DNA of 64,000 nucleotides from Thermoplasmatota archaeon (GTDB lineage Archaea; Thermoplasmatota; E2; JACPAO01; JAHFTW01), in the NCBI GenBank assembly GCA_041601615.1, contig JBFIHX010000003.1, forward strand, positions 128,001 to 192,000, given 5' to 3'. The translations under genes were made by a program, and so were the position numbers. Position 1 is the first letter of the stretch, and the number at the start of each line of letters is the position of its first letter. Positions 1 to 64,000 of this stretch are shown one piece after another. The notes under the pieces were generated by a model that saw nothing but the letters and a program-made list of their open reading frames with translations, was not told the origin of the DNA and did no database searches.

Positions 1-40
1 GACGGCTACTTCTATATGCAGAATTATGATAAGCAGACTT

Positions 41-1417
41 ATGGTATTTGTCAATCGGGAACGAGAACTGGTGGAACTCTCCGCCCTCGTGTCCTCTGGC
101 GAGTCCCACTTGGCGCTTCTCTATGGTCGCCGCCGCCTTGGAAAGACTGCCCTCTTGCGCCGTCTGCGAGACGAGCACGGCGGCCTCTATTTCCAGGTGC
201 CCGATCAAGCAGAATCTGGAATCTTGCACCATCTCAATGCACGGCTCAAGGAGCAGACTGGTCGCCCTATCCAGTACGCGAGCATCCAGGATTTCCTATT
301 CGACCTGGGCTCGCACGGCGAACGGTTTGTGGTGTTGGATGAAGCGCAACGGCTCTTTGAAGCGGTGCCTGGCTCCGACAGCTTGCTGCAAGAAGCGTGG
401 GATGTGCGGCTGAAGGAGCAGGGCATTGTTGTCGCTTTGTGTGGCAGTGTCATCGGGACTCTTGAAGCGCTCCTGGACTCCAAGAGCCCCCTGTATGGTC
501 GTATCACCTACTACCATCACCTAGCCCCTTTCAGCTACGCGGCGGTTCGTCAGTTCTACCCAGACCTGAGCGAGACGCAACGATTGGAGCGGTACGCGGT
601 CCTTGGCGCAACGCCACACTACCACGACATCAATCTGGGCAATATGCAACTCAGGGATGCTGTCCGCCGCAGTTTTTTGGACAATGGCGCTCCGCTTCGA
701 GAGGAGCCTCGGACTCTGTTTGCCATCGAGTTCCAGAAACCCGACCGGTACCAGGAAATCTTGGAAGCCATGGGACGGGGGGCGCAAACACTTGGCGAGG
801 TGGCACAATACTATGGTCGCCAAGGGAGCGACTACACGCCCTACTTTCAGGCGTTGCGCGACCGTCTTCGCGTGGTGGCCGACACAGATCCCGTCGGGGG
901 CAAGAAGCGCCGCAAGCGCATCGGCTTCACGGACCCGTTTTTCCAATTCTACTACGCCCACATCTACCCGAACATGGACCGAATCGAGTTGGGCGATGAA
1001 GAGGGCGTTCTTGCGGAGGTTCTGGAGGGGTTGCCGAGTCTTGTGGGTCGTGTCTGGGAGCGGGTGTGCCGAGAGTGGATGATCAAGATGCAGGGCAGGG
1101 AGCACGAGGGGGTTTTGATCCGGTTTCGGGAGCTGGGCGCATGGTGGGACGGAGCAGACGAACTCGACGTTGTAGCACGAGGCGATGGCATCGTGTACTG
1201 TGGAGAGTGCAAGTATCGCCGCAAACCCGTGACGAAGGCGGAACTGCAGCTCCTGAAAGCGCGTGGGGCGCAGGTCCAGGCTTCCACAGGGGCAAAATCG
1301 TTGCATTTGTTCTTGTGGACAAAGGGCGATTTGGAACCGGCGGCAAAAGCATTCGCGGACGTAGAGGGAATCCATGTGCTCAACGTAGCGCAAATCGTCA
1401 AAGCCATCTCAACGTAG
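41..1417 (+). CDS. Archaeal ATPase (COG1672-like) with C-terminal DUF234/PD-(D/E)XK-type domain
   Basis: N-terminal FVNRERE, Walker A YGRRRLGKT, Walker B VVLDEAQ, DPFFQFYY, C-terminal WW..ELDVV..CGECKY. ATG 41 preferred over 26. Confidence 0.88.
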   Translation: MVFVNRERELVELSALVSSGESHLALLYGRRRLGKTALLRRLRDEHGGLYFQVPDQAESGILHHLNARLKEQTGRPIQYASIQDFLFDLGSHGERFVVLDEAQRLFEAVPGSDSLLQEAWDVRLKEQGIVVALCGSVIGTLEALLDSKSPLYGRITYYHHLAPFSYAAVRQFYPDLSETQRLERYAVLGATPHYHDINLGNMQLRDAVRRSFLDNGAPLREEPRTLFAIEFQKPDRYQEILEAMGRGAQTLGEVAQYYGRQGSDYTPYFQALRDRLRVVADTDPVGGKKRRKRIGFTDPFFQFYYAHIYPNMDRIELGDEEGVLAEVLEGLPSLVGRVWERVCREWMIKMQGREHEGVLIRFRELGAWWDGADELDVVARGDGIVYCGECKYRRKPVTKAELQLLKARGAQVQASTGAKSLHLFLWTKGDLEPAAKAFADVEGIHVLNVAQIVKAIST

Positions 1418-1558
1418 GGGCTAGAACCAGTACGGGCGCGCCGTGATTCGCCCTCGTTCATGCCATGGCGGGCAAAGAATCGGTCCGGGCCACGGAATGC
1501 TTTCGTCGGCCCCGGAGAGTACGAGGGGAGAGAGGAAGGAAGAGGAAGGCGACGCGCC

Positions 1559-2893
1559 CTAGAAATCGTCCACAGTAACTTCGAATGTCAGCCACTCGCC
1601 GTTGAACTGGTCGTATCCGCTGCCCTCGGGGTTGTCGTAGCCGTAGGCGAGCGCCGGGGGCACGATCAGGCTCGCGGTCTCCCCAAAGCCAAGTCCCAGG
1701 AGGCCAAGGTCGACGCCGGTGACGAGCCCGCCGCTGCCGACGTTGATGCCGGGGATGGTGCCTTCCCAGAACCCCTTCCCGTCGTCGGTGAAGTCGCCGT
1801 CGAAGGTGACGGTGGCGGAGGCGCCTCGTTGGACCGTGGGCGCAAGTTCGGGGGCGATCCTGAGAACCGCATTCACGGTGACGCTGCCGACGGTGATGGC
1901 AAGTTCGTGGTCGCCGCTGGCGTCCTCGGGGATGGTCAGGTGCATGACGGTCCAGCCCCAGTCTGGGTACTCGCGGCCTTCCTTGCTGCCCATGGGGCTG
2001 AGGGTGAGCGAGTCCTGCTCGAACGTCAAGGTCCAGCCTTCGGGCGGTGCTGCGCCGTCGATGGTTGCCGTGAGATCCACGATTGCGGTGTTGTCTCGGC
2101 TGTTGTGGGCCCAGAGGAGCATGCGCTCGTCGGTGCTGCACACGTTCCAAACGTGCGGGGTGATGAGGCCGGCTTGTAGGTTGCCCTCGAGGACGATGTC
2201 GCTGGAGGTGTGCTCGGCGGGGGCACTGGGGCAGGCGACGCGGGGCGCCGGTGCCTCATCTGGACTTGTCTGGGTTGGAATGGCAGGGCCCGAGGAGCGC
2301 CGAATGCTCTTGATGACTACGTCGTCTACGGGGCACGATGGCTTGGACTCCGATTGGCAGTGTTGATCAGCGCGTCCTTGGTACATTTCCACGGGAACGC
2401 CCGCGATGGCGTCCACCACTTCCTTGCCATCGATAACGTGGCCGAAAACGGCGTAGCCTGCGCTGCTGCCTTGGGGGTCAAGGAAGGTGTTGTCGGCGTG
2501 GTTGATGAAGAATTGAGTCGTAGCGCTGTCCGGGGCGTTGGTGCGTGCCATAGCGATGGTGTACTTGGAATTCAGGAGCCCGGAGGATTTGGCCTCGTTT
2601 TGCACCGGCGGGTATGCGGGATCCTTGAATTTTCCGTCCGTGCCCATGCCGCCGCCTTGGATCATGAAGCCGTCGAGGATGCGGTGGAACAGCGTCTGAT
2701 CATAGAAGCCGTCGTCCACGTACTTGAGGAAATTCTCCACAGTCTTCGGAGCTGCATCCACCTCCAATTGCAGGACAATGTCTCCTAGGTCGGTCTCAAT
2801 GATCACTTGATTGGAGCTGGTTTCGTCGTCGCCGCTCGTACAACCCGAAAGGGCAGGAAGCAGGAGGAGGGCAGTCCACAGCAGTACGCGCAT
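1559..2893 (-). CDS. Lipoprotein peptidyl-prolyl isomerase: cyclophilin + Ig-like spacer + C-terminal FKBP-type domain
   Basis: Lipobox LSGC; cyclophilin motifs APKTVENF, FHRILDGFMIQGGG, IAMART, SATTQFFIN, YAVFG; FKBP-like GLVTGVDLGLLGL..GET..LIVPPALAYG..LTFEV. Confidence 0.85.
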   Translation of the reverse strand: MRVLLWTALLLLPALSGCTSGDDETSSNQVIIETDLGDIVLQLEVDAAPKTVENFLKYVDDGFYDQTLFHRILDGFMIQGGGMGTDGKFKDPAYPPVQNEAKSSGLLNSKYTIAMARTNAPDSATTQFFINHADNTFLDPQGSSAGYAVFGHVIDGKEVVDAIAGVPVEMYQGRADQHCQSESKPSCPVDDVVIKSIRRSSGPAIPTQTSPDEAPAPRVACPSAPAEHTSSDIVLEGNLQAGLITPHVWNVCSTDERMLLWAHNSRDNTAIVDLTATIDGAAPPEGWTLTFEQDSLTLSPMGSKEGREYPDWGWTVMHLTIPEDASGDHELAITVGSVTVNAVLRIAPELAPTVQRGASATVTFDGDFTDDGKGFWEGTIPGINVGSGGLVTGVDLGLLGLGFGETASLIVPPALAYGYDNPEGSGYDQFNGEWLTFEVTVDDF

Positions 2894-2987
2894 GAGCGGA
2901 TGACTCTGGGGTGCCTCCAAAACGGTTGGGGTTGCTGCGACTCTCGGTGGGTGCCTTTTTGACACAGCAGCCCGTCGGCTAGAATCC

Positions 2988-3989
2988 GTGAGTGAGGGCC
3001 ATCGAGAGGTTCCGGTCGCTGTGGTGGGCAGCGGCGGCTTTGGAACGTGCCTTTCTACACTCCTTGCCAAGAACGGCATCGAGGTGCGCCAGTGGTGCCG
3101 GCGCCCCGAATATGCGCAAACGCTTGCCAATCGACGTGAGAACGTCAAGTACCTTCCAGGCGTGAAATTGCCGACCAATGTCTGGATTACGAGCAGTCTC
3201 CAGGATGCAGTTGAGGGCGCGGGCGTCGTCGTGGTGGCGGTTCCGAGCCAAGCTGTCCGCGAGACGGCGCAGTTGTTCAAGCCCTACTTGGCGCCGGGCG
3301 CGGTGCTTCTGAATGTGGCCAAGGGCATTGAGCACGATTCGTTCCTGCGCATGAGCCAGGTTCTTGCAGACGTGGTGGGCGACGGGCATCCGGTGGCGAG
3401 CCTTTCGGGCCCCAACCACGCGGAGGAAATTGCACGCGGCATGCCAGGCGCCACCGTGATTGCCAGCCTTACCCCGTCGTGCCTGCCGCTGCTTTGTGAC
3501 ATTTTCACCACGGACACCTTCAAGGCGTTCCCGCGCAAGGATTTGGCCGGCGTGGAGCTTGGTGGGGTTCTCAAGAACATCACGGCCATTGCGGCAGGAG
3601 TCACGAAGGGCATTGGCTTCGGTGACAATTCGGCTGCGGCGGTCATTACGCTGGGTTTGGATGAGATGGTGCGCTTCGGCACCGCCCACGGAGCCAAGGC
3701 GCGCACCTTCACTGGCTTGTCTGGCCTCGGCGACCTCATCGCGACTGCCACGAGCGAGCACAGCCGCAATCGTCGTATCGGTGAATTGCTGGGGCGCGGC
3801 CTGACGTACACCGAGGCGTTGTCGACCATGGGCGGCAAGGTGGCAGAAGGCATCCATGCGGCTCGGTTCGTGCATGAGCAAGCGGTCGCCGAGGGTATCG
3901 ACTTGCCGTTGACGTCGGAGATTTACAGGATTTTGTACGAGGGAAAGGACGTGCGGGTTGCCGTGCGGGACTTGTTGGCGTTGTTGTAG
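2988..3989 (+). CDS. gpsA: NAD(P)H-dependent glycerol-3-phosphate dehydrogenase
   Basis: GSGGFGT Rossmann motif, AVPSQ, KGIE, LSGPNHAEE, GVELGGVLKN, GLGDLIAT..S.HSRN, AEG. Confidence 0.95.
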   Translation: MSEGHREVPVAVVGSGGFGTCLSTLLAKNGIEVRQWCRRPEYAQTLANRRENVKYLPGVKLPTNVWITSSLQDAVEGAGVVVVAVPSQAVRETAQLFKPYLAPGAVLLNVAKGIEHDSFLRMSQVLADVVGDGHPVASLSGPNHAEEIARGMPGATVIASLTPSCLPLLCDIFTTDTFKAFPRKDLAGVELGGVLKNITAIAAGVTKGIGFGDNSAAAVITLGLDEMVRFGTAHGAKARTFTGLSGLGDLIATATSEHSRNRRIGELLGRGLTYTEALSTMGGKVAEGIHAARFVHEQAVAEGIDLPLTSEIYRILYEGKDVRVAVRDLLALL

Positions 3990-4101
3990 CCTAAGGCCCC
4001 CTCTGCCGGCTGACCATTGCTCCCCGTTGATGCGTTTGGACGCTTTTTCCCACCGATCGCCAAGAAAAACGCTAATCCGGGGTAGGACTGACAGGGCTGT
4101 G

Positions 4102-5811
4102 ATGCGCGCCACCTGGGCCGTCCTGCTGCTTGCCCTGCCTGCCCTGTCTGGGTGCTTGAGTTTTCTCGAAAACGACGACCCCGACGCCGGCCGGGACGCG
4201 GTTCCTCCGCGTGACGTGGCAAATCCCTCCGACTACACCGTCACCAGCGTGAAGGTGCACGGCAAAGCAATGGACGACGCAATCAGCATCCCCGGATTTG
4301 GCGGCACGCCCCTGTCGGCGGTGGTGTATGAGCCCTTGTCGCCGGATGCGCTCCCCGACGGGTCGGCGCCGGCGTTTCCGGTCCTGATTTTCATGCACGG
4401 TTGGGGCAACAGCAAGGAATTCTGGGAGAATGTGCGCTTCGAGACGGCAGCACCTCCTGTGAACCTCTTGGAGAAATTCGCAGCGGAAGGCTTCGTCACC
4501 GTGGCCTACGACGCTCGTGGCTTTGGTCGCAGCGGCGGCGAGGCTACTGTGGCGGGCCCGGCGGAAATGGAGGACCTGGATCTGGTTCGCCAGTACGTTC
4601 AGGACCGATTCCACACGACGAGCTACGTCGGGGTTACTGGCATGAGCTACGGCGGCGGCCAGTCTCTGAATGCGTGGGCGACCAATCCGTTCATCACGAC
4701 TGCGGCGGTTCACGACGGCTGGACGGACCTGTATGATGCGCTCCTGCCGGGCAACGTTCCCAAGGCTGAGTGGGCCGTGACGTTGGCTGCCGTGGGCACC
4801 GTTGGCGGCGTAGTTCCGGACCCCGCCGGCGGCAGCACGGGCAACATCGACACCATGGTGTACAAGTGGTTCGAGGACGCAGCGATTCGCCAAAACCTGG
4901 CGGAAATGGAGGTGCAGATGGACGCACGCAGCAGCGCCGGTCGCCTCGGCAACGTCCAGAAGCCCATGTTCTTGTGCCAAGGCCTGCAAGAAACCCTGTT
5001 TCCGCAATTCCACGACGCGCTTCTCGATGCCAGCGGCTTCACCCGAGCTTATGTGCACACGGGCGGCCACGGCACCTACGACGAAACGTGCTGGGACCGA
5101 ACGCTCGACTGGTTCCGCTTCTTCTTGCTGGGTGTGGACGTGGGTGTCGACAAGTGGCCCTTTTTGGAGACAGTTGACGCCGATTCCAACAACCCCGTCC
5201 TGAGCTTTGCTCGCGCCGAACTGGAGGACGCACGCGACAACGCCATGGTGTACCACTTGCGCGAGCCGGACCTCGTGCAATTCGACAACATGGCGACCTT
5301 TGTGGTCAACCAGCGCTTCGTGAGCAACCCGCTGCAAGAACCAACGGTGCTGTGGGATCAAGCGAAACTGAGCTACAACGCCATGCCGCACCAGCTTCGC
5401 TTCGAAGGAGACGACCCTTCCTCCGTGTACTTCACGACCAAGGCATTCGAACGCAGCACCGTGGTGCTCGGATCCCCGCAATTGACCCTCGACTTGGGCG
5501 CCGACAGCAACGCCACGAACTTCCAAGTGGTTGCGAGCCTGTACCATGTCCTCGACAACGAAGGCAGCGAAACCAGCCGACTCCTAGCCCGTGGCGCCTA
5601 CGCCTTCGTCGACGGAGTCACGGCCGCCCACGACGGCACCGTCTCGGTTCCCATGGACTGGACGAAGGCAACCCTGCAAAGCGGCGACCGGCTCCTGTTT
5701 AAAATCTCGGCCAACGACGCCAGCGCCTACCTGCCCTACCAAGGCGCAGCAGCGCCATATTCGGTGACGTTCACGGGACACTCGACGTTTGAGGTTCCGG
5801 TCTTCGCCTAG
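4102..5811 (+). CDS. CocE/NonD (S15-like) alpha/beta hydrolase lipoprotein
   Basis: Lipobox LSGC; HGWG, YDARGFGRSGG, nucleophile GMSYGG, GGH; C-terminal PepX-like beta domain. Confidence 0.82.
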   Translation: MRATWAVLLLALPALSGCLSFLENDDPDAGRDAVPPRDVANPSDYTVTSVKVHGKAMDDAISIPGFGGTPLSAVVYEPLSPDALPDGSAPAFPVLIFMHGWGNSKEFWENVRFETAAPPVNLLEKFAAEGFVTVAYDARGFGRSGGEATVAGPAEMEDLDLVRQYVQDRFHTTSYVGVTGMSYGGGQSLNAWATNPFITTAAVHDGWTDLYDALLPGNVPKAEWAVTLAAVGTVGGVVPDPAGGSTGNIDTMVYKWFEDAAIRQNLAEMEVQMDARSSAGRLGNVQKPMFLCQGLQETLFPQFHDALLDASGFTRAYVHTGGHGTYDETCWDRTLDWFRFFLLGVDVGVDKWPFLETVDADSNNPVLSFARAELEDARDNAMVYHLREPDLVQFDNMATFVVNQRFVSNPLQEPTVLWDQAKLSYNAMPHQLRFEGDDPSSVYFTTKAFERSTVVLGSPQLTLDLGADSNATNFQVVASLYHVLDNEGSETSRLLARGAYAFVDGVTAAHDGTVSVPMDWTKATLQSGDRLLFKISANDASAYLPYQGAAAPYSVTFTGHSTFEVPVFA

Positions 5812-5930
5812 TCAGCTAGTCAGCCTAATCGGAATGAACGCCGCGAGGTGGCCATGCGCGGTGCATGGGTGGCGCTTTCGCTGGAACGCGTTGCTACGCG
5901 ACGCGGTGTTGGCGCAGATTGATTGGTGCC

Positions 5931-7121
<1,191 letters not shown>

Positions 7122-7333
7122 GCAGCCCCCGGGAGCCGTACGCCATCAAAAGGGGTTCTCAAAGTGGCCACTGCGGCCGGAGCCCCCGCCGAGCCTATTT
7201 GGGGCCGACTTGAGGGCGTCCAATGGGCCGATTTTGGATCAGGGGCAGAGGAGAGTGTTGGCCCTGCGGACAAGGTCCCTTCGGCCTCGAAGTCGCCCGT
7301 TTAAGCAGCGGGTCGGGTTCGTGCGTTTTGAAC

Positions 7334-7852
7334 ATGTACGGCTACACGCCTCCAGCCGTCCTCGCCGTGGACCCGGCCTTCCTGTCCGATTGCGGCGGTT
7401 TCCAGCGCATCGCCTGGGCCCTGCATGAGCAATTGTTGCGTCGGCCCGTATGGGTCGTGGTGTGCGGCTCCGTGGACTTGGAGGAAGAGTCACCCGAAGA
7501 GCAGGCAGCGCTCCTCGAATCGTACTTCATGGACCCCGCTGCCGTCCCCGCCCGCATGCCGGAGAGCACAGACGAGAGTGTTGCCCTGGCGCTGCAAAGC
7601 CACCTTCGGGACCATGGCATTGAGCTGCCCATCTTGCTTTCGCCCGTTCGCGCCCAGCCCCATGCTGTGCGCAGTGCCATCGTTCCCGGCCCATGGGGAG
7701 TCGCTGCGGGCATCGCTCGCACCCTAGGAGCATCCCGTGTTACGGCTTGGACACAAGATACGCGGTGGGTGCCGCGCAGCGTTGAGGGCATGCCGTTCGA
7801 TTCGTCCACGCCCGGCGGTCCTCGCCTCGACGGATTGCCCATCGGTGGGTAA
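7334..7852 (+). CDS. Hypothetical protein, possibly a degenerate amino-acid-kinase fold
   Basis: Divergent from metK; VWVVVCGS and VAAGIARTLGASRVTAWTQD echo AAK-family segments. Confidence 0.5.
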   Translation: MYGYTPPAVLAVDPAFLSDCGGFQRIAWALHEQLLRRPVWVVVCGSVDLEEESPEEQAALLESYFMDPAAVPARMPESTDESVALALQSHLRDHGIELPILLSPVRAQPHAVRSAIVPGPWGVAAGIARTLGASRVTAWTQDTRWVPRSVEGMPFDSSTPGGPRLDGLPIGG

Positions 7853-7898
7853 CGAAGCGACGCAGACACATTTTGAGTCAGGCCCGTATGCGGCGCTC

Positions 7899-8789
7899 GT
7901 GGTGCAAGCAGGCGACAGCAAGAAATGGATAGCGACCCTCCTGATGATGGTGGTCGTAGCGCCTCTGGTGGAGGCGGGCCCATTGGATTCTCAACTCGTG
8001 GAACCGGCCACCGTGGTCGCCCCGATTCATGAGCCAACGCTCGCGCAGCCATGGGATGCCAAGGTGTTGGAGTTTGACTTCCTCGCCCCCAACAAGGCCA
8101 ACCTGGTCCAAAACCTCGTCAGCGTGGCTCCTCCGAGCACCCCCCGCGTCATTCCAGACCCGCGGATCATCGAATCCCTCACCAACCCGGTCCGAGAAAT
8201 TCTCTCCATGCAACCGGGCGATGTACTGGAGGCAATTCCCTTCCAGCCGCCACGCAACCTCGAAATGGAAGTTCTCAGCCAATTCTCCATCTCCTTGACC
8301 TGGGAGGAACCCGGATCGGACGGCGCCACCGCATACCGCGTCTACCGCGCCGACTTGCCCAACAAAAATGGCTTGCCCCTCCTTGCCGCCAATCCTCGCG
8401 ACACGGCTTACCGCCCCGAGCCGATTGCAGAAGTTCCCGTCGGGACCACCAGCTACCAGGACGACAGCGTCACACTGGCCGACGAACACTATGCCTACTT
8501 CGTCACCGCCGTGTACGACAACCCGCTGCTCTTGCTGGCAGGATCGGCGCTCGCCCCAGAATCCAATGTGCCGGGAAGCTCCTCTATGGGACTGAGCCCG
8601 AGCATGAACGACGAAGTCGAATCCCTGCCCAGCAATGTCCAATCCACCGTCAACGGCACCGGACCCTGCCCCCCCGTGAACATTTCCTTTGACCCGCTCC
8701 TGGTGTTTGTCCAAGAAGACTGCATTCCGCCTCCGCCTTCCCTCATGGTCTCCGTGCCCAACGGGACCCACGTTCAGGTGAGCATGTGA
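7899..8789 (+). CDS. Secreted fibronectin type III domain protein with C-terminal Cys-loop (module copy 1, gene A)
   Basis: Signal peptide KKWIATLLMMVVVAPLVEA; Fn3 motifs PPRNL..ISLTW..YRVYR..SYQD..YAYFVTAV..ESLPSN; tail CPPVNISFDPLLVFVQEDCI; GTG start approximate. Confidence 0.72.
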   Translation: MVQAGDSKKWIATLLMMVVVAPLVEAGPLDSQLVEPATVVAPIHEPTLAQPWDAKVLEFDFLAPNKANLVQNLVSVAPPSTPRVIPDPRIIESLTNPVREILSMQPGDVLEAIPFQPPRNLEMEVLSQFSISLTWEEPGSDGATAYRVYRADLPNKNGLPLLAANPRDTAYRPEPIAEVPVGTTSYQDDSVTLADEHYAYFVTAVYDNPLLLLAGSALAPESNVPGSSSMGLSPSMNDEVESLPSNVQSTVNGTGPCPPVNISFDPLLVFVQEDCIPPPPSLMVSVPNGTHVQVSM

Positions 8790-10096
8790 AGGTCCTCGCG
8801 CTGCTACTGGTCCTTCTGCTGGCAGCGCCCGTGGCGGTGGCCAACACAAGCGAAGCCCCCCGCGTTGATGTCATCAGCACAGACGAGCCGTTCCGCCTCG
8901 AAGGAACACTGGGTGCCGTGCGCCAATCTCAGTCTGCCTTGACCGAGGCCCCCACCTCCATGCACCTTCTCCTACACGCCGAATCCCTGACGGTCCAGAA
9001 CCGCACCCGCGGCGGTTTCAACGAACTCGTCAGCGTCTCCGGCGACGAAGAAATGGAGACTACCCGATTCCAGGACGCAACCGTCATCGAACACGCGGCT
9101 CGCCAAGGACGGGACGTGTCGATCCACCCCATCGATGCAACGGTCATCCTCGAAGACGAAACAGGAACCTTCTCGCCCAACAGCAAGTCGCACGTGATGG
9201 CCTCCAACAACGTTGTCTTCGACGGCAAACCACTCATCACACCTGTCCACAACAGCACCGAAATCCAAACCACCACTCCCGTCGTCACCGTGCGCGGCGA
9301 CTTCATCGTCAGCCTCTGGGAAATCAGCGTTTGGATCCAAGGCAACCACCGTGGCTGGGACTACTTCTCCGGCGAAACCGACGCCCCCGGAGTCACCAAC
9401 TACACCATCGAAGACGGCATTACGGCGCCCGGCCCAAGCCTCTCCAACTCCACCGAAGTGTACCTCATCGTCCACAACGGCACCCTCCGAATGCAACGGG
9501 CCAACGGCGTTTTTTCTCTGTTTGTCTATGATCCCATTCTCAGCCTCTCCAGCGCAGAACTCTTCGGCGTCTCCGGCAAGCTCCCGGCACAACTGGGCGG
9601 CACCCAAGTGCGCGGCGGCGACCTTCGCCTCGCAGGCGACCTCACCCTGCAGCTCGGTGCCAGCGCCGGCCAACTCTCCTGGGATTTGGAAGGCCAAATC
9701 ACCAATGCAACCCTCAACGGGCAACCACTGGCCGTCGTAGCCCCGCTCCCCGGCGGACGCGCCGTTCGCTCGTGGCTCCCCTGGGCCACCACCGCACTCC
9801 TTCTCGGCATCGCCGCCGCCGGCTTCGTGCCCCTCCACCGTCACAATGCCCGCCGCCGCCTCGAAGACGCAGAACTCCTGTTTGCCGCAGGCCACTTCGA
9901 AGCAGCCGCCGCCGCATCACGGCCACGCATCCTGAGCGGCGTGGGCGCATCCGCCACCGCCATGCGGGTCCAAGCGCTCCTCCACGCTGGCCACATCGAA
10001 GAAGCGCGCCACCTCGCCGCTCGCGCCCGCATCACCGAACCCGGACTGCGAGATCTGGTGCAGCTCTACGTAGGTGACTGGGAGGGCACCGCATGA
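8786..10096 (+). CDS. Single-pass membrane protein: extracellular beta domain + TM + TPR-like tail (module copy 1, gene B)
   Basis: Signal peptide, TM WLPWATTALLLGIAAAGFV, TPR-like AELLFAAGHFEAA / VQALLHAGHIEEA; 4-nt overlaps with both neighbours; paralog of 30350 and 53237. Confidence 0.78.
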   Translation: MKVLALLLVLLLAAPVAVANTSEAPRVDVISTDEPFRLEGTLGAVRQSQSALTEAPTSMHLLLHAESLTVQNRTRGGFNELVSVSGDEEMETTRFQDATVIEHAARQGRDVSIHPIDATVILEDETGTFSPNSKSHVMASNNVVFDGKPLITPVHNSTEIQTTTPVVTVRGDFIVSLWEISVWIQGNHRGWDYFSGETDAPGVTNYTIEDGITAPGPSLSNSTEVYLIVHNGTLRMQRANGVFSLFVYDPILSLSSAELFGVSGKLPAQLGGTQVRGGDLRLAGDLTLQLGASAGQLSWDLEGQITNATLNGQPLAVVAPLPGGRAVRSWLPWATTALLLGIAAAGFVPLHRHNARRRLEDAELLFAAGHFEAAAAASRPRILSGVGASATAMRVQALLHAGHIEEARHLAARARITEPGLRDLVQLYVGDWEGTA

Positions 10097-10569
10097 CCCA
10101 AGACGCTCGTGCCCGACTCATGTCCTTCCTGGAAGAGCGCCCCGGCAGCTGCCTGCAAGACATCGCCAATTATCTCGGCATCGCCCGCACCAGCGCCATC
10201 CACCACGTCCGCGTCTTGCGCAACGACCGCCAAATCGTCACCCAACGCAAAGGCCGCCGCGTCCTACACTTTCCCACCGCCGTCGACGACCGCGTCCACC
10301 GCACCATCCTCGCCACCTGGCGCCTCGACACCGCACGATCCATCCTCCAAGAACTGGAAAAGGACCCCCGCAGCTCCTGGCGCGCCATTGCCCGCAACCT
10401 CCAGATCACCCCCCGCGCCGTGCGCTGGCACCTACAACGATTGGAAGACGACGGCCTCCTCAGCATCCGCCGCACTCCCGATGGGCTGCGCCACGAAGCC
10501 ATCATTCACCCAGGCGTCCGAACACTACGCCTCAACGAGGACCTTGGAAACTGGCCGCCGGGGCGTTGA
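10093..10569 (+). CDS. Tandem winged helix-turn-helix regulator, COG3398-like (module copy 1, gene C)
   Basis: Two wHTH units: R.RLMSFLEERPG..IHHVRVL and ILQELEKDP..VRWHLQRLEDDGLL. Confidence 0.85.
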   Translation: MTQDARARLMSFLEERPGSCLQDIANYLGIARTSAIHHVRVLRNDRQIVTQRKGRRVLHFPTAVDDRVHRTILATWRLDTARSILQELEKDPRSSWRAIARNLQITPRAVRWHLQRLEDDGLLSIRRTPDGLRHEAIIHPGVRTLRLNEDLGNWPPGR

Positions 10570-10660
10570 AGCGAACGCCGTCTGTGACCGCTCCCCGTCT
10601 GGCCCTGGTGCCATACTTTGGCAACCCCGACCCCCGGTTCGTCGACTTTGTCAACCAACT

Positions 10661-10859
10661 GCCCAAGCCCTCGGTCGGTCTACTTCGACCACTGCCGTCA
10701 GGCTTGTGCGGCTTCCGCTCCGCTTCAGCCGCCCAAGCCCTCATCCGGGCCGCCGGCGACCCGGAATCCGGCTTGCGCGTGCCTCGCTGCGCTCGCCCCG
10801 CCCAAGCCATCAAATACACCCCGTGTCTCGCGCCGCCCAAGCCCCTCCTGCTACAGGAG
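10661..10859. repeat. Cluster of REP-like palindromic units upstream of the ATP synthase operon
   Basis: Two 39-nt units GGCTTG...GCCCAAGCC at 10701-10739 and 10770-10808; GCCCAAGCC also at 10661 and 10835; hairpin CTCCTG-CTA-CAGGAG 10845-10859. Confidence 0.55.
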
Positions 10860-10880
10860 TGGCATTATGGGTGATCCCCC

Positions 10881-11198
10881 TTGAAGAGCGAACTGCTGCT
10901 GCGGATCAAGGATGCGGAAACGGCTGCCGCGACACGTATGTCGGAGGCGGAATCGCAGGCGAAAGCGATTCTAGCCGAGGCGCGCCGCCAGGCTGAGACA
11001 GTCCTCATCGAGGGCAAGGCTCAGGCCGACGCCGCATACCACGACCGGATCGCCGAAGTGCGCGCCGAAGCCGAAGAGGAAGCCAAGAAGGCCCTCTCTT
11101 CCGGTAAGCGCCAGGCGACGAACCTCCGAAAGAAGTTCGAGTCCGGCGTCGAGGGCGTCACGGACCGCGTCCTGAAGCTCTTTGAGGAGTCGCTCTAG
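10881..11198 (+). CDS. atpH: A-type ATP synthase subunit H
   Basis: First gene of the operon, charged coiled coil LLRIKDAE..AE..A..I, GGTGA SD before TTG. Confidence 0.85.
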   Translation: MKSELLLRIKDAETAAATRMSEAESQAKAILAEARRQAETVLIEGKAQADAAYHDRIAEVRAEAEEEAKKALSSGKRQATNLRKKFESGVEGVTDRVLKLFEESL

Positions 11199-11199
11199 G

Positions 11200-13473
11200 A
11201 TGTTCAAGCCGGCTCGCATGACCCGCGTTCTCCTGGGCGGTCACAAAGACCACCTGGACGACGTCATTGAAACCCTGCACAAGGAAGGTGCCGTCCACCT
11301 GGAGGACTACGAGGATCCCACGGGCATCACCTCCATTGGCACCCCTCTGCACGCCGGTGACGCACTCAGCGGCCACCTCGTGCACGCCCGCGGGCTCTTG
11401 AAGTCCATCGGCGCCGAGGGCCTCCGCGGCAAGGTCATGCAGCCGAACGACCCCGACGCAATCCTTGCCGAAGCCAGCGCCGCCATCCACCCCGCGATGG
11501 ATGAGCTGACGCAGCTTCGATCCGCTCTGGCCGCCACGGACGCCGAAACAAGCGCCCTTGCTCCCTTTGCATCCCTGGACACCGACCTAGCAATGCTTGG
11601 CGGCGTCTCCTCCATTCGCGGCGTGCTGGACACCGTCCGCGAGGACCCCCGTCCTGCACTCACCGCCGCCGGCATCGAATTCGAAGCCGAACTGGACGGT
11701 CACGCGATCGCTCTGGCCGTTGCTGCCTCGGATGCGGCCGCAACGGACAAAATCCTCTCCAACGCGGGCTTCTCCGCCGCCAACGTGCCCCCCACAACCG
11801 GCACGCCCGCTAAGCGCCTTGCTGAGCTGGCCACAACCGGCAGCGACCTCCTGGCCCAAATTGGCGCCGCCGAAGCCGCCATCGTCGCGCTATGTGAGGA
11901 ATGGGGCCCCCGCCTCGCCGCCCTTGAGCGCCACCTTGCGCAACAAGTCGAAAAGACCCAAGCGCCCCTGTCCTTTGCAGTGACGGAGACCACCTTCCAC
12001 GTTGAAGGCTGGGTGCCCGTCAACAAAGCCAACCGCCTGCAAAACGCACTCGCGGCACGCTACGGCGACAGCATTTACTTCGAATCCCTCGGCGACGCGC
12101 CCCGCGGCCACGAAGACCACGCGCACAGCCACGCAGACGGCGACGACCATGGTCACGACCATGGCCACGACCACGGCGACCACGACCACCACGAGGTCGA
12201 CGCCAAGGACGAGGCGCCCGTACACCTCGAAAACAAGGGACTTGCCAAGCCCTACGAATTCATGCTCGGCCTCCTGGGGCGCCCTCGCTACGGCGAATTG
12301 GACCCCACCAAGCTGATGCTCATCTTCTTCCCCCTGTTCTTCGGCCTCATGGTGGGCGACCTTCTCGTCGGCCTCGCCATCATGGGCGTGGGACAGCTCC
12401 TGAAGACCAAGAAAATCTTCGGCATCGGCGGTCCCGCCGTCGGCCGCGCCCTCGTCATGGGCGGTTTCATGGCCGTCATCGTCGGCGCCTTCGTGTTCGG
12501 AGAAGCGCTCGGTATCCACTTCGTTGTGGATGACCACGCGCTCGAAGAGGGCGAGCCTTCCTGGGAAATGATTCTCGGGCTCGACATTCCCTACGAAGAC
12601 GAACCCCACGGATTCCTCTACAAGACCGGCCACGCGCCCACCGCCGACACCCACGCTCTCGAAGGCGGAACGGCGGCGGCGATGCTCGGAGCCGACCCCA
12701 ATGGCTCCCCTGCCGATCCCCACGGTGGCGCGCCCGACGTGACCACCCAAGCCTCGCACGACACTGGACACGAATCCGCAGACGACGGCCACGGAGCCGA
12801 CGATGAACACAGTGGAGGCATCTTGACCCCCCACAGCGACGTACACCTCAGCGCTGCGGGCTTCGTCAATCTCGGATACTACTCCAAGATCCACGACATC
12901 CAAGCCCTGTTGGTTTGGAGCATCATCATCGCCGTGGTCCACCTTGTGCTGGGCCTCGTGCTCGGTGTGCGCAACGTCGCCGCCAGCCACGGCATCGCCC
13001 TCGCGGTGCAAGAAAAGGTAAGCTGGCTCATCATCCTCGCAAGTGTTCCCGTCGTCCTTCTCGCAGGAGGCAACACAGCCCTGTTGGCAGGAGGCGTAGG
13101 AGCGCTCGTCATCGGCCTCGTTCTGCTCTGGATTGGGACCGCAAAGGTGCTCGGTGTCGGCTTCGTGTCGCTTCTGGAAGTGCTTGGCTTTGCCGGCAAC
13201 ATCCTATCCTACACGCGTCTAGCCGCCATTGGCGCTAGCAAAGCTGGTATGGCCCTGGCCTTCATGGCCATCGGCTTCGATGTCATTGGTGGCGGAAGCT
13301 ATCACAGCATCGCTGGCTGGATCATCTATCTCATCGGTATGGCCGGAATCACGGCTTTGGCCATGCTCTCTGGCGGACTGCAAAGTCTGCGTCTTCAGTT
13401 CGTGGAGTTCTTCGGAAAGTTCTACACGGGCGGGGGGCGCACTTATGGCCCATTCGGGGGTCGCCGCGCCTAG
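11200..13473 (+). CDS. atpI: A-type ATP synthase subunit I (a) with His-rich insertions
   Basis: MFKPARM, EGWVP, P.YGELDPT, FFGLMVGD, NILSYTRLAA, LQSLRLQFVEFFGKFY.GGG. Confidence 0.95.
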   Translation: MFKPARMTRVLLGGHKDHLDDVIETLHKEGAVHLEDYEDPTGITSIGTPLHAGDALSGHLVHARGLLKSIGAEGLRGKVMQPNDPDAILAEASAAIHPAMDELTQLRSALAATDAETSALAPFASLDTDLAMLGGVSSIRGVLDTVREDPRPALTAAGIEFEAELDGHAIALAVAASDAAATDKILSNAGFSAANVPPTTGTPAKRLAELATTGSDLLAQIGAAEAAIVALCEEWGPRLAALERHLAQQVEKTQAPLSFAVTETTFHVEGWVPVNKANRLQNALAARYGDSIYFESLGDAPRGHEDHAHSHADGDDHGHDHGHDHGDHDHHEVDAKDEAPVHLENKGLAKPYEFMLGLLGRPRYGELDPTKLMLIFFPLFFGLMVGDLLVGLAIMGVGQLLKTKKIFGIGGPAVGRALVMGGFMAVIVGAFVFGEALGIHFVVDDHALEEGEPSWEMILGLDIPYEDEPHGFLYKTGHAPTADTHALEGGTAAAMLGADPNGSPADPHGGAPDVTTQASHDTGHESADDGHGADDEHSGGILTPHSDVHLSAAGFVNLGYYSKIHDIQALLVWSIIIAVVHLVLGLVLGVRNVAASHGIALAVQEKVSWLIILASVPVVLLAGGNTALLAGGVGALVIGLVLLWIGTAKVLGVGFVSLLEVLGFAGNILSYTRLAAIGASKAGMALAFMAIGFDVIGGGSYHSIAGWIIYLIGMAGITALAMLSGGLQSLRLQFVEFFGKFYTGGGRTYGPFGGRRA

Positions 13474-13567
13474 GCCCCTTGGGGCAACCATCCAACTCCC
13501 TTCCCCCTCACTCTTTCCCTCAACGCCCGGAGGTAAAACGGGCACCAAACAAAGGAGAGAAAAAATC

Positions 13568-13792
13568 ATGGCTATCGAAGCAGGCCTCATGGCCATCGGC
13601 GCAGGTCTCGCAGTCGGTCTTGCCGGTATCGGCACCGGTCTCGCCCAGTACAGCATCGGCGCGGCTGCCGTTGGCGCCACCGCCGAAGACGAGAAGAACT
13701 TCGGTAAGGGCCTCGTCCTTACCGTCATTCCTGAGACCATTGTGATCTTCGGTCTCGTCATGGCAATCCTGCTCTGGCTCAAGATCGCCTAG
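13568..13792 (+). CDS. atpK: A-type ATP synthase subunit K (c, single hairpin)
   Basis: AIGAGLAVGLAG..AQ..IGAAAVGA.AE...IPETIVIFGL; GGAG SD upstream. Confidence 0.95.
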   Translation: MAIEAGLMAIGAGLAVGLAGIGTGLAQYSIGAAAVGATAEDEKNFGKGLVLTVIPETIVIFGLVMAILLWLKIA

Positions 13793-13805
13793 AGAGGAAT
13801 CCACG

Positions 13806-14357
13806 ATGGGACTGGAACAGGTCATCGGTGAAGTCCGCCGCGACGGCGACGCCCGAGCCCAAAAGCTACTCGACGATGCCCGAGCCCAGGCGGCCAAGCT
13901 GGTTGCCGAAGCAGAGGCTCAGGCCGGCTCCTACAGTGAGTCGCGCCTGGCACAGGCCGAAAAAGACGCCGAACAAACGCGTGCGCAAGTGCTCAGCTCT
14001 GCTGGGTTTGCGTCGCGTAAACTCGGTTTGACGGCCGAAGCGCAACTGCGCGACGAACTGCGAACCACGCTGATTGCAGGCTTCACCGCCTTGCCCCAGA
14101 AGGTACGCGACGCGCACGTCAAGAAGCTCCTAGCCACCGCAGCCGATGTGCTTGGCGGCGGCAAGGTCTGGGCGGCAAAGCAGGACGAGAAAGCAGCATC
14201 CGCCGGCAAGTTCACCTTCGCCGGAACGCTGGAAGGGGCAGGAGGCATCATCGCAGAGAGCGACGAAGGCACCCAACGCCTTGACTTGCGCTACGAGACG
14301 CTCCTGAACGACCTGTGGCGCGACGTGTTGCGAGAGGAAGCTGGACTATTCAGTTGA
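13806..14357 (+). CDS. atpE: A-type ATP synthase subunit E
   Basis: MGLEQVIGEV, coiled coil, GGIIAES..RLDLRYETLL; operon position. Confidence 0.92.
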   Translation: MGLEQVIGEVRRDGDARAQKLLDDARAQAAKLVAEAEAQAGSYSESRLAQAEKDAEQTRAQVLSSAGFASRKLGLTAEAQLRDELRTTLIAGFTALPQKVRDAHVKKLLATAADVLGGGKVWAAKQDEKAASAGKFTFAGTLEGAGGIIAESDEGTQRLDLRYETLLNDLWRDVLREEAGLFS

Positions 14358-14365
14358 GGATTACC

Positions 14366-15436
14366 GTGCTGCGCATCAAGGGAAGCAAGAAGACGAACTA
14401 CGCCTACGCCACTGCGCGTGTCCAGGCTCGCCGTTCGAAGCTCATTCCCGAGTCCGAATACGAGAAGCTGCTGAAGATGGACTTGAGTGAAATCACTCGG
14501 TACATCGAGGACTCCACGTACAAGACGGAGGTAGACGAACTGTCTGGGCGCTTCGGTGGCCTAGACCTGCTCGAAGCGGCTTTGACGGTCAACGAAGAGC
14601 GTGCCGATGCGTCGGTCCGCCGCATGGTGGATGGAGAAGGAGGGGCCTTGGTCTCTCTCTGGCTCCAGCGCCACCTCGTCAATGACCTCAAGACTGTTTT
14701 GCGCGGAAAGCAAGGCGGCGCGAGTCGCGAGGAGCTTCTCAAAGAGTTGCTCTTGGAGGACTTGGACACCTACAACGTGTTCCAGCCTCTGCTTGCGGAC
14801 GACGTGCGCACAACGGAGGACATCATCGCGGTGCTCGAACGCCAGGGCCAAGTCGGTTCCGACTGGGCCCGTGTGCTCAAGACCGTGCCGTCCGACTCCG
14901 GTTTGTCCAGCTACGAGGATGCACTCGACAAGGCCTACTACGGTCAACTCGTGGAAAGCCTCGAACAAAGTCGCCAGAAGGGCGCCGATTTGATGCTCGC
15001 TTTCGTGCGCCATGAAATCGACGCCGTCAACCTCCAGAACGCCGCCCGCTGGGTTGCCTCCGGACAAAAGACGGACTTCTCTGCGTATGTGGTTCCCGGC
15101 GGCAAGATTGTCCGCATCAAGGACGCCATGGCCTTGAGCCAAATGGAGGACTTGTCCGCTTTCGTGGAAGGAATCGCAGAACTTGGCTTGCCCCAGTCCC
15201 TCGTGGACGCCTTGCGCGTCGGCGTGGAAGCGGGACGGCTTGCGCCTTTCCAATCTGCCCTGCGCACCTGGCACTTTGCGGAACTTGATCGCCTTGGCCA
15301 CCAAGCCCCGCTCTCCATTGTCCCCATCTTACTCTATCTTGCCCGGAAGCACCGTGAAGTCATGCGCCTGCGCGCACTGGCCCGCGGCCGCGCTGCCGGG
15401 TTGTCGGAAGCACGCCTGAAGGAGTTGATCGCATGA
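14366..15436 (+). CDS. atpC: A-type ATP synthase subunit C
   Basis: NYAYATARVQARRSKL, ALDKAYY, EID..NL, PLS..P.L.YL..K..EV..LR..ARG; GTG after GAGG. Confidence 0.92.
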   Translation: MLRIKGSKKTNYAYATARVQARRSKLIPESEYEKLLKMDLSEITRYIEDSTYKTEVDELSGRFGGLDLLEAALTVNEERADASVRRMVDGEGGALVSLWLQRHLVNDLKTVLRGKQGGASREELLKELLLEDLDTYNVFQPLLADDVRTTEDIIAVLERQGQVGSDWARVLKTVPSDSGLSSYEDALDKAYYGQLVESLEQSRQKGADLMLAFVRHEIDAVNLQNAARWVASGQKTDFSAYVVPGGKIVRIKDAMALSQMEDLSAFVEGIAELGLPQSLVDALRVGVEAGRLAPFQSALRTWHFAELDRLGHQAPLSIVPILLYLARKHREVMRLRALARGRAAGLSEARLKELIA

Positions 15437-15729
15437 CCGAAATCGCGGTTGTCGGCTCCGAACGGTTCACGCTTGGGTTCCGGCTTGCCGGGATCCGCAA
15501 AGTATGGATCACAGAGGCCTCGGACTTGGAGCGCCACGCGCGCCAGGCCATGGCAGACGAAGATGTTAGCATTCTCGTCATGGAGACCAGCGATGTCTCC
15601 TCGCTCGATGCACGGTTGCGAAACGAACTCGTAACAAGCGTCAAGCCCACCCTCGTCGCCGTAGGGACGGACGAGGACAACACTCTTCGAGAGAAGATCA
15701 AGCAAGCAGTCGGTGTAGACCTATGGTAA
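15433..15729 (+). CDS. atpF: A-type ATP synthase subunit F
   Basis: IAVVG...[24 protein letters not shown]. Confidence 0.95.
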
Positions 15730-17492
15730 GCCAGAATGGAACCGTGTACCGCGTCTCCGGTCCTGTCGTGACCGCCAAGGGCATCACGCCCCGCATGTAC
15801 GATATCGTACGCGTGGGCGATGAGCGCCTGATGGGCGAAGTCATCCAGATCGAGGGAGACAAGAGCATCATCCAGGTGTACGAGGACACCTCCGGCGTCA
15901 AGCCTGGCGAACCTGTTGCGAACACGGGTCTGCCGCTCGTCGTCGAATTGGGTCCCGGCCTGATGACCAGCATTTACGATGGAATCCAGCGCCCGCTGGA
16001 GGTCCTCCAGAGCCAAATGGGCGACTTCATCCTTCGTGGTGTGGACGTTCCTGGCCTGGACCACGAGAAAAAGTGGGATTTCACTGCCACCGTCAAGGTA
16101 GGCGACGAAGTCGGCCCCGGCGAGGCCCTCGGCACCGTGCAAGAGACGAGCACCGTCCTGCACACCATCATGCTGCCTCCGGACCAGCCCGCGGGCAAGG
16201 TCAAGAGCATCAAGAGCGGCTCCTACAACGTCGATGAGGTCATTGGTACCCTCGACAACGGCGTCGAGCTTCGCCTGGCCCACAAGTGGCCAGTACGAAA
16301 GCCCCGCCCGTACACCGAGAAGCAGCTGCCAACGATTCCCCTCAACACCGGCATGCGCATCCTGGACGGCTTGTTCCCGATTGCCAAGGGTGGCACCGCT
16401 GCCATTCCAGGTCCCTTCGGATCCGGCAAGACGGTGACCCAGCAATCCCTGGCCAAGTACTCGGACGCACAGGTCGTGGTGTACATCGGTTGCGGCGAAC
16501 GCGGCAACGAGATGACGGAAGTTCTGGACGAGTTCCCGGAGCTTCCTGACCCCACCAACGAAGGTGAGCCCCTGATGGCACGCACCTGCCTCATTGCCAA
16601 CACGAGCAACATGCCCGTGGCGGCCCGTGAAGCAAGCTGCTACACCGGCATCACCATGGCCGAGTACTACCGTGACATGGGCTACGATGTGGCCCTGATG
16701 GCCGACTCGACCTCGCGCTGGGCAGAAGCCATGCGTGAAATCAGCAGCCGTCTCGAAGAAATGCCCGGTGAGGAAGGCTACCCTGCTTACCTCAGTGCCC
16801 GCCTGAGCGAGTTCTACGAACGCGCCGGTCGCTGCACCACACTCAACGGCCGCGAAGGGTCCGTCACCGCCATCGGTGCCGTGTCTCCTGCCGGCGGTGA
16901 CTTCTCCGAACCCGTCACGCAAGCTACCCTGCGCATTGTGAAGGTGTTCTGGGCCCTAGACGCCAAGCTCGCCCAGCGCCGTCACTTCCCCGCCATCAAC
17001 TGGCTCAACTCGTACAGTCTGTACCCCGAATTCTTGACGGAGTACTACGCCGAGCACGCCGCTGAGGACTGGGATGCCACCAAGAGCCACGCCATGGATC
17101 TGCTTCAGAAGGAAGCCGAACTCCAGGAAATCGTGCAGCTCGTCGGTTCCGACGCCCTGCCGCCGGAGCAACAAATCACCCTAGAGACCGCACGTCTTCT
17201 GCGTGAAATCTTCCTGCAACAGAACGGCTTCGACGCAATCGATGCAAGCAGCAACCTCGAGAAGGACTACCTCCTTTGGAAGGCGATTCTGCGCTACGAT
17301 GGCATCGCCCAACAGGCCCTCAAGGACGGCGTACCCGCCAAGGACCTGGTCGGTATGCCCTTCAGCACCGAGCTTGCCCGCAGCCGCTTCGTCGCGGACT
17401 ACAAGGGAGCCATCGAGAAGTCGGTCCAGACCATGGACGCGGACTTCGAGGCCGCTCGCGGCACCACCAAGACCCTGGAGGTCGAAGCCTAA
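15723..17492 (+). CDS. atpA: A-type ATP synthase subunit A (catalytic)
   Basis: [43 protein letters not shown]; no intein. Confidence 0.98.
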
Positions 17493-18886
17493 TGGCGCAG
17501 AAAGAATACCGCACGATTCGCGGCATCAAAGGCCCGCTCGTGTTCGTCGAGAAGACCCACACGGTCGGCTACGGTGAACTGGTCGAACTGAAGCTGCCCG
17601 ATGGCGCCATGCGCCGCGGCCAAGTGCTCGACACCAGCGAGGACCAAGTGGTTGTCCAGGTGTTCGAGGGCACAGACGGCATCGACAACGACAAGACGAC
17701 GGTGAAGTTCCTCGGCGAAACCATCAAGTTTGGTCTCTCGAAGGAAATTCTCGGGCGTGTTTTCAGTGGCGCCGGCAGCCCCATCGACGGTGGCCCCGAA
17801 ATCATCCCGGACGAGTACCGGGACATTCTCGGCGCTGCCATCAACCCGTACAGCCGTGCCAGCCCCAAGGATTTCATCCAAACCGGCATCAGCACGATCG
17901 ACGGCAACAACAGCCTGGTCCGTGGCCAGAAGCTGCCCATCTTCTCGGGTAGTGGCTTGCCCCACAACGACATTGCGCTGCAAGTGGCCCGTCAAGCCAA
18001 GGTGCGCGGTGGCGACGGTGACTTCGCGGTCGTATTCGCAGCGATGGGTATCACCAACGAGGAAGCCAAGAAGTTCATGAACGAGTTCGAGCGCACCGGT
18101 GCCCTCGAACGCGCAGTCATCTTCCAGAACCTCGCCGACGACCCCGCCGTGGAGCGTCTCCTGACGCCCCGCCTGGCCCTAACCGCCGCTGAGTACCTCG
18201 CCTTCGATCTTGGCTACCACGTGCTCGTTATCTTCACGGATGTTACGAACTACTGTGAAGCTCTGCGTCAGATCGGTGCTGCTCGTGAAGAAGTGCCTGG
18301 TCGCCGTGGCTACCCCGGCTACATGTACACGGACCTAGCGTCCCTGTACGAACGCGCCGGCACCATCAAGGGCCGCCCCGGCTCCGTGACCCAGTTCCCT
18401 ATCCTGACGATGCCGGGCGACGACATCACCCACCCGATTCCCGACTTGTCGGGATACATCACGGAAGGGCAGATTGTCATCTCCCGTGAACTGCACCGCA
18501 AGGGCATCTACCCGCCGATCAACGTGCTTCCCAGCCTCTCCCGGCTGATGAACGCCGGTATCGGTGGCACGAAGACCCGCGACGACCACAAGAAGGTCAG
18601 CGACCAGTGCTACGCTCTCTACGCCGAGGGCCGTGACCTGCGTGGCCTCGTGGCCATTGTCGGCAAGGATGCGCTGTCGAAGCGTGACTTGCAGATTCTG
18701 GAATTCGCGGACTACTTCGAGAACGAGTACGTGCGCCAGGGCAAGGACGAAGACCGCAGCATCGAGGACACCCTCGATCTGGGTTGGAAGCTGCTTGCGA
18801 CCGTCGATCAGTCGATCCTGACTCGGATTGACCAGGAGACGCTCAACAAGTGGCACCCGGACAACCGTCAATCAGTCACGGCATAA
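17492..18886 (+). CDS. atpB: A-type ATP synthase subunit B
   Basis: [53 protein letters not shown]. Confidence 0.98.
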
Positions 18887-18908
18887 GCCGAAGATTGCAG
18901 ACGGCCAT

Positions 18909-18936
18909 TCCGCCTCCTCCTTCATCCTCCCTTTTG
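18909..18936 (+). terminator. Pyrimidine-rich putative terminator after atpB
   Basis: CCTCCTCCTTCATCCTCCCTTTT directly after the atpB stop. Confidence 0.4.
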
Positions 18937-19030
18937 AACCGATGCGCCGCGCTCCCGGCTCGGCGGCTATTCGGTTTCGTGTTGTCCTCGTACCGAGGAC
19001 GTTCACGAAGTGGCGAAGAGATTCGACTTC

Positions 19031-19285
19031 ATGCGAACCCAAGCCTTCGTGCTGCTCGCCGTAAAGTTGCTCGTGATTGCCTCCTCCGCCGAGGCTGAAC
19101 CTGGCCAGGGTGCCTCTTGAAGGCTCACCGACAACACCCTGTCCAGCATCAGCATTTCCGGCGAACCTACGAACCCGACCATCAGCGTGGACCCCGACCA
19201 GGGCAACAGCATTGAGTGCTATTATGGATGGCGGCAGACCTCCGTCTTCGCCTCGTTCCTTGAGATCGTCGGGCAGACTGAGTAA
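19031..19285 (+). pseudogene. Small secreted Cys-loop protein interrupted by an in-frame TGA (not in the ORF track)
   Basis: MRTQAFVLLAVKLLVIASSAEAEPGQGAS-TGA(19118-19120)-RLTDNTLSSISISGEPTNPTISVDPDQGNSIECYYGW...TE-TAA; same frame on both sides of the stop. Confidence 0.55.
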
Positions 19286-19331
19286 TGACATGGTGAAGTC
19301 GCTCAAGTAACCAAGGAATCTCGGCGAACCC

Positions 19332-20204
19332 ATGAAACCTTGGGCAATTTGGTTAATTGTACCGTTGATGTCTGGCTGCGTTGATGGATCCGACGAACAA
19401 AATGATGCGGGCCTTTTGAATTCGAAGGGGGATTCGAATTTGTTTGGAACGGCCATCAATGGAACAATGTGGGAAACTACTTTGGAAGGTCCAATGTCGA
19501 TTCTTTGGAAGTTCGAAGGGGACGGATTTTGTATCGTTCGGTTGAGTGCGTCTGGTCCTGGCGAGCTTGAAAAGCCGGCCATGATTGGCTACAACAATGG
19601 AGACTCCTGGAGATTTATATCTGGCACATTAATGTACAATAAGGCTAGGGTGGCAGACGTTGAGGTCGAAGATGACATTTTTCCCTTTACAAGCCCCCCC
19701 TACAGCTACGATACTTTGTCGCTAACTCTACGTGCTTCTGATTTACAGCTTTTTGTTTCAACAACCGATGCACATCCGGTCGATGGGTTGCAGGGTGCAT
19801 CCATCCACCTCATGTACCTGTGCGACGACAACGTTCGATTGGTTGGCGTTGAAGCCGGAAGGACCATGGTATATTGGGCGGGAGACACGGTGTCCGGCGA
19901 CTACGTGGTCGTTGGGGGTTCTGTGGCGGCGCATATCGCGGACGTTACGCAGACATTCGAGGCGCCGCAGGTTTTGCTCATAAGTGAAGAGCGAAGCGCC
20001 TCCTATGTCGGCACCGTCACATTGAACCACCCAACTGGAACAAAGACATTCGACTTGCCCACCGAACCAGTCCGCTTTGCAGGCGGACCCGGAGAATACC
20101 GGATGACCATGCAGCGGGCGGGGGTTTCAACCCCGATTATGCCCATTGCCCTGGTGGGACTGTACCCGCTCGAAAGCATGGATGAACTGGCGCTCCTCCG
20201 CTAG
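19332..20204 (+). CDS. Hypothetical lipoprotein, visibly lower GC
   Basis: MKPWAIWLIVPLMSGC lipobox; AT-richer codons than the flanks. Confidence 0.75.
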   Translation: MKPWAIWLIVPLMSGCVDGSDEQNDAGLLNSKGDSNLFGTAINGTMWETTLEGPMSILWKFEGDGFCIVRLSASGPGELEKPAMIGYNNGDSWRFISGTLMYNKARVADVEVEDDIFPFTSPPYSYDTLSLTLRASDLQLFVSTTDAHPVDGLQGASIHLMYLCDDNVRLVGVEAGRTMVYWAGDTVSGDYVVVGGSVAAHIADVTQTFEAPQVLLISEERSASYVGTVTLNHPTGTKTFDLPTEPVRFAGGPGEYRMTMQRAGVSTPIMPIALVGLYPLESMDELALLR

Positions 20205-20228
20205 TGGCGGTGCTCCAGGAATCGCCCG

Positions 20229-21233
20229 CTACTCCTCGCAAGCACCCTGACTATCGCCGTGGTTCTCGTGCCCTGCGCGTGCGTGGTCGTTGACGGTCAT
20301 GGTTTTCTCGCCTGCTTGGCCGGGGCGGTGGCAGATGAGGTATTCGTCGGGGACCTGGCTGAGCCAATCGTCGCCATAGCCGGGGCCCCCGAGGCTTGCG
20401 TCTAGGGTCGGGTGTCCGCTTTCGTGGCAGTATGCGACGCGGTCGGTGGTTGTGTCGCTGCCGTTGTTGCCTTCGATGAGTCCGTTGGCGACGGCGTTGG
20501 CTTCGCTGAGGATCTTGGCTTCGGCGGCGGCAAACGCGATGGGGTCGCTGTCGGTGTCGGCGAGAAGTTGGGCGTTGGTCCAGGCGTTTTCTCTCCAGCT
20601 GATGAGGAGTTCCACGACGGGGTAGTCCATGGGGCCAACGCCGTCGCTGTCGCGGGCTTGGCTGGGGTCGTAGCGAGCACCAAGTTCGTCGCCGATCGGG
20701 ACGATGACGTTCCAGAAGGCGTCGTTGACGCGGTCGTATTCGTCTTTGAGACCGGCTTGCGGTAGGCCCATGTCGTAGGCGCTGTAGGCGAGGTCATAGT
20801 TGACGTGGGCGCTCATGCCGAGTAGGAGGTCTTCGGTGACGGTGCTGGTGCCGGTTTCGGCGTGTTGGAACGCTTTTTGCCAGGGTTCTGGGACGCTTCC
20901 GGTGCCGTCGTGGTGGGCATCGTAGGCGTCGAAGTAGCGTTGGGCGAAGTTCATGTCCCAGTCGACGAGGAATGGGTTGTCTTCGAAGTGGCTGGCGGCG
21001 ACGAGGTCGCCTACTTTGGCGGTGGTGATGAGGTAGAGGAGTCCGAAGATGGCGTCGGGGTCGCATTGTTGGTCGATGGCGGCCCAGCGTGCGTGCATTT
21101 CGGTCCCGACGTTGATGTAGTTGTCCAGGTCGCTTTGGGCGGCGTGGATGGGTTCGTCGGCTGCGCCTGGAGAGTTGAGGCTCTCAATGCTGCCGGCTAG
21201 TAAGACGGAGATTGCGATGATCACCCAGCGCAT
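20229..21233 (-). CDS. Secreted DUF5995-like protein with C-terminal His/Cys module
   Basis: Signal peptide; FGLLY..T, FAQRYFDA, P.PW..AF, LLLGMSAHVNYDL; tail ICHRP..T..V..HA..H..HGD..GAC. Confidence 0.7.
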   Translation of the reverse strand: MRWVIIAISVLLAGSIESLNSPGAADEPIHAAQSDLDNYINVGTEMHARWAAIDQQCDPDAIFGLLYLITTAKVGDLVAASHFEDNPFLVDWDMNFAQRYFDAYDAHHDGTGSVPEPWQKAFQHAETGTSTVTEDLLLGMSAHVNYDLAYSAYDMGLPQAGLKDEYDRVNDAFWNVIVPIGDELGARYDPSQARDSDGVGPMDYPVVELLISWRENAWTNAQLLADTDSDPIAFAAAEAKILSEANAVANGLIEGNNGSDTTTDRVAYCHESGHPTLDASLGGPGYGDDWLSQVPDEYLICHRPGQAGEKTMTVNDHARAGHENHGDSQGACEE

Positions 21234-21363
21234 AGTGCGGCAAATGGGCTCTGGTCCTTCAATGCTTGCGTAGGGCCGATTCGGACTTCTGCCCCGGGCG
21301 GGGGTGGGTGGCACTGGGTTGCTTATTTTTGCCGGCGTACTGGCGGCGTTTGTGTCGGAGTCG

Positions 21364-22020
21364 ATGCAGTTGCAGAATCCGTTCCATCGAGGGGCGGAGG
21401 CGTTTTCGTTCTGGACGCATGGTATTGGGGTCTTGTTTGCGGTGGCGGGCCTTGTGTACTTGGTCGCGGCGGCCGAGGGGGCGCGGGCGGTGGCTGCGTT
21501 TGCGGTGTATGGGGTGACGCTCATCATGCTCTTGTCGGCAAGCACATTGCATCATGCGGTGCAGACGGCGCATGGTCAGGAGCGCAGCGGGTTTTTGCGT
21601 CGCTTGGATCATGTGAGCATCTATCTGTTCATTGCGGGCACCTACACGCCCGTAACGCTGCTTGCGCTGTCGCCGGGTTGGGGTTGGTCGATTTTTGGTG
21701 TGGTGTGGGGCATTGCGGTGGTGGGCATTGCGCTGAAGTTGTGGGCACCGTTTGCGCCGCGCTGGGTCACGAGCGGTGTCTACATTCTCATGGGTTGGGT
21801 GGCGGCGGTGGGCATCCAGCCGCTTTTGGTGGCGTTCCCGGTGGCGGGCTTGGCTTGGATGTTTGCCGGAGGCGTGGTGTATACGGTGGGCGCCGTGGGT
21901 TATGCGACCAAAAAACCGGATTTGTGGCCTCGCGTGGTTGGGTTTCATGGTGTGTGGCATGTGATGGTGCTCGTGGGCGCGGCGCTGCACTTTGTGTTCA
22001 TGGTGCGGTATGTGCTGTAG
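21364..22020 (+). CDS. Hemolysin III / PAQR (TrhA-like) membrane protein
   Basis: E..S.WTH, STLHH, LDHVSIYLFIAGTYTP, YILMGW, GG..YT.GA, FHGVWH. Confidence 0.92.
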   Translation: MQLQNPFHRGAEAFSFWTHGIGVLFAVAGLVYLVAAAEGARAVAAFAVYGVTLIMLLSASTLHHAVQTAHGQERSGFLRRLDHVSIYLFIAGTYTPVTLLALSPGWGWSIFGVVWGIAVVGIALKLWAPFAPRWVTSGVYILMGWVAAVGIQPLLVAFPVAGLAWMFAGGVVYTVGAVGYATKKPDLWPRVVGFHGVWHVMVLVGAALHFVFMVRYVL

Positions 22021-22084
22021 CTCGCCGTGCGTCGGCCTTGCTTGATGGGCACAATCGGTCGATCCTGTTTCCGGCGGAGAGGCG

Positions 22085-22846
22085 CTATTGGATTAGGCCG
22101 TAGAGTAAGCGGGCCAGCAGTGCTACGGCGACGGCGACGAAGAGGGGCCGGACGATGCGTGCGCCGCTGCGGATGTTGAGGTGGCTGCCTGCGAAGGCTC
22201 CGGTCATGGTGGCGGCGGCCATGGTGAGGCCGAGGGTCCAGTCGATGTTGCCGACGCTGGCAAAGAAGGCGAGGGCTCCGAGGTTGCTGGCGAAGTTGAG
22301 GATGCGGCCGTGGGCGGCGGCGCGCAGGAAGGGGAATCCGTGGATGGCTACGAGTCCAAACAGCAGGAAGTTGCCGGTGCCGGGGCCCAAAAATCCGTCG
22401 TAGAAGCCGACGATGAGGGCGAGGATGGCGGTGGCGATGAGGGTGCCAGAGGTGAGGCCGGCGAATCGGTTGGTGCTGCCGAAGGTGGGTCTTGCTAGGA
22501 CGTAGGCGATGATGGCAATCATGACCACGACGACGAGGCCGACGACGATGTCGGCGTCTACTTGCAGGACGGTGATGGCGCCGAGGATGGCGGCGAGGGC
22601 GGCTACGGGGGCGGCGGTCCAGACGAGGCGGGCGTCGAGGAGGCCGGCGCGGGCGTATTGGAGGCTTGCCATGGCGCTGGCTCCGGTGCCTGCGACTTTG
22701 TTGGTGCCGACGGCGAGGTGCGCGGGCATGCCGGTGGCAAGCAGGGCGGGGAGGGTGATGATGCCGCCGCCGCCGACGATGCTGTCGATGAAGCCGGCAA
22801 GGAATCCTGCGAGGGCCAGCAGTAGCAGCAAGAGGGGGCCCTCCAC
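22085..22846 (-). CDS. TSUP (TauE/SafE, YfcA-like) transporter
   Basis: AGFIDSIVGGGGIITLP, AVGTNK, GFYDGFLGPGTG, NFASN. Confidence 0.92.
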   Translation of the reverse strand: MEGPLLLLLLALAGFLAGFIDSIVGGGGIITLPALLATGMPAHLAVGTNKVAGTGASAMASLQYARAGLLDARLVWTAAPVAALAAILGAITVLQVDADIVVGLVVVVMIAIIAYVLARPTFGSTNRFAGLTSGTLIATAILALIVGFYDGFLGPGTGNFLLFGLVAIHGFPFLRAAAHGRILNFASNLGALAFFASVGNIDWTLGLTMAAATMTGAFAGSHLNIRSGARIVRPLFVAVAVALLARLLYGLIQ

Positions 22847-22896
22847 GGGGCTTGGATTTCGTGGGGGTTACAAGTTCTTGCCGAGCGGCTCCGGGG

Positions 22897-25188
22897 TCAT
22901 TCGGGCGTGGAGATGATGTCGGGTTTGGCTTCGGGCACGCCCGCCGCCACGACCTTTGCCCGTTCCAGTTGCAGGGGTGTTCCGAGCAGGATGAGCGTGT
23001 CGCCGGCTTGCAGTTCCATGTCGGCTCGGAAGGGTTGCGGGTGGGGGTTGGTGCCGCGCCAGACGCCGACGACGAGGGTGCCGGTGCGGGCTTTGATGCC
23101 GGCGGCGCCGAGGTTTTGTCCGACCCAGTCGCTGTCGGGGGCGAGTTTCAGTTCAGCGATGCCGGCGGTGACGCTTTGGGCGCTCATGCGGACTGCTTCG
23201 CCGTGGGCTACGACGAATGCTTCGGCGCGGGCTAGTTGGTGTACGTCGCCAAGCAGGACGAGTGTGTCGCCGACTTTGACGCGTTCGTCTGGGCCGGGGT
23301 TGACGGTTTCGTGGCGGCCGCGTTGCAGTACGGCTACGGTGGCGCCGGTGAGTTGGGTGAGGCGGCTTTCTTTGAGGGTCCGGCCGGTGAGTGGGCTGCC
23401 GGGGGGTACGCTGACGGCGATGAATCGGACGCCCCAGGGGTACTTGGAGAGCACTTGGTCGAGGAATTTGGCGGTCTCTACGTCTTGGCCCAGCACGCGG
23501 CCGAGGGTGGTTTCGAGGGTTTGGTGGAACCGGGAGAGGCGGCGCCAGGCGAGTACGAGGACGACGAGGGCGATGAGGCCGGCGCCGGCAAGCACCGGGA
23601 GGGCTTGGGGCAGGCGCAGGCTGACGAGCACCAGTACGAGGAATGCGGAGAGGGCGACCCAGGCGTCGACGAGGCGGACGCGGACCTTTCCTGCTCCTTC
23701 GCGTTCGCCGGGGCGTAGTCCGACGAGGCTCCAGACGAGGTCTCGGTAGGCGCGGTAGGCGCCGAGGGCGAGGGGTGCGGCGATGACGAGGGTGGCGCCG
23801 AGCCAAATGGCGGTGCTGGTGAAGGCGGGGGTGGATGCGGCGCCGGGTAGGCGCACGAGGGGGCGCAGCCAGGCGGAGAGCAGGGAGAGGCCGACGATGA
23901 GGACGGCGTTGGCGGCGAGGGTTCTCAGGGCGGCGCGTCGCACGCCGGTTCCGTCGTTGTCGCGTGGGCCGCGGCGGAGGCCGGCCAGGAGCCAACTGAT
24001 GGGTTTGCGCACTCGACGGGGCAGTCGCCAGACGGATCGTTCGATTGCGGGGGTGGATCGCATCAGGATGGCGGCGATGGGGAGGAGGATGACCATGGCG
24101 CCGATGACGACGGCGCGTAGTTGTGGGTGGGCGATGCCTTGTTTTTCGGAGACTGCGACTAGGATGAGGCTGAATTCGCCGACGGCGCCGAGGGCGAAGG
24201 CGGTGTGGAGTGATCCGCGCAGGGGCAGGCCTGCGGTGAGGGCGGCGGGGACGTGGACGAGGAATTTGCTGACGAGGAACACCAGTGCGACTGGTAGGGC
24301 GATGAGGAGTACGGATCCGAGTAGGTGTGCGTCTACGGCGAGGCCGCTGACGAAGAAGAACACGGCTGCGGCGACGTCTCGGATGCCGGTGAGGCTGTTG
24401 CGCACGACGTATCGGCTGCCGCTTTCTGCTGCGGCGACTCCGGCAAGCAGGGCGCCGAGTTCTGCGGAGCCTGCGAGGGCGCCGAGGTAGCCAAACAAGA
24501 CGACCATGCCGAGGGCCCACAAGACCAAAAGGTCGGGGACGTGTCGGCGGGCGACTTCGTCGAGCATCCTTGGGACGACGAGGAGGGCGGCCATGGTGAT
24601 GAGGATCAGCATGAGGCCGAGTCGTCCGATGGCGGTGGCGGGCCCGAGCCAGCCTCCAACTCCGCCGCCGGCCAGTACAACCAGGATGGCGATGAGGGCG
24701 GCTGCGGCCACGTCTTCACTGACAAGTACGCCGATGACTCGTTGGCGGGAGCTTGCGAGGACGCCGGGTTGGGATGCGAATCGTTCGCCAAAGAGGGTGC
24801 TGCTGACGCTGACGGCGATGCCGAGTGCGACGGCTTCGGTGAAGCCCCATCCCATGAGGCGCACGAGGGTGGCGACGGCGATGCCGGGGAGTGCGATGTC
24901 GAAGGGTGTGGTCCAGGCGGTGGATTTGAGGGCTTGGCGAAGGCGGCGCAAGTCGAGTTCGATGCCGATGAAGAACAGCAGGACGAGGACGCCCACTTCG
25001 CTGATGCCTTCGAGGGTGTGGAAGTCGAGTTCTACGAGTCCGGTGGCGCGAAGGAGGATGCCGACGGCGAGGTAGCCGAGGGCACTTGGGAGCGCCATGC
25101 GGTGGGCGAGGATGCCGCCGGCTGCGAGGGAGAGTACCAACAGTGCGGCGGTGGCCAGTTCCGCGATGGGTTTGTACACGTCTTGCAT
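22897..25188 (-). CDS. CPA2 cation:proton antiporter with two TrkA-C (RCK_C) domains
   Basis: GYL.VG, EVGVLVLLFFIGIE, VSST, SED, GEFS; two SPL.G..L...GA.V...GD.L..LG repeats. Confidence 0.9.
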   Translation of the reverse strand: MQDVYKPIAELATAALLVLSLAAGGILAHRMALPSALGYLAVGILLRATGLVELDFHTLEGISEVGVLVLLFFIGIELDLRRLRQALKSTAWTTPFDIALPGIAVATLVRLMGWGFTEAVALGIAVSVSSTLFGERFASQPGVLASSRQRVIGVLVSEDVAAAALIAILVVLAGGGVGGWLGPATAIGRLGLMLILITMAALLVVPRMLDEVARRHVPDLLVLWALGMVVLFGYLGALAGSAELGALLAGVAAAESGSRYVVRNSLTGIRDVAAAVFFFVSGLAVDAHLLGSVLLIALPVALVFLVSKFLVHVPAALTAGLPLRGSLHTAFALGAVGEFSLILVAVSEKQGIAHPQLRAVVIGAMVILLPIAAILMRSTPAIERSVWRLPRRVRKPISWLLAGLRRGPRDNDGTGVRRAALRTLAANAVLIVGLSLLSAWLRPLVRLPGAASTPAFTSTAIWLGATLVIAAPLALGAYRAYRDLVWSLVGLRPGEREGAGKVRVRLVDAWVALSAFLVLVLVSLRLPQALPVLAGAGLIALVVLVLAWRRLSRFHQTLETTLGRVLGQDVETAKFLDQVLSKYPWGVRFIAVSVPPGSPLTGRTLKESRLTQLTGATVAVLQRGRHETVNPGPDERVKVGDTLVLLGDVHQLARAEAFVVAHGEAVRMSAQSVTAGIAELKLAPDSDWVGQNLGAAGIKARTGTLVVGVWRGTNPHPQPFRADMELQAGDTLILLGTPLQLERAKVVAAGVPEAKPDIISTPE

Positions 25189-25256
25189 GGGCTATCAGCG
25201 CTCCCATCAAGCCCGGAGACCACAAGGGCCAAGTTGGCCTCGGGGTCCTTTGCGTC

Positions 25257-26696
25257 ATGCGTGTGTGGCGGGTTGCGATTGCGGTGTCCCTGTTGGTGTC
25301 GTTGGCGGGGGCTGGTTGCTTGGATGCTGGCTCATCGTCCGACGGCCCGGCAATGGGGGCCTTGTTTGAGAGTCCGGATGATCCGATTCTTTTGGAGGGG
25401 TTTGGGCATGATCACCAGGATCCGGCCCAGCATCGTTTTGCTCGCAATGCCAGCGTGGTGTTTCATGATGATTTGATGCGGTTTGGTGGCAGCGTGGAGC
25501 AGCCGGTGGGGGCGCATGCGTTGGCGCTGCACAAGGATCGGGAGTTGCTTGCTGTAGCCGTGAACGGCGCGGAGACGGGAGATGGTCAGCAGGGTGTGCA
25601 TTTGTTTGATGTGTCGGAGCCGCAGGCACCCGTCCATCTGAGTTTTTTCAGTGCCTCTGTGGCAGTCAATGGTGATCGGACGGTGGCGTGGTCAGAGTCT
25701 GGCGATGTGTTGTTTTTGGGCTACGAGGGTGCGGGTCGGCCGGGGGTTGCGGCATTGGACGTACGCACGCCCACGAATCCGTTGCTTGTGGGTTTCTGGG
25801 ACGATCCTTTGGGTTCCGGTAGCCATACGGTTGCGGCCGGCGGCGTGGACGGGGTCCAGTATGTCTTCAGTCTCAGTTACGGTGTGACGATTTTGCAGTA
25901 CGAAAACGGCGTGTTCACGGTGGTGGGCAAGTACGTGACGCAGGATGAGTTGGCGGCTGCGGATGCGGTGTATTATGTCACGGGTGAGCAGGAGGGCAGT
26001 GCGCAGACGTACGCGGTGCGCTCGCTGTACGGGCACGACATGAATTTCTACCTGGATCCCAAGACTGGGACTCCGTTGCTGTTGGTGGCTTATGCCTACG
26101 ATGGTGCTAAGATTCTTGATTTGTCCAATCCGAGCGCTCCTGTGATGATTGGCCGTTTCATGCCGCCTCAGGATTCGGACCACAAGCACTACACGCACAG
26201 CATCACGGCCGAACGGACCCTGGATGGTGCGTTGGTTGTGGTGGTGGGGTCCGAGACGTTTGAGCCTGCCAATCAGCCGATTGCGAGTCCGGTTTGGATT
26301 TTGGACGCGACGGAGACGTTGGAGGGGTTGCCGATGCAGAACCAGCCCCTGCACCTTGGCACCTGGCGCAACCCGGGCGGTGCGGCGGCGGGTGATCTTG
26401 GTTTGAGTGTGCATTTTTTCCGCCAGGAGGCCGGGTTGTTGTATCTGAGTCACTACCACGGAGGTGTCTGGGCCGTGGATGTTCGGACCGAGGCGGCAAG
26501 GGCGGCACCGGAGGCATTTGCGTACTTGATGCCGGTGCCTGAAGATGCAATTCGCGCTCCGGACGATTGTTGCATCGGCTTTGACCTGGACGGCGTGCCG
26601 ATGGTGTTCGATGTGGAGGTGCTGAATGGCACGGTGTTTGCGGCGGATCTGATTCAGGGTCTCGTGGTTGCCGAATTCCAGGTGCCCGAAGCGTAG
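25257..26696 (+). CDS. LVIVD-repeat beta-propeller lipoprotein
   Basis: GAGC lipobox; repeated FDVSEP, LDVRTP.NP, LDLSNP.AP, YHGGVWAVDV blades. Confidence 0.8.
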   Translation: MRVWRVAIAVSLLVSLAGAGCLDAGSSSDGPAMGALFESPDDPILLEGFGHDHQDPAQHRFARNASVVFHDDLMRFGGSVEQPVGAHALALHKDRELLAVAVNGAETGDGQQGVHLFDVSEPQAPVHLSFFSASVAVNGDRTVAWSESGDVLFLGYEGAGRPGVAALDVRTPTNPLLVGFWDDPLGSGSHTVAAGGVDGVQYVFSLSYGVTILQYENGVFTVVGKYVTQDELAAADAVYYVTGEQEGSAQTYAVRSLYGHDMNFYLDPKTGTPLLLVAYAYDGAKILDLSNPSAPVMIGRFMPPQDSDHKHYTHSITAERTLDGALVVVVGSETFEPANQPIASPVWILDATETLEGLPMQNQPLHLGTWRNPGGAAAGDLGLSVHFFRQEAGLLYLSHYHGGVWAVDVRTEAARAAPEAFAYLMPVPEDAIRAPDDCCIGFDLDGVPMVFDVEVLNGTVFAADLIQGLVVAEFQVPEA

Positions 26697-26701
26697 GGCG
26701 G

Positions 26702-27343
26702 CTAGTCGTGGGGCCGTTCGACGATGATCATCAGCGTGCCTTCGTGGCAGTTGATTTTGGCGCCGTCGGCGACGATTTCGTTGGAGAGGCCGCGGGCGCT
26801 GGGTTGTTCGAGGCGCAATTCGGTCGCTTCCCATTTGGTGCCAACGACGCTGAAGGTGGCGGGGCCGTCGATGGGCAGGAGGTTGAGGGTGCTGCCGGTG
26901 CGGCCGGCAAGGGCGAGTTCGCCGCCGGGGCTGAGGTAGCGGATGGATTCGCCGTGGCCGATCATCACGGCGTCGAGGCCGCGGTCGTGGCAGCGGCGAA
27001 GGAGTTTGAGGTTGGCTAGGAAGTGGCTGGTGCGGCCGCCGTGGGCGCCAAGGAACATCACGGTGTCGGGTAGCCGTTCGAGGACCTTTGCGAGCGCCAG
27101 TTCGCCGTCGGTTTCGTCCTTGCCGGCGGGATAGCGTTCGATGGGAATGTCGAGTGCTTCGGCCCACTTGTAGGCCTCCGGGTCGAGGCTGTCGAGGTCG
27201 CCCACGATCAAGTCGGGGGGTCGTTCTGCTTGCAGAAGGGATTTGGCTCCGCCGTCGGCCGCAATGACGCTGTCGCAGGCGTCGAGCAGTTTCAGCTCGT
27301 GCGGGGTGGGGGGGTCGCCAGCAAGGACGAGTCCGATGCGCAC
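26702..27343 (-). CDS. thiN: Thiamine diphosphokinase
   Basis: AADGGA, PDLIVGDLDS, KDETDGELAL, GA.GGR..H.LANL, GLSNE. Confidence 0.93.
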   Translation of the reverse strand: MRIGLVLAGDPPTPHELKLLDACDSVIAADGGAKSLLQAERPPDLIVGDLDSLDPEAYKWAEALDIPIERYPAGKDETDGELALAKVLERLPDTVMFLGAHGGRTSHFLANLKLLRRCHDRGLDAVMIGHGESIRYLSPGGELALAGRTGSTLNLLPIDGPATFSVVGTKWEATELRLEQPSARGLSNEIVADGAKINCHEGTLMIIVERPHD

Positions 27344-27558
27344 GAACCGGGGACTGCCGCGCCGGGTGCTTAAAGCTGGACGGGCAACGCTGATGAATGG
27401 GGCTTGCTCGGGCGGGGTCTCGAGTGAGGGTTCGGGTGGGCGTTGAGGCCGGTCCCTGGAGTTTGGTCCGGGGCGCTGCAAAGGGGGAATCGGAGCGGGG
27501 GAAAGGTGGCGGAAGGGGGTTGGATAAGGGGGGTGAGGTTGGTGTTCCGTTTCCTGTC

Positions 27559-28449
27559 CTAGATGGGCAGGCTCGTGATGGGTGCGGCGGTGCCGATGGT
27601 GACACTGGGGCCGCCATTGGCTGCGGCGTAGGCGAGGGCCTTTTGGATGGAGCCGATGCCGTTGCTGCCGGCGAGCGGAGCAATTTGCAGGGTGCTGGTT
27701 ACACCCCATGCGCAGTGGCTTGCGTTCATGTAGCCGCTGCCGGAGTCGCCGGGAATGCCGGGGCTCATCATGTAGACGTTGGTGGACCAGCCGCCGCCGG
27801 CGCTCGTGGCCGTGGTGCCGACCTTGGGCGAGAGCACGTCGATGTTGAAGCGTAGGCCGCTGTTGCCGTAGCTCATGATGTATTGTCCAATGCTGGTCGG
27901 GTTGGCGCAGAGGGCGGTGGGGCCGCCAAAGTGCAAGACGCTCGGGCTGACGCGGTAGTGGTCGCGGGAGTCGATCTTGACGAGGGCGAAGTCGTTGTAG
28001 GAACAGTCGCTGGCGGTGGGGGTGGCGCCGGGTTGTTGCATGGCGCGCCAGCTGCTGTAGGCCAAGGATCCAGCGTGGAGGGCTCCTTCGATGGAGACCG
28101 GGGTGCCTAGGGCGCGGCTGCCGGTGGTGCAGCCGTTGGTGCTGGTGGCGCCTCCGGTGCCGGCGCAGTGCGCGGCGTATCCGATGTAGATATCGAAGTC
28201 GATGGGGTTGGAGCTGGTTTGTTCGTAGTAAATGAAATTGCTCGTGCACTGGGAGCCGCTGGTGACCATTTGGACACCGGGGCGGATGGCGGCGCTGGAG
28301 ACGGAGGCCCAGTTGGGGGTTGCCGTGGGCGCATCCACGGAGGGAAGGTCTTGGAGGTCGGTTGGTTCGAAGGCGCCGACGGGGAGGCCGAGGGCGGTGG
28401 TGGCGACGAGCAACGAGAGTGCTGCGAGTAAGGTCCGAATAGATCTCAT
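27559..28449 (-). CDS. Secreted trypsin-like (S1/PA clan) serine protease
   Basis: Signal peptide; CTSNF, AAHC, DFALV, GIPGDSGS. Confidence 0.88.
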   Translation of the reverse strand: MRSIRTLLAALSLLVATTALGLPVGAFEPTDLQDLPSVDAPTATPNWASVSSAAIRPGVQMVTSGSQCTSNFIYYEQTSSNPIDFDIYIGYAAHCAGTGGATSTNGCTTGSRALGTPVSIEGALHAGSLAYSSWRAMQQPGATPTASDCSYNDFALVKIDSRDHYRVSPSVLHFGGPTALCANPTSIGQYIMSYGNSGLRFNIDVLSPKVGTTATSAGGGWSTNVYMMSPGIPGDSGSGYMNASHCAWGVTSTLQIAPLAGSNGIGSIQKALAYAAANGGPSVTIGTAAPITSLPI

Positions 28450-28578
28450 CAAGCAATGATCGGCCCGTCTTAGTCAATGGTTTTGGAGCGTATTTCTATT
28501 GACCAAACTTGATAGATTCGATCATAAGAATGTACTCCGCGGGCTTCGCGTTGCACAATACCAAACTACATGGTACAT

Positions 28579-29415
28579 TTAGGATAGCGTCCAGCCCACC
28601 AGGCGGACTCCGCGAAGGGAGGGCTCGCGATGGACTTCGTCCAGCATTTCGTCCACGGGAACGAAGAAACTGAAATCGGCGCCCGGAATGGCAAAACTGC
28701 CTCCTTGCGACAGGATGCCTGCGGCCCGTCCGTTGGCAAGCATCAGCGGCGCGCCGCTGTCGCCCTGCATGGAGGGTGGGTCGAGGCGCACGACCAATTG
28801 ATCGCCTTCGGCAAGACCCACGGGCAGGTTGTCGCGGGTTACGAATCGACCCGACTTGACGTTGTCTGGGTCGTTTGGTTCTCGGAGGCTGCTGGCGCCG
28901 TAGGTGATGACTTCGGAGCCTGGGACCAGGGTGCTCGTGTCGGCGACTCCGGTTGGGCCGCCCCAGTATTCAACGGATGGGTGGGTGCGGTCGCGGATGC
29001 CGGCAAGATTGCGGATGGCCACGAGAGCGAAGTCGCGGCGCAGGTCCTCGCCGTCGGCCCAGCCATCGAATGCCACGTCGCCCACATGCACCATGCGACC
29101 ATTCCGGTCGGCGTAGACGTTGGCACCGAGGCCTTTGCGATCGGCGCCGGAGCCTAGGCAGTGGGCCGAGAACGACAGGTACAGGGTTGCGTTGTCGGCG
29201 GAGGCAAACAGGAAACCCGCCGTGCATTGCAAGGAGGTTCGGTCGTCCAGTGAAACGTAGAGTCTAGTCCCGGGGCGAAGGGTGGCGTCGGACTCGGAGG
29301 GCCATCCCACTTCGGGCCCAACTTCGTCGGGGCCGAACCCGAAGGATCCATCCAGGCACCCGGAAAGGGCAATCACGAGGAGGGCGGCGGCCACGGACCC
29401 GGTCCTGCGCACCAT
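28579..29415 (-). CDS. Lipoprotein trypsin-like serine protease
   Basis: LSGC lipobox; CTAGF, SAHC, DFALV, QGDSGAP. Confidence 0.87.
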   Translation of the reverse strand: MVRRTGSVAAALLVIALSGCLDGSFGFGPDEVGPEVGWPSESDATLRPGTRLYVSLDDRTSLQCTAGFLFASADNATLYLSFSAHCLGSGADRKGLGANVYADRNGRMVHVGDVAFDGWADGEDLRRDFALVAIRNLAGIRDRTHPSVEYWGGPTGVADTSTLVPGSEVITYGASSLREPNDPDNVKSGRFVTRDNLPVGLAEGDQLVVRLDPPSMQGDSGAPLMLANGRAAGILSQGGSFAIPGADFSFFVPVDEMLDEVHREPSLRGVRLVGWTLS

Positions 29416-29488
29416 CCCCACGCTGTCGCTGGGAACATAATCCTTGTCGTGAGGGTATCGAAACGAATGGCGCGGTGGAGTTCCGTAT

Positions 29489-29713
29489 TCAGGCGGTCCA
29501 CAGAGGCGCGTCGTCTGGTGTCTCGTCCAAAGCACGCAACCGCAACGCACGCGCTTCGTCGTGCTCGCGCTGGCTGCGGATAGCTGCCGCGATGAAGTCG
29601 GACCTTCCACGGTATCCAAGCCGCTTGCCGTACCGCTCCATGAAGGCATCCAGTTCCTCCACGATGTCCGTCGGCAACGACACGGGCATGGATGCCCGCT
29701 TGGCTTCCACCAT
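29489..29713 (-). CDS. Ribbon-helix-helix (CopG/NikR N-terminal-like) regulator
   Basis: VSLPTDIVEELD...GYRGRSDFIAAAIR; start uncertain (29713 or 29728). Confidence 0.78.
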   Translation of the reverse strand: MVEAKRASMPVSLPTDIVEELDAFMERYGKRLGYRGRSDFIAAAIRSQREHDEARALRLRALDETPDDAPLWTA

Positions 29714-29884
29714 GGCCCTAGGCACCATGTACTCGAATAAGAGCAAGCCGTACCAAGAGCGGCCCAGCACGACCTCCGTCGGCGTCGAACATCAAACAAC
29801 GCGTGCAATCACAAAACAAGTTGGCTTCATTTGCCCCTTCTTAGCCACGAACCTAATAACCAGACCGTGGGATTCGACAATGAT

Positions 29885-29912
29885 GTCGTGGAACGGAAAT
29901 CGCTTCCACGAC
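29885..29912 (+). promoter_or_regulatory. Inverted repeat directly upstream of the SD of the 29927 gene
   Basis: GTCGTGGAA-N10-TTCCACGAC, followed by GAAGGTGA SD. Confidence 0.5.
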
Positions 29913-29926
29913 GGAAGGTGAGTCAC

Positions 29927-30346
29927 ATGCGAATCCTGTCTCTGGCCCTCGTCCTCTGCCTCGTTCCGAATGTCATGGCCTCGGGGGACCCAGATGGGGT
30001 CCCGGCCGTTCCCATCGTCCCCGGGACGAATGTGAACCTGCCGGATGCGGACCCAGCCTCGATTCCGGTCTGCCCGAAAGTCGAGGAGCCTGATCCAAGC
30101 TTCCCCCTGCATGGGACCTTTGTGGAAGACTGCATGGTCAAGGCATTCGGCGCCGTAGACACGGTCCTGGAGAAGGACCCGTTCATTGTCTGCACGCCGG
30201 CCCGCATCGGGCGGACCTCCAACATCCCATACTTCGGCGTCAACAAGAATGAGGAGTGCATCGACGACCTTGAGGACGCCGCCCGCGACCTCATCCAAGA
30301 TCCAGAAAGTGGTGTCCCCGGCTTCATCGTCCACTTGGGAGGATGA
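29927..30346 (+). CDS. Small secreted protein with two Cys-loop repeats (module copy 2, gene A)
   Basis: Signal peptide MRILSLALVLCLVPNVMA; CPKV..FVEDCM and CTPA..NKNEECI; GGTGA SD. Confidence 0.75.
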   Translation: MRILSLALVLCLVPNVMASGDPDGVPAVPIVPGTNVNLPDADPASIPVCPKVEEPDPSFPLHGTFVEDCMVKAFGAVDTVLEKDPFIVCTPARIGRTSNIPYFGVNKNEECIDDLEDAARDLIQDPESGVPGFIVHLGG

Positions 30347-30349
30347 TCC

Positions 30350-31867
30350 ATGAGGCGGGCGTCGTGGACCGTTTGCATCGTGCTGGTTCTCTTGCTCGCC
30401 GCTCCTGGCTCCTTGGCTTGGTCGGCTGATCTGCACGCCCGATCCGTCGAGGCCCATGGCAGTTCGAGAACTACAGCGAATCTGCAAGGGCTCTTTTTCG
30501 AGCAGGCCACCGCGGGCGATGCGCGAGGAAACCCCCAGTTCGCCCTGGAAGCCTCGTTTTTGGAAGTGACCGAGGAATACTCCCAGTTCTACGCGCTTGA
30601 CAACATAGTCAACCCCCTAGAGCCCGAACAACGAAGCCTCTACACGGGGCCCGGGCGCATCAAGGGGCTGCAAAACCAAGATGGCTATGCATTGTGGATC
30701 ACGGACGTGGGCCTAACGCCCGCGCGCGTAGAGGTTGAAGAGTCCCGATGCACGAGGCTTGTTCCGTCGGATCACGGTAGCGAGCGCCGATCCTACCACG
30801 TAGCCACGGCCCGCGACGACCTCATCGTGGACACCTCCGATTCCCTCCGGTGGCAGGGCTGCTCCAACGCAACTGTAACGATTCAGGGCGACCTGTCCTT
30901 GACCCTCTGGTACATCGATGCCGCCCTGGAAGGCAACGGCCGATTCATGCGACTGCAAAGTGGCTACGACGTGGATACCATGCCCGACTTTGGCGACCCC
31001 ATCGGAGGCGCTACGAATGCGCGATCGGCACGAGAACACTTCGTGGTGGCCCACAATGCAACCATGACGATTCCGCTGGAGCCCGGCACCTACGAAGCCT
31101 ACCTTCGAGATTCGAGCGTGCGCGGCGGTTCCTTGTTGCTGGTCGAGGCCACCGGTATCCTTGGAGACAATCAAGTATCCGAGGGCAACCTGGAGCTTCG
31201 CGGCGACCTCATGGCGTCGCTCACTTCCAACGCCGAGACCCGTGCCCTGGACGCCAGCATGAACGGCGAATTGGACCGAGCCGAAATGGACGGAGTGCCG
31301 CTTCCGCTTGCCTCCACAAGCATCGCTGCGCCGAAAACCAGTGCCATGCTGCCGTTCCTGCCCTTCCTGTTTGTGCCGCTCCTGGGTTTGGCTCTAGCGT
31401 GGTATGTGGTTCCCCACATCCTGCACGTCCATGTGCGCCGCCACCACCCCGAAGCACGAGCCGCTTCACTGCGCCAGCGCCGCGCTCAAGCGTGGTCTTG
31501 GCTTTCCGACCAAGCGGATGAACGCAGCCACGCATGGACCAGCCTGCTTCTGGCACGCTTTGCCACTTGGAGCCACCCGAACCCGTCGTACCTAGCCCAG
31601 CAAGTCCGGGCCCAGTGCAACCTAGGTCGCGTGGAGGCAGCGCTGCGCACCCATGCCCGCATCGACCGGTGGCTTCAGGGCGACGACCGAAACCGCGCCC
31701 GCAACGCATGGCATGCATACCGCCTGGCCCACCGACACGAGCATCCAGCCGGATCTATCTGGCTGGACCGGTCGCGGCGCTACCACCCAATGGAATTCCT
31801 GGAGTTGTCCAGGGCGTGGCCCACCGCAGTGGGTCGAGACCACGCCCCAGGGATGGGATACGCCTAG
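30350..31867 (+). CDS. Single-pass membrane protein: extracellular beta domain + TM + degenerate TPR (module copy 2, gene B)
   Basis: Signal peptide; VTIQGDLSLTLW..SGY..EHFVVAHNATM; LELRGDL..NGELD.A.MDGVPL; TM; ends GYA. Confidence 0.78.
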   Translation: MRRASWTVCIVLVLLLAAPGSLAWSADLHARSVEAHGSSRTTANLQGLFFEQATAGDARGNPQFALEASFLEVTEEYSQFYALDNIVNPLEPEQRSLYTGPGRIKGLQNQDGYALWITDVGLTPARVEVEESRCTRLVPSDHGSERRSYHVATARDDLIVDTSDSLRWQGCSNATVTIQGDLSLTLWYIDAALEGNGRFMRLQSGYDVDTMPDFGDPIGGATNARSAREHFVVAHNATMTIPLEPGTYEAYLRDSSVRGGSLLLVEATGILGDNQVSEGNLELRGDLMASLTSNAETRALDASMNGELDRAEMDGVPLPLASTSIAAPKTSAMLPFLPFLFVPLLGLALAWYVVPHILHVHVRRHHPEARAASLRQRRAQAWSWLSDQADERSHAWTSLLLARFATWSHPNPSYLAQQVRAQCNLGRVEAALRTHARIDRWLQGDDRNRARNAWHAYRLAHRHEHPAGSIWLDRSRRYHPMEFLELSRAWPTAVGRDHAPGMGYA

Positions 31868-32556
31868 GCCGTGCGAATAGCGAGGTCGTAGCCCGCCGCC
31901 GAGGCTTCCGCGAGTGCCGCTTCCAGGCTTGCTCCGCCTTCGCCCACGTGGACGAGTGTGTTCTGGCAGCAGGAAAGGCCTACGGTGTTGACGACGCCGA
32001 GTGCGAGTTTGCCGGCTTGAATCGCCACGGGTCCGCCCGAATCGCCAGGGGTCACGGGGAATTGGCAGTAGTGCTGGGCACCGTCGTTGTAGGTGAGGGC
32101 TCCAAAGCGGCCTTCACGAGTAGCGGCGGCGTAGCGGTAGCCGGTTCCGTAGCCACTGAATTGGCACACGTCGTCTAGGATCGTGGTGTCGGCTGTGGTG
32201 GCAACACCCTGGGGGTAGCCGGGGTTGCCCTTCATTTCGCCGTCCACGTCGCCCGTGCGGTTGGCGTAGACTTCGATGAGTACGAAATCCAGGCTTGCCG
32301 ATTGCCATGCGACGGTTCCGAAGTTGGCGCTGGGGTCCTTGACGGTGTCTCCGACGCCGCTGACGCAGTGGGCCGCCGTGGTTCCGTACACTTTGCCGGT
32401 GGATTCGTCATCGAAGATCCAGGCGAGGGTACACTGACCCGTGTTGGTCTGGATTTCGATTCCTGGTTGGATGGTGGCTCCCGCGGCACCAGCTACGGGG
32501 CTACCCGTGCCGGCCACGAAGAGAACAAGCGTCACTGCGATGAGCATCGTGCGCAT
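31864..32556 (-). CDS. Secreted trypsin-like serine protease
   Basis: Signal peptide; CTLAW, TAAHC, DFVLI, PGDSGGP. Confidence 0.88.
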   Translation of the reverse strand: MRTMLIAVTLVLFVAGTGSPVAGAAGATIQPGIEIQTNTGQCTLAWIFDDESTGKVYGTTAAHCVSGVGDTVKDPSANFGTVAWQSASLDFVLIEVYANRTGDVDGEMKGNPGYPQGVATTADTTILDDVCQFSGYGTGYRYAAATREGRFGALTYNDGAQHYCQFPVTPGDSGGPVAIQAGKLALGVVNTVGLSCCQNTLVHVGEGGASLEAALAEASAAGYDLAIRTA

Positions 32557-32679
32557 GTGGGGCCGATGCAACTCGCTCGAAATAAGCAGTGTAGCGGCGG
32601 ACCCAATCTGATGAGGAAGGAAAGGGAGAGAACCGGCCGGGAAAGTATGGCCGGGGACGAGGTTTGCTTCAGGCCGGGA

Positions 32680-34098
32680 TCAAGCGATGCCGAAACCGTG
32701 CTTCAACTCGTGCCAGAGCATGTTCCATCCGGCGTCATCGGCCCAGAATTCGAGGTTGCCCTCGGCGTCCTGGCCCCATAGGCCTCCGAAGAAGAACACT
32801 ACGAGAATCGCCACGGGCGTGATGGTGCGCATCAACCAAACGAAGTAGATCCCGACGCGACTCTTGAGGCCCGAGTCCAGTTCCTTGCCGACGCCCTTGG
32901 CCATCCACCCTGCAAAGAAGGTGGTGAACGCCACACCGACGACGATGAAGACGTTGATGGCGATCTCGTCGTACAAGGTGAGCCAGGTTTCGTTGACGGC
33001 GGCAAGCACACCAAAGGTGTAGGTGACAAGGCCGACGGTGACGGCGCTCTTCCAGCGTGGCAAGCCCATGTTGTCGATGAGGACCGCCACCGGGACCTCT
33101 AGGAGGCTGATGGCGCTGCTGAGCGCTGCAAAGAACAGGCCCAAGAAGAACACGGTGCCGACGACGCGGCCCAGCACGTCGCCCATTTGCACGAATGCGT
33201 TGGGCAGGGCGATGAAGGCGGTGCCGAAGCTGCCGCCAAGAGCGCCTTGAATCGCGGGGTCGGTGCTGGTGAGCAAGCCGGTGAAGGCGAGGACCGGGAA
33301 GATCATCATGCCAGCTAGGACCGCGACGCCGGTGTCGGCGAAGGCGATGATGGTGCCGTTCTTGGCAACACTTTGCTTCTTGTCCATGTAGCTGGCGTAG
33401 GTGAGCATCGCTCCTTGACCAAGGCTCAGCGAGAAGAACACCTGGCCCGTCGCGGCGGCGATGTTGTTGGGGCTGAGTTCGCCAAAGTCCGGCTTGAAGA
33501 TCTCGCGGTAGCCATCAATGGCGCCGGGTTGGAACGCGGCGTAGATGGCGATGCCGGCGACGATGGCAAACAACGCGGGCATGATGATCATGTTGACGCG
33601 TTCGATGCCGCCGCTGACGCCACGACTGACCACGTAGACGGTGATCACGGTGACGACGAGGTGCCAGAAGATGGACCAGGGGCCGTAGGCGATTTGGTTG
33701 TAGTACCCGGAGGGGTCGTCGAACCAGGCGCCGGTGAAGCCGGTGAAGAAGTAGCGCAGGGTCCAGCCGGCGATGACCGTGTAAAAGAACAACACGAACA
33801 TGGCCGCGAGGACGCCGAAGACGCCGAGGACGGCCCATTTGCGTCCGTTTGCGCCGCCCAGTTTGCGGAAGGCGTTGACGGGACTCATTTGGGTCATCTT
33901 GCCGAGGCTCATCTCACCAAGGATGGCGGGAAGGCCGACGAGCAAGAGGAGAATCAGGTAGACGAAGAGGAAAGCTGCGCCGCCGTTGCCCGCAAGTTCA
34001 CGGGGGAAGCGCACAAGGTTGCCAAGGCCGACGGCGGAACCGACGGCGGCCATGATGAAGCCAAAGCTGCTGTTCCAGCTGCCGCGTGCTCCGGCCAT
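32680..34098 (-). CDS. Sodium-dependent transporter, NSS/SNF family
   Basis: W.S..GFI.AA.GSAVGLGN..RFP, NGG.AF, QVFFSLS.G.G, AALSSAISLLE. Confidence 0.95.
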   Translation of the reverse strand: MAGARGSWNSSFGFIMAAVGSAVGLGNLVRFPRELAGNGGAAFLFVYLILLLLVGLPAILGEMSLGKMTQMSPVNAFRKLGGANGRKWAVLGVFGVLAAMFVLFFYTVIAGWTLRYFFTGFTGAWFDDPSGYYNQIAYGPWSIFWHLVVTVITVYVVSRGVSGGIERVNMIIMPALFAIVAGIAIYAAFQPGAIDGYREIFKPDFGELSPNNIAAATGQVFFSLSLGQGAMLTYASYMDKKQSVAKNGTIIAFADTGVAVLAGMMIFPVLAFTGLLTSTDPAIQGALGGSFGTAFIALPNAFVQMGDVLGRVVGTVFFLGLFFAALSSAISLLEVPVAVLIDNMGLPRWKSAVTVGLVTYTFGVLAAVNETWLTLYDEIAINVFIVVGVAFTTFFAGWMAKGVGKELDSGLKSRVGIYFVWLMRTITPVAILVVFFFGGLWGQDAEGNLEFWADDAGWNMLWHELKHGFGIA

Positions 34099-34099
34099 G

Positions 34100-34693
34100 C
34101 TAGAGGTTCTCCAGCTCGGGGGTCGCGGCGGAGGCTGCGTACACGCTGAACGTTGGGGTCACGGTGGAAGTGAAACTGTAGCTGACCACACCCGGAATCG
34201 CTTGCAGCGGGTCGTTGGGCGTGCTCGCTGTGACGGTCACGGTGAGGGGGGTGGTCCATTCCATGGTCTCGTCGACGTTGTCGAGGTTGGCGACGCGGGC
34301 GGCCGGGGCGCTGGCCCAGGAGAACATGTCTACGGGCACGCTCATGGTGCCGCTGTTGGCGTTGGGCCCGATGCTCATGGTGCCGGTGTGGCGCATGCTC
34401 GTGCCGTTGGGGCCCGTGATGTCGATTTGAATCTGCGACGTGCCACCTTGGCCACTTTGGCCGGTGAAGTCTACGACTACGGCGAGCGAGGCGCCGGTTG
34501 CGTTGTTGGGGACGGCAAAGGAGAACGAGGCTCCATTGGCGCCGGTCTGGGACGCTGCGGTCATGTTGCTGGCCAAGAACACGATGTCTTGTTCCCCGGC
34601 CAAGTCTTCATAGAACACGACGCCCACCACCGTGGCAATCAGCGCTACCGCACCGACCACGGCGATGACTGCGTCCACCTTCTGCATTGCCAT
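34100..34693 (-). CDS. Membrane-anchored exported hypothetical protein, coupled to the NSS transporter gene
   Basis: N-terminal TM VDAVIAVVGAVALIATVVGVVF, beta-rich domain; stop 1 nt before the transporter start. Confidence 0.72.
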   Translation of the reverse strand: MAMQKVDAVIAVVGAVALIATVVGVVFYEDLAGEQDIVFLASNMTAASQTGANGASFSFAVPNNATGASLAVVVDFTGQSGQGGTSQIQIDITGPNGTSMRHTGTMSIGPNANSGTMSVPVDMFSWASAPAARVANLDNVDETMEWTTPLTVTVTASTPNDPLQAIPGVVSYSFTSTVTPTFSVYAASAATPELENL

Positions 34694-34792
34694 CAGGCCA
34701 CGACCATGCTGAAGAAGGTATAAGGGCAGCGGCGCCCGCGCTTGAGCGATGCGACGCGCAACGACCATACCCTCCGGCGGCTCTGGGGCTGT

Positions 34793-36856
34793 GTGTCGGT
34801 GTCGGTTCCGTACATCAAGGCTGAGCGAAGCTTGAAGGAGTTGACCCTCAAAGGTGTCCTTCTCGGTGTCTTTCTTTCGGTAATTCTGGGCGCTGCGAAC
34901 ACCTATCTTGGACTCAAGGTGGGCTTGACGGTGTCGGCCAGCATTCCGGCTGCCGTCGTGAGCATGGCGGTGCTGCGCGCCTTCCGCAACAGCAACATCC
35001 TCGAAAACAACGCCGTGCAGACTGCCGCAAGCGCTGGCGAGTCCCTGGCCGCGGGTGTCCTCTTCACCATTCCCGCCCTGCTGTTGCTTGGCTACTGGAC
35101 CGAAGTCCACTACATGGAAACCACCATCGTCGCCTTGCTTGGAGGTATCCTTGGTGTCCTGTTCACGGTCCCCTTGCGCCGTGCGCTCATCGTCGAGGCC
35201 GAGCTGCATTTTCCAGAAGGCGTCGCCACCTCTGAGGTGCTGAAATCCGGCGCCCCGGACGCCACGGCCGAAGCGGAACTTGCCCTAGGCCAAGACGAGG
35301 ATCATCCGCGCCTCAACCCCGGCGTCATCGCGCTCATTTTGGGTGCCGTGACGGGCCTCGTCTACAAATTCATGCAATCGGGCATGAAGATGTGGACCGA
35401 TACCGCTCAGTTTGCCGGCAAATTCCGAGGCCAAGGCATCTACGCCTTCGGCAGTGACCTGAGCCCAGCACTCCTGGGTGTCGGCTACATCGTCGGCCTG
35501 CGGATCGCCAGCCTTGTCTTTTTGGGCGGTGTCATTGGCTGGGCCATCGCGATTCCGATCTTCAGCGCCACCGCCGGTTCGACGCTGCTGAACCACCCCG
35601 ACCTTGGAACACTCGACTGGACAACACTTTCCGCCGGAGACGCCGCCGGCCTCATCTGGAGCACCCAAATCCGCTACCTGGGCGTCGGCGCCATGCTCGT
35701 GGGCGGCCTCTGGTCGCTCGTGAAACTTCGCAAGCCCTTGGGCCAAGCGCTCATGCAGGGCTTTTCGGCGGCTCGCAGCAACGATTTTGGCGAGGGCGAC
35801 GGGACTCCCGTGGAGGTGCCACGAACCGAGCGCGAATTCGGCATCGGACCCACCTTCCTTGGGGTACTGGGCATGGTGTTTCCTATCTTCGGCCTTTACT
35901 GGTACGTTACCGAGAGCATCGCCATCGCGGCCGTCATGGCGCTCCTGATGGTCGTGACGGGCTTCCTGTTCTCGGCCGTGGGCGCCTACATGGCCGGCAT
36001 CGTAGGCAGCAGCAACAACCCCATCAGCGGAGTCACGATTCTCACAGTGCTCGCCTCGGCCTTCACGCTCCGGTTCCTCGGCATCGACTCCACCATCGGC
36101 CCCGCCGCCACCATCCTCGTGGCCGCCGTCATCGCCTGTGCCGGCGCCATCGCCAGCGACAACATGCAGGACCTGAAGGCGGGCCACTTGTTGGGCTCCA
36201 CACCCCGCAAGCAGCAATTCATGCAAATCGTCGGTGTCAGCGCCGCCGCCCTCGTCGTGGCTCCCGTACTGCAAATTCTGCACAACGCCTACACCATCGG
36301 CAGCGCAGACCTAGCCGCTCCGCAAGCAAGCCTCATGCGGTTCGTTGCGGAGGCGATCTTCGGCACCGGCCCCGCCTTGCCGCAAGTGCTGATTCTGCTT
36401 GGCGCCCTTCTGGCGCTCGTGCTCATCATCACGGACGAGTTGTTGCAAAAGTTCGACGCGCCGTTCGGCACCCCGGTCATGCCGGTCGCAGTGGGCATCT
36501 ACCTGCCCGTGGGCCTCTCGGCGCCCATCTTCCTTGGCGGCCTGCTTGCATGGGCCTCTGCCTCCGCCTACAACCGCCGCGCGGGAAAGGAATCGCACGG
36601 ACGAGGAGCGACCTGGTGGGATACGGTCAGCACGCACGGCAACCGCATGGGCATCCTGTTTTCCAGCGGCCTCATCGCCGGTGAAGCACTCGTGGGCATC
36701 GCACTCGCAGCCATCATCGTCAGCGGCGGCGACGAGGCGATTGCCATCAGCGACCAAAGCCTCGTCTGGCCCGGCCTACTGATGTTCGGCTTTGTCCTGC
36801 TGCTGCTCGGCTACCTCTCGCGTCGCAGCGAATTCGAAGCCAAGAGCCAAATCTAG
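34793..36856 (+). CDS. Oligopeptide transporter, OPT family
   Basis: ELT, NTYLGLKVGLTVSASIPAAV, ENN.VQT.ASAGE, FPEG.A, GSSNNPISG, QDLKAG, APQA, SGLIAGEAL; start approximate. Confidence 0.95.
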   Translation: MSVSVPYIKAERSLKELTLKGVLLGVFLSVILGAANTYLGLKVGLTVSASIPAAVVSMAVLRAFRNSNILENNAVQTAASAGESLAAGVLFTIPALLLLGYWTEVHYMETTIVALLGGILGVLFTVPLRRALIVEAELHFPEGVATSEVLKSGAPDATAEAELALGQDEDHPRLNPGVIALILGAVTGLVYKFMQSGMKMWTDTAQFAGKFRGQGIYAFGSDLSPALLGVGYIVGLRIASLVFLGGVIGWAIAIPIFSATAGSTLLNHPDLGTLDWTTLSAGDAAGLIWSTQIRYLGVGAMLVGGLWSLVKLRKPLGQALMQGFSAARSNDFGEGDGTPVEVPRTEREFGIGPTFLGVLGMVFPIFGLYWYVTESIAIAAVMALLMVVTGFLFSAVGAYMAGIVGSSNNPISGVTILTVLASAFTLRFLGIDSTIGPAATILVAAVIACAGAIASDNMQDLKAGHLLGSTPRKQQFMQIVGVSAAALVVAPVLQILHNAYTIGSADLAAPQASLMRFVAEAIFGTGPALPQVLILLGALLALVLIITDELLQKFDAPFGTPVMPVAVGIYLPVGLSAPIFLGGLLAWASASAYNRRAGKESHGRGATWWDTVSTHGNRMGILFSSGLIAGEALVGIALAAIIVSGGDEAIAISDQSLVWPGLLMFGFVLLLLGYLSRRSEFEAKSQI

Positions 36857-36918
36857 ACAGAGCCAAGCGCTGGTCTGCTTCCCTTACCCTCTTCACCCAC
36901 CCCGGCCTCGCCGACTCC

Positions 36919-37251
36919 GTGTCCGAGCGGATTCCTGACGTGAGCGCCCGCATCGCCGAGCGTGCCGACGTGCCATGGAGCACCGCCGAGGACGGCCGCG
37001 TGCAGGTTCAGAAATCCAAATTCGGCCCCGCCGGCTCCAGGCTGTTGAAGGCGTTTCGAGTGCCGCCCGTGTTGACGGTGAAACTCGACGCCCTGGGCAG
37101 CGAACTCTGGACCCTGATGGACGGAAAACGCACCGTGGCAGACCTTCTCGCCGCATTGCACGAAACGCATCCGGATGAGGCGGACCTGCCGGCACGACTG
37201 GGCAAGTTCCTCTCGACCATGGTCAGCAACGACCTGGTGCAGTTGCGTTAG
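36919..37251 (+). CDS. PqqD-family (RiPP recognition element-like) protein
   Basis: LDALGSELWTLMDGKRTVADL...FL..M. Confidence 0.82.
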   Translation: MSERIPDVSARIAERADVPWSTAEDGRVQVQKSKFGPAGSRLLKAFRVPPVLTVKLDALGSELWTLMDGKRTVADLLAALHETHPDEADLPARLGKFLSTMVSNDLVQLR

Positions 37252-37255
37252 GCGC

Positions 37256-37915
37256 TTATTCCTGTGCCGAGCCGCAGGTGCGGAACCAGGCGTGGATCTC
37301 AAACACGGCAAACGAGAAGCTGTTCGTGCGCGTATCCTTGTCCTTGTTGGGCTCGTGGTGCCAGATCAGCTGGATGCCTTCCGGCGCCGGCTCCGCTTCC
37401 GGTTGCGAAAGCACCACGCGGTACGAGGGGAAATCGCCGGCTTCGGAGGTCTTGTTCGTGCCGTCCTTGAAGTCCAGGATAGACGCGTACCGGCCCGTGG
37501 ACATATCCAAAAACAGCAGCGGTCGGCCACTCTCGCTTTGCACCGACAACCTGCTGTCCACATCCTGGGTGTAGATCAGATCAAAGGTGAACTCGTAGAA
37601 ATCCACGGGGTACTCGCCACGAAGCATGACGCCGCCCGGGCTGCCCGGAGTGATGGGGCGCGACACCGTGTCTTCCTTCGGCCAAGAGCCACTCCCTTCG
37701 GGGCCGCTTGTGTTGTTCCACATGTGGAAGGAGCGCGTGGAAAGAGCCGCCGGCTGCACGGATCGACCACTATCGTCCAGCGAAGTAAACAGCGTCCACG
37801 AAGGACACGAACCCACGAAGGGGTCCGGTGTGCCCGTGTCGTTGCCGCCGATACAACCGGCAAGCGCTAGACTCATCAAGAGCACGGAAAGAAACGACAC
37901 GAGGCGCGAGCGCAT
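37256..37915 (-). CDS. Hypothetical lipoprotein (paralog of 37992-38498)
   Basis: LAGC lipobox; DPFVGSCPSW ... WFRTCG. Confidence 0.78.
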   Translation of the reverse strand: MRSRLVSFLSVLLMSLALAGCIGGNDTGTPDPFVGSCPSWTLFTSLDDSGRSVQPAALSTRSFHMWNNTSGPEGSGSWPKEDTVSRPITPGSPGGVMLRGEYPVDFYEFTFDLIYTQDVDSRLSVQSESGRPLLFLDMSTGRYASILDFKDGTNKTSEAGDFPSYRVVLSQPEAEPAPEGIQLIWHHEPNKDKDTRTNSFSFAVFEIHAWFRTCGSAQE

Positions 37916-37991
37916 ATGCGTTGATTCGGCGTCTCTGCTTTTGGGGGTTTTGGTCGTATCGGCGACGAGCTAGCTCCCGCACATCGAGGGA

Positions 37992-38498
37992 CTAGTCGGC
38001 CTTTTCGAGCACCGCACCACAGACCCGGTACCACGCGGACCCAGTCACTTGGACCTCGCCGGAACCTTCCATCATGAGCACAATGGCGCTCGGGTCCGGC
38101 GCCGTACCGTGCTGGATTGCCGTCAGATACACCGAGACCGTCGCCTGGCCGTCCACCACGAGGCTCGGGCGGCTGTCGGGTTCCTTCGCCAAGGCATCGC
38201 GCACCAGCAGCGACCGCCCCAGCTCCGTTTGCACGCGAATCGTCACCGGGTTCGCCGTTTCTACATCCAGGACGTACAAGTCCAACGGGAATCCATGGTG
38301 CGAGGCGACCAGCGAACCATTTTCGGCGCGCGGCGCCAGCAATAGTGAGCCATGCTGCTCCAGTGTGGCGTTGCCCGACACGGCGGGGCCCTCCATCCAC
38401 TGTGGGCACACATCAAACAACGGGTTGTCGGGCTTCTCCTCCTCGGCCACACATCCGGCAAACAGAACCATGACCAACAGGGAAACAAGCAGGCGCAC
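37992..38498 (-). CDS. Hypothetical lipoprotein (paralog of 37256-37915)
   Basis: FAGC lipobox; NPLFDVCPQW ... WYRVCG. Confidence 0.78.
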   Translation of the reverse strand: MRLLVSLLVMVLFAGCVAEEEKPDNPLFDVCPQWMEGPAVSGNATLEQHGSLLLAPRAENGSLVASHHGFPLDLYVLDVETANPVTIRVQTELGRSLLVRDALAKEPDSRPSLVVDGQATVSVYLTAIQHGTAPDPSAIVLMMEGSGEVQVTGSAWYRVCGAVLEKAD

Positions 38499-38619
38499 GA
38501 CCGTGGCACTCCAAGGGTCGTCATAAAGACCCGACAAGGGAGGCAGGCCACCCACCACGACCGCGCGGATTCGAAGGTCGTCCCACGCTCCCTTTTATTC
38601 CGTGCAAACACCTCGCCCC

Positions 38620-40377
38620 ATGGACCTTCCCGTTGCACCCCACACCTTCCTCCTCGCAGCACTCCTGCTCATCGTTCCCGTCGCCGTCGCCGAGAGCTAC
38701 ACCGACCCCACAGGCGACGTCCGGGCCCGCGCCTTGAACCAATGGGTGGACGAATCGCCCGGCTGGGACGGCGTCGATCTAACAACGCTCACGCTCACCG
38801 AAAACCCCAGCACCTTCCGATTCCAAGTGGACATGGTCGACCTCTCCACGAACGAAGGAGGCATCAAACACGACGCCTCCACCTACCTCATCACGTTCCA
38901 ACACGGTGGCAAACCCCACGCCGTCAGCATCGTGCGCAACATCCTCGAAGACGCATGGTACGGCAACCTCTACGAAGTCGACCCCGCCACCTCCAACGCA
39001 CGCTGGATTGGCCCCCTCGAAGGCGGTGGCTCCGACCAAGCCGCCATGGGCTGGGTGGAAGCACCACGCCACGCCTTCCTCGACGCCCAAGGAGCCCCAC
39101 CCGTCGCCGGCCACCTCCTCGAAGACCTACTCGTCACGGCCACCGCCCACACAGGAGGCATGGTCTGCTGCTTCAACCTCAACGACCTGAACCAAGGCAG
39201 CCTCATCCAAGCCCAAGACGAACTCACCGCCGGAGCATACACCATCCAATTTGGCGGTCAAGAAGGCAGCGGCGGCGCAAACCTGCGCTCCGTGCATCCA
39301 TTCCGCGCAAGCAACGGCGGCGCTACCACCCTCCAATTCGCCGTCGAAGCCTCGTTTGAAGGCGACCGCGACGGCCAAAACCGGTCCTTCGAGCTTCGCG
39401 CCGAAAACCTGCCCCCCGGCTGGAGCGTCACACTCCCCAAACACCTCACCCTCGCCCCCGGCGGCGTCGCGGACCTCGAAGTGCTCATCGAAGTGCCCTT
39501 CGTGCACCAACACGGCGGCTCCGACACAGTCGACATCGTCATGCAAGCCAACGACGACGGCCCCGAAGCAAGCGCCCGCCTCAGCCTCGGCCTTCACTAC
39601 CTCGACGTGCCCCAACCCAGCGGCCACCACCCGCGCCTCTGGCTGCACAGCATCGAACTAGGCGAATTCTCCGGCTCCGTCAACAGCGCCCTCGGAGGCG
39701 CCGGCGGCCGAATCTACATGAACGCACTCGAAAAAGACACAGGCGACGAAGCCGCAGACGTCCGCATGGCCCAATGGGGTATCGGCGGCACCCAATACCG
39801 CCTCTACGCCTGCCTAGAACCAAGCCTTCTGATGGGCATCGACATGGACATGGACAGCACCGGCCACATCGAACTCCCCGTCCGCAGCGAATTTCCCACC
39901 CAAGGCAGCCTCACCGGGCGCCTCATCCACCTCGCACCCGGACCCGAACTACGCTCCTGCTACCCCGGCAACTGGGGCGACCGCACCGCCACGGACCTCG
40001 CAACATTCGCCAGCAGCGCGGCAAGCATCGGAAGCACGGCCACCCTCCTAGAAGCACCCATCAAACCCCTGCCCGGCGGCGACCGAGTCCCCTACGCCGA
40101 CGGCGCCCAATTGGTGCTCGAACTCATCATCGACGCCGACGACGCCGGCCGCCTCCCCGGCAGCCTCACCGTCACCCCCGGAGGACGCCTCGACCTGCCC
40201 CTCATCGAATACCGCGACAGCCGACCCGCTGGACTCGTCGGCGAACCCGTACAGGCCATCGGCCCCAACGGCACAACTTTGCCCACCGAACCCACCGCAC
40301 GCGAAAGCCCCGGCGCCGGACCCGTCCTGCTCGTGGCCACCATCGCCACCGCCGCAGTGCTTCGTCGCCGCAAGTAG
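38620..40377 (+). CDS. Surface protein, His-motif family copy 1, with ESPG-TM-RRR tail
   Basis: Signal peptide, DPTGDV, RASNG.AT, PFVHQHG, QPSGHH..W.H, LPL.EY.D, ESPG+TM+RRRK. Confidence 0.8.
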   Translation: MDLPVAPHTFLLAALLLIVPVAVAESYTDPTGDVRARALNQWVDESPGWDGVDLTTLTLTENPSTFRFQVDMVDLSTNEGGIKHDASTYLITFQHGGKPHAVSIVRNILEDAWYGNLYEVDPATSNARWIGPLEGGGSDQAAMGWVEAPRHAFLDAQGAPPVAGHLLEDLLVTATAHTGGMVCCFNLNDLNQGSLIQAQDELTAGAYTIQFGGQEGSGGANLRSVHPFRASNGGATTLQFAVEASFEGDRDGQNRSFELRAENLPPGWSVTLPKHLTLAPGGVADLEVLIEVPFVHQHGGSDTVDIVMQANDDGPEASARLSLGLHYLDVPQPSGHHPRLWLHSIELGEFSGSVNSALGGAGGRIYMNALEKDTGDEAADVRMAQWGIGGTQYRLYACLEPSLLMGIDMDMDSTGHIELPVRSEFPTQGSLTGRLIHLAPGPELRSCYPGNWGDRTATDLATFASSAASIGSTATLLEAPIKPLPGGDRVPYADGAQLVLELIIDADDAGRLPGSLTVTPGGRLDLPLIEYRDSRPAGLVGEPVQAIGPNGTTLPTEPTARESPGAGPVLLVATIATAAVLRRRK

Positions 40378-40451
40378 CCACGCACGGCGCCCCAGCGGGA
40401 GCACCGCGCAGCCACCGCAACCCCTATCCCCCCTCATCCCCGCTTCCAGGC

Positions 40452-42179
40452 GTGCTTCGTGCCCCGGCCCTCCTCCTCGCCCTGCTGCTGTTGCCCGCCG
40501 CCGGAGCCGCCCTCCTCGACGACGCGACCGGAGACGTCACCGCCCGCCACTTCGAGCAAGCCTACACCCCCGTGCCCGGCTGGGACGCGATGGACCTCGT
40601 ATCCCTCGACATCGAAGAACTGCCCGACGTGCTGCGCTTCACCGTCCGCGCCGCCGGACTCGAAAGCACCGCCAGCTACGACGCAGGCAACTACTTCGTC
40701 TACGTCGCACGCGGCCAAGCCTACTACACCGTCCGCATGATCCAAGACAACCAAGGCACCGCCGTCGTCTCCGAACTCCTCGTCACCGAAGGCCGCGACG
40801 TATTCGGCACCGTGATCGCCAACCTGGAAACCAGCGTAGACACCGCCACAGGCGCCATCACCACCGACGTGCCCCGCGCCCTACTCATCGACCAAGACGG
40901 CGCCGTCCCCGCACGCGGCGGCACCCTCGACGGCATCGTCGTCAGCGCCGAAGCCCACGCAACCGGCGTCTACACCGGCGGCTTCAGCGGCCTCGAAGGC
41001 GGGCCCCTCATCATCGGAGACCGGATGCCCGACGACTGGAGCAACACCGGCCCAGCACCCGCCAACATCACCTTCCAATACGGCGGCGGCACACAAAACG
41101 GCCCCGTGGACCTCGCCGTCGAACGCCCCTACCGCGCCAGCAACGGCGAAGCGACCATCCTCGTCTACCGCGTCACCGCCACCAACCTCGGCGACACGCC
41201 CCAGACCTTCCTGCTCTCTGCCAACATCCTCCCCGAAGGCTGGGAACTGCGCTTCCCCGGCCAACGCATCCTGCTCGAAGCCGGCCAAGGCACCACCTTC
41301 GACGCCTACCTCCGCGTCCCCTTCCAACACATCCACGGTGCCACCTTTGGCGCCGAAATCAAACTCACCTCCGAAGCCGACCCCGACACATGGGCCCGCA
41401 CCGAAGTCGGCATCCACTACCTCGCCCTTGGACAACCCAGCGGCCACCACTCCGAGGTCTTCCTCCACAGCGCCGCCCGAGCCGGCTTCACCGCCCTCGA
41501 CAGCCTCCTTGGCGGCGGCGACGCAGCCCTCTACTGGAACACCGACGCCAGCGACGACCAAGACCAAGGCCTGCCCATGAGCGGCATCGGCGAAGGCGAC
41601 GCGTACACCTGGAGCGGCTGCCTCACCCCCGGCCTCGCCCTCGGCATCACCCCCAGCACAACACCCGGCCACGCCACCCTCACCCTCGAAAGCCCCGCAC
41701 CCCTCGCCGGAACCTTCACCGGCCGCCTAAGCATCGCGCAAGTCGAACGCGGCGCCTACTGCCATGAAGCCCGCACCTGGACCGGACCCCAAATCGACAT
41801 CGCACGCTTCGAACCCGTCGCCTTCACAATCGACGGCCAAACCCGCCTCCAAGCCATCATCACACCAGTCCTCAACGGCTCCATCGCCTACGAACCCGGC
41901 ATGGACCTCCTCTTGGAACTCGTATTCCAACCCGACCAACCGCTCGCGTACAGCAAAGGACTCACCCTCCTGCCCGGAGGACGCCTCACGCTGCCCCTGC
42001 TCGACCACCACGACCCGGCCCCCATCGTCCTACCCGGCGACAACGGCACCATCGTGGCGGCACCCGAAGTGTTCGTACCCGAACCCACGGCCGAAGTGGA
42101 AAGCCCCGGCATCGGCGCCTCAAGCATCTTCGCCGTACTCGCAGCTGGCTTGATGGCTGTGCACCAACGACGCGCCTAG
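40452..42179 (+). CDS. Surface protein, His-motif family copy 2, with ESPG-TM-RR tail
   Basis: Signal peptide, DATGDV, RASNGEAT, PFQHIHG, QPSGHH..FLH, LPLLDHHD, ESPG+TM+RR. Confidence 0.8.
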   Translation: MLRAPALLLALLLLPAAGAALLDDATGDVTARHFEQAYTPVPGWDAMDLVSLDIEELPDVLRFTVRAAGLESTASYDAGNYFVYVARGQAYYTVRMIQDNQGTAVVSELLVTEGRDVFGTVIANLETSVDTATGAITTDVPRALLIDQDGAVPARGGTLDGIVVSAEAHATGVYTGGFSGLEGGPLIIGDRMPDDWSNTGPAPANITFQYGGGTQNGPVDLAVERPYRASNGEATILVYRVTATNLGDTPQTFLLSANILPEGWELRFPGQRILLEAGQGTTFDAYLRVPFQHIHGATFGAEIKLTSEADPDTWARTEVGIHYLALGQPSGHHSEVFLHSAARAGFTALDSLLGGGDAALYWNTDASDDQDQGLPMSGIGEGDAYTWSGCLTPGLALGITPSTTPGHATLTLESPAPLAGTFTGRLSIAQVERGAYCHEARTWTGPQIDIARFEPVAFTIDGQTRLQAIITPVLNGSIAYEPGMDLLLELVFQPDQPLAYSKGLTLLPGGRLTLPLLDHHDPAPIVLPGDNGTIVAAPEVFVPEPTAEVESPGIGASSIFAVLAAGLMAVHQRRA

Positions 42180-43513
42180 GCTCGAAGGGTCACCACGCGA
42201 AGCTCCCAATCCACCGCATGCGCCTCGGCGCCCTCGCCCGAAATGCGTGTAGCGATGTCCCAGTAACTCGTCACGTGCTCCGGGTCCAGCCACGCGAGCA
42301 CCTGGTCCGGCTCCTCCCACCACTCCGGCTGCACCAGCGCCTCGAACACCGCCGAACCGGGAGCGGATGAAACCAAGGTCGCATCGAAGAAGTACGTCGT
42401 ATGCGCCGGACTGAACCGAACACCCATCCCCGGCACATCCACCGCCGGCGACCACGACACCTCAAACCGCATGAGCGCGGTCCCAGGCCAAACCGGGTCT
42501 CCCATGGACCCAAACGCCGGATAACTGCTGCCAATCCCCGGGTCGTTGTGTCCCTCCTCATCCAAGTACACGCCCCGGAACGAGCCGCTACGCTCCAAAA
42601 CCACTCGCTCCGTCTGCCCGGCCCAAAGCGCGTCGATTGCAGTGGCATTCCAGGCCCGCACAAGCGGCTCCGGCCCAGGCGCCGCCTCGAATCGCGTCAC
42701 AAACGGACTCACATCAAACGCATCCCAATCCGTATGCTCGTAGGGCGCATGGTCATGATGCGGACGGACCCGCAACCACACTGATGGCGGCGCGCCGGAA
42801 GCATTGCCCTCAAACGTCCACGAAGGAGCCGCCGACCGCGTCAACACCTCCGGCACCACATCGCCGCCAAGTGCTTCCCACAACACCCAACCAACTCCAA
42901 CCGGGCTGTCGCCAGAAACGAGCGTCGCCTCCACTGTCCACGAGCCCGCTTGCGCCGGTACTATCAACACCTTCAAGTCCGACTGCGGCCCCGGCGCCTC
43001 GATGCGCGAGCCATCAGGAGCAACCAGCACAAGCTGGGTCACAGCATCGTTCGGGCGCGACCCAAGGAGATTGGTCGCAGCGACAAAATTCGCGTCGTCG
43101 GGCCCGGTTCCATGCAACCGCACAAACACCGAAGTCGCCCCCTCCGGCACCAAAAACGAAGACCTACGCGTCTCGCCCACGCGCCAATCAAACGAATCCC
43201 AATCGCCCCCCGCAAGCAGCAAATCCTCCTCGGCCGAGGCCACTTGCACTGCCAACAATGGAGCCTCCGTGTATGCAGGTTCCACCGTCAACGTCCAATT
43301 GCGATCCGACTGCATCCATGCAGCGTTCCACATTTCCGTCAGGCCGTAGTGGCAATCGCCACAAAATCGCTCAGACACCGACGTACTCGACGCCACATGC
43401 CAAACCTCCGCGGCTTCGGCAGAAACAGGCGGCTCCGGCGCTTCCAGCGACAACAAAGCGGTCACCGCCACGGCGACGAACAGGACGGCCACGCCAATCC
43501 AAAGGGGACGCAC
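42176..43513 (-). CDS. Membrane-anchored exported protein with a single CxxCH motif
   Basis: N-terminal TM, FCGDCHY, PPC-like LVAPDG..AGSWTV segment, HHDH. Confidence 0.7.
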   Translation of the reverse strand: MRPLWIGVAVLFVAVAVTALLSLEAPEPPVSAEAAEVWHVASSTSVSERFCGDCHYGLTEMWNAAWMQSDRNWTLTVEPAYTEAPLLAVQVASAEEDLLLAGGDWDSFDWRVGETRRSSFLVPEGATSVFVRLHGTGPDDANFVAATNLLGSRPNDAVTQLVLVAPDGSRIEAPGPQSDLKVLIVPAQAGSWTVEATLVSGDSPVGVGWVLWEALGGDVVPEVLTRSAAPSWTFEGNASGAPPSVWLRVRPHHDHAPYEHTDWDAFDVSPFVTRFEAAPGPEPLVRAWNATAIDALWAGQTERVVLERSGSFRGVYLDEEGHNDPGIGSSYPAFGSMGDPVWPGTALMRFEVSWSPAVDVPGMGVRFSPAHTTYFFDATLVSSAPGSAVFEALVQPEWWEEPDQVLAWLDPEHVTSYWDIATRISGEGAEAHAVDWELRVVTLRA

Positions 43514-43604
43514 AAAGCGCCAGAGCGGCAAGGGCAGAAGGGGGTTTGGGCCCGCCCGCTCCCAGCGCACGGCACTTTGCGCCTAAGCAAAGAAGCAATT
43601 TCAG

Positions 43605-44039
43605 CTACGCTGAAGTTGCTTCCAGCATCCACGCCATCTGATCATGTGCACGGATGCGCTCCGTGGCAAGATCGGCCGTCGCCGGATCATCCTGGTCCTG
43701 CGCTGTCTTCTCGAGGGTGGCAAAGTGTGTAGAGAGTGCCCGGTGTTCCGCAGCCAACGTCCGCACCGTCACCAACGCATCCGATGGCAAGTCTGCGGGG
43801 CCAGCGCTCAATGCATCCGCCGGCACATCCGTGCCGTAGGAGCGAACCCGTTCTGCAAGCACATCCAAGGCAGCCCAGAGTTCGTTGTACTGCCCCTCAA
43901 ACAGGACATGCAACTGCGGAAAATACGGGCCCTTGACGTTCCAATGTGCCAAGTGCGTACGCTGGTACAAAGTGAACGTCTGGCGCAGCGACTGGGCGAG
44001 GCTGCGGGCTAGGTCGGTGGTCTGGACAGTTTGGCTCAT
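43605..44039 (-). CDS. dps: DNA protection during starvation protein (Dps)
   Basis: H..HWNVKGP.F..LH..FE.QY..D.LAER, D.ATAD, H...WML. Confidence 0.93.
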   Translation of the reverse strand: MSQTVQTTDLARSLAQSLRQTFTLYQRTHLAHWNVKGPYFPQLHVLFEGQYNELWAALDVLAERVRSYGTDVPADALSAGPADLPSDALVTVRTLAAEHRALSTHFATLEKTAQDQDDPATADLATERIRAHDQMAWMLEATSA

Positions 44040-44182
44040 GGATGCTGCTCCTGCCCAAGTTGTTGCAGGCCTTCCTTCATCAAATTGCCCCCCGGCAGAA
44101 GTGGATTGCCCCCGCCACAACACGCTGATTGCCGATGCACCAGGCGACCCAATTACTGCAACAATCGACTATACTTCGCGTG

Positions 44183-44192
44183 TTTCTATAAA
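44183..44192 (+). promoter_or_regulatory. TATA box about 25 nt upstream of ATG 44215 (likely leaderless mRNA)
   Basis: TTTCTATAAA in a GC-rich context at archaeal TATA spacing. Confidence 0.55.
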
Positions 44193-44214
44193 TGACAAAC
44201 CCACTGGTGGTACA

Positions 44215-45651
44215 ATGCGTCCTTGGCTCCTATTGATTGGAATTCTTCTCGCCACACTCCCCGCTGGCTCCGCCGGGCACGCAGGCGGCGACGTTTCGGA
44301 CGTGTACGTCAACGTACTCTCGGTAACCAGGGTGGGTTGCGGCGATGATGGGGGATTCTTCGAAGGCGACCCGGACTACCGCGTGCAAGTGTTCCACAAT
44401 GGCGCCAAAATCTTGGACACGGGAAAGGCACAAGATCGCAAAAGCCCCCTCTTTGCCAACATGGTGCGGATCGCGCACCCAGCTCGGCCCGTGGAATTGA
44501 CCTTCCGTGTCGAAGAAGCCGAACCCAGCGGCATCTTTGGCGGCACCACATGGCGCGACTGCGACGCATCTCCTGAACCTGGAAAAGACCTCAAAATCTC
44601 CTGGAACAACGGCCTCCTTTCCGGGACCTATATTGGCAACGATGCAGACGCCGTCGAGCTGCACATCGCCGTCGGCGAGAACCCGCCCGCCACGCCGGTA
44701 CTTTCCGTCATCGAAAGCTCCTCCACCCCCACAAGCGCCACGCTGGCCTGGGACGCAGACTCCAACGGCCTAGCACTTCAGCACCACCTGCGCTGGGCGC
44801 CCTTTGGCACCGCGTTCCATTCGGCCGGGCCAGGCGCAGGAAGCCACCAACGCACAGGCCTCTGCGACAACGCCCAATACACCGCGCAAGTGGTCCGTGC
44901 AAACGACGATTGGGCCATTGCATCCCCCGATTTGACCTTCACAACTCAAAACCAGCCCCCCGGGGCACCGCTTCCACGCTGGGCCGAACCCCATGAAACC
45001 AACCTCTCCGTGGCTTGGTACAGCCCCACTTGGCATGATGTGCAACTGTACGAACTTCACACGGGCCCGTATGGATTTACGCCGAGTCCGAACACCCTCC
45101 ATGCAAGTGTAGTCGGCGAGGCCCAGACACCATTTGCCAAACACACCTGGGCCGGCGCCGCTCCCGACGCCAGCGACACCCACGTCCTCGTGCGCGCCAT
45201 CGACACGCTTGGTGCCAGCACCGACTCGGCGTACCTAGCCGTGGGAGACACCGTATCCCACGCCAAACCAGCCTCGTACACCTGCCCCGGATCCACCGTT
45301 CCGGGACGATACAACCCTTCCGCCGATCCAAGTGAGCCCACGACGCCCTCGTCGAGTCCGCCGTCCTCGCCGCCGTCGAGTCCGCCGTCCTCGCCGCCGT
45401 CGAGTCCGCCGTCCTCGCCGCCGTCCAGTCCTCCGTCCTCGCCTCCGACATCGCCGCCCGAGACTCCAACTGAGACTCCGCCCAACGAACCGGAGCCCCC
45501 CGCAGTCCCCACTCCTGAACCACCCACCGCCAACCCCCAACAAACCGGCAGCCAAGCAAACGCACCCACCGCCATCATCGCCCTATCCGCCCTCGCAGTC
45601 GGTCTCGTCATTGTGGTCCTCGTCCTCGTAGTCCTCCTAGCAAGACGATAG
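44215..45651 (+). CDS. Surface protein with Fn3-like domains, Pro/Ser stalk and C-terminal TM anchor
   Basis: Signal peptide, TSATLAW..TGL..N..Y, (SSPP)n, hydrophobic tail + RR. Confidence 0.8.
   Translation: MRPWLLLIGILLATLPAGSAGHAGGDVSDVYVNVLSVTRVGCGDDGGFFEGDPDYRVQVFHNGAKILDTGKAQDRKSPLFANMVRIAHPARPVELTFRVEEAEPSGIFGGTTWRDCDASPEPGKDLKISWNNGLLSGTYIGNDADAVELHIAVGENPPATPVLSVIESSSTPTSATLAWDADSNGLALQHHLRWAPFGTAFHSAGPGAGSHQRTGLCDNAQYTAQVVRANDDWAIASPDLTFTTQNQPPGAPLPRWAEPHETNLSVAWYSPTWHDVQLYELHTGPYGFTPSPNTLHASVVGEAQTPFAKHTWAGAAPDASDTHVLVRAIDTLGASTDSAYLAVGDTVSHAKPASYTCPGSTVPGRYNPSADPSEPTTPSSSPPSSPPSSPPSSPPSSPPSSPPSSPPSSPPTSPPETPTETPPNEPEPPAVPTPEPPTANPQQTGSQANAPTAIIALSALAVGLVIVVLVLVVLLARR
45351..45447 (+). 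repeat. 12/24-bp coding tandem repeat encoding (SSPP)n
   Basis: GTCGAGTCCGCCGTCCTCGCCGCC repeated about four times. Confidence 0.9.
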
Positions 45652-45713
45652 GGCCCGCCTCGCCCCCGGCGAAGCCTTGATACCGCCAGCCGCCTCGGCG
45701 AAGCCGAATCCCC

Positions 45714-47981
45714 ATGACCGTCCGAATCGAATCCAGCCCCGAGTTCGTGCGCGAGACCTACCGCAAGATGGGCGAACGCCTCGCCGTCGTGCGCCAACGC
45801 CTCGGCCGCCCCATGACCCTCGCCGAGAAAGTGCTCTACGGACACCTAGACAATCCCGCCGACGCTGACCTCACACGCGGCACCGCGTACCTCCAACTGC
45901 GCCCCGACCGCATCACCATGCAGGACGCCACCGCCCAAATGGCGATGCTCCAGTTCCTCACCACCGGCAAACCGACCACCGCCGTCCCCACCACCGTCCA
46001 CGCGGACCACCTCATCGCCGCGAAGGAAGGCGCCGTGGCCGACATGGTCGCAGCCAACACCACCAACGCCGAAGTCTACGAATTCCTACGCACCGCCTGC
46101 GCCAAGACTGGCAGCGGCTTCTGGAAACCGGGTGCTGGGATCATCCACCAAGTTGCACTTGAGCAGTACGCCTTCCCCGGCCAGATGCTCATCGGCACCG
46201 ACAGCCACACCCCCAACGGCGGCGGCCTTTGTCAATGGGCCAGCGGCGTCGGCGGCGCAGACGCAGTCGATGTCATGGCAGGCTTCCCCTGGGAAGTCTT
46301 GCACCCCAAAATCATCGGCGTCAAGCTCACCGGCAAGATGTCCGGCTGGACCGCGCCCAAGGACGTCATCCTCAAGCTGTGCGGCATCCTGACGGTCAAG
46401 GGTGGCACCAACGCGGTCATCGAATTCTTCGGCGAAGGCTGCGAATCAATCTCGGCCACCGGAAAGTGCACCATCACCAACATGGGCGCCGAGCATGGAG
46501 CCACCACCTCAGTGTTCCCGCACGATGAACGCATGAACATCTACCTGCGCAGCACCGCCCGCGCCGAATTGGCCGACCTCGCGGACGAACACCACGACAT
46601 GCTCGTGGCCGACCCCGAGGTGCTCGCCAACCCCGAGCAATTCTACGACCAAGTCATCCACATCGACCTCACGACCCTGGAGCCCCACCTCGTTGGGCCC
46701 CACACGCCGGACCTGGCCCGCCCCGTCAGCGCCATGCGCGAAGCAGTGGAGAAGGAAGGCTACCCCGACCACGTCAGCGCCTCGCTCATCGGCTCCTGCA
46801 CCAACAGCAGCTACGAAGACATGGTGCGCACCGTCTCTGTTGCCGAACAAGCAATGGCCCACGGCGTCAAGGCCCAAACGCCCCTCCTGATTACGCCCGG
46901 CTCCGAACAAGTCCACTTGACGATCCAACGCGACGGCATCATGGACCGCCTTAACGCCGCCGGCGCCACGGTGCTTGCCAACGCCTGCGGCCCCTGCATC
47001 GGCCAATGGAACCGCCCCGCCGCAGACAACGCTGAGACCAACACCATCGTCACCAGCTACAACCGAAACTTCCCGAAGCGCAACGACGGCTCCGCCAAGA
47101 CCATGGCCTTCATCGGCAGCCCCGAAATCGTCATGGCCTACGCCCTCTCCGGCAGCCTCAGCTTCAACCCCCTGACCGACGACATCACCGTCGACGGCAA
47201 GACCTTCCGCCTCGAAGCCCCCGCGCCCGCCCCCGAAGTGCCCGAAGGCGGCTTCGTGCCCGACCCCAACGGCTACCTCGCCCCGCCCGCGAGTGCCGCC
47301 GGCGTCGAAGTGGTCGTCGCCCCCACCAGCGACCGCCTGCAACTCTTGGAACCGTTCCCGGCCCGCGAAGCCTCGCAACTTCAGGGCATGCCTCTCCTGC
47401 TCAAGGCCAAGGGCAAGTGCACAACGGACCACATCAGCCAAGCCGGCCCGTGGCTCAAATTCCGCGGCCACCTGGACAACATCAGCGACAACTGCTACAT
47501 CGGCGCAAACTCGGCGTTCCACGACACCGTAGGCGGCCGCGTCGACGAGAGCGACAACGAAGTCAAAATGTACCCCGCCATCGGCCGCCGCTACAAAGCC
47601 GAGGGCATCACCTGGGCCGTCGTCGGCGACGAAAACTTCGGCGAAGGCAGCAGCCGCGAACACGCCGCCATGGAACCCCGGCACCTGGGCTGCGGCATGA
47701 TCCTGGTGCGCAGCTTTGCCCGCATCCACGAAACCAACCTCAAGAAACAAGGCATCCTGCCGTTGACCTTCGTGGACCCCGCCGACTACGAAAAGATCCG
47801 CGAATGGGACCAACTCAGCGTCGTGGACGTGGCCGACCTCGCCCCCGGCAAGAACGTCACCGTCCGCCTCACGCACGAAGACGGCACGACCGAAGAGTTC
47901 GCAGCCAAGCACACCATGAACGCGGAACAAGTCAAGTGGTTCTGGGCCGGAAGCGCGCTCAATTTGCTGCGCGGCAGTTGA
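45714..47981 (+). CDS. acn: Aconitate hydratase (mitochondrial-like class)
   Basis: QDATAQMA, DH, GIIHQ, GTDSHT, LIGSCTNSSYED, NACGPCIGQW, SYNRNF, CTTDHIS, GEGSSREHAA. Confidence 0.96.
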   Translation: MTVRIESSPEFVRETYRKMGERLAVVRQRLGRPMTLAEKVLYGHLDNPADADLTRGTAYLQLRPDRITMQDATAQMAMLQFLTTGKPTTAVPTTVHADHLIAAKEGAVADMVAANTTNAEVYEFLRTACAKTGSGFWKPGAGIIHQVALEQYAFPGQMLIGTDSHTPNGGGLCQWASGVGGADAVDVMAGFPWEVLHPKIIGVKLTGKMSGWTAPKDVILKLCGILTVKGGTNAVIEFFGEGCESISATGKCTITNMGAEHGATTSVFPHDERMNIYLRSTARAELADLADEHHDMLVADPEVLANPEQFYDQVIHIDLTTLEPHLVGPHTPDLARPVSAMREAVEKEGYPDHVSASLIGSCTNSSYEDMVRTVSVAEQAMAHGVKAQTPLLITPGSEQVHLTIQRDGIMDRLNAAGATVLANACGPCIGQWNRPAADNAETNTIVTSYNRNFPKRNDGSAKTMAFIGSPEIVMAYALSGSLSFNPLTDDITVDGKTFRLEAPAPAPEVPEGGFVPDPNGYLAPPASAAGVEVVVAPTSDRLQLLEPFPAREASQLQGMPLLLKAKGKCTTDHISQAGPWLKFRGHLDNISDNCYIGANSAFHDTVGGRVDESDNEVKMYPAIGRRYKAEGITWAVVGDENFGEGSSREHAAMEPRHLGCGMILVRSFARIHETNLKKQGILPLTFVDPADYEKIREWDQLSVVDVADLAPGKNVTVRLTHEDGTTEEFAAKHTMNAEQVKWFWAGSALNLLRGS

Positions 47982-48133
47982 TTCGACGGGCCCATTGCTG
48001 GATCGCCCCCAATGCAGCCTGAAGCGCATGGATCCTCCATCGCAGCGGCGGTAGCAAGCGGAAGAAAACCGCCTCCGCCAGTTTTCCACTCGCCCCGAAT
48101 CAACGTAAACTAGTGACCGGGATTCTCCCCGTC

Positions 48134-48346
48134 ATGGTCTCACGTACGTTTGCCATAGCCCTTCTCCTAACCGCCCTCATGGCCGCCCCCGCCGCAAGCG
48201 CCGCAGCAACAGACACGGTGGAAGTCGACGAACGATGGTGCGGCGGACGCATCGATTGGGGCTGCGCACACTGGTCGGCGCCGGGCACCTGCATCCTGTA
48301 CTTGGACCTCCAAGGCACCGGAAACGGCAGCTGCGTCATCTACTGA
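48134..48346 (+). CDS. Small secreted 4-Cys peptide
   Basis: Signal peptide ending ASA; mature WCGG..WGC..TC..SCVIY. Confidence 0.65.
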   Translation: MVSRTFAIALLLTALMAAPAASAAATDTVEVDERWCGGRIDWGCAHWSAPGTCILYLDLQGTGNGSCVIY

Positions 48347-48446
48347 CCCTAGATCTGCACAGATGGGCCCTCCCGCCGAACCATCCATCGGCGGTCGCTT
48401 CCTCGACCAACGCACCCTCTTTACCCCCTGCTTTCTTGCACTCAGA

Positions 48447-48848
48447 ATGACCGACGTCTTCGTCAACCTCTCCACCAAAGACCTACCCGCAGCCACTGCG
48501 TTCTACGAAGGCCTCGGGCTGAAATTCAACCCCGCATTCAGCAACGACGACGCGGCGAGCTTCATCATCGACCAAGGACGCTACCTGCACCTCCTGACCC
48601 ACTCCTTCTTCTCGCAATTCACCCGCCGCCCCATTGCCGACGGATCCTCGGTCGAATGCACCCTCGCGCTCGGTGCCGCTGACCGCGCCGCCGTGGACGC
48701 CATGGCCGAAAAAGTGCTGAAGCTCGGCGGTGGCGAAGAAAACCCACCCCAGGATCACGGCTTCATGTACGGGCGGACCATGCGCGACCTGGACGGACAC
48801 ATCATCGAGTTCTTCTGGATGGATCCAAGCCAAATGCCCGGTGCCTGA
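48447..48848 (+). CDS. VOC/glyoxalase family protein
   Basis: FVNL..KDL.A..AFY..LG, DHGFMYGR...DLDGH..E.FWM. Confidence 0.9.
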   Translation: MTDVFVNLSTKDLPAATAFYEGLGLKFNPAFSNDDAASFIIDQGRYLHLLTHSFFSQFTRRPIADGSSVECTLALGAADRAAVDAMAEKVLKLGGGEENPPQDHGFMYGRTMRDLDGHIIEFFWMDPSQMPGA

Positions 48849-48913
48849 GTCAACCTGGAAACCATTGCGTTCGTCCCCAACAAACTCCAAATGCCCCAGG
48901 CAGATGCTCACCC

Positions 48914-49126
48914 ATGCGCATTCTGCTGCTACTGATGCTCGCACTTCTTCTGCTCGCTCCGTCCGCCCCCGCCATACACAACTGCGTCCAAGCCGGAACC
49001 GATAGCTACTCCGGAGTCTACGCAGGCTGCGACGGCGACTGGTGCGCAGTCAAAGCGGGCACCGACTTCTACGGCGTATACGTTCAAACCACCGACTACC
49101 GCCAGGAATGCCCGGCGAACCCGTAA
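48914..49126 (+). CDS. Small secreted 4-Cys peptide with internal repeat
   Basis: Signal peptide; CVQAGTDSYSGVY / CAVKAGTDFYGVY. Confidence 0.7.
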   Translation: MRILLLLMLALLLLAPSAPAIHNCVQAGTDSYSGVYAGCDGDWCAVKAGTDFYGVYVQTTDYRQECPANP

Positions 49127-49132
49127 GATCCG

Positions 49133-50332
49133 TCAAGCATTGGCCGCGATGCGCACCACATCGCCCGCCTTCAACTCATAATCGGCGCCGATGGTGCGGC
49201 GCGTGCGGCAGTCCACGCCACGAATGAAGTGGTCGCCAAGGTCCGTGTGGACTCGGTACGCCAGTTGCTTCGCCGTGGTGCCTTTGCGAACAAGATGGCA
49301 GTCGGGCAACACCCGGCCGTCCTTGTCCGTAAAATGATGGTCGTCCTCCACGGGATACACTGGGATAAGGCCCAGGTGCCCCAGGACGGCGGCTTCGAGC
49401 GCTGCGTGCACACCCGTCGTGCCAAAGCGGTCCAGCACATGGCTTTGGATGTACTCCATGCCCTTCTTCTGGGCCGGGTTCAGGTCGATTTTGGTCACGA
49501 ACCCATCGCTGCCAGGAACATACTCGAACGCGCCCGCCTGCGCGCCTTTTTGCAACGCAAGTTCGCTCTGCGCACTGACTCGAACACTTGGGATGCTGCG
49601 CTCGGCAAGATGGGCTTCGATGCGCTTGAGTTGCTCCTCCGTGGCAAGATCCGCCTTGTTCAATGCAACCACAATCGGCTTGCTGACACGACGCACCGCC
49701 TTGGCCAACTCCCTGCGCGACTCGACCGTGATGAGTGTAGGAAGCACACCAATCAGGTTTGTATGGCGAAGCGCCGCGTGCGCCATGGGTGCAGTGATCC
49801 CGATGCCAGCAAGCCGCTCTTCGAGGGCAATCTCCATCTTGCGCCCCTCCTGTTGGACCCGGCGCGTCAGTTTCTCCCAGCCATCGGCAAGAATGCCATC
49901 AATCCAGTGATCGATCTCAGCCTCTAGAAACGCAATGTCACCAATCGGGTCGTGGCTGGAAGCCTGGAGCGGATTGCCCTCCTCGTCGGTGCGGCCAGAA
50001 GCATCCACCACATGCACCAAAGCATCCGCCTCGGCAAGATTGCTCAGGAATCGGTTGCCAAGCCCCCGGCCCTCGTGCGCGCCCGGCACAAGCCCCGCCA
50101 CATCCACCAACTCGACGGGGACATACCGCGTTGCGCCGACCACCTTCCCAGACCTCGGCGTAGACGCAACACCCAGCTCCGGCCCAGGGTCCGCCACGCG
50201 AACATAACCGACCCCACGATTGGCATCAATGGTCGTGAACGGATAGTCGCCGATCTCCGCGTCCGCCAGACTCGACGCCGCATAGAACGTAGACTTGCCC
50301 ACATTCGGCTTTCCCACCAGACCGACCTTCAC
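49133..50332 (-). CDS. ychF: Obg-family ATPase/GTPase YchF (archaeal type) with TGS domain
   Basis: GKPNVGKST, YPFTTI, DVAGLVPGAHEGRGLGN.FL, NKAD, TGS VHTD. Confidence 0.93.
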   Translation of the reverse strand: MKVGLVGKPNVGKSTFYAASSLADAEIGDYPFTTIDANRGVGYVRVADPGPELGVASTPRSGKVVGATRYVPVELVDVAGLVPGAHEGRGLGNRFLSNLAEADALVHVVDASGRTDEEGNPLQASSHDPIGDIAFLEAEIDHWIDGILADGWEKLTRRVQQEGRKMEIALEERLAGIGITAPMAHAALRHTNLIGVLPTLITVESRRELAKAVRRVSKPIVVALNKADLATEEQLKRIEAHLAERSIPSVRVSAQSELALQKGAQAGAFEYVPGSDGFVTKIDLNPAQKKGMEYIQSHVLDRFGTTGVHAALEAAVLGHLGLIPVYPVEDDHHFTDKDGRVLPDCHLVRKGTTAKQLAYRVHTDLGDHFIRGVDCRTRRTIGADYELKAGDVVRIAANA

Positions 50333-50415
50333 GCACCGCGCACAGAGCCCGAGTTGAAAGCGGCGCCGGGCAAGCGCCCACAACCCTTATCGGCCATCAG
50401 GAGTCGAGAGACACA

Positions 50416-52608
50416 ATGACACGGTCGGCGCTCGTCGTACTCGTAATCTTGCTGCTCCCCTCCACCCTCGTGGTCCCCGCAGGCGCAGCCGAAGTCCGAG
50501 CCAGCCTATTCACGGACGCCACCGGAGACGTGCAAATCCAAAGCGCCGACGGCGGCGTCTCCCAAGCCGACCCCATGTCCAGCGACAACCTCGACCTCGT
50601 AGGCGGAGGAATCTGGGCCGAAACCGACACCACCGTGACCTTCTTCGTGCACCTTGCAGGCCTCTCCGAAAACAGCCAAGGCGCCCCCTTCACCGACCCC
50701 GACTACACCCTCGACTTCCGCTACCACGGCCAAGGCTACCGCATCAGCATCGTAACCGCCCTCGGCAACCCCATCAACGACGCCTTCGGACGCGACACCA
50801 CCCAAGGCTGGCTGCAAAAAGAAGTCGGCCCCGGCCGCTACCAGAGCGTCGTCGACGCCGAAACCGAACTGGACTTCTCCGAAAACGTCGCCCGCGCCAC
50901 CGTGCCCCGCGACGCCATCGTAGACGAAAACCAAGCCCCCCTTGCCCGCAACGCCACCCTCACCGACGTGCGCGCCACCGCAAGCGCCCTCGGCTTCTTC
51001 GGATTCCCCGTATCCCTCGACGGCAGCGGCTCCGGCCCACGCGTCGGCGCCCCACGGTTCTTTGATCAAGCCCCCGACACAGGCCTCGGCGGCACCTACA
51101 CCATGACCACCGGACAAGTGCGCCAACGCGGCGCCCTGTTTGCCGTTAGCGACGACCCCGTACGCTGGACCAACGGAGAAGCCACCACCCTCACCTTCAC
51201 CGCCCGCCTCACCAACACCGCCAGCAAAGACATGCCCGTCCACGTCACCACCAGCAACGTCGACCCTTCCTGGCAAATCGCCTTCAGCGACGCCCTCACC
51301 GTCGGCGCAGGCCGCAGCATCAACGCAACTCTTCTCGTCACCATCCCCTTTGTGCACCAACACGGAATCCTGCGCCAATTCAACGCCGAATTCACCTCCA
51401 CCGACGGGCAAAGCCTCGCCGCCGTCCCCCTCGGCATCTACTGGGCCGAAGTACCCCAACCCGCCGGCCACCACGACACCGTCTGGTTCCACGGCCTCAC
51501 CCAAGAAGTCACCCCGCCCTTCAACGCCGTCTTCGGCGGCACCCACGGATGGTTCAGCGCCAAAGAAGAAGTAGACGGAGACGAACGCAAACCGATCCCC
51601 GCCAACTTCGCCATGGTGCCCAGCCCCGCCACCAACAACCGCGGCATCGCCTTCTGGAGCTTCAGCCTCGAACCATCCCTACGCATGGGCCTCGACTTCC
51701 TCCTCGACGAACAAGGAGCCGCCGACATCACTCTCGACCTCGCGACCCCCGCCCTCGACCCCAGCATCAAAGTCCAAGTCTACTACCTCGAGCAACGCGC
51801 CCTCGACACCGGCGACAACCGGCCCGGACAACGCAACACCATCACTGAACGCACCCTCCTAGCCGAAGGCGTCAGCGAAGTCAAAAGCGGCACCATCAGC
51901 GGCCCCCAACTCTTCGAAGTGCCCATCCAAGCACTCGCCGAAGCCGAAATCATCCCCTACGGCGGCGACGGCAACCTGTACATCCAAGTGCTCCTCGACA
52001 GCACCTTCCTTCTCGGCACCGGCTTCGTCGCCAACGACGCCACCGCACCCAGCCTCGATCCACTCGCCTCCCGCGTGCGCCTCCCCCTCGAAGAATACCA
52101 CGACCCCGTCGACCTAAGCTTCCAAACCGACGGCAGCCTCAGCATCAAAGCCGGCCCCGACGGCCAAGACCGCCTCATCAACCCCGGCCGAACCATCGTC
52201 TACACCTTCGACCTCACCTACGCAGGCGCCTCCCCCGCCACCTTCCAAGCCCAACTCAGCGGCGCCAACGTCCAATGGGCCACCATCCTCGGCGACAAAC
52301 AGTTTGACCTAGCCCCCGGCGCCCAACGCAGCCTCGCCGTCTCCGTCCACGCCCCAGACGACGCCCGCGAAGGAGACGCAAGCGACCTAACCCTACGCGT
52401 CACCAACACCGCAAACGCAGCCATCCAAGCCGGCATCAACCTACGCACCCTCGTCACCACCAGCCAAGACATCCCAGACGAAGCCGGACGCGGCAGCGAA
52501 CTCGACGGCGAACTCAGCCAAAGCAAAGAAAGCCCCGGCCCCGGCCTTGTCCTGCTCCTCGCCGCCGTTGCTGCCCTGGCCATCGCCCAGCGCCGACGCC
52601 GCAACTAA
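50416..52608 (+). CDS. Surface protein, His-motif family copy 3 with an extra Ig-like domain and ESPG-TM-RRR tail
   Basis: DATGDV, RWTNGEAT, PFVHQHG, QPAGHH..WFH, LEPSL.MG, LPLEEYHD, ESPG+TM+RRRR. Confidence 0.82.
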   Translation: MTRSALVVLVILLLPSTLVVPAGAAEVRASLFTDATGDVQIQSADGGVSQADPMSSDNLDLVGGGIWAETDTTVTFFVHLAGLSENSQGAPFTDPDYTLDFRYHGQGYRISIVTALGNPINDAFGRDTTQGWLQKEVGPGRYQSVVDAETELDFSENVARATVPRDAIVDENQAPLARNATLTDVRATASALGFFGFPVSLDGSGSGPRVGAPRFFDQAPDTGLGGTYTMTTGQVRQRGALFAVSDDPVRWTNGEATTLTFTARLTNTASKDMPVHVTTSNVDPSWQIAFSDALTVGAGRSINATLLVTIPFVHQHGILRQFNAEFTSTDGQSLAAVPLGIYWAEVPQPAGHHDTVWFHGLTQEVTPPFNAVFGGTHGWFSAKEEVDGDERKPIPANFAMVPSPATNNRGIAFWSFSLEPSLRMGLDFLLDEQGAADITLDLATPALDPSIKVQVYYLEQRALDTGDNRPGQRNTITERTLLAEGVSEVKSGTISGPQLFEVPIQALAEAEIIPYGGDGNLYIQVLLDSTFLLGTGFVANDATAPSLDPLASRVRLPLEEYHDPVDLSFQTDGSLSIKAGPDGQDRLINPGRTIVYTFDLTYAGASPATFQAQLSGANVQWATILGDKQFDLAPGAQRSLAVSVHAPDDAREGDASDLTLRVTNTANAAIQAGINLRTLVTTSQDIPDEAGRGSELDGELSQSKESPGPGLVLLLAAVAALAIAQRRRRN

Positions 52609-52684
52609 ACAAGCCAACAGCGGACACGGCCGCGGCACAAAAACGGCAAGAAACGCCGACCGTTCCTCGATTCGGAGACCCTAA

Positions 52685-53215
52685 TCAAGCCACGTCGATG
52701 CCTTCCGGCATCGCCGGGCTCGGATCCAACAACTCCGTCAGACCCTCGTCCGCAAAGTAGCGATTCGTTTGCAAGCCCTTCTGCTCCGCAACCAACCCCG
52801 CATCCACAAGGGGCGCAATGCTGGCACGGAACGTCTTACGAGAAACACTCACCGCAGTACAGACATCCACCTGACGACTGCCCGGGTGATCTTGGATGAA
52901 GCGAGCAATCTCCTGGCGGCGACCCTGATTCAAGACACCCATAATCTGGGCCCGCTCAGGATCAATGCCGCCCACGAAAAAGCGGCGCTCGCGGCCCGCA
53001 GAAACCGCCGTCACAAGGTCGCCCTTGTCAAGTAGCGCAAGGTGGTACTGCACCGTACCCCAAGCTTCCCCGGACTCCCTGCACAAAGCACTGGCATGGA
53101 TTCCAGGCCGAAGCTGGATCAAATCTAGGATACGACGGCGCACCGGCTGGGCAAGCAGTGCATCAGGGTCCGCGTCATGAACCCGAGCAAACAGCATCAA
53201 CAGTGCCTCGAACAT
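52685..53215 (-). CDS. Tandem winged helix-turn-helix regulator, COG3398-like (module copy 3, gene C)
   Basis: RRRILDLI..RPGI...GTVQYHL..L; second unit I..HPG...LVDAGLV..RYF. Confidence 0.87.
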   Translation of the reverse strand: MFEALLMLFARVHDADPDALLAQPVRRRILDLIQLRPGIHASALCRESGEAWGTVQYHLALLDKGDLVTAVSAGRERRFFVGGIDPERAQIMGVLNQGRRQEIARFIQDHPGSRQVDVCTAVSVSRKTFRASIAPLVDAGLVAEQKGLQTNRYFADEGLTELLDPSPAMPEGIDVA

Positions 53216-53236
53216 CCGGGGCTCCCATCCACCTTC

Positions 53237-54754
53237 TCAGGTATAACCGTGTGCGTCGCTCTCTAGAGCTTGCGCCATGGAAGGGGCCGGAGCGACGTAT
53301 CCAGGAACCTGGTCTGCCAACGCGGGCGTGCGCTTCACGGCCTCCGCAAGGGCCGACTGGGCCCGGTTGTTCTTGCCCATGTCGCGGTACGCAAGGCCCA
53401 GGACATAGTGCAGGGTGCCATCGGAAGGGTCGTTGCCGTTGAGGTACGACTCAAGATTGCGAACGACACGCTCAGGCTGCCCCGTGCGAGAGAGGGCAAT
53501 GGCGCGACCCAGATGTGCGCTCTCGCGCTTCGGGTCCTCGCGTAGAATTCGAGTAGCAAGCCGAGCAGCACGCGTGAACGCACCTGCCTCCAGCGCCTGC
53601 TCCATGTACTCCAAGGGAGGAGCCACGTCGCGGCGTGAACGGATGATGAATGCGATGGCCGCCCCAAGAACGAGGAGAGTCACGATCGGCCAAGCCACGA
53701 ATCCCGCGGGCTTGTACCAGGAAGAAGATTGTCCGAATCCCTCGTTGGAGCTGCTGGAGAAATCCATGCCCAAGCGGTGGGAATCGTCCGGAACGAGCGT
53801 GCCCGAGTACCCCTCAGTAAAGAGGAGTTCAGACTCGTGCGAGCCATCCACTCCATCGTACGAAATTCGACCGTTGTCGCCGTTCACTTCGACGTCCTCG
53901 GATACCCATTGAACGATGTGGTTGATGCCGCTGAGTCGAATGCGGAGATCGCCGTCCGTGACAATCAGTCGAAGGTGCGATTCGCGGCCCTGCGTGACTC
54001 CACCAACGAGTTCTGTGTGGGTCAAGCCCGTATCGTAGGAGTTGGGCGCCGTGTCATCGGAGTCCAAGTTCACCGTGGGGCCCAAAATCTCGAGAATGAA
54101 ATCGCCGAGAATGCGAGCATCCACGACGCCGCCGATGGTCTCCGTGAGCACCGTGGGCTCCGTAATGGAGCGGCGCAAGAAGGTTCGCGTATCTCCGGTG
54201 GACGCCGAGTCTTGATCAACAGAGTTCGGGTCGCGCTCCACGAGTCCTTCCGAGGTGGAAAGGAACTGCGCTTGCGGAAGGGAAGAGTAGTTGCTGACGC
54301 CGCGCACCATGCTGTGGATGGTGCCGCCTTCGCCATTGCGGCTGATGCGCACATCAAAGGATGGCGACGAGCCCTTGGATTGGAGTGTGATGCTGTTCAG
54401 TGGATTTGCTTCGCTAGCGATGGACTCTGAAGGGTCAAGTGGCGTTTGTTCCGGGAGATTTGCCTCCACGGGACCAAGCGTTCCGTTTGCAGATCGCAAG
54501 TAGGTCCGCTCGAGGTAGTGACCCCAACCGCTTGCGGCGGAGAGCTCCAAAAGAGGCGCGCCGTAGCCGTCCTCCGCTGCGATACGGAACAAGCCAAGAT
54601 CTCCTTTCTGCTTCATGACTCCGTGATGCTGCATGGCAGTGGCATCCTCCGAGAGAATGTCAATTGCCTTGGCTGCGTCTACGGAAGGTGCTGCCATAAG
54701 AAGCACCGTGAGAAGAACGGTGGTGCGGATGACAGGGTTTCCTTGACGTAGCAT
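53237..54754 (-). CDS. Single-pass membrane protein: extracellular beta domain + TM + TPR (module copy 3, gene B)
   Basis: Signal peptide; ILGDFILEI..YDTG..RESHLRLIVTDGDL; TM; clear TPR AHLGRAIAL..G, LHYVLGLAY..MG..A..AL..A; ends GYT. Confidence 0.82.
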   Translation of the reverse strand: MLRQGNPVIRTTVLLTVLLMAAPSVDAAKAIDILSEDATAMQHHGVMKQKGDLGLFRIAAEDGYGAPLLELSAASGWGHYLERTYLRSANGTLGPVEANLPEQTPLDPSESIASEANPLNSITLQSKGSSPSFDVRISRNGEGGTIHSMVRGVSNYSSLPQAQFLSTSEGLVERDPNSVDQDSASTGDTRTFLRRSITEPTVLTETIGGVVDARILGDFILEILGPTVNLDSDDTAPNSYDTGLTHTELVGGVTQGRESHLRLIVTDGDLRIRLSGINHIVQWVSEDVEVNGDNGRISYDGVDGSHESELLFTEGYSGTLVPDDSHRLGMDFSSSSNEGFGQSSSWYKPAGFVAWPIVTLLVLGAAIAFIIRSRRDVAPPLEYMEQALEAGAFTRAARLATRILREDPKRESAHLGRAIALSRTGQPERVVRNLESYLNGNDPSDGTLHYVLGLAYRDMGKNNRAQSALAEAVKRTPALADQVPGYVAPAPSMAQALESDAHGYT

Positions 54755-54759
54755 ACGAA

Positions 54760-55248
54760 TCAGTAGGTTTGGATGTAGATCCGGCTGGGTTTGTTCTGCT
54801 TGAATACTTGGGCGAAACCATCGAGGTCGGTCTCCGGTACAAGGGACCAAATCGTTTCAAGGTTCACGCAAGCGTCCAGATTGTAGACGACAAGGTCCGC
54901 GATGATGCTCGGGACCAACGCTACAGGACTGTAGTAGGTCACGGCCGAGAGGACCGAGTAGATGTTTGCGAGATTCAAGGTGATGCAGGTCGGTTCCTTG
55001 TTGCTGGAATCGTCGTATGCTTCGGGGTTGTTCGTGAGAATCTGAACGTCCCCGACTTGGACCATGGTTGCACCAGACATGCATGGTCCAAACTCGGTAC
55101 AATCGTCCGTGAAGAGGTCCACATCAATGAAGATGGGTTGGAGGTCCACTCGGAGCTCTGTTAGCTCCATGGGCTCCGCCTGGACGGGGGCCGCCACAGC
55201 CAAGAGCATGAGTGGTATGAGCGCGTTTCTGACACCGATTCGGGACAT
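54760..55248 (-). CDS. Small secreted 4-Cys protein (module copy 3, gene A)
   Basis: Signal peptide ending VQA; CTEFGPC and CITL...VVYNLDACV; GGTGG SD. Confidence 0.75.
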   Translation of the reverse strand: MSRIGVRNALIPLMLLAVAAPVQAEPMELTELRVDLQPIFIDVDLFTDDCTEFGPCMSGATMVQVGDVQILTNNPEAYDDSSNKEPTCITLNLANIYSVLSAVTYYSPVALVPSIIADLVVYNLDACVNLETIWSLVPETDLDGFAQVFKQNKPSRIYIQTY

Positions 55249-55336
55249 GGAATCCACCTGAACAAACCGTCGATGGATGCGGCCGGGTAAAAGTGTTCGC
55301 GACGTATCCGCGGTATCTAGTGATATTTGGCTCATC

Positions 55337-55369
55337 TATCGGCCCAAAAGCACCATATCGGCCCTAAAG
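55337..55369. promoter_or_regulatory. 14-bp direct repeat upstream of module copy 3
   Basis: TATCGGCCCAAAAG (55337-55350) and TATCGGCCCTAAAG (55356-55369). Confidence 0.45.
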
Positions 55370-55789
55370 AACTGGATAATGCAGAACCTCCCCGTCTGCT
55401 TTATGCCATTGACAGTCATGGAGGCGCTGTAAGGCCGTGTGCTTGGCGCCGTTCTGGTGCTAGGCAGTACACGACAACCACCCACCACCACCAATCGCTT
55501 TGAACTTTCAAAGCGCACCATCGCGGCCTTACGTTCCGGGGCGGGGGCTTGCCTCCGTCCCGGGGCCCAAACTTTGTGATTGCCTTCGTGCAAATGTTGG
55601 CGTTTTGACCTCATGCGCGCTTAGACGCGAGCTGGGTGGATGCTCCGCTGGTTGCTCGTGGTGCGGCGCGACTTGTGGCGCGGGCAGGGTCCCGTCGAGG
55701 ACGGAATGAGAAAACAAAGGTAGAGGGAAGGGAAAGGACGGCGCAGCGCGCCGGATACGAAATCGGAAAGCGAAATCCGAGCAGTGCGC

Positions 55790-56428
55790 CTATTGGCGTC
55801 GCTTCTCGGCTTGCTTTTCCTTCTTCCAGATCAGCTTGTCCTTCTGGCGGCGACCGGACTTGGCAACCGAAGGACGCAGGTGCTCGGCACCCTTACCCTT
55901 GTTGCCAACAAGGCCACGGTGCTTCTTACCGGCGCTGGTCTTGCCGCGCAGCACACGGTTGGTGGCCGGGCGGGTGCAGATCCAGGACAGGTCCTTGTCG
56001 GCACGGATGCTGGGGTGGAAGGGGTCGACGAGGATGACCTCGTAGTAGTGGTGCTTACCGTCGGCACCGACCCAGTAGGAGTTGAGAACTTCCAGGTTCG
56101 GGAAGTGCTTGCTGGTGCGCACTTCGGCGATCGCCTGGGTGTTCTGCTTCATAGTGATCTTCTTGACACCCATCTTGCTGGGCACACGACCACCGTCGAA
56201 GCGCTTCTTGCGCAGACCACCGCGGCGAACGCGGGCGCGCACGACGATGACGCCCTGCTTGGCCTTGTAGCCGAGGTTGCGGGCGCGGTCGAGGCGCAGG
56301 GGCTTGTCGACGCGAACGAAGGATTCACCCTCACGCCACTCAATCAGACGGTGCCACTGGGGGCTGTCGTGACTGGTGTCAGGTTGTTTCCAAGCTTCTC
56401 CGATGTAAGAATATGCACTCTTGCTCAT
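55790..56428 (-). CDS. rpl15e: 50S ribosomal protein L15e
   Basis: SAYSYI.EAW, WR, P.RLDRAR.LGYKAKQG, RVRRGG, NLEVLNSYWVG.DG, EVILVDP, RG.TSAG. Confidence 0.97.
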   Translation of the reverse strand: MSKSAYSYIGEAWKQPDTSHDSPQWHRLIEWREGESFVRVDKPLRLDRARNLGYKAKQGVIVVRARVRRGGLRKKRFDGGRVPSKMGVKKITMKQNTQAIAEVRTSKHFPNLEVLNSYWVGADGKHHYYEVILVDPFHPSIRADKDLSWICTRPATNRVLRGKTSAGKKHRGLVGNKGKGAEHLRPSVAKSGRRQKDKLIWKKEKQAEKRRQ

Positions 56429-56510
56429 ACGCGATTCACCTCGCGGATTTCCCGGTTCACCCTATGCTCTATGGCGGCGGGCACATTCCAGGACAGCCTA
56501 AGCTGCAAGT
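56429..56510 (-). ncRNA. Putative eL15 ribosomal-protein leader (cis-regulatory RNA)
   Basis: 5' UTR contains GGAAUGUG ... GUGAACC before the GAGGUGA SD, resembling the eL15-Euryarchaeota leader as recalled; not verified by covariance search. Confidence 0.5.
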
Positions 56511-56636
56511 CTCGCCGACAAAGGTATGCTATAAGAAGATGTTCCGGGCGCAGCGGAGGATTGGGGGAGGCGGGGGCAAAGGGGGTGGGTGAAGGGAAAG
56601 GGTGAGGGGGGGGGCGGACGGCGGATGAGCGTTCTG

Positions 56637-56864
56637 CTAGGCTCGGACGATTTTCGAAGCGAAACTGGCCGCCTTGCTGCCGGCTGCAAGATCCACGGTG
56701 TGTTCCTTGTATGTGAGGCTGAGCAGGGTGCCGCGCGCTTCGGCGCCGAGCTGCGAGAACGGCACGGTGGCTTTGATGGCGCCTCGAAACACCACGGCGT
56801 CGGCCTGGATGTCGGCTTTCATTTTGGCGCCCGTGCCGCGTAGGATGCCGGTGAGTTCGACCAT
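56637..56864 (-). CDS. Small hypothetical protein
   Basis: 75-aa ATG ORF, globular composition, same strand as and just downstream of the SRPBCC gene. Confidence 0.55.
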   Translation of the reverse strand: MVELTGILRGTGAKMKADIQADAVVFRGAIKATVPFSQLGAEARGTLLSLTYKEHTVDLAAGSKAASFASKIVRA

Positions 56865-56916
56865 GCAGCGGCGAGGCTGCGGCCGTTATGAGAGGTTTCT
56901 GTGGATTGGCCGGGGT

Positions 56917-57318
56917 TCAGCCGTTGGCGAGCAGTGCTGCGAGTTTGTCGAAGCCGGCGCCCCATGCGCCGCGCATGTGGTCGTGCGAGTCGGCGGGGAC
57001 TCCGTCCATGCCGAGCACCATGCGGGTGCCGGTTTCGGTGGGTTCGAGCAGCGTTTCGATGAGAAATTGCTTGTCGGGGGTACCCTGAACCAATCGGCGG
57101 GGCGCGTCGATGGCGTGGAAGATGCCTTCGTCGATGTGGTCGCCGTTGGGGCCGACCATGACGCGGCGGTAGGCTCCACCTTGGCGTAAGTCTAAGGATT
57201 CCACGCGGCAGTCGTTGGGGCCGGGACTGTACCACTTGGAAAGGAGGGCTGGTTCGGTCCATGCGGCCCAAACGCGGTCGATGGGGGCTGCAAATTCGCG
57301 TTCCATGCTGAAATCCAT
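56917..57318 (-). CDS. SRPBCC/AHSA1-like domain protein
   Basis: REFAAP..RVW.AWTEP..L.KW, DLR.GG, P.RLV, GT.M, W...DKL..LL. Confidence 0.88.
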   Translation of the reverse strand: MDFSMEREFAAPIDRVWAAWTEPALLSKWYSPGPNDCRVESLDLRQGGAYRRVMVGPNGDHIDEGIFHAIDAPRRLVQGTPDKQFLIETLLEPTETGTRMVLGMDGVPADSHDHMRGAWGAGFDKLAALLANG

Positions 57319-57654
57319 GCTGCGGCGACGTCGGGAGTTGGCTATGGTCCTGTTGTACGAGGTCGGCGAAAGCACGTGTCTTGATTCCCGGGTCATTGAC
57401 TCATGGATGCCTGCCAAATCAAAGAAAGATTGGGGTGGAGTAATTCAATTTCCCTTGTGAAAAAGTGTCACATTGTCCCGCGATTTGCTTCTATTTGGCG
57501 CCGACATGAGGAGGGGGCTACGGGCAAAATCGATTTAGAAAATATACACGGCCCCAACCAGGGGGGTGTAAAATGACAGCACTTAGAGTCAAAATGAGTG
57601 CAAACCCTGAACCAGCGGGATAGATACTATTTATGAGATAATTCTGGGCCGTTT

Positions 57655-59049
57655 ATGAAGTGGCAAACTGCCGCGTTGATGCTCAGCCTCCTGGTGCCCC
57701 TGGCGGGTGCCGGATCCGCAACCGATCCTGAACTCTCGGACCCCGCAGGTGACGCACATCAGTTCATCGAGTGTGTCCCCCCAAGTTGTCTCTCCGGCGT
57801 CTACGAACCCAGTTCGGAGGCAAGCGAGCAAGTGGACATCCTCGCGTCTTGGTTTGCCCTTGAAAACGGTACCCTGAGCGTCTCCATGCAGACTGTCGCC
57901 GAAACAGACGACGAAGTGTACACGACTTTCGCCTTCGATGTGGAAGCAACGCCGTTTAGCGCCTCGGACAACGACACGCGGTCCCCCGTCGTCCTGGAAG
58001 CCAAGGGCACCACCACGATCACCGGCACCAACGTCACTTGGGTTCGCAACGGCACCGTACTCACTGCCTCCTTGCCCATGCAAGACGCCGGCATGGTCGC
58101 TGGAGACCGCCTCGTTCGCCTCCAAGTGTCCACGGAGCGCTCAGAAAGCAGCAGTGAATCGCTTGGACAAGGCTCCCAGAAAGACACAGACGCCACCGAC
58201 GGCACCTCCAGACCCTTCTACGCCCCGGTGGCCGCAGGCGAGCCGGATTTCCAAGTCACAGCCCGCAACGGCACCTACAGCCAAAGTGGTACGGAACAGA
58301 ATTTCACTGGGTCCAACCCCTGGTTCGATGCCGTGCCGGACAGCATCACCTTCTCGTACCAGATTCTCAGCCACCAGCCCGGGTCCAACTTCACGGTCCA
58401 AGAAAACGGCGCCGAGGCACGCAAGGTCACCACGGACGAGGCCGGCGTGGCACATGTGAATGCAACCATCGGCCCAAGCGACCTTGATGGTCGCACCTGG
58501 AGCGTCCAAGTCACCCATGCCGGGCACACCACCACGCTTGCTTGGCTCTTGGGCGGCCACGCCTTTGATCCGCTCTACGCGGACGGTTTGAGCATCGAAG
58601 GCCTCGGCGGCAACTGGACCCTTGGCAACACCACGACGGAATTCGAGGACAAAGTGCTGATCGGAAAGGTTCTGCCGGACAACATCACGGTCTCGTACCG
58701 CATCCACAACAACCTGCCTTTGGCCAATCTCACGGTCGAATACGTGGGCTACAACACCACGGTGCAAGTGGACGTTCTGCAGTACAGCAACAAGACCTTG
58801 AGCTGGACCTTCCAGCCCATGGTCAACGCCACGAGCCTAGAAATCCAAGTTCGCAACGCCGATGGCCAGAACGCAACCTACACGCTGGTGTTCGAGGAGG
58901 ACACCGGCAACAAGGGAGGCGAAGGCGGCTCCAACAAGGAGGAGTCCGTTCAAACCAGTGCCAACCTCGTTTCTCCGGTCGTGTGGGTGTTCCTCCTCGT
59001 CGGCGTCGTGATCATGGTCGTACTCGTGATCCTGGTTGCGCGCAAGTAG
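57655..59049 (+). CDS. Surface glycoprotein with C-terminal TM anchor
   Basis: Signal peptide, N-terminal DPAGD..VDI domain, more than ten N-x-T sequons, TM + RK end. Confidence 0.8.
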   Translation: MKWQTAALMLSLLVPLAGAGSATDPELSDPAGDAHQFIECVPPSCLSGVYEPSSEASEQVDILASWFALENGTLSVSMQTVAETDDEVYTTFAFDVEATPFSASDNDTRSPVVLEAKGTTTITGTNVTWVRNGTVLTASLPMQDAGMVAGDRLVRLQVSTERSESSSESLGQGSQKDTDATDGTSRPFYAPVAAGEPDFQVTARNGTYSQSGTEQNFTGSNPWFDAVPDSITFSYQILSHQPGSNFTVQENGAEARKVTTDEAGVAHVNATIGPSDLDGRTWSVQVTHAGHTTTLAWLLGGHAFDPLYADGLSIEGLGGNWTLGNTTTEFEDKVLIGKVLPDNITVSYRIHNNLPLANLTVEYVGYNTTVQVDVLQYSNKTLSWTFQPMVNATSLEIQVRNADGQNATYTLVFEEDTGNKGGEGGSNKEESVQTSANLVSPVVWVFLLVGVVIMVVLVILVARK

Positions 59050-59050
59050 C

Positions 59051-59584
59051 CTACTCAGAAGCGTTCGCAATGCGGTAGCGCAGTTCCACGAACCCAGGCC
59101 CCACGTCCAGCGTGGCGATGCGCTCCAGCGTCGCTTGGCGCGGCAACAACGGCTTGCCGGCACCCAGCGTGATGGAGGCGACGTTGACAATCAACTCGTC
59201 CAGCAACCCCGCGTCCATGAATTGGCCGGCAAGGTCGCCGCCTCCAACCACCCAGACGTGCTTTGCGCCTGCCGCCGCGAAGATGGCCTCCATGTGGTTG
59301 GCGACGGCCCCCGAGACCACGCGGATGGATTCGTGCGCGGGGGCGAGGTACTGGCGTGAGAACACCCAGCATGGCAGGTCGTACGGCCACGGGTTTCCTG
59401 CCGCCATGTGTTTCAGGAGGAATCGATATGTGGCGGAGCCCATGACGATGGCGCCGACGCCGTCGATGAACTCGGTGTAGGTCTCTGGATTGGGTTGGGG
59501 GAGGGAATCGAGCCAGGATACGTCGTCGTCGGGGGTTGCGATGAACCCGTCTAGGCTGGACGCCACGTAGTATTGCACGGCCAC
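59051..59584 (-). CDS. Dihydrofolate reductase / RibD C-terminal family protein
   Basis: ASSLDGFIA, MGS.TY, WVVGGG.LA..F...GLLDE, LGAG.PL. Confidence 0.9.
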   Translation of the reverse strand: MAVQYYVASSLDGFIATPDDDVSWLDSLPQPNPETYTEFIDGVGAIVMGSATYRFLLKHMAAGNPWPYDLPCWVFSRQYLAPAHESIRVVSGAVANHMEAIFAAAGAKHVWVVGGGDLAGQFMDAGLLDELIVNVASITLGAGKPLLPRQATLERIATLDVGPGFVELRYRIANASE

Positions 59585-59636
59585 GGCGCGCCATGTGTGC
59601 TCGCGCTTACAATCCTCGCGCAAGACTTGGGTGAAA

Positions 59637-60239
59637 CTATTCGGTGGGCGGTTGGAACGTGGCCCGTGCCTGTTCCGCTTCTTCTCGAATGACGCATCCT
59701 TCCATGTGGTCGTTGACGAGCCCCATGGCCTGCATGAACGCGTACGCCGTCGTGGGGCCGACGAATTTCCAGCCGCGCCGTTTCAGTTCCTTGGCCAAGG
59801 CAATGGATTCTGCCGACGTGGAAGCGGGGTCGCCGCTCGGCGCTCGGCGGCTCGGTTCAAACGCCCAGACAAACGACGCCAGGGATTGCCCTTGCACGAG
59901 ATGCGTTGCTCGATCGGCATTGTTGAGGACGGCTTCGATTTTGCCTCGGTGTCGAACAATGCCGGCGTCTGCGAGGAGCCGTTCGATGTCGGCCTCGGAG
60001 AATTCGGCGATGACATGGAAATCGAAGCCTGCAAAGGCGGCTCGAAAATTCTCCCGCTTGGATAGGATCGTGCGCCAACTGAGCCCCGATTGGAATGCTT
60101 CCAGGCTCAGTTTCTCAAACAGTCGCCGGTCGTCGCTGACAGGGAATCCCCATTCCGTGTCGTGGTAGTGCAGGAAGTCCGGGGCAGCCAGAGCCCATGC
60201 GCAACGAGGGCGGCCGTCTGGTCCCTGCACAGTTTCCAT
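59637..60239 (-). CDS. tag: DNA-3-methyladenine glycosylase I
   Basis: RC.W, YHDTEWG, LE.FQSGLSW.TIL.KR, IVRHRGKI, FVGPTT.YAFMQA.G.VNDH. Confidence 0.95.
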   Translation of the reverse strand: METVQGPDGRPRCAWALAAPDFLHYHDTEWGFPVSDDRRLFEKLSLEAFQSGLSWRTILSKRENFRAAFAGFDFHVIAEFSEADIERLLADAGIVRHRGKIEAVLNNADRATHLVQGQSLASFVWAFEPSRRAPSGDPASTSAESIALAKELKRRGWKFVGPTTAYAFMQAMGLVNDHMEGCVIREEAEQARATFQPPTE

Positions 60240-60373
60240 GGTCTGGGGTTCAGGTGGCGGCGCGTTTGATGTTCACGGTTCGTTGTTGCTGCGGGTGATG
60301 CCTCTTCTGTGCTTCCTCCGCGCATCCCTCATGTTTTCGCCGTGGTTCAGGGCCGCATCGAGGGCCACAGTCT

Positions 60374-61744
60374 TCACCAGAACCACCAGGCGGCCCCGGT
60401 TGCAAGGATGAGGCCTGCCAAGCTTGCCCAGACGCCGACTTTTGCCATTTGTGCAACGCTCACATGGCCTGTCCCGTACGCCATGGCATTGGGTGGCGTG
60501 CCGACGGGGACGAGGAAATCGAGGGACAATGCGGCGGCGGCGAGCATGGTGATGCCTTGGGGGGCGAGGTTCCATCCAGTGGCAAGTTGGAGGACGATGG
60601 GAATCATGATGACTGCGGCGGCGGTGTTGCTTGCAAACACGGTCAACAGCAAGGCTGCCGCTGCGATGGCTGCAAATGCGACGAGTCCGCCTCTGTTGCC
60701 GACGACGCCGGCAATGGCGTCTGCAAAAGTGGCGTCGAGGCCGCTCGTGGTCACCGCGTCGCCCAACGCAAGGCCGCCGCCAATCAAGAGGAGTGTGGGC
60801 CAACCAACTTTGTAGATGTCTTCCTCGCCGAGGACGCCAAGAACCGCCATCAGTACAATCGGCACGACTGCGACGAGCGAAGCCGGTACGCCATGAAGAT
60901 CGGTCGTGAGCCACAAAAGCACGGTCAGAAAAAAGACGCCCATGACCAATCGTTGCGGCGTGGTGGTGCCTCCGTTGGCGGGGGGTGTGTGCAATGGGTC
61001 GGTGCCGATGGGGTAGACGCGCAGGAGAATCCACCACAAGAGAACCATCAGGGCAACAACCAGCGGGACGGCGCGGGCCATCCAGCCAAAAAACGAGATG
61101 GGGGCGCCAGCTTCGGCAAGAAATCGAATGGCAATGGGGTTCGCAGTGGTGCCGATGGGTGTTGCGATGCCTCCAATGTTGGCAGAAAACGCAACGCCGA
61201 GCACGAGGCAGCGCGCCAAGTTGTCTTTGCTGCCCGGGTTGGCCGTGACGATGCCAAGAGCAATGGGGAGCATGATGGCCGTCGAAGCAGTGTTGGAGAT
61301 CCACATGCTGAACGTCGCCGTGGTTGCCATGATGGCCAGCAAAATGGTTGCGGGCCTGCTGCCAACTCGACGCATCACGAAGGCCGCGAGCTTCACGTCC
61401 AGTCCGTGTTTGCTCAGCGCCACCCCGAGAAAGAAGCCTCCCAGGAGCAGTACGATGATGGGGTCAAAGTATGCCGCAAATACGTCGACGGAGGGCATTC
61501 CTGCAACCACCACCAGGAGTGCCGAGGAGGCCAGCGCGGTGACTGCCAAGGGGATGGTTTCGCTGACCCAGACGACCATGGCAAACACCACGATTCCGAG
61601 CACGGCAGGGGCGGAGCCGCCAAGCGGAATCTGCGCGGCAAGCAGGCCCAAGAGCAGCGCACTGGCAAGCCACAGCAAGCGCTTCTGCCACGAGGGAAAG
61701 TGCCTGCTTGGGGACTCGGGCGCGGTGCCGAGCATGCGCATCAC
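60374..61744 (-). CDS. SLC13/DASS family carboxylate/sulfate symporter
   Basis: E.IPL.VT, SMWISNTA, ANIGG.ATPIGT, SNTA, PVGTPPNA; 4-nt overlap with acs. Confidence 0.92.
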   Translation of the reverse strand: MMRMLGTAPESPSRHFPSWQKRLLWLASALLLGLLAAQIPLGGSAPAVLGIVVFAMVVWVSETIPLAVTALASSALLVVVAGMPSVDVFAAYFDPIIVLLLGGFFLGVALSKHGLDVKLAAFVMRRVGSRPATILLAIMATTATFSMWISNTASTAIMLPIALGIVTANPGSKDNLARCLVLGVAFSANIGGIATPIGTTANPIAIRFLAEAGAPISFFGWMARAVPLVVALMVLLWWILLRVYPIGTDPLHTPPANGGTTTPQRLVMGVFFLTVLLWLTTDLHGVPASLVAVVPIVLMAVLGVLGEEDIYKVGWPTLLLIGGGLALGDAVTTSGLDATFADAIAGVVGNRGGLVAFAAIAAAALLLTVFASNTAAAVIMIPIVLQLATGWNLAPQGITMLAAAALSLDFLVPVGTPPNAMAYGTGHVSVAQMAKVGVWASLAGLILATGAAWWFW

Positions 61745-63681
61745 GTCCGGGTGGGCATTGCGTGTTTGGAGTCAAGGTCCGTGGGCACGGCGGCCTGCAA
61801 CGCCTCGACGACGTGGGCGTCTTCCAGGGTCGATGTGTCTTGGCGCATGGGTTCGCCTCGGGCAATGGCTCGCAGGAGCCGGCGCATGATTTTGCCGCTG
61901 CGGGTCTTGGGCAAGGCTGCGGCGAGGACGATGAAGCGGGGCCGGGCGGTTTTGCCAATTTCTTCGGCAACGTGGCCGGCGAGTGCGGCCGGTGCCACTT
62001 CCTTGGTGCAGACGACGAAGGCAAATACGCTCTCGCCGCGAACTTCATCCGGCACACCGACCACGGCGGCTTCCACCACGTCCGGGTGCGATGCGAGGGC
62101 GGATTCGACCTCCATGGTGCCGATGCGGTGGCCGCTTACGTTGAGCACGTCGTCGCTTCGGCCCATGATCCAGTAGTCTCCGTCCGCGTCTCGGCGTGCC
62201 GTGTCGCCCGCTAGGTATCGGGGCGCGCCAAGCGACCAGTAGGTTTCGCGGAATTTCTCGTCGTCGCCCCAGATGCCGCGCAGCATGCTTGGCCAGGGCG
62301 TGTCAAGAATCAATTGGCCGCCCTCGTCTGAATCTGCGCCCGCGTCTCCTTCGGCCGCGAGGATGGAGGCGCTGATGCCGGGGAGGGGTTGGTTGCAGCT
62401 GCCCGGTTTTTGGTGGTCTGCGGCAGGAAGCGCGCTCATCATGATGCCGCCGGTTTCCGTTTGCCACCATGTGTCCACGATGGGCAAGTTGCCCTTTCCG
62501 ATGTGGGTGTGGTACCATTTCCAGGCTTCGGGATTGATGGGCTCGCCGACGGAGCCAAGGAGGCGCAGCGACGACAGGTCGTGTTTGGCCGGCCACTTGT
62601 CGCCGGCTGCCATCAGGGCTCGAATGGCCGTGGGGGCGGTGTAGAACACGTTCACTTTGTGCTTCTCGATAATGCTCCAGAACCGATCCGGCGCCGGGCA
62701 CATGGGAGCGCCTTCGTAGAGCACGAGGCGGGCTCCTACCATCAAGGGGCCGTAGGCAACGTAGGTGTGTCCCGTGATCCAGCCAATGTCCGCTGTGCAC
62801 CAATAAGTGTCCTCGGGGGTCAAATCGAAGACCCATTGGCTCGAGAGCTGGGCCCACAACAGGTATCCGCCCGTGGTGTGCAGGATGCCCTTCGGTTTGC
62901 CCGTGCTGCCTGAGGTGTATAAGATGAAGAGTGGGTGTTCTGCCGGAAAGGCGGGGGGCTGGAGCACTGGTGTTCCATATGTCCAGGCAACGTCGCGCCC
63001 TGGCTGCATGGCGACGGTCTCGCCGGTTCTCTTGTGGACAAGGACTCGTTCCACGTCGGGGCAATTGGCCAGCGCCGCGTCCACGTTTGCCTTGAGCGGG
63101 ACCACCTTCGTGTTGCGGTATGCCCCGTCGGCCGTTAGCACAACTTTGGCACCGGTGTCGTTGATGCGGTCTGCCAATGCCTTCGCGGAAAATCCGCCAA
63201 ACACCACGGAATGGACGGCGCCGATGCGCGCACAGGCAAGCATCGCAATGACGGCCTCGGGCACGAGGGGGAGGTACAAGATGACGCGGTCGCCGGCTGC
63301 TACTCCGTTCGATTGGAGCGTTCCTGCAAATCGGCACACAAGGTCGTGAAGCTCGCCGAACGTGAAATTGCGAACCTCGCCCGCCTCGGATTCCCACGTG
63401 AGCGCTACTTCGTTGGCCCGCTCGGGCAAATGCCGGTCGAGGCACTGTTGGGAAGCGTTCAGCATCCCGTCGTCAAACCAGCGGTAGTACGGCGCTTGGC
63501 TTTCGTCCAGGACGCGCGTGAATGGGCGTTGCCACGTCAGCGCGTCGTTTGCCTGAGCCCTCCAGAACGCCTTGGAATCGCTTTGCCAGGCTTGCACCAG
63601 TTCCTTGCGGGCCATGGGCGTGATTCGGCCTTGGGCCATGGGTGGGTAGGTCTGTGGCTGGGGGTGGGGCGCGGCGCTCAT
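61741..63681 (-). CDS. acs: Acetyl-CoA synthetase (AMP-forming)
   Basis: YTSGSTGKPKG, ADIGWITGH, GSVGEPINP, DTWWQTETG, GR.DDV.NVSGHR, LPKTRSGKIMRR. Confidence 0.96.
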   Translation of the reverse strand: MSAAPHPQPQTYPPMAQGRITPMARKELVQAWQSDSKAFWRAQANDALTWQRPFTRVLDESQAPYYRWFDDGMLNASQQCLDRHLPERANEVALTWESEAGEVRNFTFGELHDLVCRFAGTLQSNGVAAGDRVILYLPLVPEAVIAMLACARIGAVHSVVFGGFSAKALADRINDTGAKVVLTADGAYRNTKVVPLKANVDAALANCPDVERVLVHKRTGETVAMQPGRDVAWTYGTPVLQPPAFPAEHPLFILYTSGSTGKPKGILHTTGGYLLWAQLSSQWVFDLTPEDTYWCTADIGWITGHTYVAYGPLMVGARLVLYEGAPMCPAPDRFWSIIEKHKVNVFYTAPTAIRALMAAGDKWPAKHDLSSLRLLGSVGEPINPEAWKWYHTHIGKGNLPIVDTWWQTETGGIMMSALPAADHQKPGSCNQPLPGISASILAAEGDAGADSDEGGQLILDTPWPSMLRGIWGDDEKFRETYWSLGAPRYLAGDTARRDADGDYWIMGRSDDVLNVSGHRIGTMEVESALASHPDVVEAAVVGVPDEVRGESVFAFVVCTKEVAPAALAGHVAEEIGKTARPRFIVLAAALPKTRSGKIMRRLLRAIARGEPMRQDTSTLEDAHVVEALQAAVPTDLDSKHAMPTRT

Positions 63682-63902
63682 GGACGCACCTGCTCTGGCT
63701 TCGGTCGCATCGGCACGCATGCGCCAAGTCACGGGTATGATTTGAATGTGGCACGCAAGACCTAGCCTGCGCACACGGGCGCGTCAGCCGCGGCAGGTTC
63801 GAAGGGCGTCGCGCCGAGGATGGAACTCCCAGGATTTGTGCGGTTGCTGAATTTGGGGTTCTGCGGCGGACTTGCGCTCGTTCCGAGCCGGCCCCATCAG
63901 GG

Positions 63903-64000
63903 TTAGGCTTCGACCAAAGCCAATGCTGCAGAGTCCAAGTTTTCCAGCATGCGCGCAATCGCCTTGCGGAAATTCGGGCGGATGGCGGCAACTTCTAGGA
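63903..64000 (-). CDS. C-terminal fragment of a gene entering from beyond the window
   Basis: Open frame LEVAAIRPNFRKAIARMLENLDSAALALVEA-TAA. Confidence 0.35.
   Translation of the reverse strand, partial: LEVAAIRPNFRKAIARMLENLDSAALALVEA

Follow-up and report, generated by a model that had tools for sequence, protein, structure and literature searches.

Three genes, A1, B1 and C1, lie at positions 7899 to 10569 of the window, a 64,000-nt stretch from a Thermoplasmatota archaeon (contig JBFIHX010000003.1, positions 128,001 to 192,000). The stop codon of A1 and the start codon of B1 overlap in GTGA, and B1 and C1 overlap in ATGA, in agreement with the translational coupling of the three genes proposed in an earlier, sequence-only reading. 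The recurrence of this arrangement within the window, also proposed there, is confirmed by the following list. A3, B3 and C3 form a second complete set on the minus strand, and A2 and B2 are found without a winged-helix (wHTH) gene.

7899..8789, plus strand: A1, secreted protein of 296 aa (open reading frame and translation) with a signal-like N-terminal segment, a domain weakly resembling fn3, and a Cys-loop towards the C-terminus (C-x17-C, then 21 residues)
8786..10096, plus strand: B1, predicted type-I membrane receptor of 436 aa, one of a family of 23 paralogs; signal peptide 1-19, all-beta ectodomain about 21-320, transmembrane (TM) helix about 325-350, short, helical, TPR-like tail 352-436
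10093..10569, plus strand: C1, tandem winged-helix protein of 158 aa, ArsR-like
29927..30346, plus strand: A2, small secreted protein with two Cys-loops
30350..31867, plus strand: B2, paralog of B1, 505 aa, without a wHTH gene downstream
54760..55251, minus strand: A3, secreted protein with four Cys residues, the last pair spaced 38 residues
53237..54754, minus strand: B3, paralog with a TPR tail, 505 aa when read from the ATG at 54754
52685..53215, minus strand: C3, tandem wHTH protein of 176 aa

Copy 2 is flanked by two trypsin-like protease genes.

The ectodomains encoded by the middle genes are homologous by profile comparison; a lack of such homology had been named in the sequence-only reading as refuting the proposed module. 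In total, 23 full-length B paralogs and two fragments are present in the 2.8-Mb genome. A HMMER profile of B, applied to 1.84 billion public representatives, yielded 880 clusters with E<=1e-3, and 495 remained at the stricter E<=1e-10. Where the profile found a family, a word-based homology search with B2 as query retrieved B2 alone; a related-locus search using only B2 yielded no relative, and a protein atlas contained no usable match for it. No family model of Pfam or NCBIfam matched B. The proteins start with an N-terminal signal and contain a single TM helix, immediately followed by basic residues. The ectodomain of about 300 aa consists of beta structure throughout, contains many N-x-S/T sequons and evolves fast. 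Its AF2 model (pLDDT 93.6) matched no structure in the PDB; the top rows of the Foldseek search were aerolysin-like beta-pore-forming proteins and class II fusion proteins.

The cytoplasmic part of B comes in two versions: 17 of the 23 paralogs have a TPR-like tail, and in the other six a tandem wHTH is fused to the receptor. Signal peptide, beta ectodomain and single TM helix of the three B proteins in the window agree with the sequence-only reading. Of their tails, that of B3 reaches the Pfam cut-off for TPR, and the TPR signals of B1 and B2 are weak. Weak NCBIfam matches, all far below the cut-offs, concern TPR-containing chaperones and assembly factors (SctY at 8.4e-7, MamA, PilW). The motif [GAS]-[YF]-[AST] is over-represented at the C-terminus: 26 of 124 non-fused representatives have Tyr as the last residue but one, versus 52 of 3,819 background ORFs. 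B3 orthologues retain the tail and end in G-Y-[AST] with a near-invariant penultimate Tyr. The predicted diversification into several specificities is supported by the divergent ectodomains of the 23 paralogs and by the conserved tail among B3 orthologues.

The third gene of the cassette specifies a tandem wHTH protein of the PF24266 (HTH_HVO_0163_N) type. With a cut-off of 31 bits, C1 scored 43.6 and C3 48.3, and two HTH_24 stretches were detected in each protein (7.3e-17 for C1). C1 also matched an ArsR/SmtB subfamily of NCBIfam (6.8e-13), below the cut-off of that model. C3 is strongly conserved, with 118 clusters showing mostly 51-90% identity. A separate C gene is located downstream of seven of the 17 non-fused paralogs, starting between -113 and +89 nt, and four of these pairs overlap by 4 nt; about 0.02 of 17 would be expected by chance according to our own arithmetic from the counts of the analysis. 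In the six fused paralogs, a tandem wHTH of the same type follows the TM helix within about 10-25 residues. These six constitute a single clade (SH-aLRT 99), sister to the other B proteins, and three of them show weak Penicillinase_R matches (best 5.5e-5). Of the 149 top-ranking public representatives, 12 are likewise fused. For 43 loci of relatives a near-full ectodomain match was obtained, and after loss of four to contig ends, 39 could be scored: 16 contain an adjacent C gene, six a fused form, and 17 no C gene. The gene order is kept in other genomes, which the sequence-only reading had named as a point to be checked. Since ten of the 23 paralogs and 17 of the 39 loci lack an adjacent wHTH gene, the tail may have other partners as well. 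The fused forms, in which the wHTH substitutes for the TPR, show the ectodomain-TM module operating together with a wHTH; they are not proof of binding between TPR and wHTH.

Upstream of B, a secreted ORF is found in 19 of the 23 cassettes. Of the 14 A proteins belonging to the TPR subfamily, 12 carry a terminal Cys-loop, compared with 43 of 951 other secreted-like ORFs, and all five A proteins of the fused clade contain a lipobox ([LFC]-S-G-C). BLAST comparisons of the A proteins among each other did not detect a single family; A2 matched its counterpart in the C23 cassette by BLASTP (3e-5), and A subfamilies follow the B clades. The fn3-like domain found in several A proteins scored below the 25-bit cut-off in A1 (15.3 bits, E 0.023) and, independently, in its counterpart from the C20 cassette (17.5 bits, E 0.0048). 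In relatives, A is absent from 12 of 40 evaluable loci by our detection rule, which is crude. Judging from the lipobox in the fused clade and the fn3-like domain in several A proteins, A is no less likely to be a membrane-proximal co-sensor than a diffusible signal.

Modelling of TPR-wHTH complexes had been suggested along with the initial proposal, and the pair of B3 tail (residues 372-505) and C3 passed its controls. The median ipSAE was 0.70 versus 0.15 for the best control; 58 of 80 complexes of solved structure reached that mark, as did 2 of 110 mismatched pairs, but these figures apply approximately, our own alignments having been used here. At least 86% of the contacts agree between runs, and the pLDDT of the partners is at least 77. 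In the model, the TPR groove faces residues 1-11, 23-26, 50-58 and 75-77 of C3, and the contacts include G446 and Y450 of B3 and W52 and Y57 of C3. Residues 50-58 correspond to the recognition helix of the first wHTH (wHTH1), which is predicted to be placed inside the groove, and residues 75-77 to its wing. In ArsR-type domains, DNA is usually read by these two elements. Among B3 orthologues, conservation amounts to 0.84 for the interface of the tail, 0.70 for the remaining tail and 0.42 for the ectodomain, and in C3 to 0.90 for the interface core versus 0.76 for residues 20-160. The "recognition helix" of C3 wHTH1, W-G-T-V-Q-Y-H, is devoid of basic residues, and the invariant basic residues R126, K127 and R130 are located in the second wHTH (wHTH2). 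For copy 1, a contact between B1 and C1 is presumed by analogy with copy 3, since the TPR signal of B1 is weak and the protein lacks the middle TPR repeat, which in B3 bears interface residues 443-454. The proposed link between receptor and effector gains support from the fused clade, from the C genes following seven non-fused paralogs, from the 16 loci with an adjacent C in relatives, and from the B3-C3 model.

The existence of the family, the architecture of its members, the conserved order of the genes and the occurrence of fused forms are shown. Starting from these, we consider it somewhat more likely than not that the cassettes serve transmembrane signalling, with B as receptor whose TPR-like tail holds the regulator C, in a lineage-specific and heavily expanded family. 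By analogy, they would best be read as receptor/anti-regulator systems with a logic like that of anti-sigma factors and ToxR-type regulators. B would be a type-I receptor with an outward all-beta ectodomain of unmatched fold and one membrane-crossing helix. Its tail would grip the C protein of the same cassette by the DNA-reading face of the first winged helix, as modelled for copy 3 only, and C bound in this way would stay at the membrane, probably off its operator. An extracytoplasmic cue may be sensed by the ectodomain jointly with the secreted or lipid-anchored A protein and could alter the hold on C through a conformational change or proteolysis of B. Transcription depending on C, which presumably binds DNA, would shift as a result. 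In the sister clade, the wHTH in place of the tail would create a membrane-bound regulator consisting of one polypeptide. A more elaborate version is possible but tentative: an archaeal counterpart of bacterial ECF sigma/anti-sigma systems, in which a cassette duplicating to up to 23 copies per genome would combine a new-fold receptor with a cognate Cys-loop or lipoprotein co-sensor, the TPR hold on the recognition helix would be released on cue, and the fused clade would represent the one-component form.

Alternatively, B and C might constitute a permanent two-subunit membrane-bound regulator, a non-covalent version of the fused clade, in which the tail holds wHTH1, wHTH2 binds DNA at the membrane, and activity changes without release. 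The wHTH of the fused clade, situated so close to the TM helix, can evidently work at the membrane, the basic residues of C3 are in wHTH2 and the modelled interface in wHTH1, and regulators acting from the membrane are described for bacteria and archaea in the available text of PMC10269533. Because its helix contains no basic residue, wHTH1 of C3 may be a dedicated protein-binding face, which fits a permanent tether and an inhibitory hold alike. We nevertheless regard permanent tethering as rather unlikely, as the modelled interface hides the recognition helix and wing of wHTH1, and separate genes would permit release and turnover.

More doubtful still is an interpretation of A and B as surface proteins involved in adhesion, cell-cell recognition or envelope structure, with C being an ordinary local autoregulator physically unlinked to B. 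A long, all-beta, sequon-rich and fast-evolving ectodomain, fn3-like domains in several A proteins and ten cassettes without C would suit such proteins, but fusion of the ectodomain-TM module to a wHTH across a whole clade, the far stronger conservation of the tail than of the ectodomain in B3 orthologues, and the B3-C3 model all speak for a connection with the regulator. That the TPR tail docks a non-regulator, for instance a protease, assembly machinery or the proteasome, and that the cassette serves protein turnover or secretion appears very improbable. This would leave the wHTH adjacency and fusions unexplained, and the enriched C-terminal motif with its near-invariant Tyr in B3 orthologues, which could be taken as a docking signal, is outside the modelled B3-C3 interface and could coexist with C binding. 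The weak SctY, MamA and PilW matches and the two protease genes beside copy 2 are the other observations pointing in this direction.

Sigma factors are absent from archaea, and apart from some two-component systems and a small number of regulators bound to the membrane, knowledge of how these organisms signal across the membrane to transcription is limited. If the receptor/anti-regulator reading is correct, the B family could be a major route of this kind in one group of uncultured Thermoplasmatota from marine and sediment habitats, and a TPR hold on the recognition helix would mean that archaea reached an anti-factor mechanism independently. The possibility that the genome lacks two-component systems and depends on the B family as its sole transmembrane route was ruled out by 21 HATPase_c and 13 receiver matches; the 23 receptors are comparable in number to this whole two-component set. 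Because split and fused forms both exist, genome sequences give access to the functional link, and one genome supplies seven receptor-regulator pairs for specificity tests. The ectodomain adds a confidently modelled beta structure of about 300 residues matching no solved one. In the literature on membrane-bound or tethered archaeal regulators, no description of the B family was found; searches for COG3398 gave nothing, and those for HVO_0163 only an acetylome study. The module can be considered new as a family and as a variant, but not as a principle, since the class of membrane-bound transcription regulators is one already reported from archaea in the available text of PMC10269533, and the lists of that survey may contain fused members of the B family.

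Among known systems, BlaR1/BlaI and MecR1/MecI resemble the cassette in encoding a membrane sensor together with a winged-helix repressor, and the Penicillinase_R matches of three fused paralogs are in line with this. Unlike in BlaR1 and MecR1, the tail of B is a TPR or a wHTH, and neither Peptidase_M56 nor a beta-lactam sensor domain was detected by Pfam in any B, including the 23 paralogs. TPR-containing anti-repressors and RRNPP regulators (GmaR-MogR, Rap, NprR, PlcR) are also counted among the closest systems. Transmembrane transcription regulators (TTRs), which by definition combine a predicted TM region with a DNA-binding domain in a single polypeptide (Demey et al. 2023; available text of PMC10269533), include ToxR/ToxS, TcpP/TcpH, CadC and archaeal ArnR-type proteins. 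The six fused paralogs fall within this definition; B1, B2 and B3, in which Pfam revealed no DNA-binding domain, do not. As with ToxS and TcpH in the available text of PMC11323476, a small extracytoplasmic partner is encoded next door. The fused clade differs from TTRs in its reversed order, with the DNA-binding domain C-terminal behind a type-I ectodomain, in a PF24266/ArsR-like tandem wHTH instead of an OmpR-type domain and in an ectodomain without known fold, and copy 1 is split into receptor and regulator. As to ECF sigma/anti-sigma pairs (RseA-sigmaE, RsiV-sigmaV, FecR-FecI), the absence of a sigma factor from the cassette, stated in the sequence-only reading, was verified: no sigma70 or anti-sigma family was among the Pfam matches of A, B and C (E<=1) or of the 23 paralogs (E<=0.01). 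In the cassette, a tandem ArsR-like wHTH would serve as effector and a TPR as its holder, and B is oriented N-out/C-in with a cleaved-type signal peptide, in contrast to the N-in orientation of the anti-sigma factors. Shared features, based on general knowledge and the available text of PMC4183432, are a single-pass protein with an extracytoplasmic sensor and a cytoplasmic hold, modelled in our case, on the DNA- or RNAP-reading surface of a co-transcribed factor, many paralogous pairs per genome, and the common presence of accessory extracytoplasmic partners.

At 7899-10569 three ORFs overlap on one strand, as the sequence-only reading had described: a gene for a secreted protein (A1), a gene for a membrane protein of receptor-like layout (B1), and a tandem winged helix-turn-helix (wHTH) gene (C1). 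Its claim that this order recurs elsewhere in the window was also confirmed.

8786-8789, + strand: GTGA common to the A1 and B1 ORFs
10093-10096, + strand: ATGA common to the B1 and C1 ORFs
29927-31867, + strand: copy 2, A2 and B2 in the same order without the third gene
about 55251-52685, - strand: copy 3, A3, B3 and C3 in the same order, intergenic gaps of 5 and 21 nt

The genome comprises 2.79 Mb in 30 contigs (61.6% GC, 93% complete), and the sequencing runs containing the locus are solely DNA runs from one marine metagenome study. Ribosomal protein L15e of this genome has its best matches, at 92-81% identity, in MAGs labelled Thermoplasmatota or Thermoplasmata. Near copy 1, a 396-aa ORF is located at 5931-7121 (-), whose product presumably is an S-adenosylmethionine synthetase of the bacterial type (MetK), judged from its sequence pattern. 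Cassette 2 is flanked on the opposite strand by two genes for secreted trypsin-like serine proteases (28579-29808 and 31864-32571, both -; Pfam Trypsin 3.2e-5, Trypsin_2 2e-4), and a 93-aa ORF at 29489-29770 (-), for which a Pfam scan gave nothing at E<=0.01, lies between protease gene and A2. Adjoining cassette 3, a gene at 50416-52608 (+) encodes a secreted protein of 730 aa that contains an Ig-like FixG_C domain (2.4e-9) and has at its end a hydrophobic stretch and, after it, the basic tail RRRRN.

That B1 and B2 are paralogs is clear from BLASTP (2e-12). Pairwise comparison of B3 with B1 and B2 was not significant, but B3 was recovered at 1.9e-5 among 18,716 ORFs by an HMM from six other paralogs, placing all three middle genes in one family. 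Iterated searches converged on 23 full-length members of 436 to 612 aa and two fragments, in keeping with the proposed diversification. All members possess a signal-like N-terminus, about 300 extracytoplasmic residues, one transmembrane helix located between about residues 300 and 440, and a tail, 85-170 residues long, that opens with basic residues. No model for the ectodomain is contained in Pfam or NCBIfam. A conserved ectodomain position (consensus GTL, family alignment columns ~530-540) is occupied in many paralogs by the sequon N-[GA]-T, which in B1 reads N-G-T (9464-9472); B1 has several other N-x-S/T sites, and this would be consistent with N-glycosylated surface proteins.

Among 1.84 billion public representatives, a profile of signal, ectodomain and transmembrane region matched 880 clusters at E<=1e-3, 495 at E<=1e-10 and 106 at E<=1e-30. 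Of the relatives' genomes searched, 19 of 24 from the same order contained matches, up to 18 per genome, and none of six genomes representing other orders of that class did. In a phylum-wide sample, 16 of 201 genomes matched at 1e-8, belonging to the own order and to three families of other classes (f15, f33, f37); B was not found in any other sampled order of the same class, which, since genome samples were searched, is to be read as not found rather than absent.

Both C1 and C3 belong to the tandem winged-helix proteins (Pfam PF24266 above cut-off plus HTH_24), a type that is itself expanded in the genome, with 43 PF24266 matches. The proposed link between receptor and wHTH effector is supported by six B paralogs, in which the TPR tail is replaced by a PF24266-type tandem wHTH directly behind the transmembrane helix. 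In a quick ectodomain tree with many long branches, these fused forms constitute one clade (SH-aLRT 99), and tail type requires four changes compared to a shuffled mean of 10.8. Fused forms account for 12 of the 149 best public B representatives. Seven of the 17 non-fused paralogs are followed, on the same strand, by a separate wHTH gene that starts -113 to +89 nt downstream, four times with a 4-nt overlap, while about 0.02 cases are expected by chance (calculated from 39 wHTH ORFs in 2.79 Mb). The arrangement is also found in other genomes: 51 relatives' loci were taken, of which 43 matched the ectodomain nearly in full; in these, the wHTH gene was adjacent in 16, fused in six, missing in 17, and the locus broken off by a contig end in four. 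C3 shows strong conservation, with 118 clusters mostly at 51-90% identity, and 20 B3 homologues were found. For at least six of these the length of the longest contig equals that of a C3 homologue, an indirect sign of linkage. Conservation among B3 orthologues is far higher in the tail (0.70-0.84) than in the ectodomain (0.42), which suits a fixed partner inside and a changing input outside.

Further proteins with signal peptide, ectodomain (70 to ~600 residues), one transmembrane helix and C-terminal tandem wHTH have other or very divergent ectodomains; membrane tethering of PF24266-type wHTH is therefore a wider habit of the lineage. Prefixes are contig handles in the own genome, where the window is C3:128001-192000, and are distinct from the proteins C1 and C3.

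C3:204852-207317, - strand: membrane wHTH protein, other or very divergent ectodomain
C17:47531-49555, + strand: the same
C2:162793-164525, + strand: the same
C5:124336-125409, + strand: the same
C8:28257-29402, + strand: the same

The genome also yields 13 receiver and 21 HATPase_c matches; one HATPase_c gene, C3:85252-85554 (-), sits immediately upstream of the cassette at C3:83527.

Complex prediction from our own alignments was applied to the best-defined pair, the B3 tail (residues 372-505) and C3. It gave a median ipSAE of 0.70, compared with 0.15 for the best control. Of 80 solved complexes 58 attain the mark applied, and of 110 mismatched pairs 2 do, although with own alignments these figures are only rough. 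Contact agreement between runs was at least 86% and partner pLDDT at least 77. In the model, the TPR groove holds C3 residues 1-11 (the N-terminal segment), 23-26, 50-58, the recognition helix of the first wHTH with W52, T54 and Y57 invariant, and 75-77, the wing. Conservation is higher at interface residues than elsewhere. The model supports binding of C3 by the B3 tail and would fit an anti-sigma-like inhibitory hold, and also a permanent tether, because the invariant basic residues of C3 sit in the second wHTH. The B1 tail is the shortest and lacks the middle repeat that in B3 bears interface residues 443-454, so that the B1-C1 contact envisaged for copy 1 is as yet suggested by gene overlap and analogy.

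[GAS]-[YF]-[AST]-COOH forms the C-terminus of many TPR-type tails.

31859-31864, + strand: GYA, C-terminus of B2
53240-53245, - strand: GYT, C-terminus of B3

The penultimate residue is Tyr in 26 of 124 non-fused representatives versus 52 of 3,819 own-genome ORFs of at least 200 aa; this Tyr is near-invariant among B3 orthologues and lies outside the modelled C3 interface. Speculatively, a protease, the proteasome or a TPR may dock at this end.

The upstream gene had been viewed as encoding a secreted Cys-loop ligand. In 19 of 23 cassettes, a same-strand ORF with signal-like N-terminus ends beside the start of B, an 826-aa secreted protein takes the A position in one more, and by a crude detection rule A is present in 28 of 40 evaluable relatives' loci. 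BLAST does not unite the A proteins as one family. In the TPR subfamily, all 14 contain a terminal Cys pair spaced by 14-38 residues, and a stricter rule (loop of 14-25, with the C-terminus 10-35 residues further on) is satisfied by 12 of 14 versus 43 of 951 other secreted-like ORFs. Four have an fn3-like segment, and in the two of these compared with Pfam, A1 and the A protein of cassette C20, it scores below the cut-off. The fused clade has A proteins of 266-292 aa with a lipobox-like [LFC]-S-G-C in five out of five, three being mutually homologous (1e-21 to 1e-32). A subfamilies parallel B clades (A proteins of cassettes C13, C23 and copy 2 with their B proteins, likewise those of C20, C11 and C1), indicating that A and B duplicate together. 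An A protein that is lipid-anchored or bears fn3 would more probably act as a co-sensor, in the manner of ToxS or TcpH, than as a diffusible ligand.

Of the interpretation given with the sequence-only reading, the receptor-effector link and the diversification are borne out; a ligand role for A and the contact in copy 1 stay conjectural for now. Taken as a whole, we lean slightly towards regarding the family as a signalling cassette. Membrane-bound regulators as a class are already reported in archaea, about four per genome (PMC10269533), and the fused clade falls within this class; the supplements of that paper may list such proteins. In the literature searched we found no description of the B ectodomain family, the split form of receptor and wHTH, or the expansion. 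The family's nearest counterparts in logic are the pairs of ECF sigma factor and single-pass anti-sigma factor, and transmembrane regulators of the ToxR type together with their small partners. The family belongs to neither, since A, B and C contain no sigma or anti-sigma domain and no OmpR-type domain is present, and it differs from both in its reversed topology, its TPR holder and its tandem ArsR-like wHTH effector.

Follow-up and report, generated by a model that had tools for sequence, protein, structure and literature searches.

The locus described here lies on the minus strand of a 64-kb stretch of DNA (the window, 64,000 nucleotides) from an uncultured marine archaeon, and consists of three co-directional ORFs, named A3, B3 and C3 in the order of transcription; from the ORF calls and their translations, A3 (54760-55248, 162 aa) encodes a putative secreted protein, B3 (53237-54754, 505 aa) a single-pass membrane protein and C3 (52685-53215, 176 aa) a tandem winged-helix (wHTH) regulator. 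The gene order and the gaps of 5 and 21 nt reported in the initial annotation are borne out both by the ORF calls and by direct reading: the A3 stop (TGA, 54760-54762) is followed after 5 nt (ttcgt) by the B3 ATG at 54754, and the B3 stop (TGA, 53237-53239) after 21 nt by the C3 ATG at 53215. An alternative, longer A3 ORF begins at 55335; the start at 55248 (MSRIG...) was chosen because G002, a genome of the same genus, keeps this ATG and the sequence downstream of it but lacks the upstream extension. Directly 3' of the C3 stop, a hairpin with a T-run (52647-52669, minus strand) is the likely end of the operon, being a pattern match from a consensus scan that found no terminator-like site in either the A3-B3 or the B3-C3 gap and one weak match within B3 (54704-54722). 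The likely promoter region (55287-55317, minus strand), whose function is assigned from sequence, contains the TATA-like element CTTTTAC (55287-55293), 40 nt ahead of the A3 ATG, and directly upstream of it the direct repeat GATAC-N4-GATAC (55304-55317), a candidate operator; the region is conserved between the window and G002, and in other genera the alignment reads GATA..GG(A/T)AAC..CCTTTTA. The short gaps, the terminator-like site present only after C3 and the conserved TATA-like box before A3 suggest that the three genes form a single operon, a conclusion held jointly with the transmembrane-switch reading developed below and, like it, at slightly less than even confidence. Large secreted proteins are also encoded nearby, at 50416-52608 and 57655-59049.

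Just upstream of the triad, and divergent from it, lies a candidate small RNA gene (55400-55576, plus strand), which has the TATA-like TTTATGCC (55400-55407) and contains a 5' hairpin, the single-stranded and invariant ACGACAACCACCCACC (55471-55486), then a small hairpin and, at the end, a GC-rich one. The plus strand folds with a z of -4.3 (none of 200 shuffles is equally stable), the minus strand with a z of -1.9; the region has no match in Rfam, and a 17-mer of the candidate occurs once in the genome. Its motif is single-copy in 12 of the 38 genomes of the order, and in 10 of these 12 it is found 500-850 nt upstream of the B3 orthologue, on the opposite strand. A hairpin of differing sequence precedes the motif on its 5' side in all nine loci compared (9/9), and RNAalifold returned no consensus structure for the candidate.

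The tandem wHTH architecture of C3, already recognised from the open reading frame, is real: wHTH1 extends over residues 21-86 and wHTH2 over residues 97-155, approximately; PF24266 (HTH_HVO_0163_N) matches residues 25-86 with 48.3 bits, above its cut-off of 31, and HTH_24 matches in two stretches, together with HTH_20, MarR_2 and weaker matches at residues 97-153. The ArsR/SmtB model NF033788, of the same fold class, gives 36.9 bits against a cut-off of 55, and the SdpR family model NF033789 gives 25.7 bits against a cut-off of 100; no hydrophobic (TM) segment was found in C3. About 115 clusters of C3 orthologues, at 54% identity or more, all come from Thermoplasmatota-type metagenome records, and PF24266 is precomputed for nearly all of those listed. 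Residues W52, G53, T54, Y57, H58 and R75 are invariant in C, as is the basic helix of wHTH2 (R126, K127, R130), and E76, R77 and R78 are conserved in at least 90% of the sequences.

B3 comprises a signal peptide (about residues 1-27), an all-beta ectodomain (about 28-335; window 53720-54673), a single TM helix (354-375), a cytoplasmic 3-TPR domain (381-482, the tail corresponding to window 53240-53635) and a disordered C-terminal end with the invariant Tyr504 (..GY[T/A]). The AF2 model has a pLDDT of 84.3 and shows seven helices at 381-482, with values mostly of 94-97 over residues 381-480. The TPR repeats seen in the translation proved genuine in three ways: Pfam TPR_19 matches residues 387-429 with 30.2 bits (cut-off 25), all the remaining Pfam TPR models falling under their cut-offs; Foldseek superposes the tail on 3-TPR (CTPR3-type) proteins with probability 1.0 and an rmsd of 1.6-1.9 Å; and VIA gives Z values of 15-16 and an rmsd of 1.7-2.5 Å over 106-113 residues (best stated match: Z 16.0, 1.9 Å over 109 residues). 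Membership of the TPR superfamily thus rests on a match above a curated threshold and on a stacked right-handed superhelix. Across 22 aligned sequences, conservation in B is highest in the tail, and the invariant residues (E385, E411, A413, A420, G425, D445, G446, L448, Y450, G453, A472, T476, P477, L479 and Y504) concentrate there, lining the concave TPR groove. Relatives of B3 were retrieved with the protein as query in 18 of 24 other genomes of the same family, and with a profile in 32 of the 38 genomes of the order.

A3 is an orphan without a family in either Pfam or NCBIfam. Its N-terminus resembles a signal peptide (...AVAAPVQA/EP) and its mature part has four Cys; its AF2 model is unusable (pLDDT 39.2), only three relatives besides itself were found among 1.84 billion representatives, the G002 orthologue is 38% identical, and beyond the genus of the window A is undetectable. 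A small ORF with a signal-peptide-like N-terminus is found directly upstream of nine of ten first-round B paralogues and of six, possibly nine, of the 12 B3 orthologues.

Two further copies of the module occur in the window, both on the plus strand. Copy 1 includes B1 (8786-10096), which matches the profile of the B3 orthogroup with an E-value of 6e-14, and C1 (10093-10569), of the same wHTH family as C3, so that the recurrence 45 kb away pointed out in the initial annotation reflects homology of B and C, beyond a mere shared architecture; A1 and A3 have in common their position and a signal-peptide-like N-terminus, nothing more. Copy 2 consists of A2 (29924-30346) and B2 (30350-31867), with no C. 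In the genome of 2.79 Mb the C family counts 45 full-length paralogues, 13-15 of which carry in one ORF a signal/TM segment, an ectodomain of about 300 aa, a TM helix and the tandem wHTH; in the ten fused paralogues tested, the Pfam wHTH matches always fall after the second TM. The B3-orthogroup profile aligns with the ectodomains of six of these fused proteins (hhalign 96.9%, E 1.4e-10, 284 columns, B 16-327 versus fused 10-304), and it is on this alignment that we base, with the same tentative and slightly less than even confidence as the switch reading to which it belongs, the proposal that the module is a split version of the one-chain transmembrane wHTH regulators that abound in this genome. 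Among 15 fused regulators, six are directly preceded (gap from -90 to +1 nt) by an ORF of 266-293 aa in which a Cys-containing motif follows the hydrophobic N-terminal stretch; the motif is xGC in five of these ORFs and a single C in the sixth, and we read it as lipoprotein-like.

The iterated B profile retrieved 20 ORFs from the genome, namely 19 counted as B-family members and one soluble TPR-only protein. A C-family gene lies directly downstream of seven of the 19 and about 2 kb downstream of three more, one is itself a fused regulator, and eight have no C gene nearby; since these eight still have helical TPR-like tails, the B tail may have other partners. Conversely, about 25 C paralogues are without a B gene, and a 'B-associated' label mapped on the C tree shows no significant clustering (72 of 500 shuffles gave values as low). 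The paralogue placed nearest to C3 there (SH-aLRT 87, not starred) pairs with the best paralogue of B3, a case of co-duplication. A fused B(TPR)-C protein was not found among the longer proteins, which is weak evidence as the search was word-based.

A structural model was computed for the complex between C3 and residues 374-505 of B3. Its score, which is the model's own confidence, is 0.61, the best of three controls reaching 0.00; the score mark is attained by 58 of 80 solved complexes and by 2 of 110 mismatched pairs, figures that are a rough guide since the alignments were custom. The runs agree in at least 90% of the contacts, and the pLDDT of the partner is 79 or higher. Predicted contacts involve, in C3, residues 50-58, at the start of wHTH1 helix 3 (as placed from Pfam HTH alignments), and residues 72-77 in the wing, and, in B3, residues 385, 411, 420, 445-447, 450, 476 and 479. 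The B interface is modestly enriched in conserved positions (11/28 versus 20/104; Fisher p 0.04); that of C3 is not significantly more conserved than the rest (11/24 versus 48/152; p 0.17), and the invariance of its residues could reflect DNA binding alone. TPR grooves are, moreover, promiscuous binders of helices and peptides.

Taken together, these observations are tentatively interpreted, with a confidence that stops a little short of even, as describing a transmembrane switch of three parts, with B retaining C at the membrane and off DNA. B3 would be a single-pass sensor exposing a fast-evolving, beta-rich ectodomain to the outside, while its 3-TPR tail would grip C3 through the DNA-reading face of wHTH1, keeping it membrane-held and thereby acting as an anti-transcription factor; A3, whose translation would be coupled to that of B3, may serve as an extracellular co-sensor, protector or ligand of the ectodomain. 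A change in the ectodomain (binding of a ligand, loss of A or proteolysis) would free or re-capture C3, and the released regulator may act on the promoter region shared with the divergent candidate small RNA. The fusion, elsewhere in the genome, of the B ectodomain to a C-type wHTH argues for signalling rather than for mere co-regulation. The analysis is computational throughout. It establishes how the genes are ordered, their domains, homology and synteny, the link through fused proteins, and a model of the complex that scores above its controls; that B and C bind each other in vivo, that C3 is sequestered and not activated, what A does and which DNA is targeted are inferred from these results.

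The initial annotation had favoured a rather different view, that of an exchangeable cassette of distinct composition, swapped at an rpl15e-adjacent locus. The triad does have a lower total GC than its neighbour (A3 0.546, B3 0.598 and C3 0.597, against 0.652 for the 50416 gene and 0.617 for the genome), and it is less skewed; at third codon positions, though, GC3 values of 0.71, 0.68 and 0.65 place A3, B3 and C3 at the 42nd, 27th and 17th percentile of 987 long ORFs, inside the bulk of the genome's genes, whereas the 50416 gene (730 aa) is the compositional outlier (89th percentile for GC3, 2nd for skew). The observed difference in composition therefore stands, its value as a sign of exchange does not, and the apparent island is produced by an unusual neighbour rather than by the triad, a caution for islands recognised by eye. 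Checked for presence and allele swapping among 12 related genomes, the orthologues of B3 and C3 sit side by side and in synteny at all 12 loci (12/12), within a family-wide arrangement B-C-[730-aa gene]-GTPase; a gene read as spt5/nusG-like lies upstream in at least 10 of the 11 loci outside the genus of the window. The adjacency of A to rpl15e holds in the genus of the window (the window and L017) and fails in the other 11 loci, rpl15e matching past the GTPase gene, at the end away from A, in 10 of these 11 and having no match within the stretch fetched for L020. Across the family, identity to the proteins of the window is 53-90% for C and 27-55% for B, and the two diverge in step (Mantel r 0.84); a value of this size is expected from shared vertical descent alone, without any interaction.

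What does evolve rapidly at the locus is its outward-facing sequence, to which fast change is confined while gene content stays constant: within the genus, A and the B ectodomain are 38% and 43% identical, compared with 75-92% for neighbouring genes, and over 13 genomes C averages 59% pairwise identity, the B tail 48% and the ectodomain 19%. This rapid divergence and the poor conservation of modules 1 and 2, the labile copies (B1 has a clear orthologue, 48% identical, in the same genus only, and B2 none above 31% identity), would suit a cassette; copy 3, in contrast, is the best conserved of the three, neither an integrase nor a repeat was noticed flanking it, the 64-kb window has no tRNA, an unsystematic look at the ORFs between 49000 and 58000 noticed no mobility gene, and the listed contig pieces covering the triad in four DNA runs of one study differ at no position, bearing in mind that contigs hide rare variants. 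A mobile cassette is thus contradicted for copy 3 and is regarded as very improbable; vertical inheritance of a module ancestral in this Thermoplasmatota family is, as part of the switch reading, again given somewhat less than an even chance. The claim that the triad is a selected functional unit is, on the other hand, supported by the 12/12 pairing, the recurrence in the genome, the wHTH fusion and the complex model.

More serious competitors concern what B does with C. The complex of B and C, with A outside, might bind DNA at the membrane, the TPR tail recruiting C3, which would activate or repress while bound and not when released; the fused paralogues, in which the wHTH begins a few residues past the TM helix, indicate that a DNA-binding module evidently works at the membrane in this lineage, their ectodomain is homologous to that of B, the basic helix of C3 wHTH2 (R126, K127, R130) lies outside the predicted interface and could read DNA, and transmembrane regulators are documented in archaea (Demey et al. 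2023, PMC10269533). Such an arrangement would be akin to ToxR/ToxS or VtrA/VtrC and to this genome's own fused paralogues. We consider such a tethered, active regulator unlikely, although a real contender, in that the predicted interface on the wHTH1 recognition helix and wing would obstruct half of the surface that reads DNA, a separate and releasable C gene would be needless if permanent tethering were the aim, and the fused proteins could themselves be freed by proteolysis. Less probable still is the absence of any physical coupling, C3 being an autoregulating local factor of a surface-protein operon whose products A3 and B3 would serve adhesion, envelope structure or nutrient capture, with the tail binding something else: regulators are often encoded next to their targets, eight of the 19 B-family genes have helical tails and no nearby C, and the two other large secreted proteins are encoded close by, but this view has to face the homologous ectodomain fused to a C-type wHTH, the much better conservation of the TPR tail than of the ectodomain, and a B-C complex model that passes its controls.

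If the switch reading, with B as an anti-transcription factor, is retained, the switch would work in the manner of ToxR/ToxS or of the σE-RseA-RseB system of E. coli, with homology to neither; the latter system is composed of an ECF sigma factor, a single-pass anti-sigma factor and a periplasmic modulator. Both have three co-transcribed parts, namely a cytoplasmic factor, a bitopic membrane protein and a secreted protein on its outer domain; in both the cytoplasmic domain of the bitopic protein covers the functional surface of the factor (predicted, for the triad); and, as for ECF sigma modules, the family has expanded so that one genome carries many modules in parallel. The differences are several: the triad factor is a tandem ArsR-type wHTH and not a sigma-70 protein, the anti-sigma domain of the RseA system has in its place a 3-TPR domain in B3, the gene order is secreted-sensor-factor, unlike that of σE-RseA-RseB, and release by regulated proteolysis, which belongs to the σE system, is only proposed for the triad. 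Among the Pfam and NCBIfam matches of A3, B3 and C3 no sigma or anti-sigma family appears, so that the likeness is functional only.

In Bacillus subtilis, SdpC is secreted, SdpI resides in the membrane and SdpR is an ArsR-family repressor that is sequestered there; the triad shares the combination of secreted protein, membrane receptor and ArsR-type wHTH and, as proposed, control by membrane sequestration, while differing in that C3 is a tandem wHTH with a weak, sub-threshold match to the SdpR model. SdpI, whose family is the subject of PMC2910880, is reportedly multi-pass and without TPR. The B3 tail also superposes on the TPR1/2A/2B domains of Hop/Sti1, on CHIP, on Sgt2 and on the T3SS class II chaperones, a shared fold that does not imply a shared function. 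These are soluble co-chaperones that bind peptides or partner proteins, and we know of none among them that forms the cytoplasmic part of a bitopic receptor and has a transcription factor as its partner.

The fused paralogues, with their upstream lipoprotein-like gene, closely resemble ToxR/ToxS and VtrA/VtrC. In those systems, according to Kinch et al. 2022 (PMC9214523), a membrane-tethered wHTH regulator works with a fast-evolving extracytoplasmic partner whose gene abuts or overlaps its own, and the pairs are treated as rapidly evolving cassettes whose homology falls in the twilight zone. The known systems are bacterial and have an N-terminal OmpR-type wHTH inside and the C-terminus outside; the fused paralogues are the reverse, with the N-terminus outside and a C-terminal tandem ArsR-type wHTH, and the triad departs further in having as its wHTH a separate protein, predicted to dock via the TPR domain. 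As to a lipocalin-like co-component of the VtrC/ToxS kind, the A3 gene abuts its partner at 5 nt, and the A3 model has the pLDDT of 39.2 given above. With the topology reversed, an ArsR-type wHTH and no OmpR-type family among the Pfam matches, the proteins do not show the order of the VtrA/VtrC-ToxR/ToxS superfamily, a cytoplasmic N-terminal OmpR-type wHTH with a TM helix and a periplasmic domain after it. Transmembrane transcription regulators (TTRs), defined by a DNA-binding domain and membrane coupling, number 4 +/- 2 per genome in archaea according to Demey et al. 2023 (PMC10269533), in whose main text the terms TPR, ArsR and Thermoplasmatota do not occur. With no TM segment, C3 falls outside this definition, whereas the 13-15 fused paralogues combine DNA-binding domain and TM in one chain; that many fused regulators of one family, plus the split forms, set against 4 +/- 2, point to a lineage-specific expansion.

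Sigma factors are absent from archaea, many archaeal lineages have few two-component systems and, to our knowledge, little is understood of how signals pass in them across the membrane to transcription. Should the switch reading hold, it would offer a concrete pathway of three proteins that lends itself to testing, since interface residues are predicted for each of the two partners. The pathway would belong to a genome-wide family of about 19 sensors and 45 regulators in 2.8 Mb, in fused and split forms, and would point to an analogue of anti-sigma signalling specific to this lineage; the candidate small RNA, conserved and divergent, would be a possible direct output of the switch. Divergence decreases from the secreted partner to the ectodomain and then to the TPR tail and the regulator, a gradient suggesting that the outward-facing parts are where specificity evolves. 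A broader and bolder reading, which we judge to be unlikely though worth stating, is that the main means by which the order senses the outside is a large, undescribed family of modular transmembrane pathways, fused and split, with a TPR-tail anti-transcription factor and a conserved small RNA output; it would then be the archaeal equivalent, though not a homologue, of ECF sigma/anti-sigma signalling, in which the secreted partner outside is hypervariable and which has, in its ancestral copy, a small RNA carrying an invariant single-stranded seed of 16 nt.

The window corresponds to positions 128001-192000 of contig C3 in a genome of 2.79 Mb and 30 contigs, the closest named relatives being records of "Thermoplasmatota archaeon" assembled from metagenomes. 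The third copy of the module occupies its minus strand and consists of the ORFs of a small secreted protein (A3, 54760-55248, 162 aa), a bitopic TPR receptor (B3, 53237-54754, 505 aa) and a tandem winged-helix (wHTH) regulator (C3, 52685-53215, 176 aa). Both junctions were read directly, with 5 nt between the A3 stop and the B3 ATG and 21 nt between the B3 stop and the C3 ATG; ORFs, gaps and domain matches all agree with the order secreted protein, TPR receptor and tandem wHTH given in the initial annotation, which was correct in this respect. Among the triad genes, a hairpin followed by a T-run is found only 3' of C3 in a pattern scan, which was used for such sites alone, its sigma-70-type promoter model being bacterial and irrelevant to an archaeon. 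Upstream of A3, beyond a spacer of 541 nt, lies rpl15e (55790-56428, minus). On the plus strand, 50416-52608 and 57655-59049 each encode a large secreted protein anchored by a C-terminal TM segment and finishing in a basic end; the former, of 730 aa, matches the FixG_C Ig-like domain and has a MYXO-CTERM-like end that stays under threshold, and its gene stands at the 89th percentile of GC3 and, owing to a strong negative skew, at the 2nd percentile of GC skew.

A3 has a signal-peptide-like N-terminus and four Cys in its mature part; it belongs to no family in Pfam or NCBIfam, gave no usable match in the protein atlas, and has, besides itself, three relatives among 1.84 billion representatives, a further match at E 1e-3 in the same set being a protein of 636 aa. 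Its model, computed from a 4-row alignment, is unusable (pLDDT 39.2). The B3 model is good (pLDDT 84.3) and shows, from the N-terminus, a signal helix, an ectodomain of all-beta structure (about 28-335), one membrane-spanning helix (354-375) and a canonical TPR domain of three repeats built from seven helices (381-482), which is supported by Pfam TPR_19 over its cut-off, by Foldseek (probability 1.0) and by VIA (Z 15-16), the VIA matches listed spanning residues 364-504 only, so that the ectodomain is barely covered by them. A flavivirus E-like fold was considered for the ectodomain and rejected (Foldseek probability about 0.1, TM about 0.07), and the protein atlas gave no usable match to it; neither tblastn nor single-sequence jackhmmer found paralogues of this ectodomain or of A3 in their own genome. 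In an alignment of 22 sequences of the B3 orthogroup, conservation peaks in the TPR tail, where nearly all invariant residues are located. At residues 492-505 (53240-53281, minus) the orthologues end in a disordered stretch closing with GY[A/T], of which Y504 is invariant in the 22 sequences, and xYA, xYS or xYT also closes 6 of the 18 B-family C-termini compared in the window's own genome; this tyrosine end could be a docking signal, a degradation signal or a ligand of the protein's own TPR groove. C3 is a tandem winged helix with a PF24266 score over threshold, ArsR-like yet under the NCBIfam cut-off. Against solved structures, the C profile retrieved only generic ArsR/GntR-type wHTH entries (best 5duk_A, 8.5e-9; 2p4w_A, 6e-4 over residues 21-165), and no fused, longer relative of C3 scored in a set of 5.8 billion proteins, which by the tool's own statement is weak evidence.

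The recurrence of the module is confirmed: the window holds A1-B1-C1 (7737-10569, plus, with 4-nt overlaps between genes), A2-B2 without a regulator gene (29924-31867, plus) and A3-B3-C3, copy 2 being followed by a convergent ORF (31864-32571, minus) read as trypsin-like. In the genome as a whole, the C family of tandem-wHTH paralogues numbers 45 full-length members (jackhmmer on six-frame ORFs, score at least 79). The B family is visible only to a profile of B3 orthologues, not to single sequences; this profile recovered ten paralogues at first pass, including B1 (8786-10096, E 6e-14) and B2 (30350-31867, E 3e-10), and its iteration gave 20 ORFs, of which one is a soluble protein with TPR alone and the other 19 are B-family members, first detected at E-values from 2e-62 to 1.5e-5. 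A C gene lies immediately downstream of seven of the 19 and about 2 kb downstream of three; one member is fused to a wHTH and eight have none nearby. In 9 of the 10 first-pass cases the B gene comes straight after a small ORF whose N-terminus resembles a signal peptide, and the A proteins of different modules have no detectable mutual similarity. A second layout is seen in the same genome (G000) at C13:59836-64097, C23:436-4504 and C20:10771-14821, where a small secreted ORF precedes a B-family gene and the C-family member, on that same strand, comes about 1.8-2.1 kb after it, with other ORFs intervening.

A further form of the C family is fused: 13-15 of the 45 paralogues are single ORFs in which a signal/TM segment, a roughly 300-aa ectodomain, a TM helix and a tandem wHTH are joined, the Pfam wHTH matches falling after the second TM in 10/10 checked and the ectodomains of the same ten belonging to no Pfam family. 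Six of 15 such regulators are immediately preceded, at a gap of -90 to +1 nt, by an ORF of 266-293 aa in which a Cys-containing motif (xGC in five) follows the hydrophobic N-terminal stretch, for which reason these six products are read as lipoprotein-like. Examples of the expanded loci (L033-L042) are found on contigs C29:37-1566, C4:200516-201991, C26:1290-2852, C7:85121-86563, C9:40551-42038 and C3:342756-344273 of this genome. With 45 members in 2.79 Mb, the tandem-wHTH expansion is lineage-specific.

The fused paralogues also connect receptor and regulator. The alignment of the B3 orthogroup (22 sequences) matched six fused proteins with an hhalign probability of 96.9% (E 1.4e-10, 284 columns), the match running from ectodomain to ectodomain; one sensor domain thus occurs either fused to the regulator or TPR-tailed and accompanied by a separate regulator gene, which, on these alignments, is the classic fusion link for B and C. 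A complex model of C3 with residues 374-505 of B3 scored 0.61, the best of three controls reaching 0.00; this mark is attained by 58/80 solved complexes and 2/110 mismatched pairs, counts which apply only approximately, since the modelling used alignments made for this analysis. The runs share at least 90% of contacts and the partner pLDDT is at least 79, and the model is support for, rather than proof of, binding of C3 by the B3 tail. On B3 the predicted contacts line the TPR groove (E385, E411, A420, D445-T447, Y450, T476 and L479); on C3 they involve residues 50-58 and 72-77, which the Pfam HTH alignments assign to the first winged helix, at the beginning of its third (recognition) helix and in its wing. 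The B-side interface is modestly enriched in conserved positions (11/28 vs 20/104, p 0.04), and no enrichment was found on the C side (11/24 vs 48/152, p 0.17). As to co-phylogeny, which the initial annotation had proposed to check for A, B and C, the B and C distance matrices are correlated (r 0.84, Mantel p 2e-4), a result that shared descent alone would also give. In the C-family tree the nearest paralogue of C3 is the partner of the best paralogue of B3 (SH-aLRT 87, not starred), which suggests that the B-C pair was duplicated as a unit; over the whole tree a "B-associated" label does not cluster (as low in 72/500 shuffles).

The reading of the triad as an exchangeable cassette is not supported by its distribution. 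Within its own family the B3 protein has matches in 18 of the 24 other genomes; a second family gave weak ones in 2/4, and the other six families searched gave 0/12, the B profile matching 32/38 genomes of the order. Presence/absence and allele swapping had been proposed as a check at the rpl15e-adjacent locus; a C3 orthologue follows the B3 orthologue in 12/12 loci of 12 related genomes (identity to the window proteins 53-90% for C3 and 27-55% for B3), and rpl15e adjoins A only in the window's own genus. Of the other 11 loci, 10 have rpl15e beyond a GTPase gene (in L020 it had no match within the fetched stretch), a putative spt5/nusG-like gene lies upstream in at least 10 of the 11, and a gene for the 730-aa surface protein stands between C and the GTPase gene in 4/12 related loci. 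Nor can the distinct composition noted initially be taken as a foreign sign: among 987 long ORFs, the GC3 of A3, B3 and C3 is ordinary (42nd, 27th and 17th percentiles), and the visible GC contrast comes from the neighbouring 730-aa gene, which is the outlier. For B1 the only clear orthologue is within the genus (48%), and for B2 there is none above 31% identity among 31 family genomes; since copies 1 and 2 are thus poorly kept and copy 3 is syntenic, the latter is the stable, ancestral module. The claim of a functional unit is, on the contrary, well supported by comparative evidence, which like all the evidence here is computational, namely B-C synteny, the fusion link and the conserved TPR tail. 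Over 13 genomes the mean pairwise identity falls from 59% in C to 48% in the B tail and 19% in the B ectodomain, and within the genus identity is 90% for C, 88% for the B tail, 43% for the B ectodomain and 38% for A, neighbouring genes standing at 75-92%; the fast-evolving portion is thus the predicted outward-facing sequence. Contigs from four DNA runs of a single study were compared with the window: the pieces listed for the triad carry 0 other letters, and the 40 differences listed all fall at 55986-56315, in rpl15e, but a further 77 differences may lie elsewhere, the triad included. Among the runs surveyed, none with RNA from this organism was found.

The rpl15e-A3 spacer is kept in blocks between the window and a genome of the same genus. 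A TATA-like CTTTTAC is located 40 nt before the A3 ATG and is immediately preceded by a direct repeat, GATAC-N4-GATAC, of which related forms align in other genera; being non-palindromic, it would be a fitting site for a tandem-wHTH monomer. Some 110 nt beyond, a second TATA-like box faces the opposite direction and is followed by a hairpin, an invariant 16-mer, ACGACAACCACCCACC (55471-55486), and two more hairpins, one small and one GC-rich, which together make up a candidate small RNA gene (55400-55576, plus) divergent from A3-B3-C3. The 16-mer is single-stranded in the predicted fold, and folding z is -4.3 for the plus and -1.9 for the minus strand. No Rfam family was found in the window at gathering score, nor within 55200-55850 at E up to 1; when crude MAFFT alignments of this region were given to RNAalifold, neither strand yielded a meaningful consensus structure (-0.62 and -2.28 kcal/mol), and the hairpins were visible only in sequences folded singly, where one of varying sequence lies 5' of the motif in 9/9 loci. 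Twelve of the 38 genomes of the order carry the motif, once each, and ten of these twelve have it in the orientation opposite to the B3 orthologue, 500-850 nt upstream of it; the candidate RNA is read as a companion of the operon that stayed with it even across the rearrangement by which rpl15e came to lie alongside. Genome G018 (same family, about 91% complete) carries the motif at C22:20382-20397 and is unmatched by the B3 protein and the B profile; here either the assembly lacks the operon or the candidate RNA can occur on its own. That this RNA is an output of C3 is plausible and unproven; further copies of the 17-nt motif, as the mark of a regulon, were sought in the window's own genome with at most one mismatch, and only the locus itself was found.

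The preferred reading, proposed here, is a membrane switch: the TPR domain of B3 would grip C3 by its DNA-reading face, B3 thereby acting as an anti-transcription factor; A3 would work on the B3 ectodomain from outside, and an outside change would alter the hold of B3 on C3. Its chief competitor is a B-C complex that is active while at the membrane: the predicted contacts fall on the first winged helix, and the second, which carries the invariant R126/K127/R130 and takes no part in the predicted interface, could remain able to read DNA. The anti-transcription-factor switch would work like sigma/anti-sigma/RseB and like SdpC/SdpI/SdpR, no component being homologous in either case. HVO_0163 reportedly figures in an acetylome study. 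Archaeal transmembrane regulators are known, at about 4 ± 2 per genome according to PMC10269533, and the fused paralogues with their lipoprotein-like upstream genes resemble, without homology, the ToxR/ToxS and VtrA/VtrC co-components described in PMC9214523. In the open-access literature searched no pair of TPR-tailed receptor and wHTH regulator was found described in archaea; the supplements of PMC10269533 may list relatives of the fused paralogues. The module would belong to a known kind, in which a transcription factor is controlled at the membrane and an extracytoplasmic co-component takes part, and what is new here is that it is built from different parts and has undergone a great expansion in one archaeal order.
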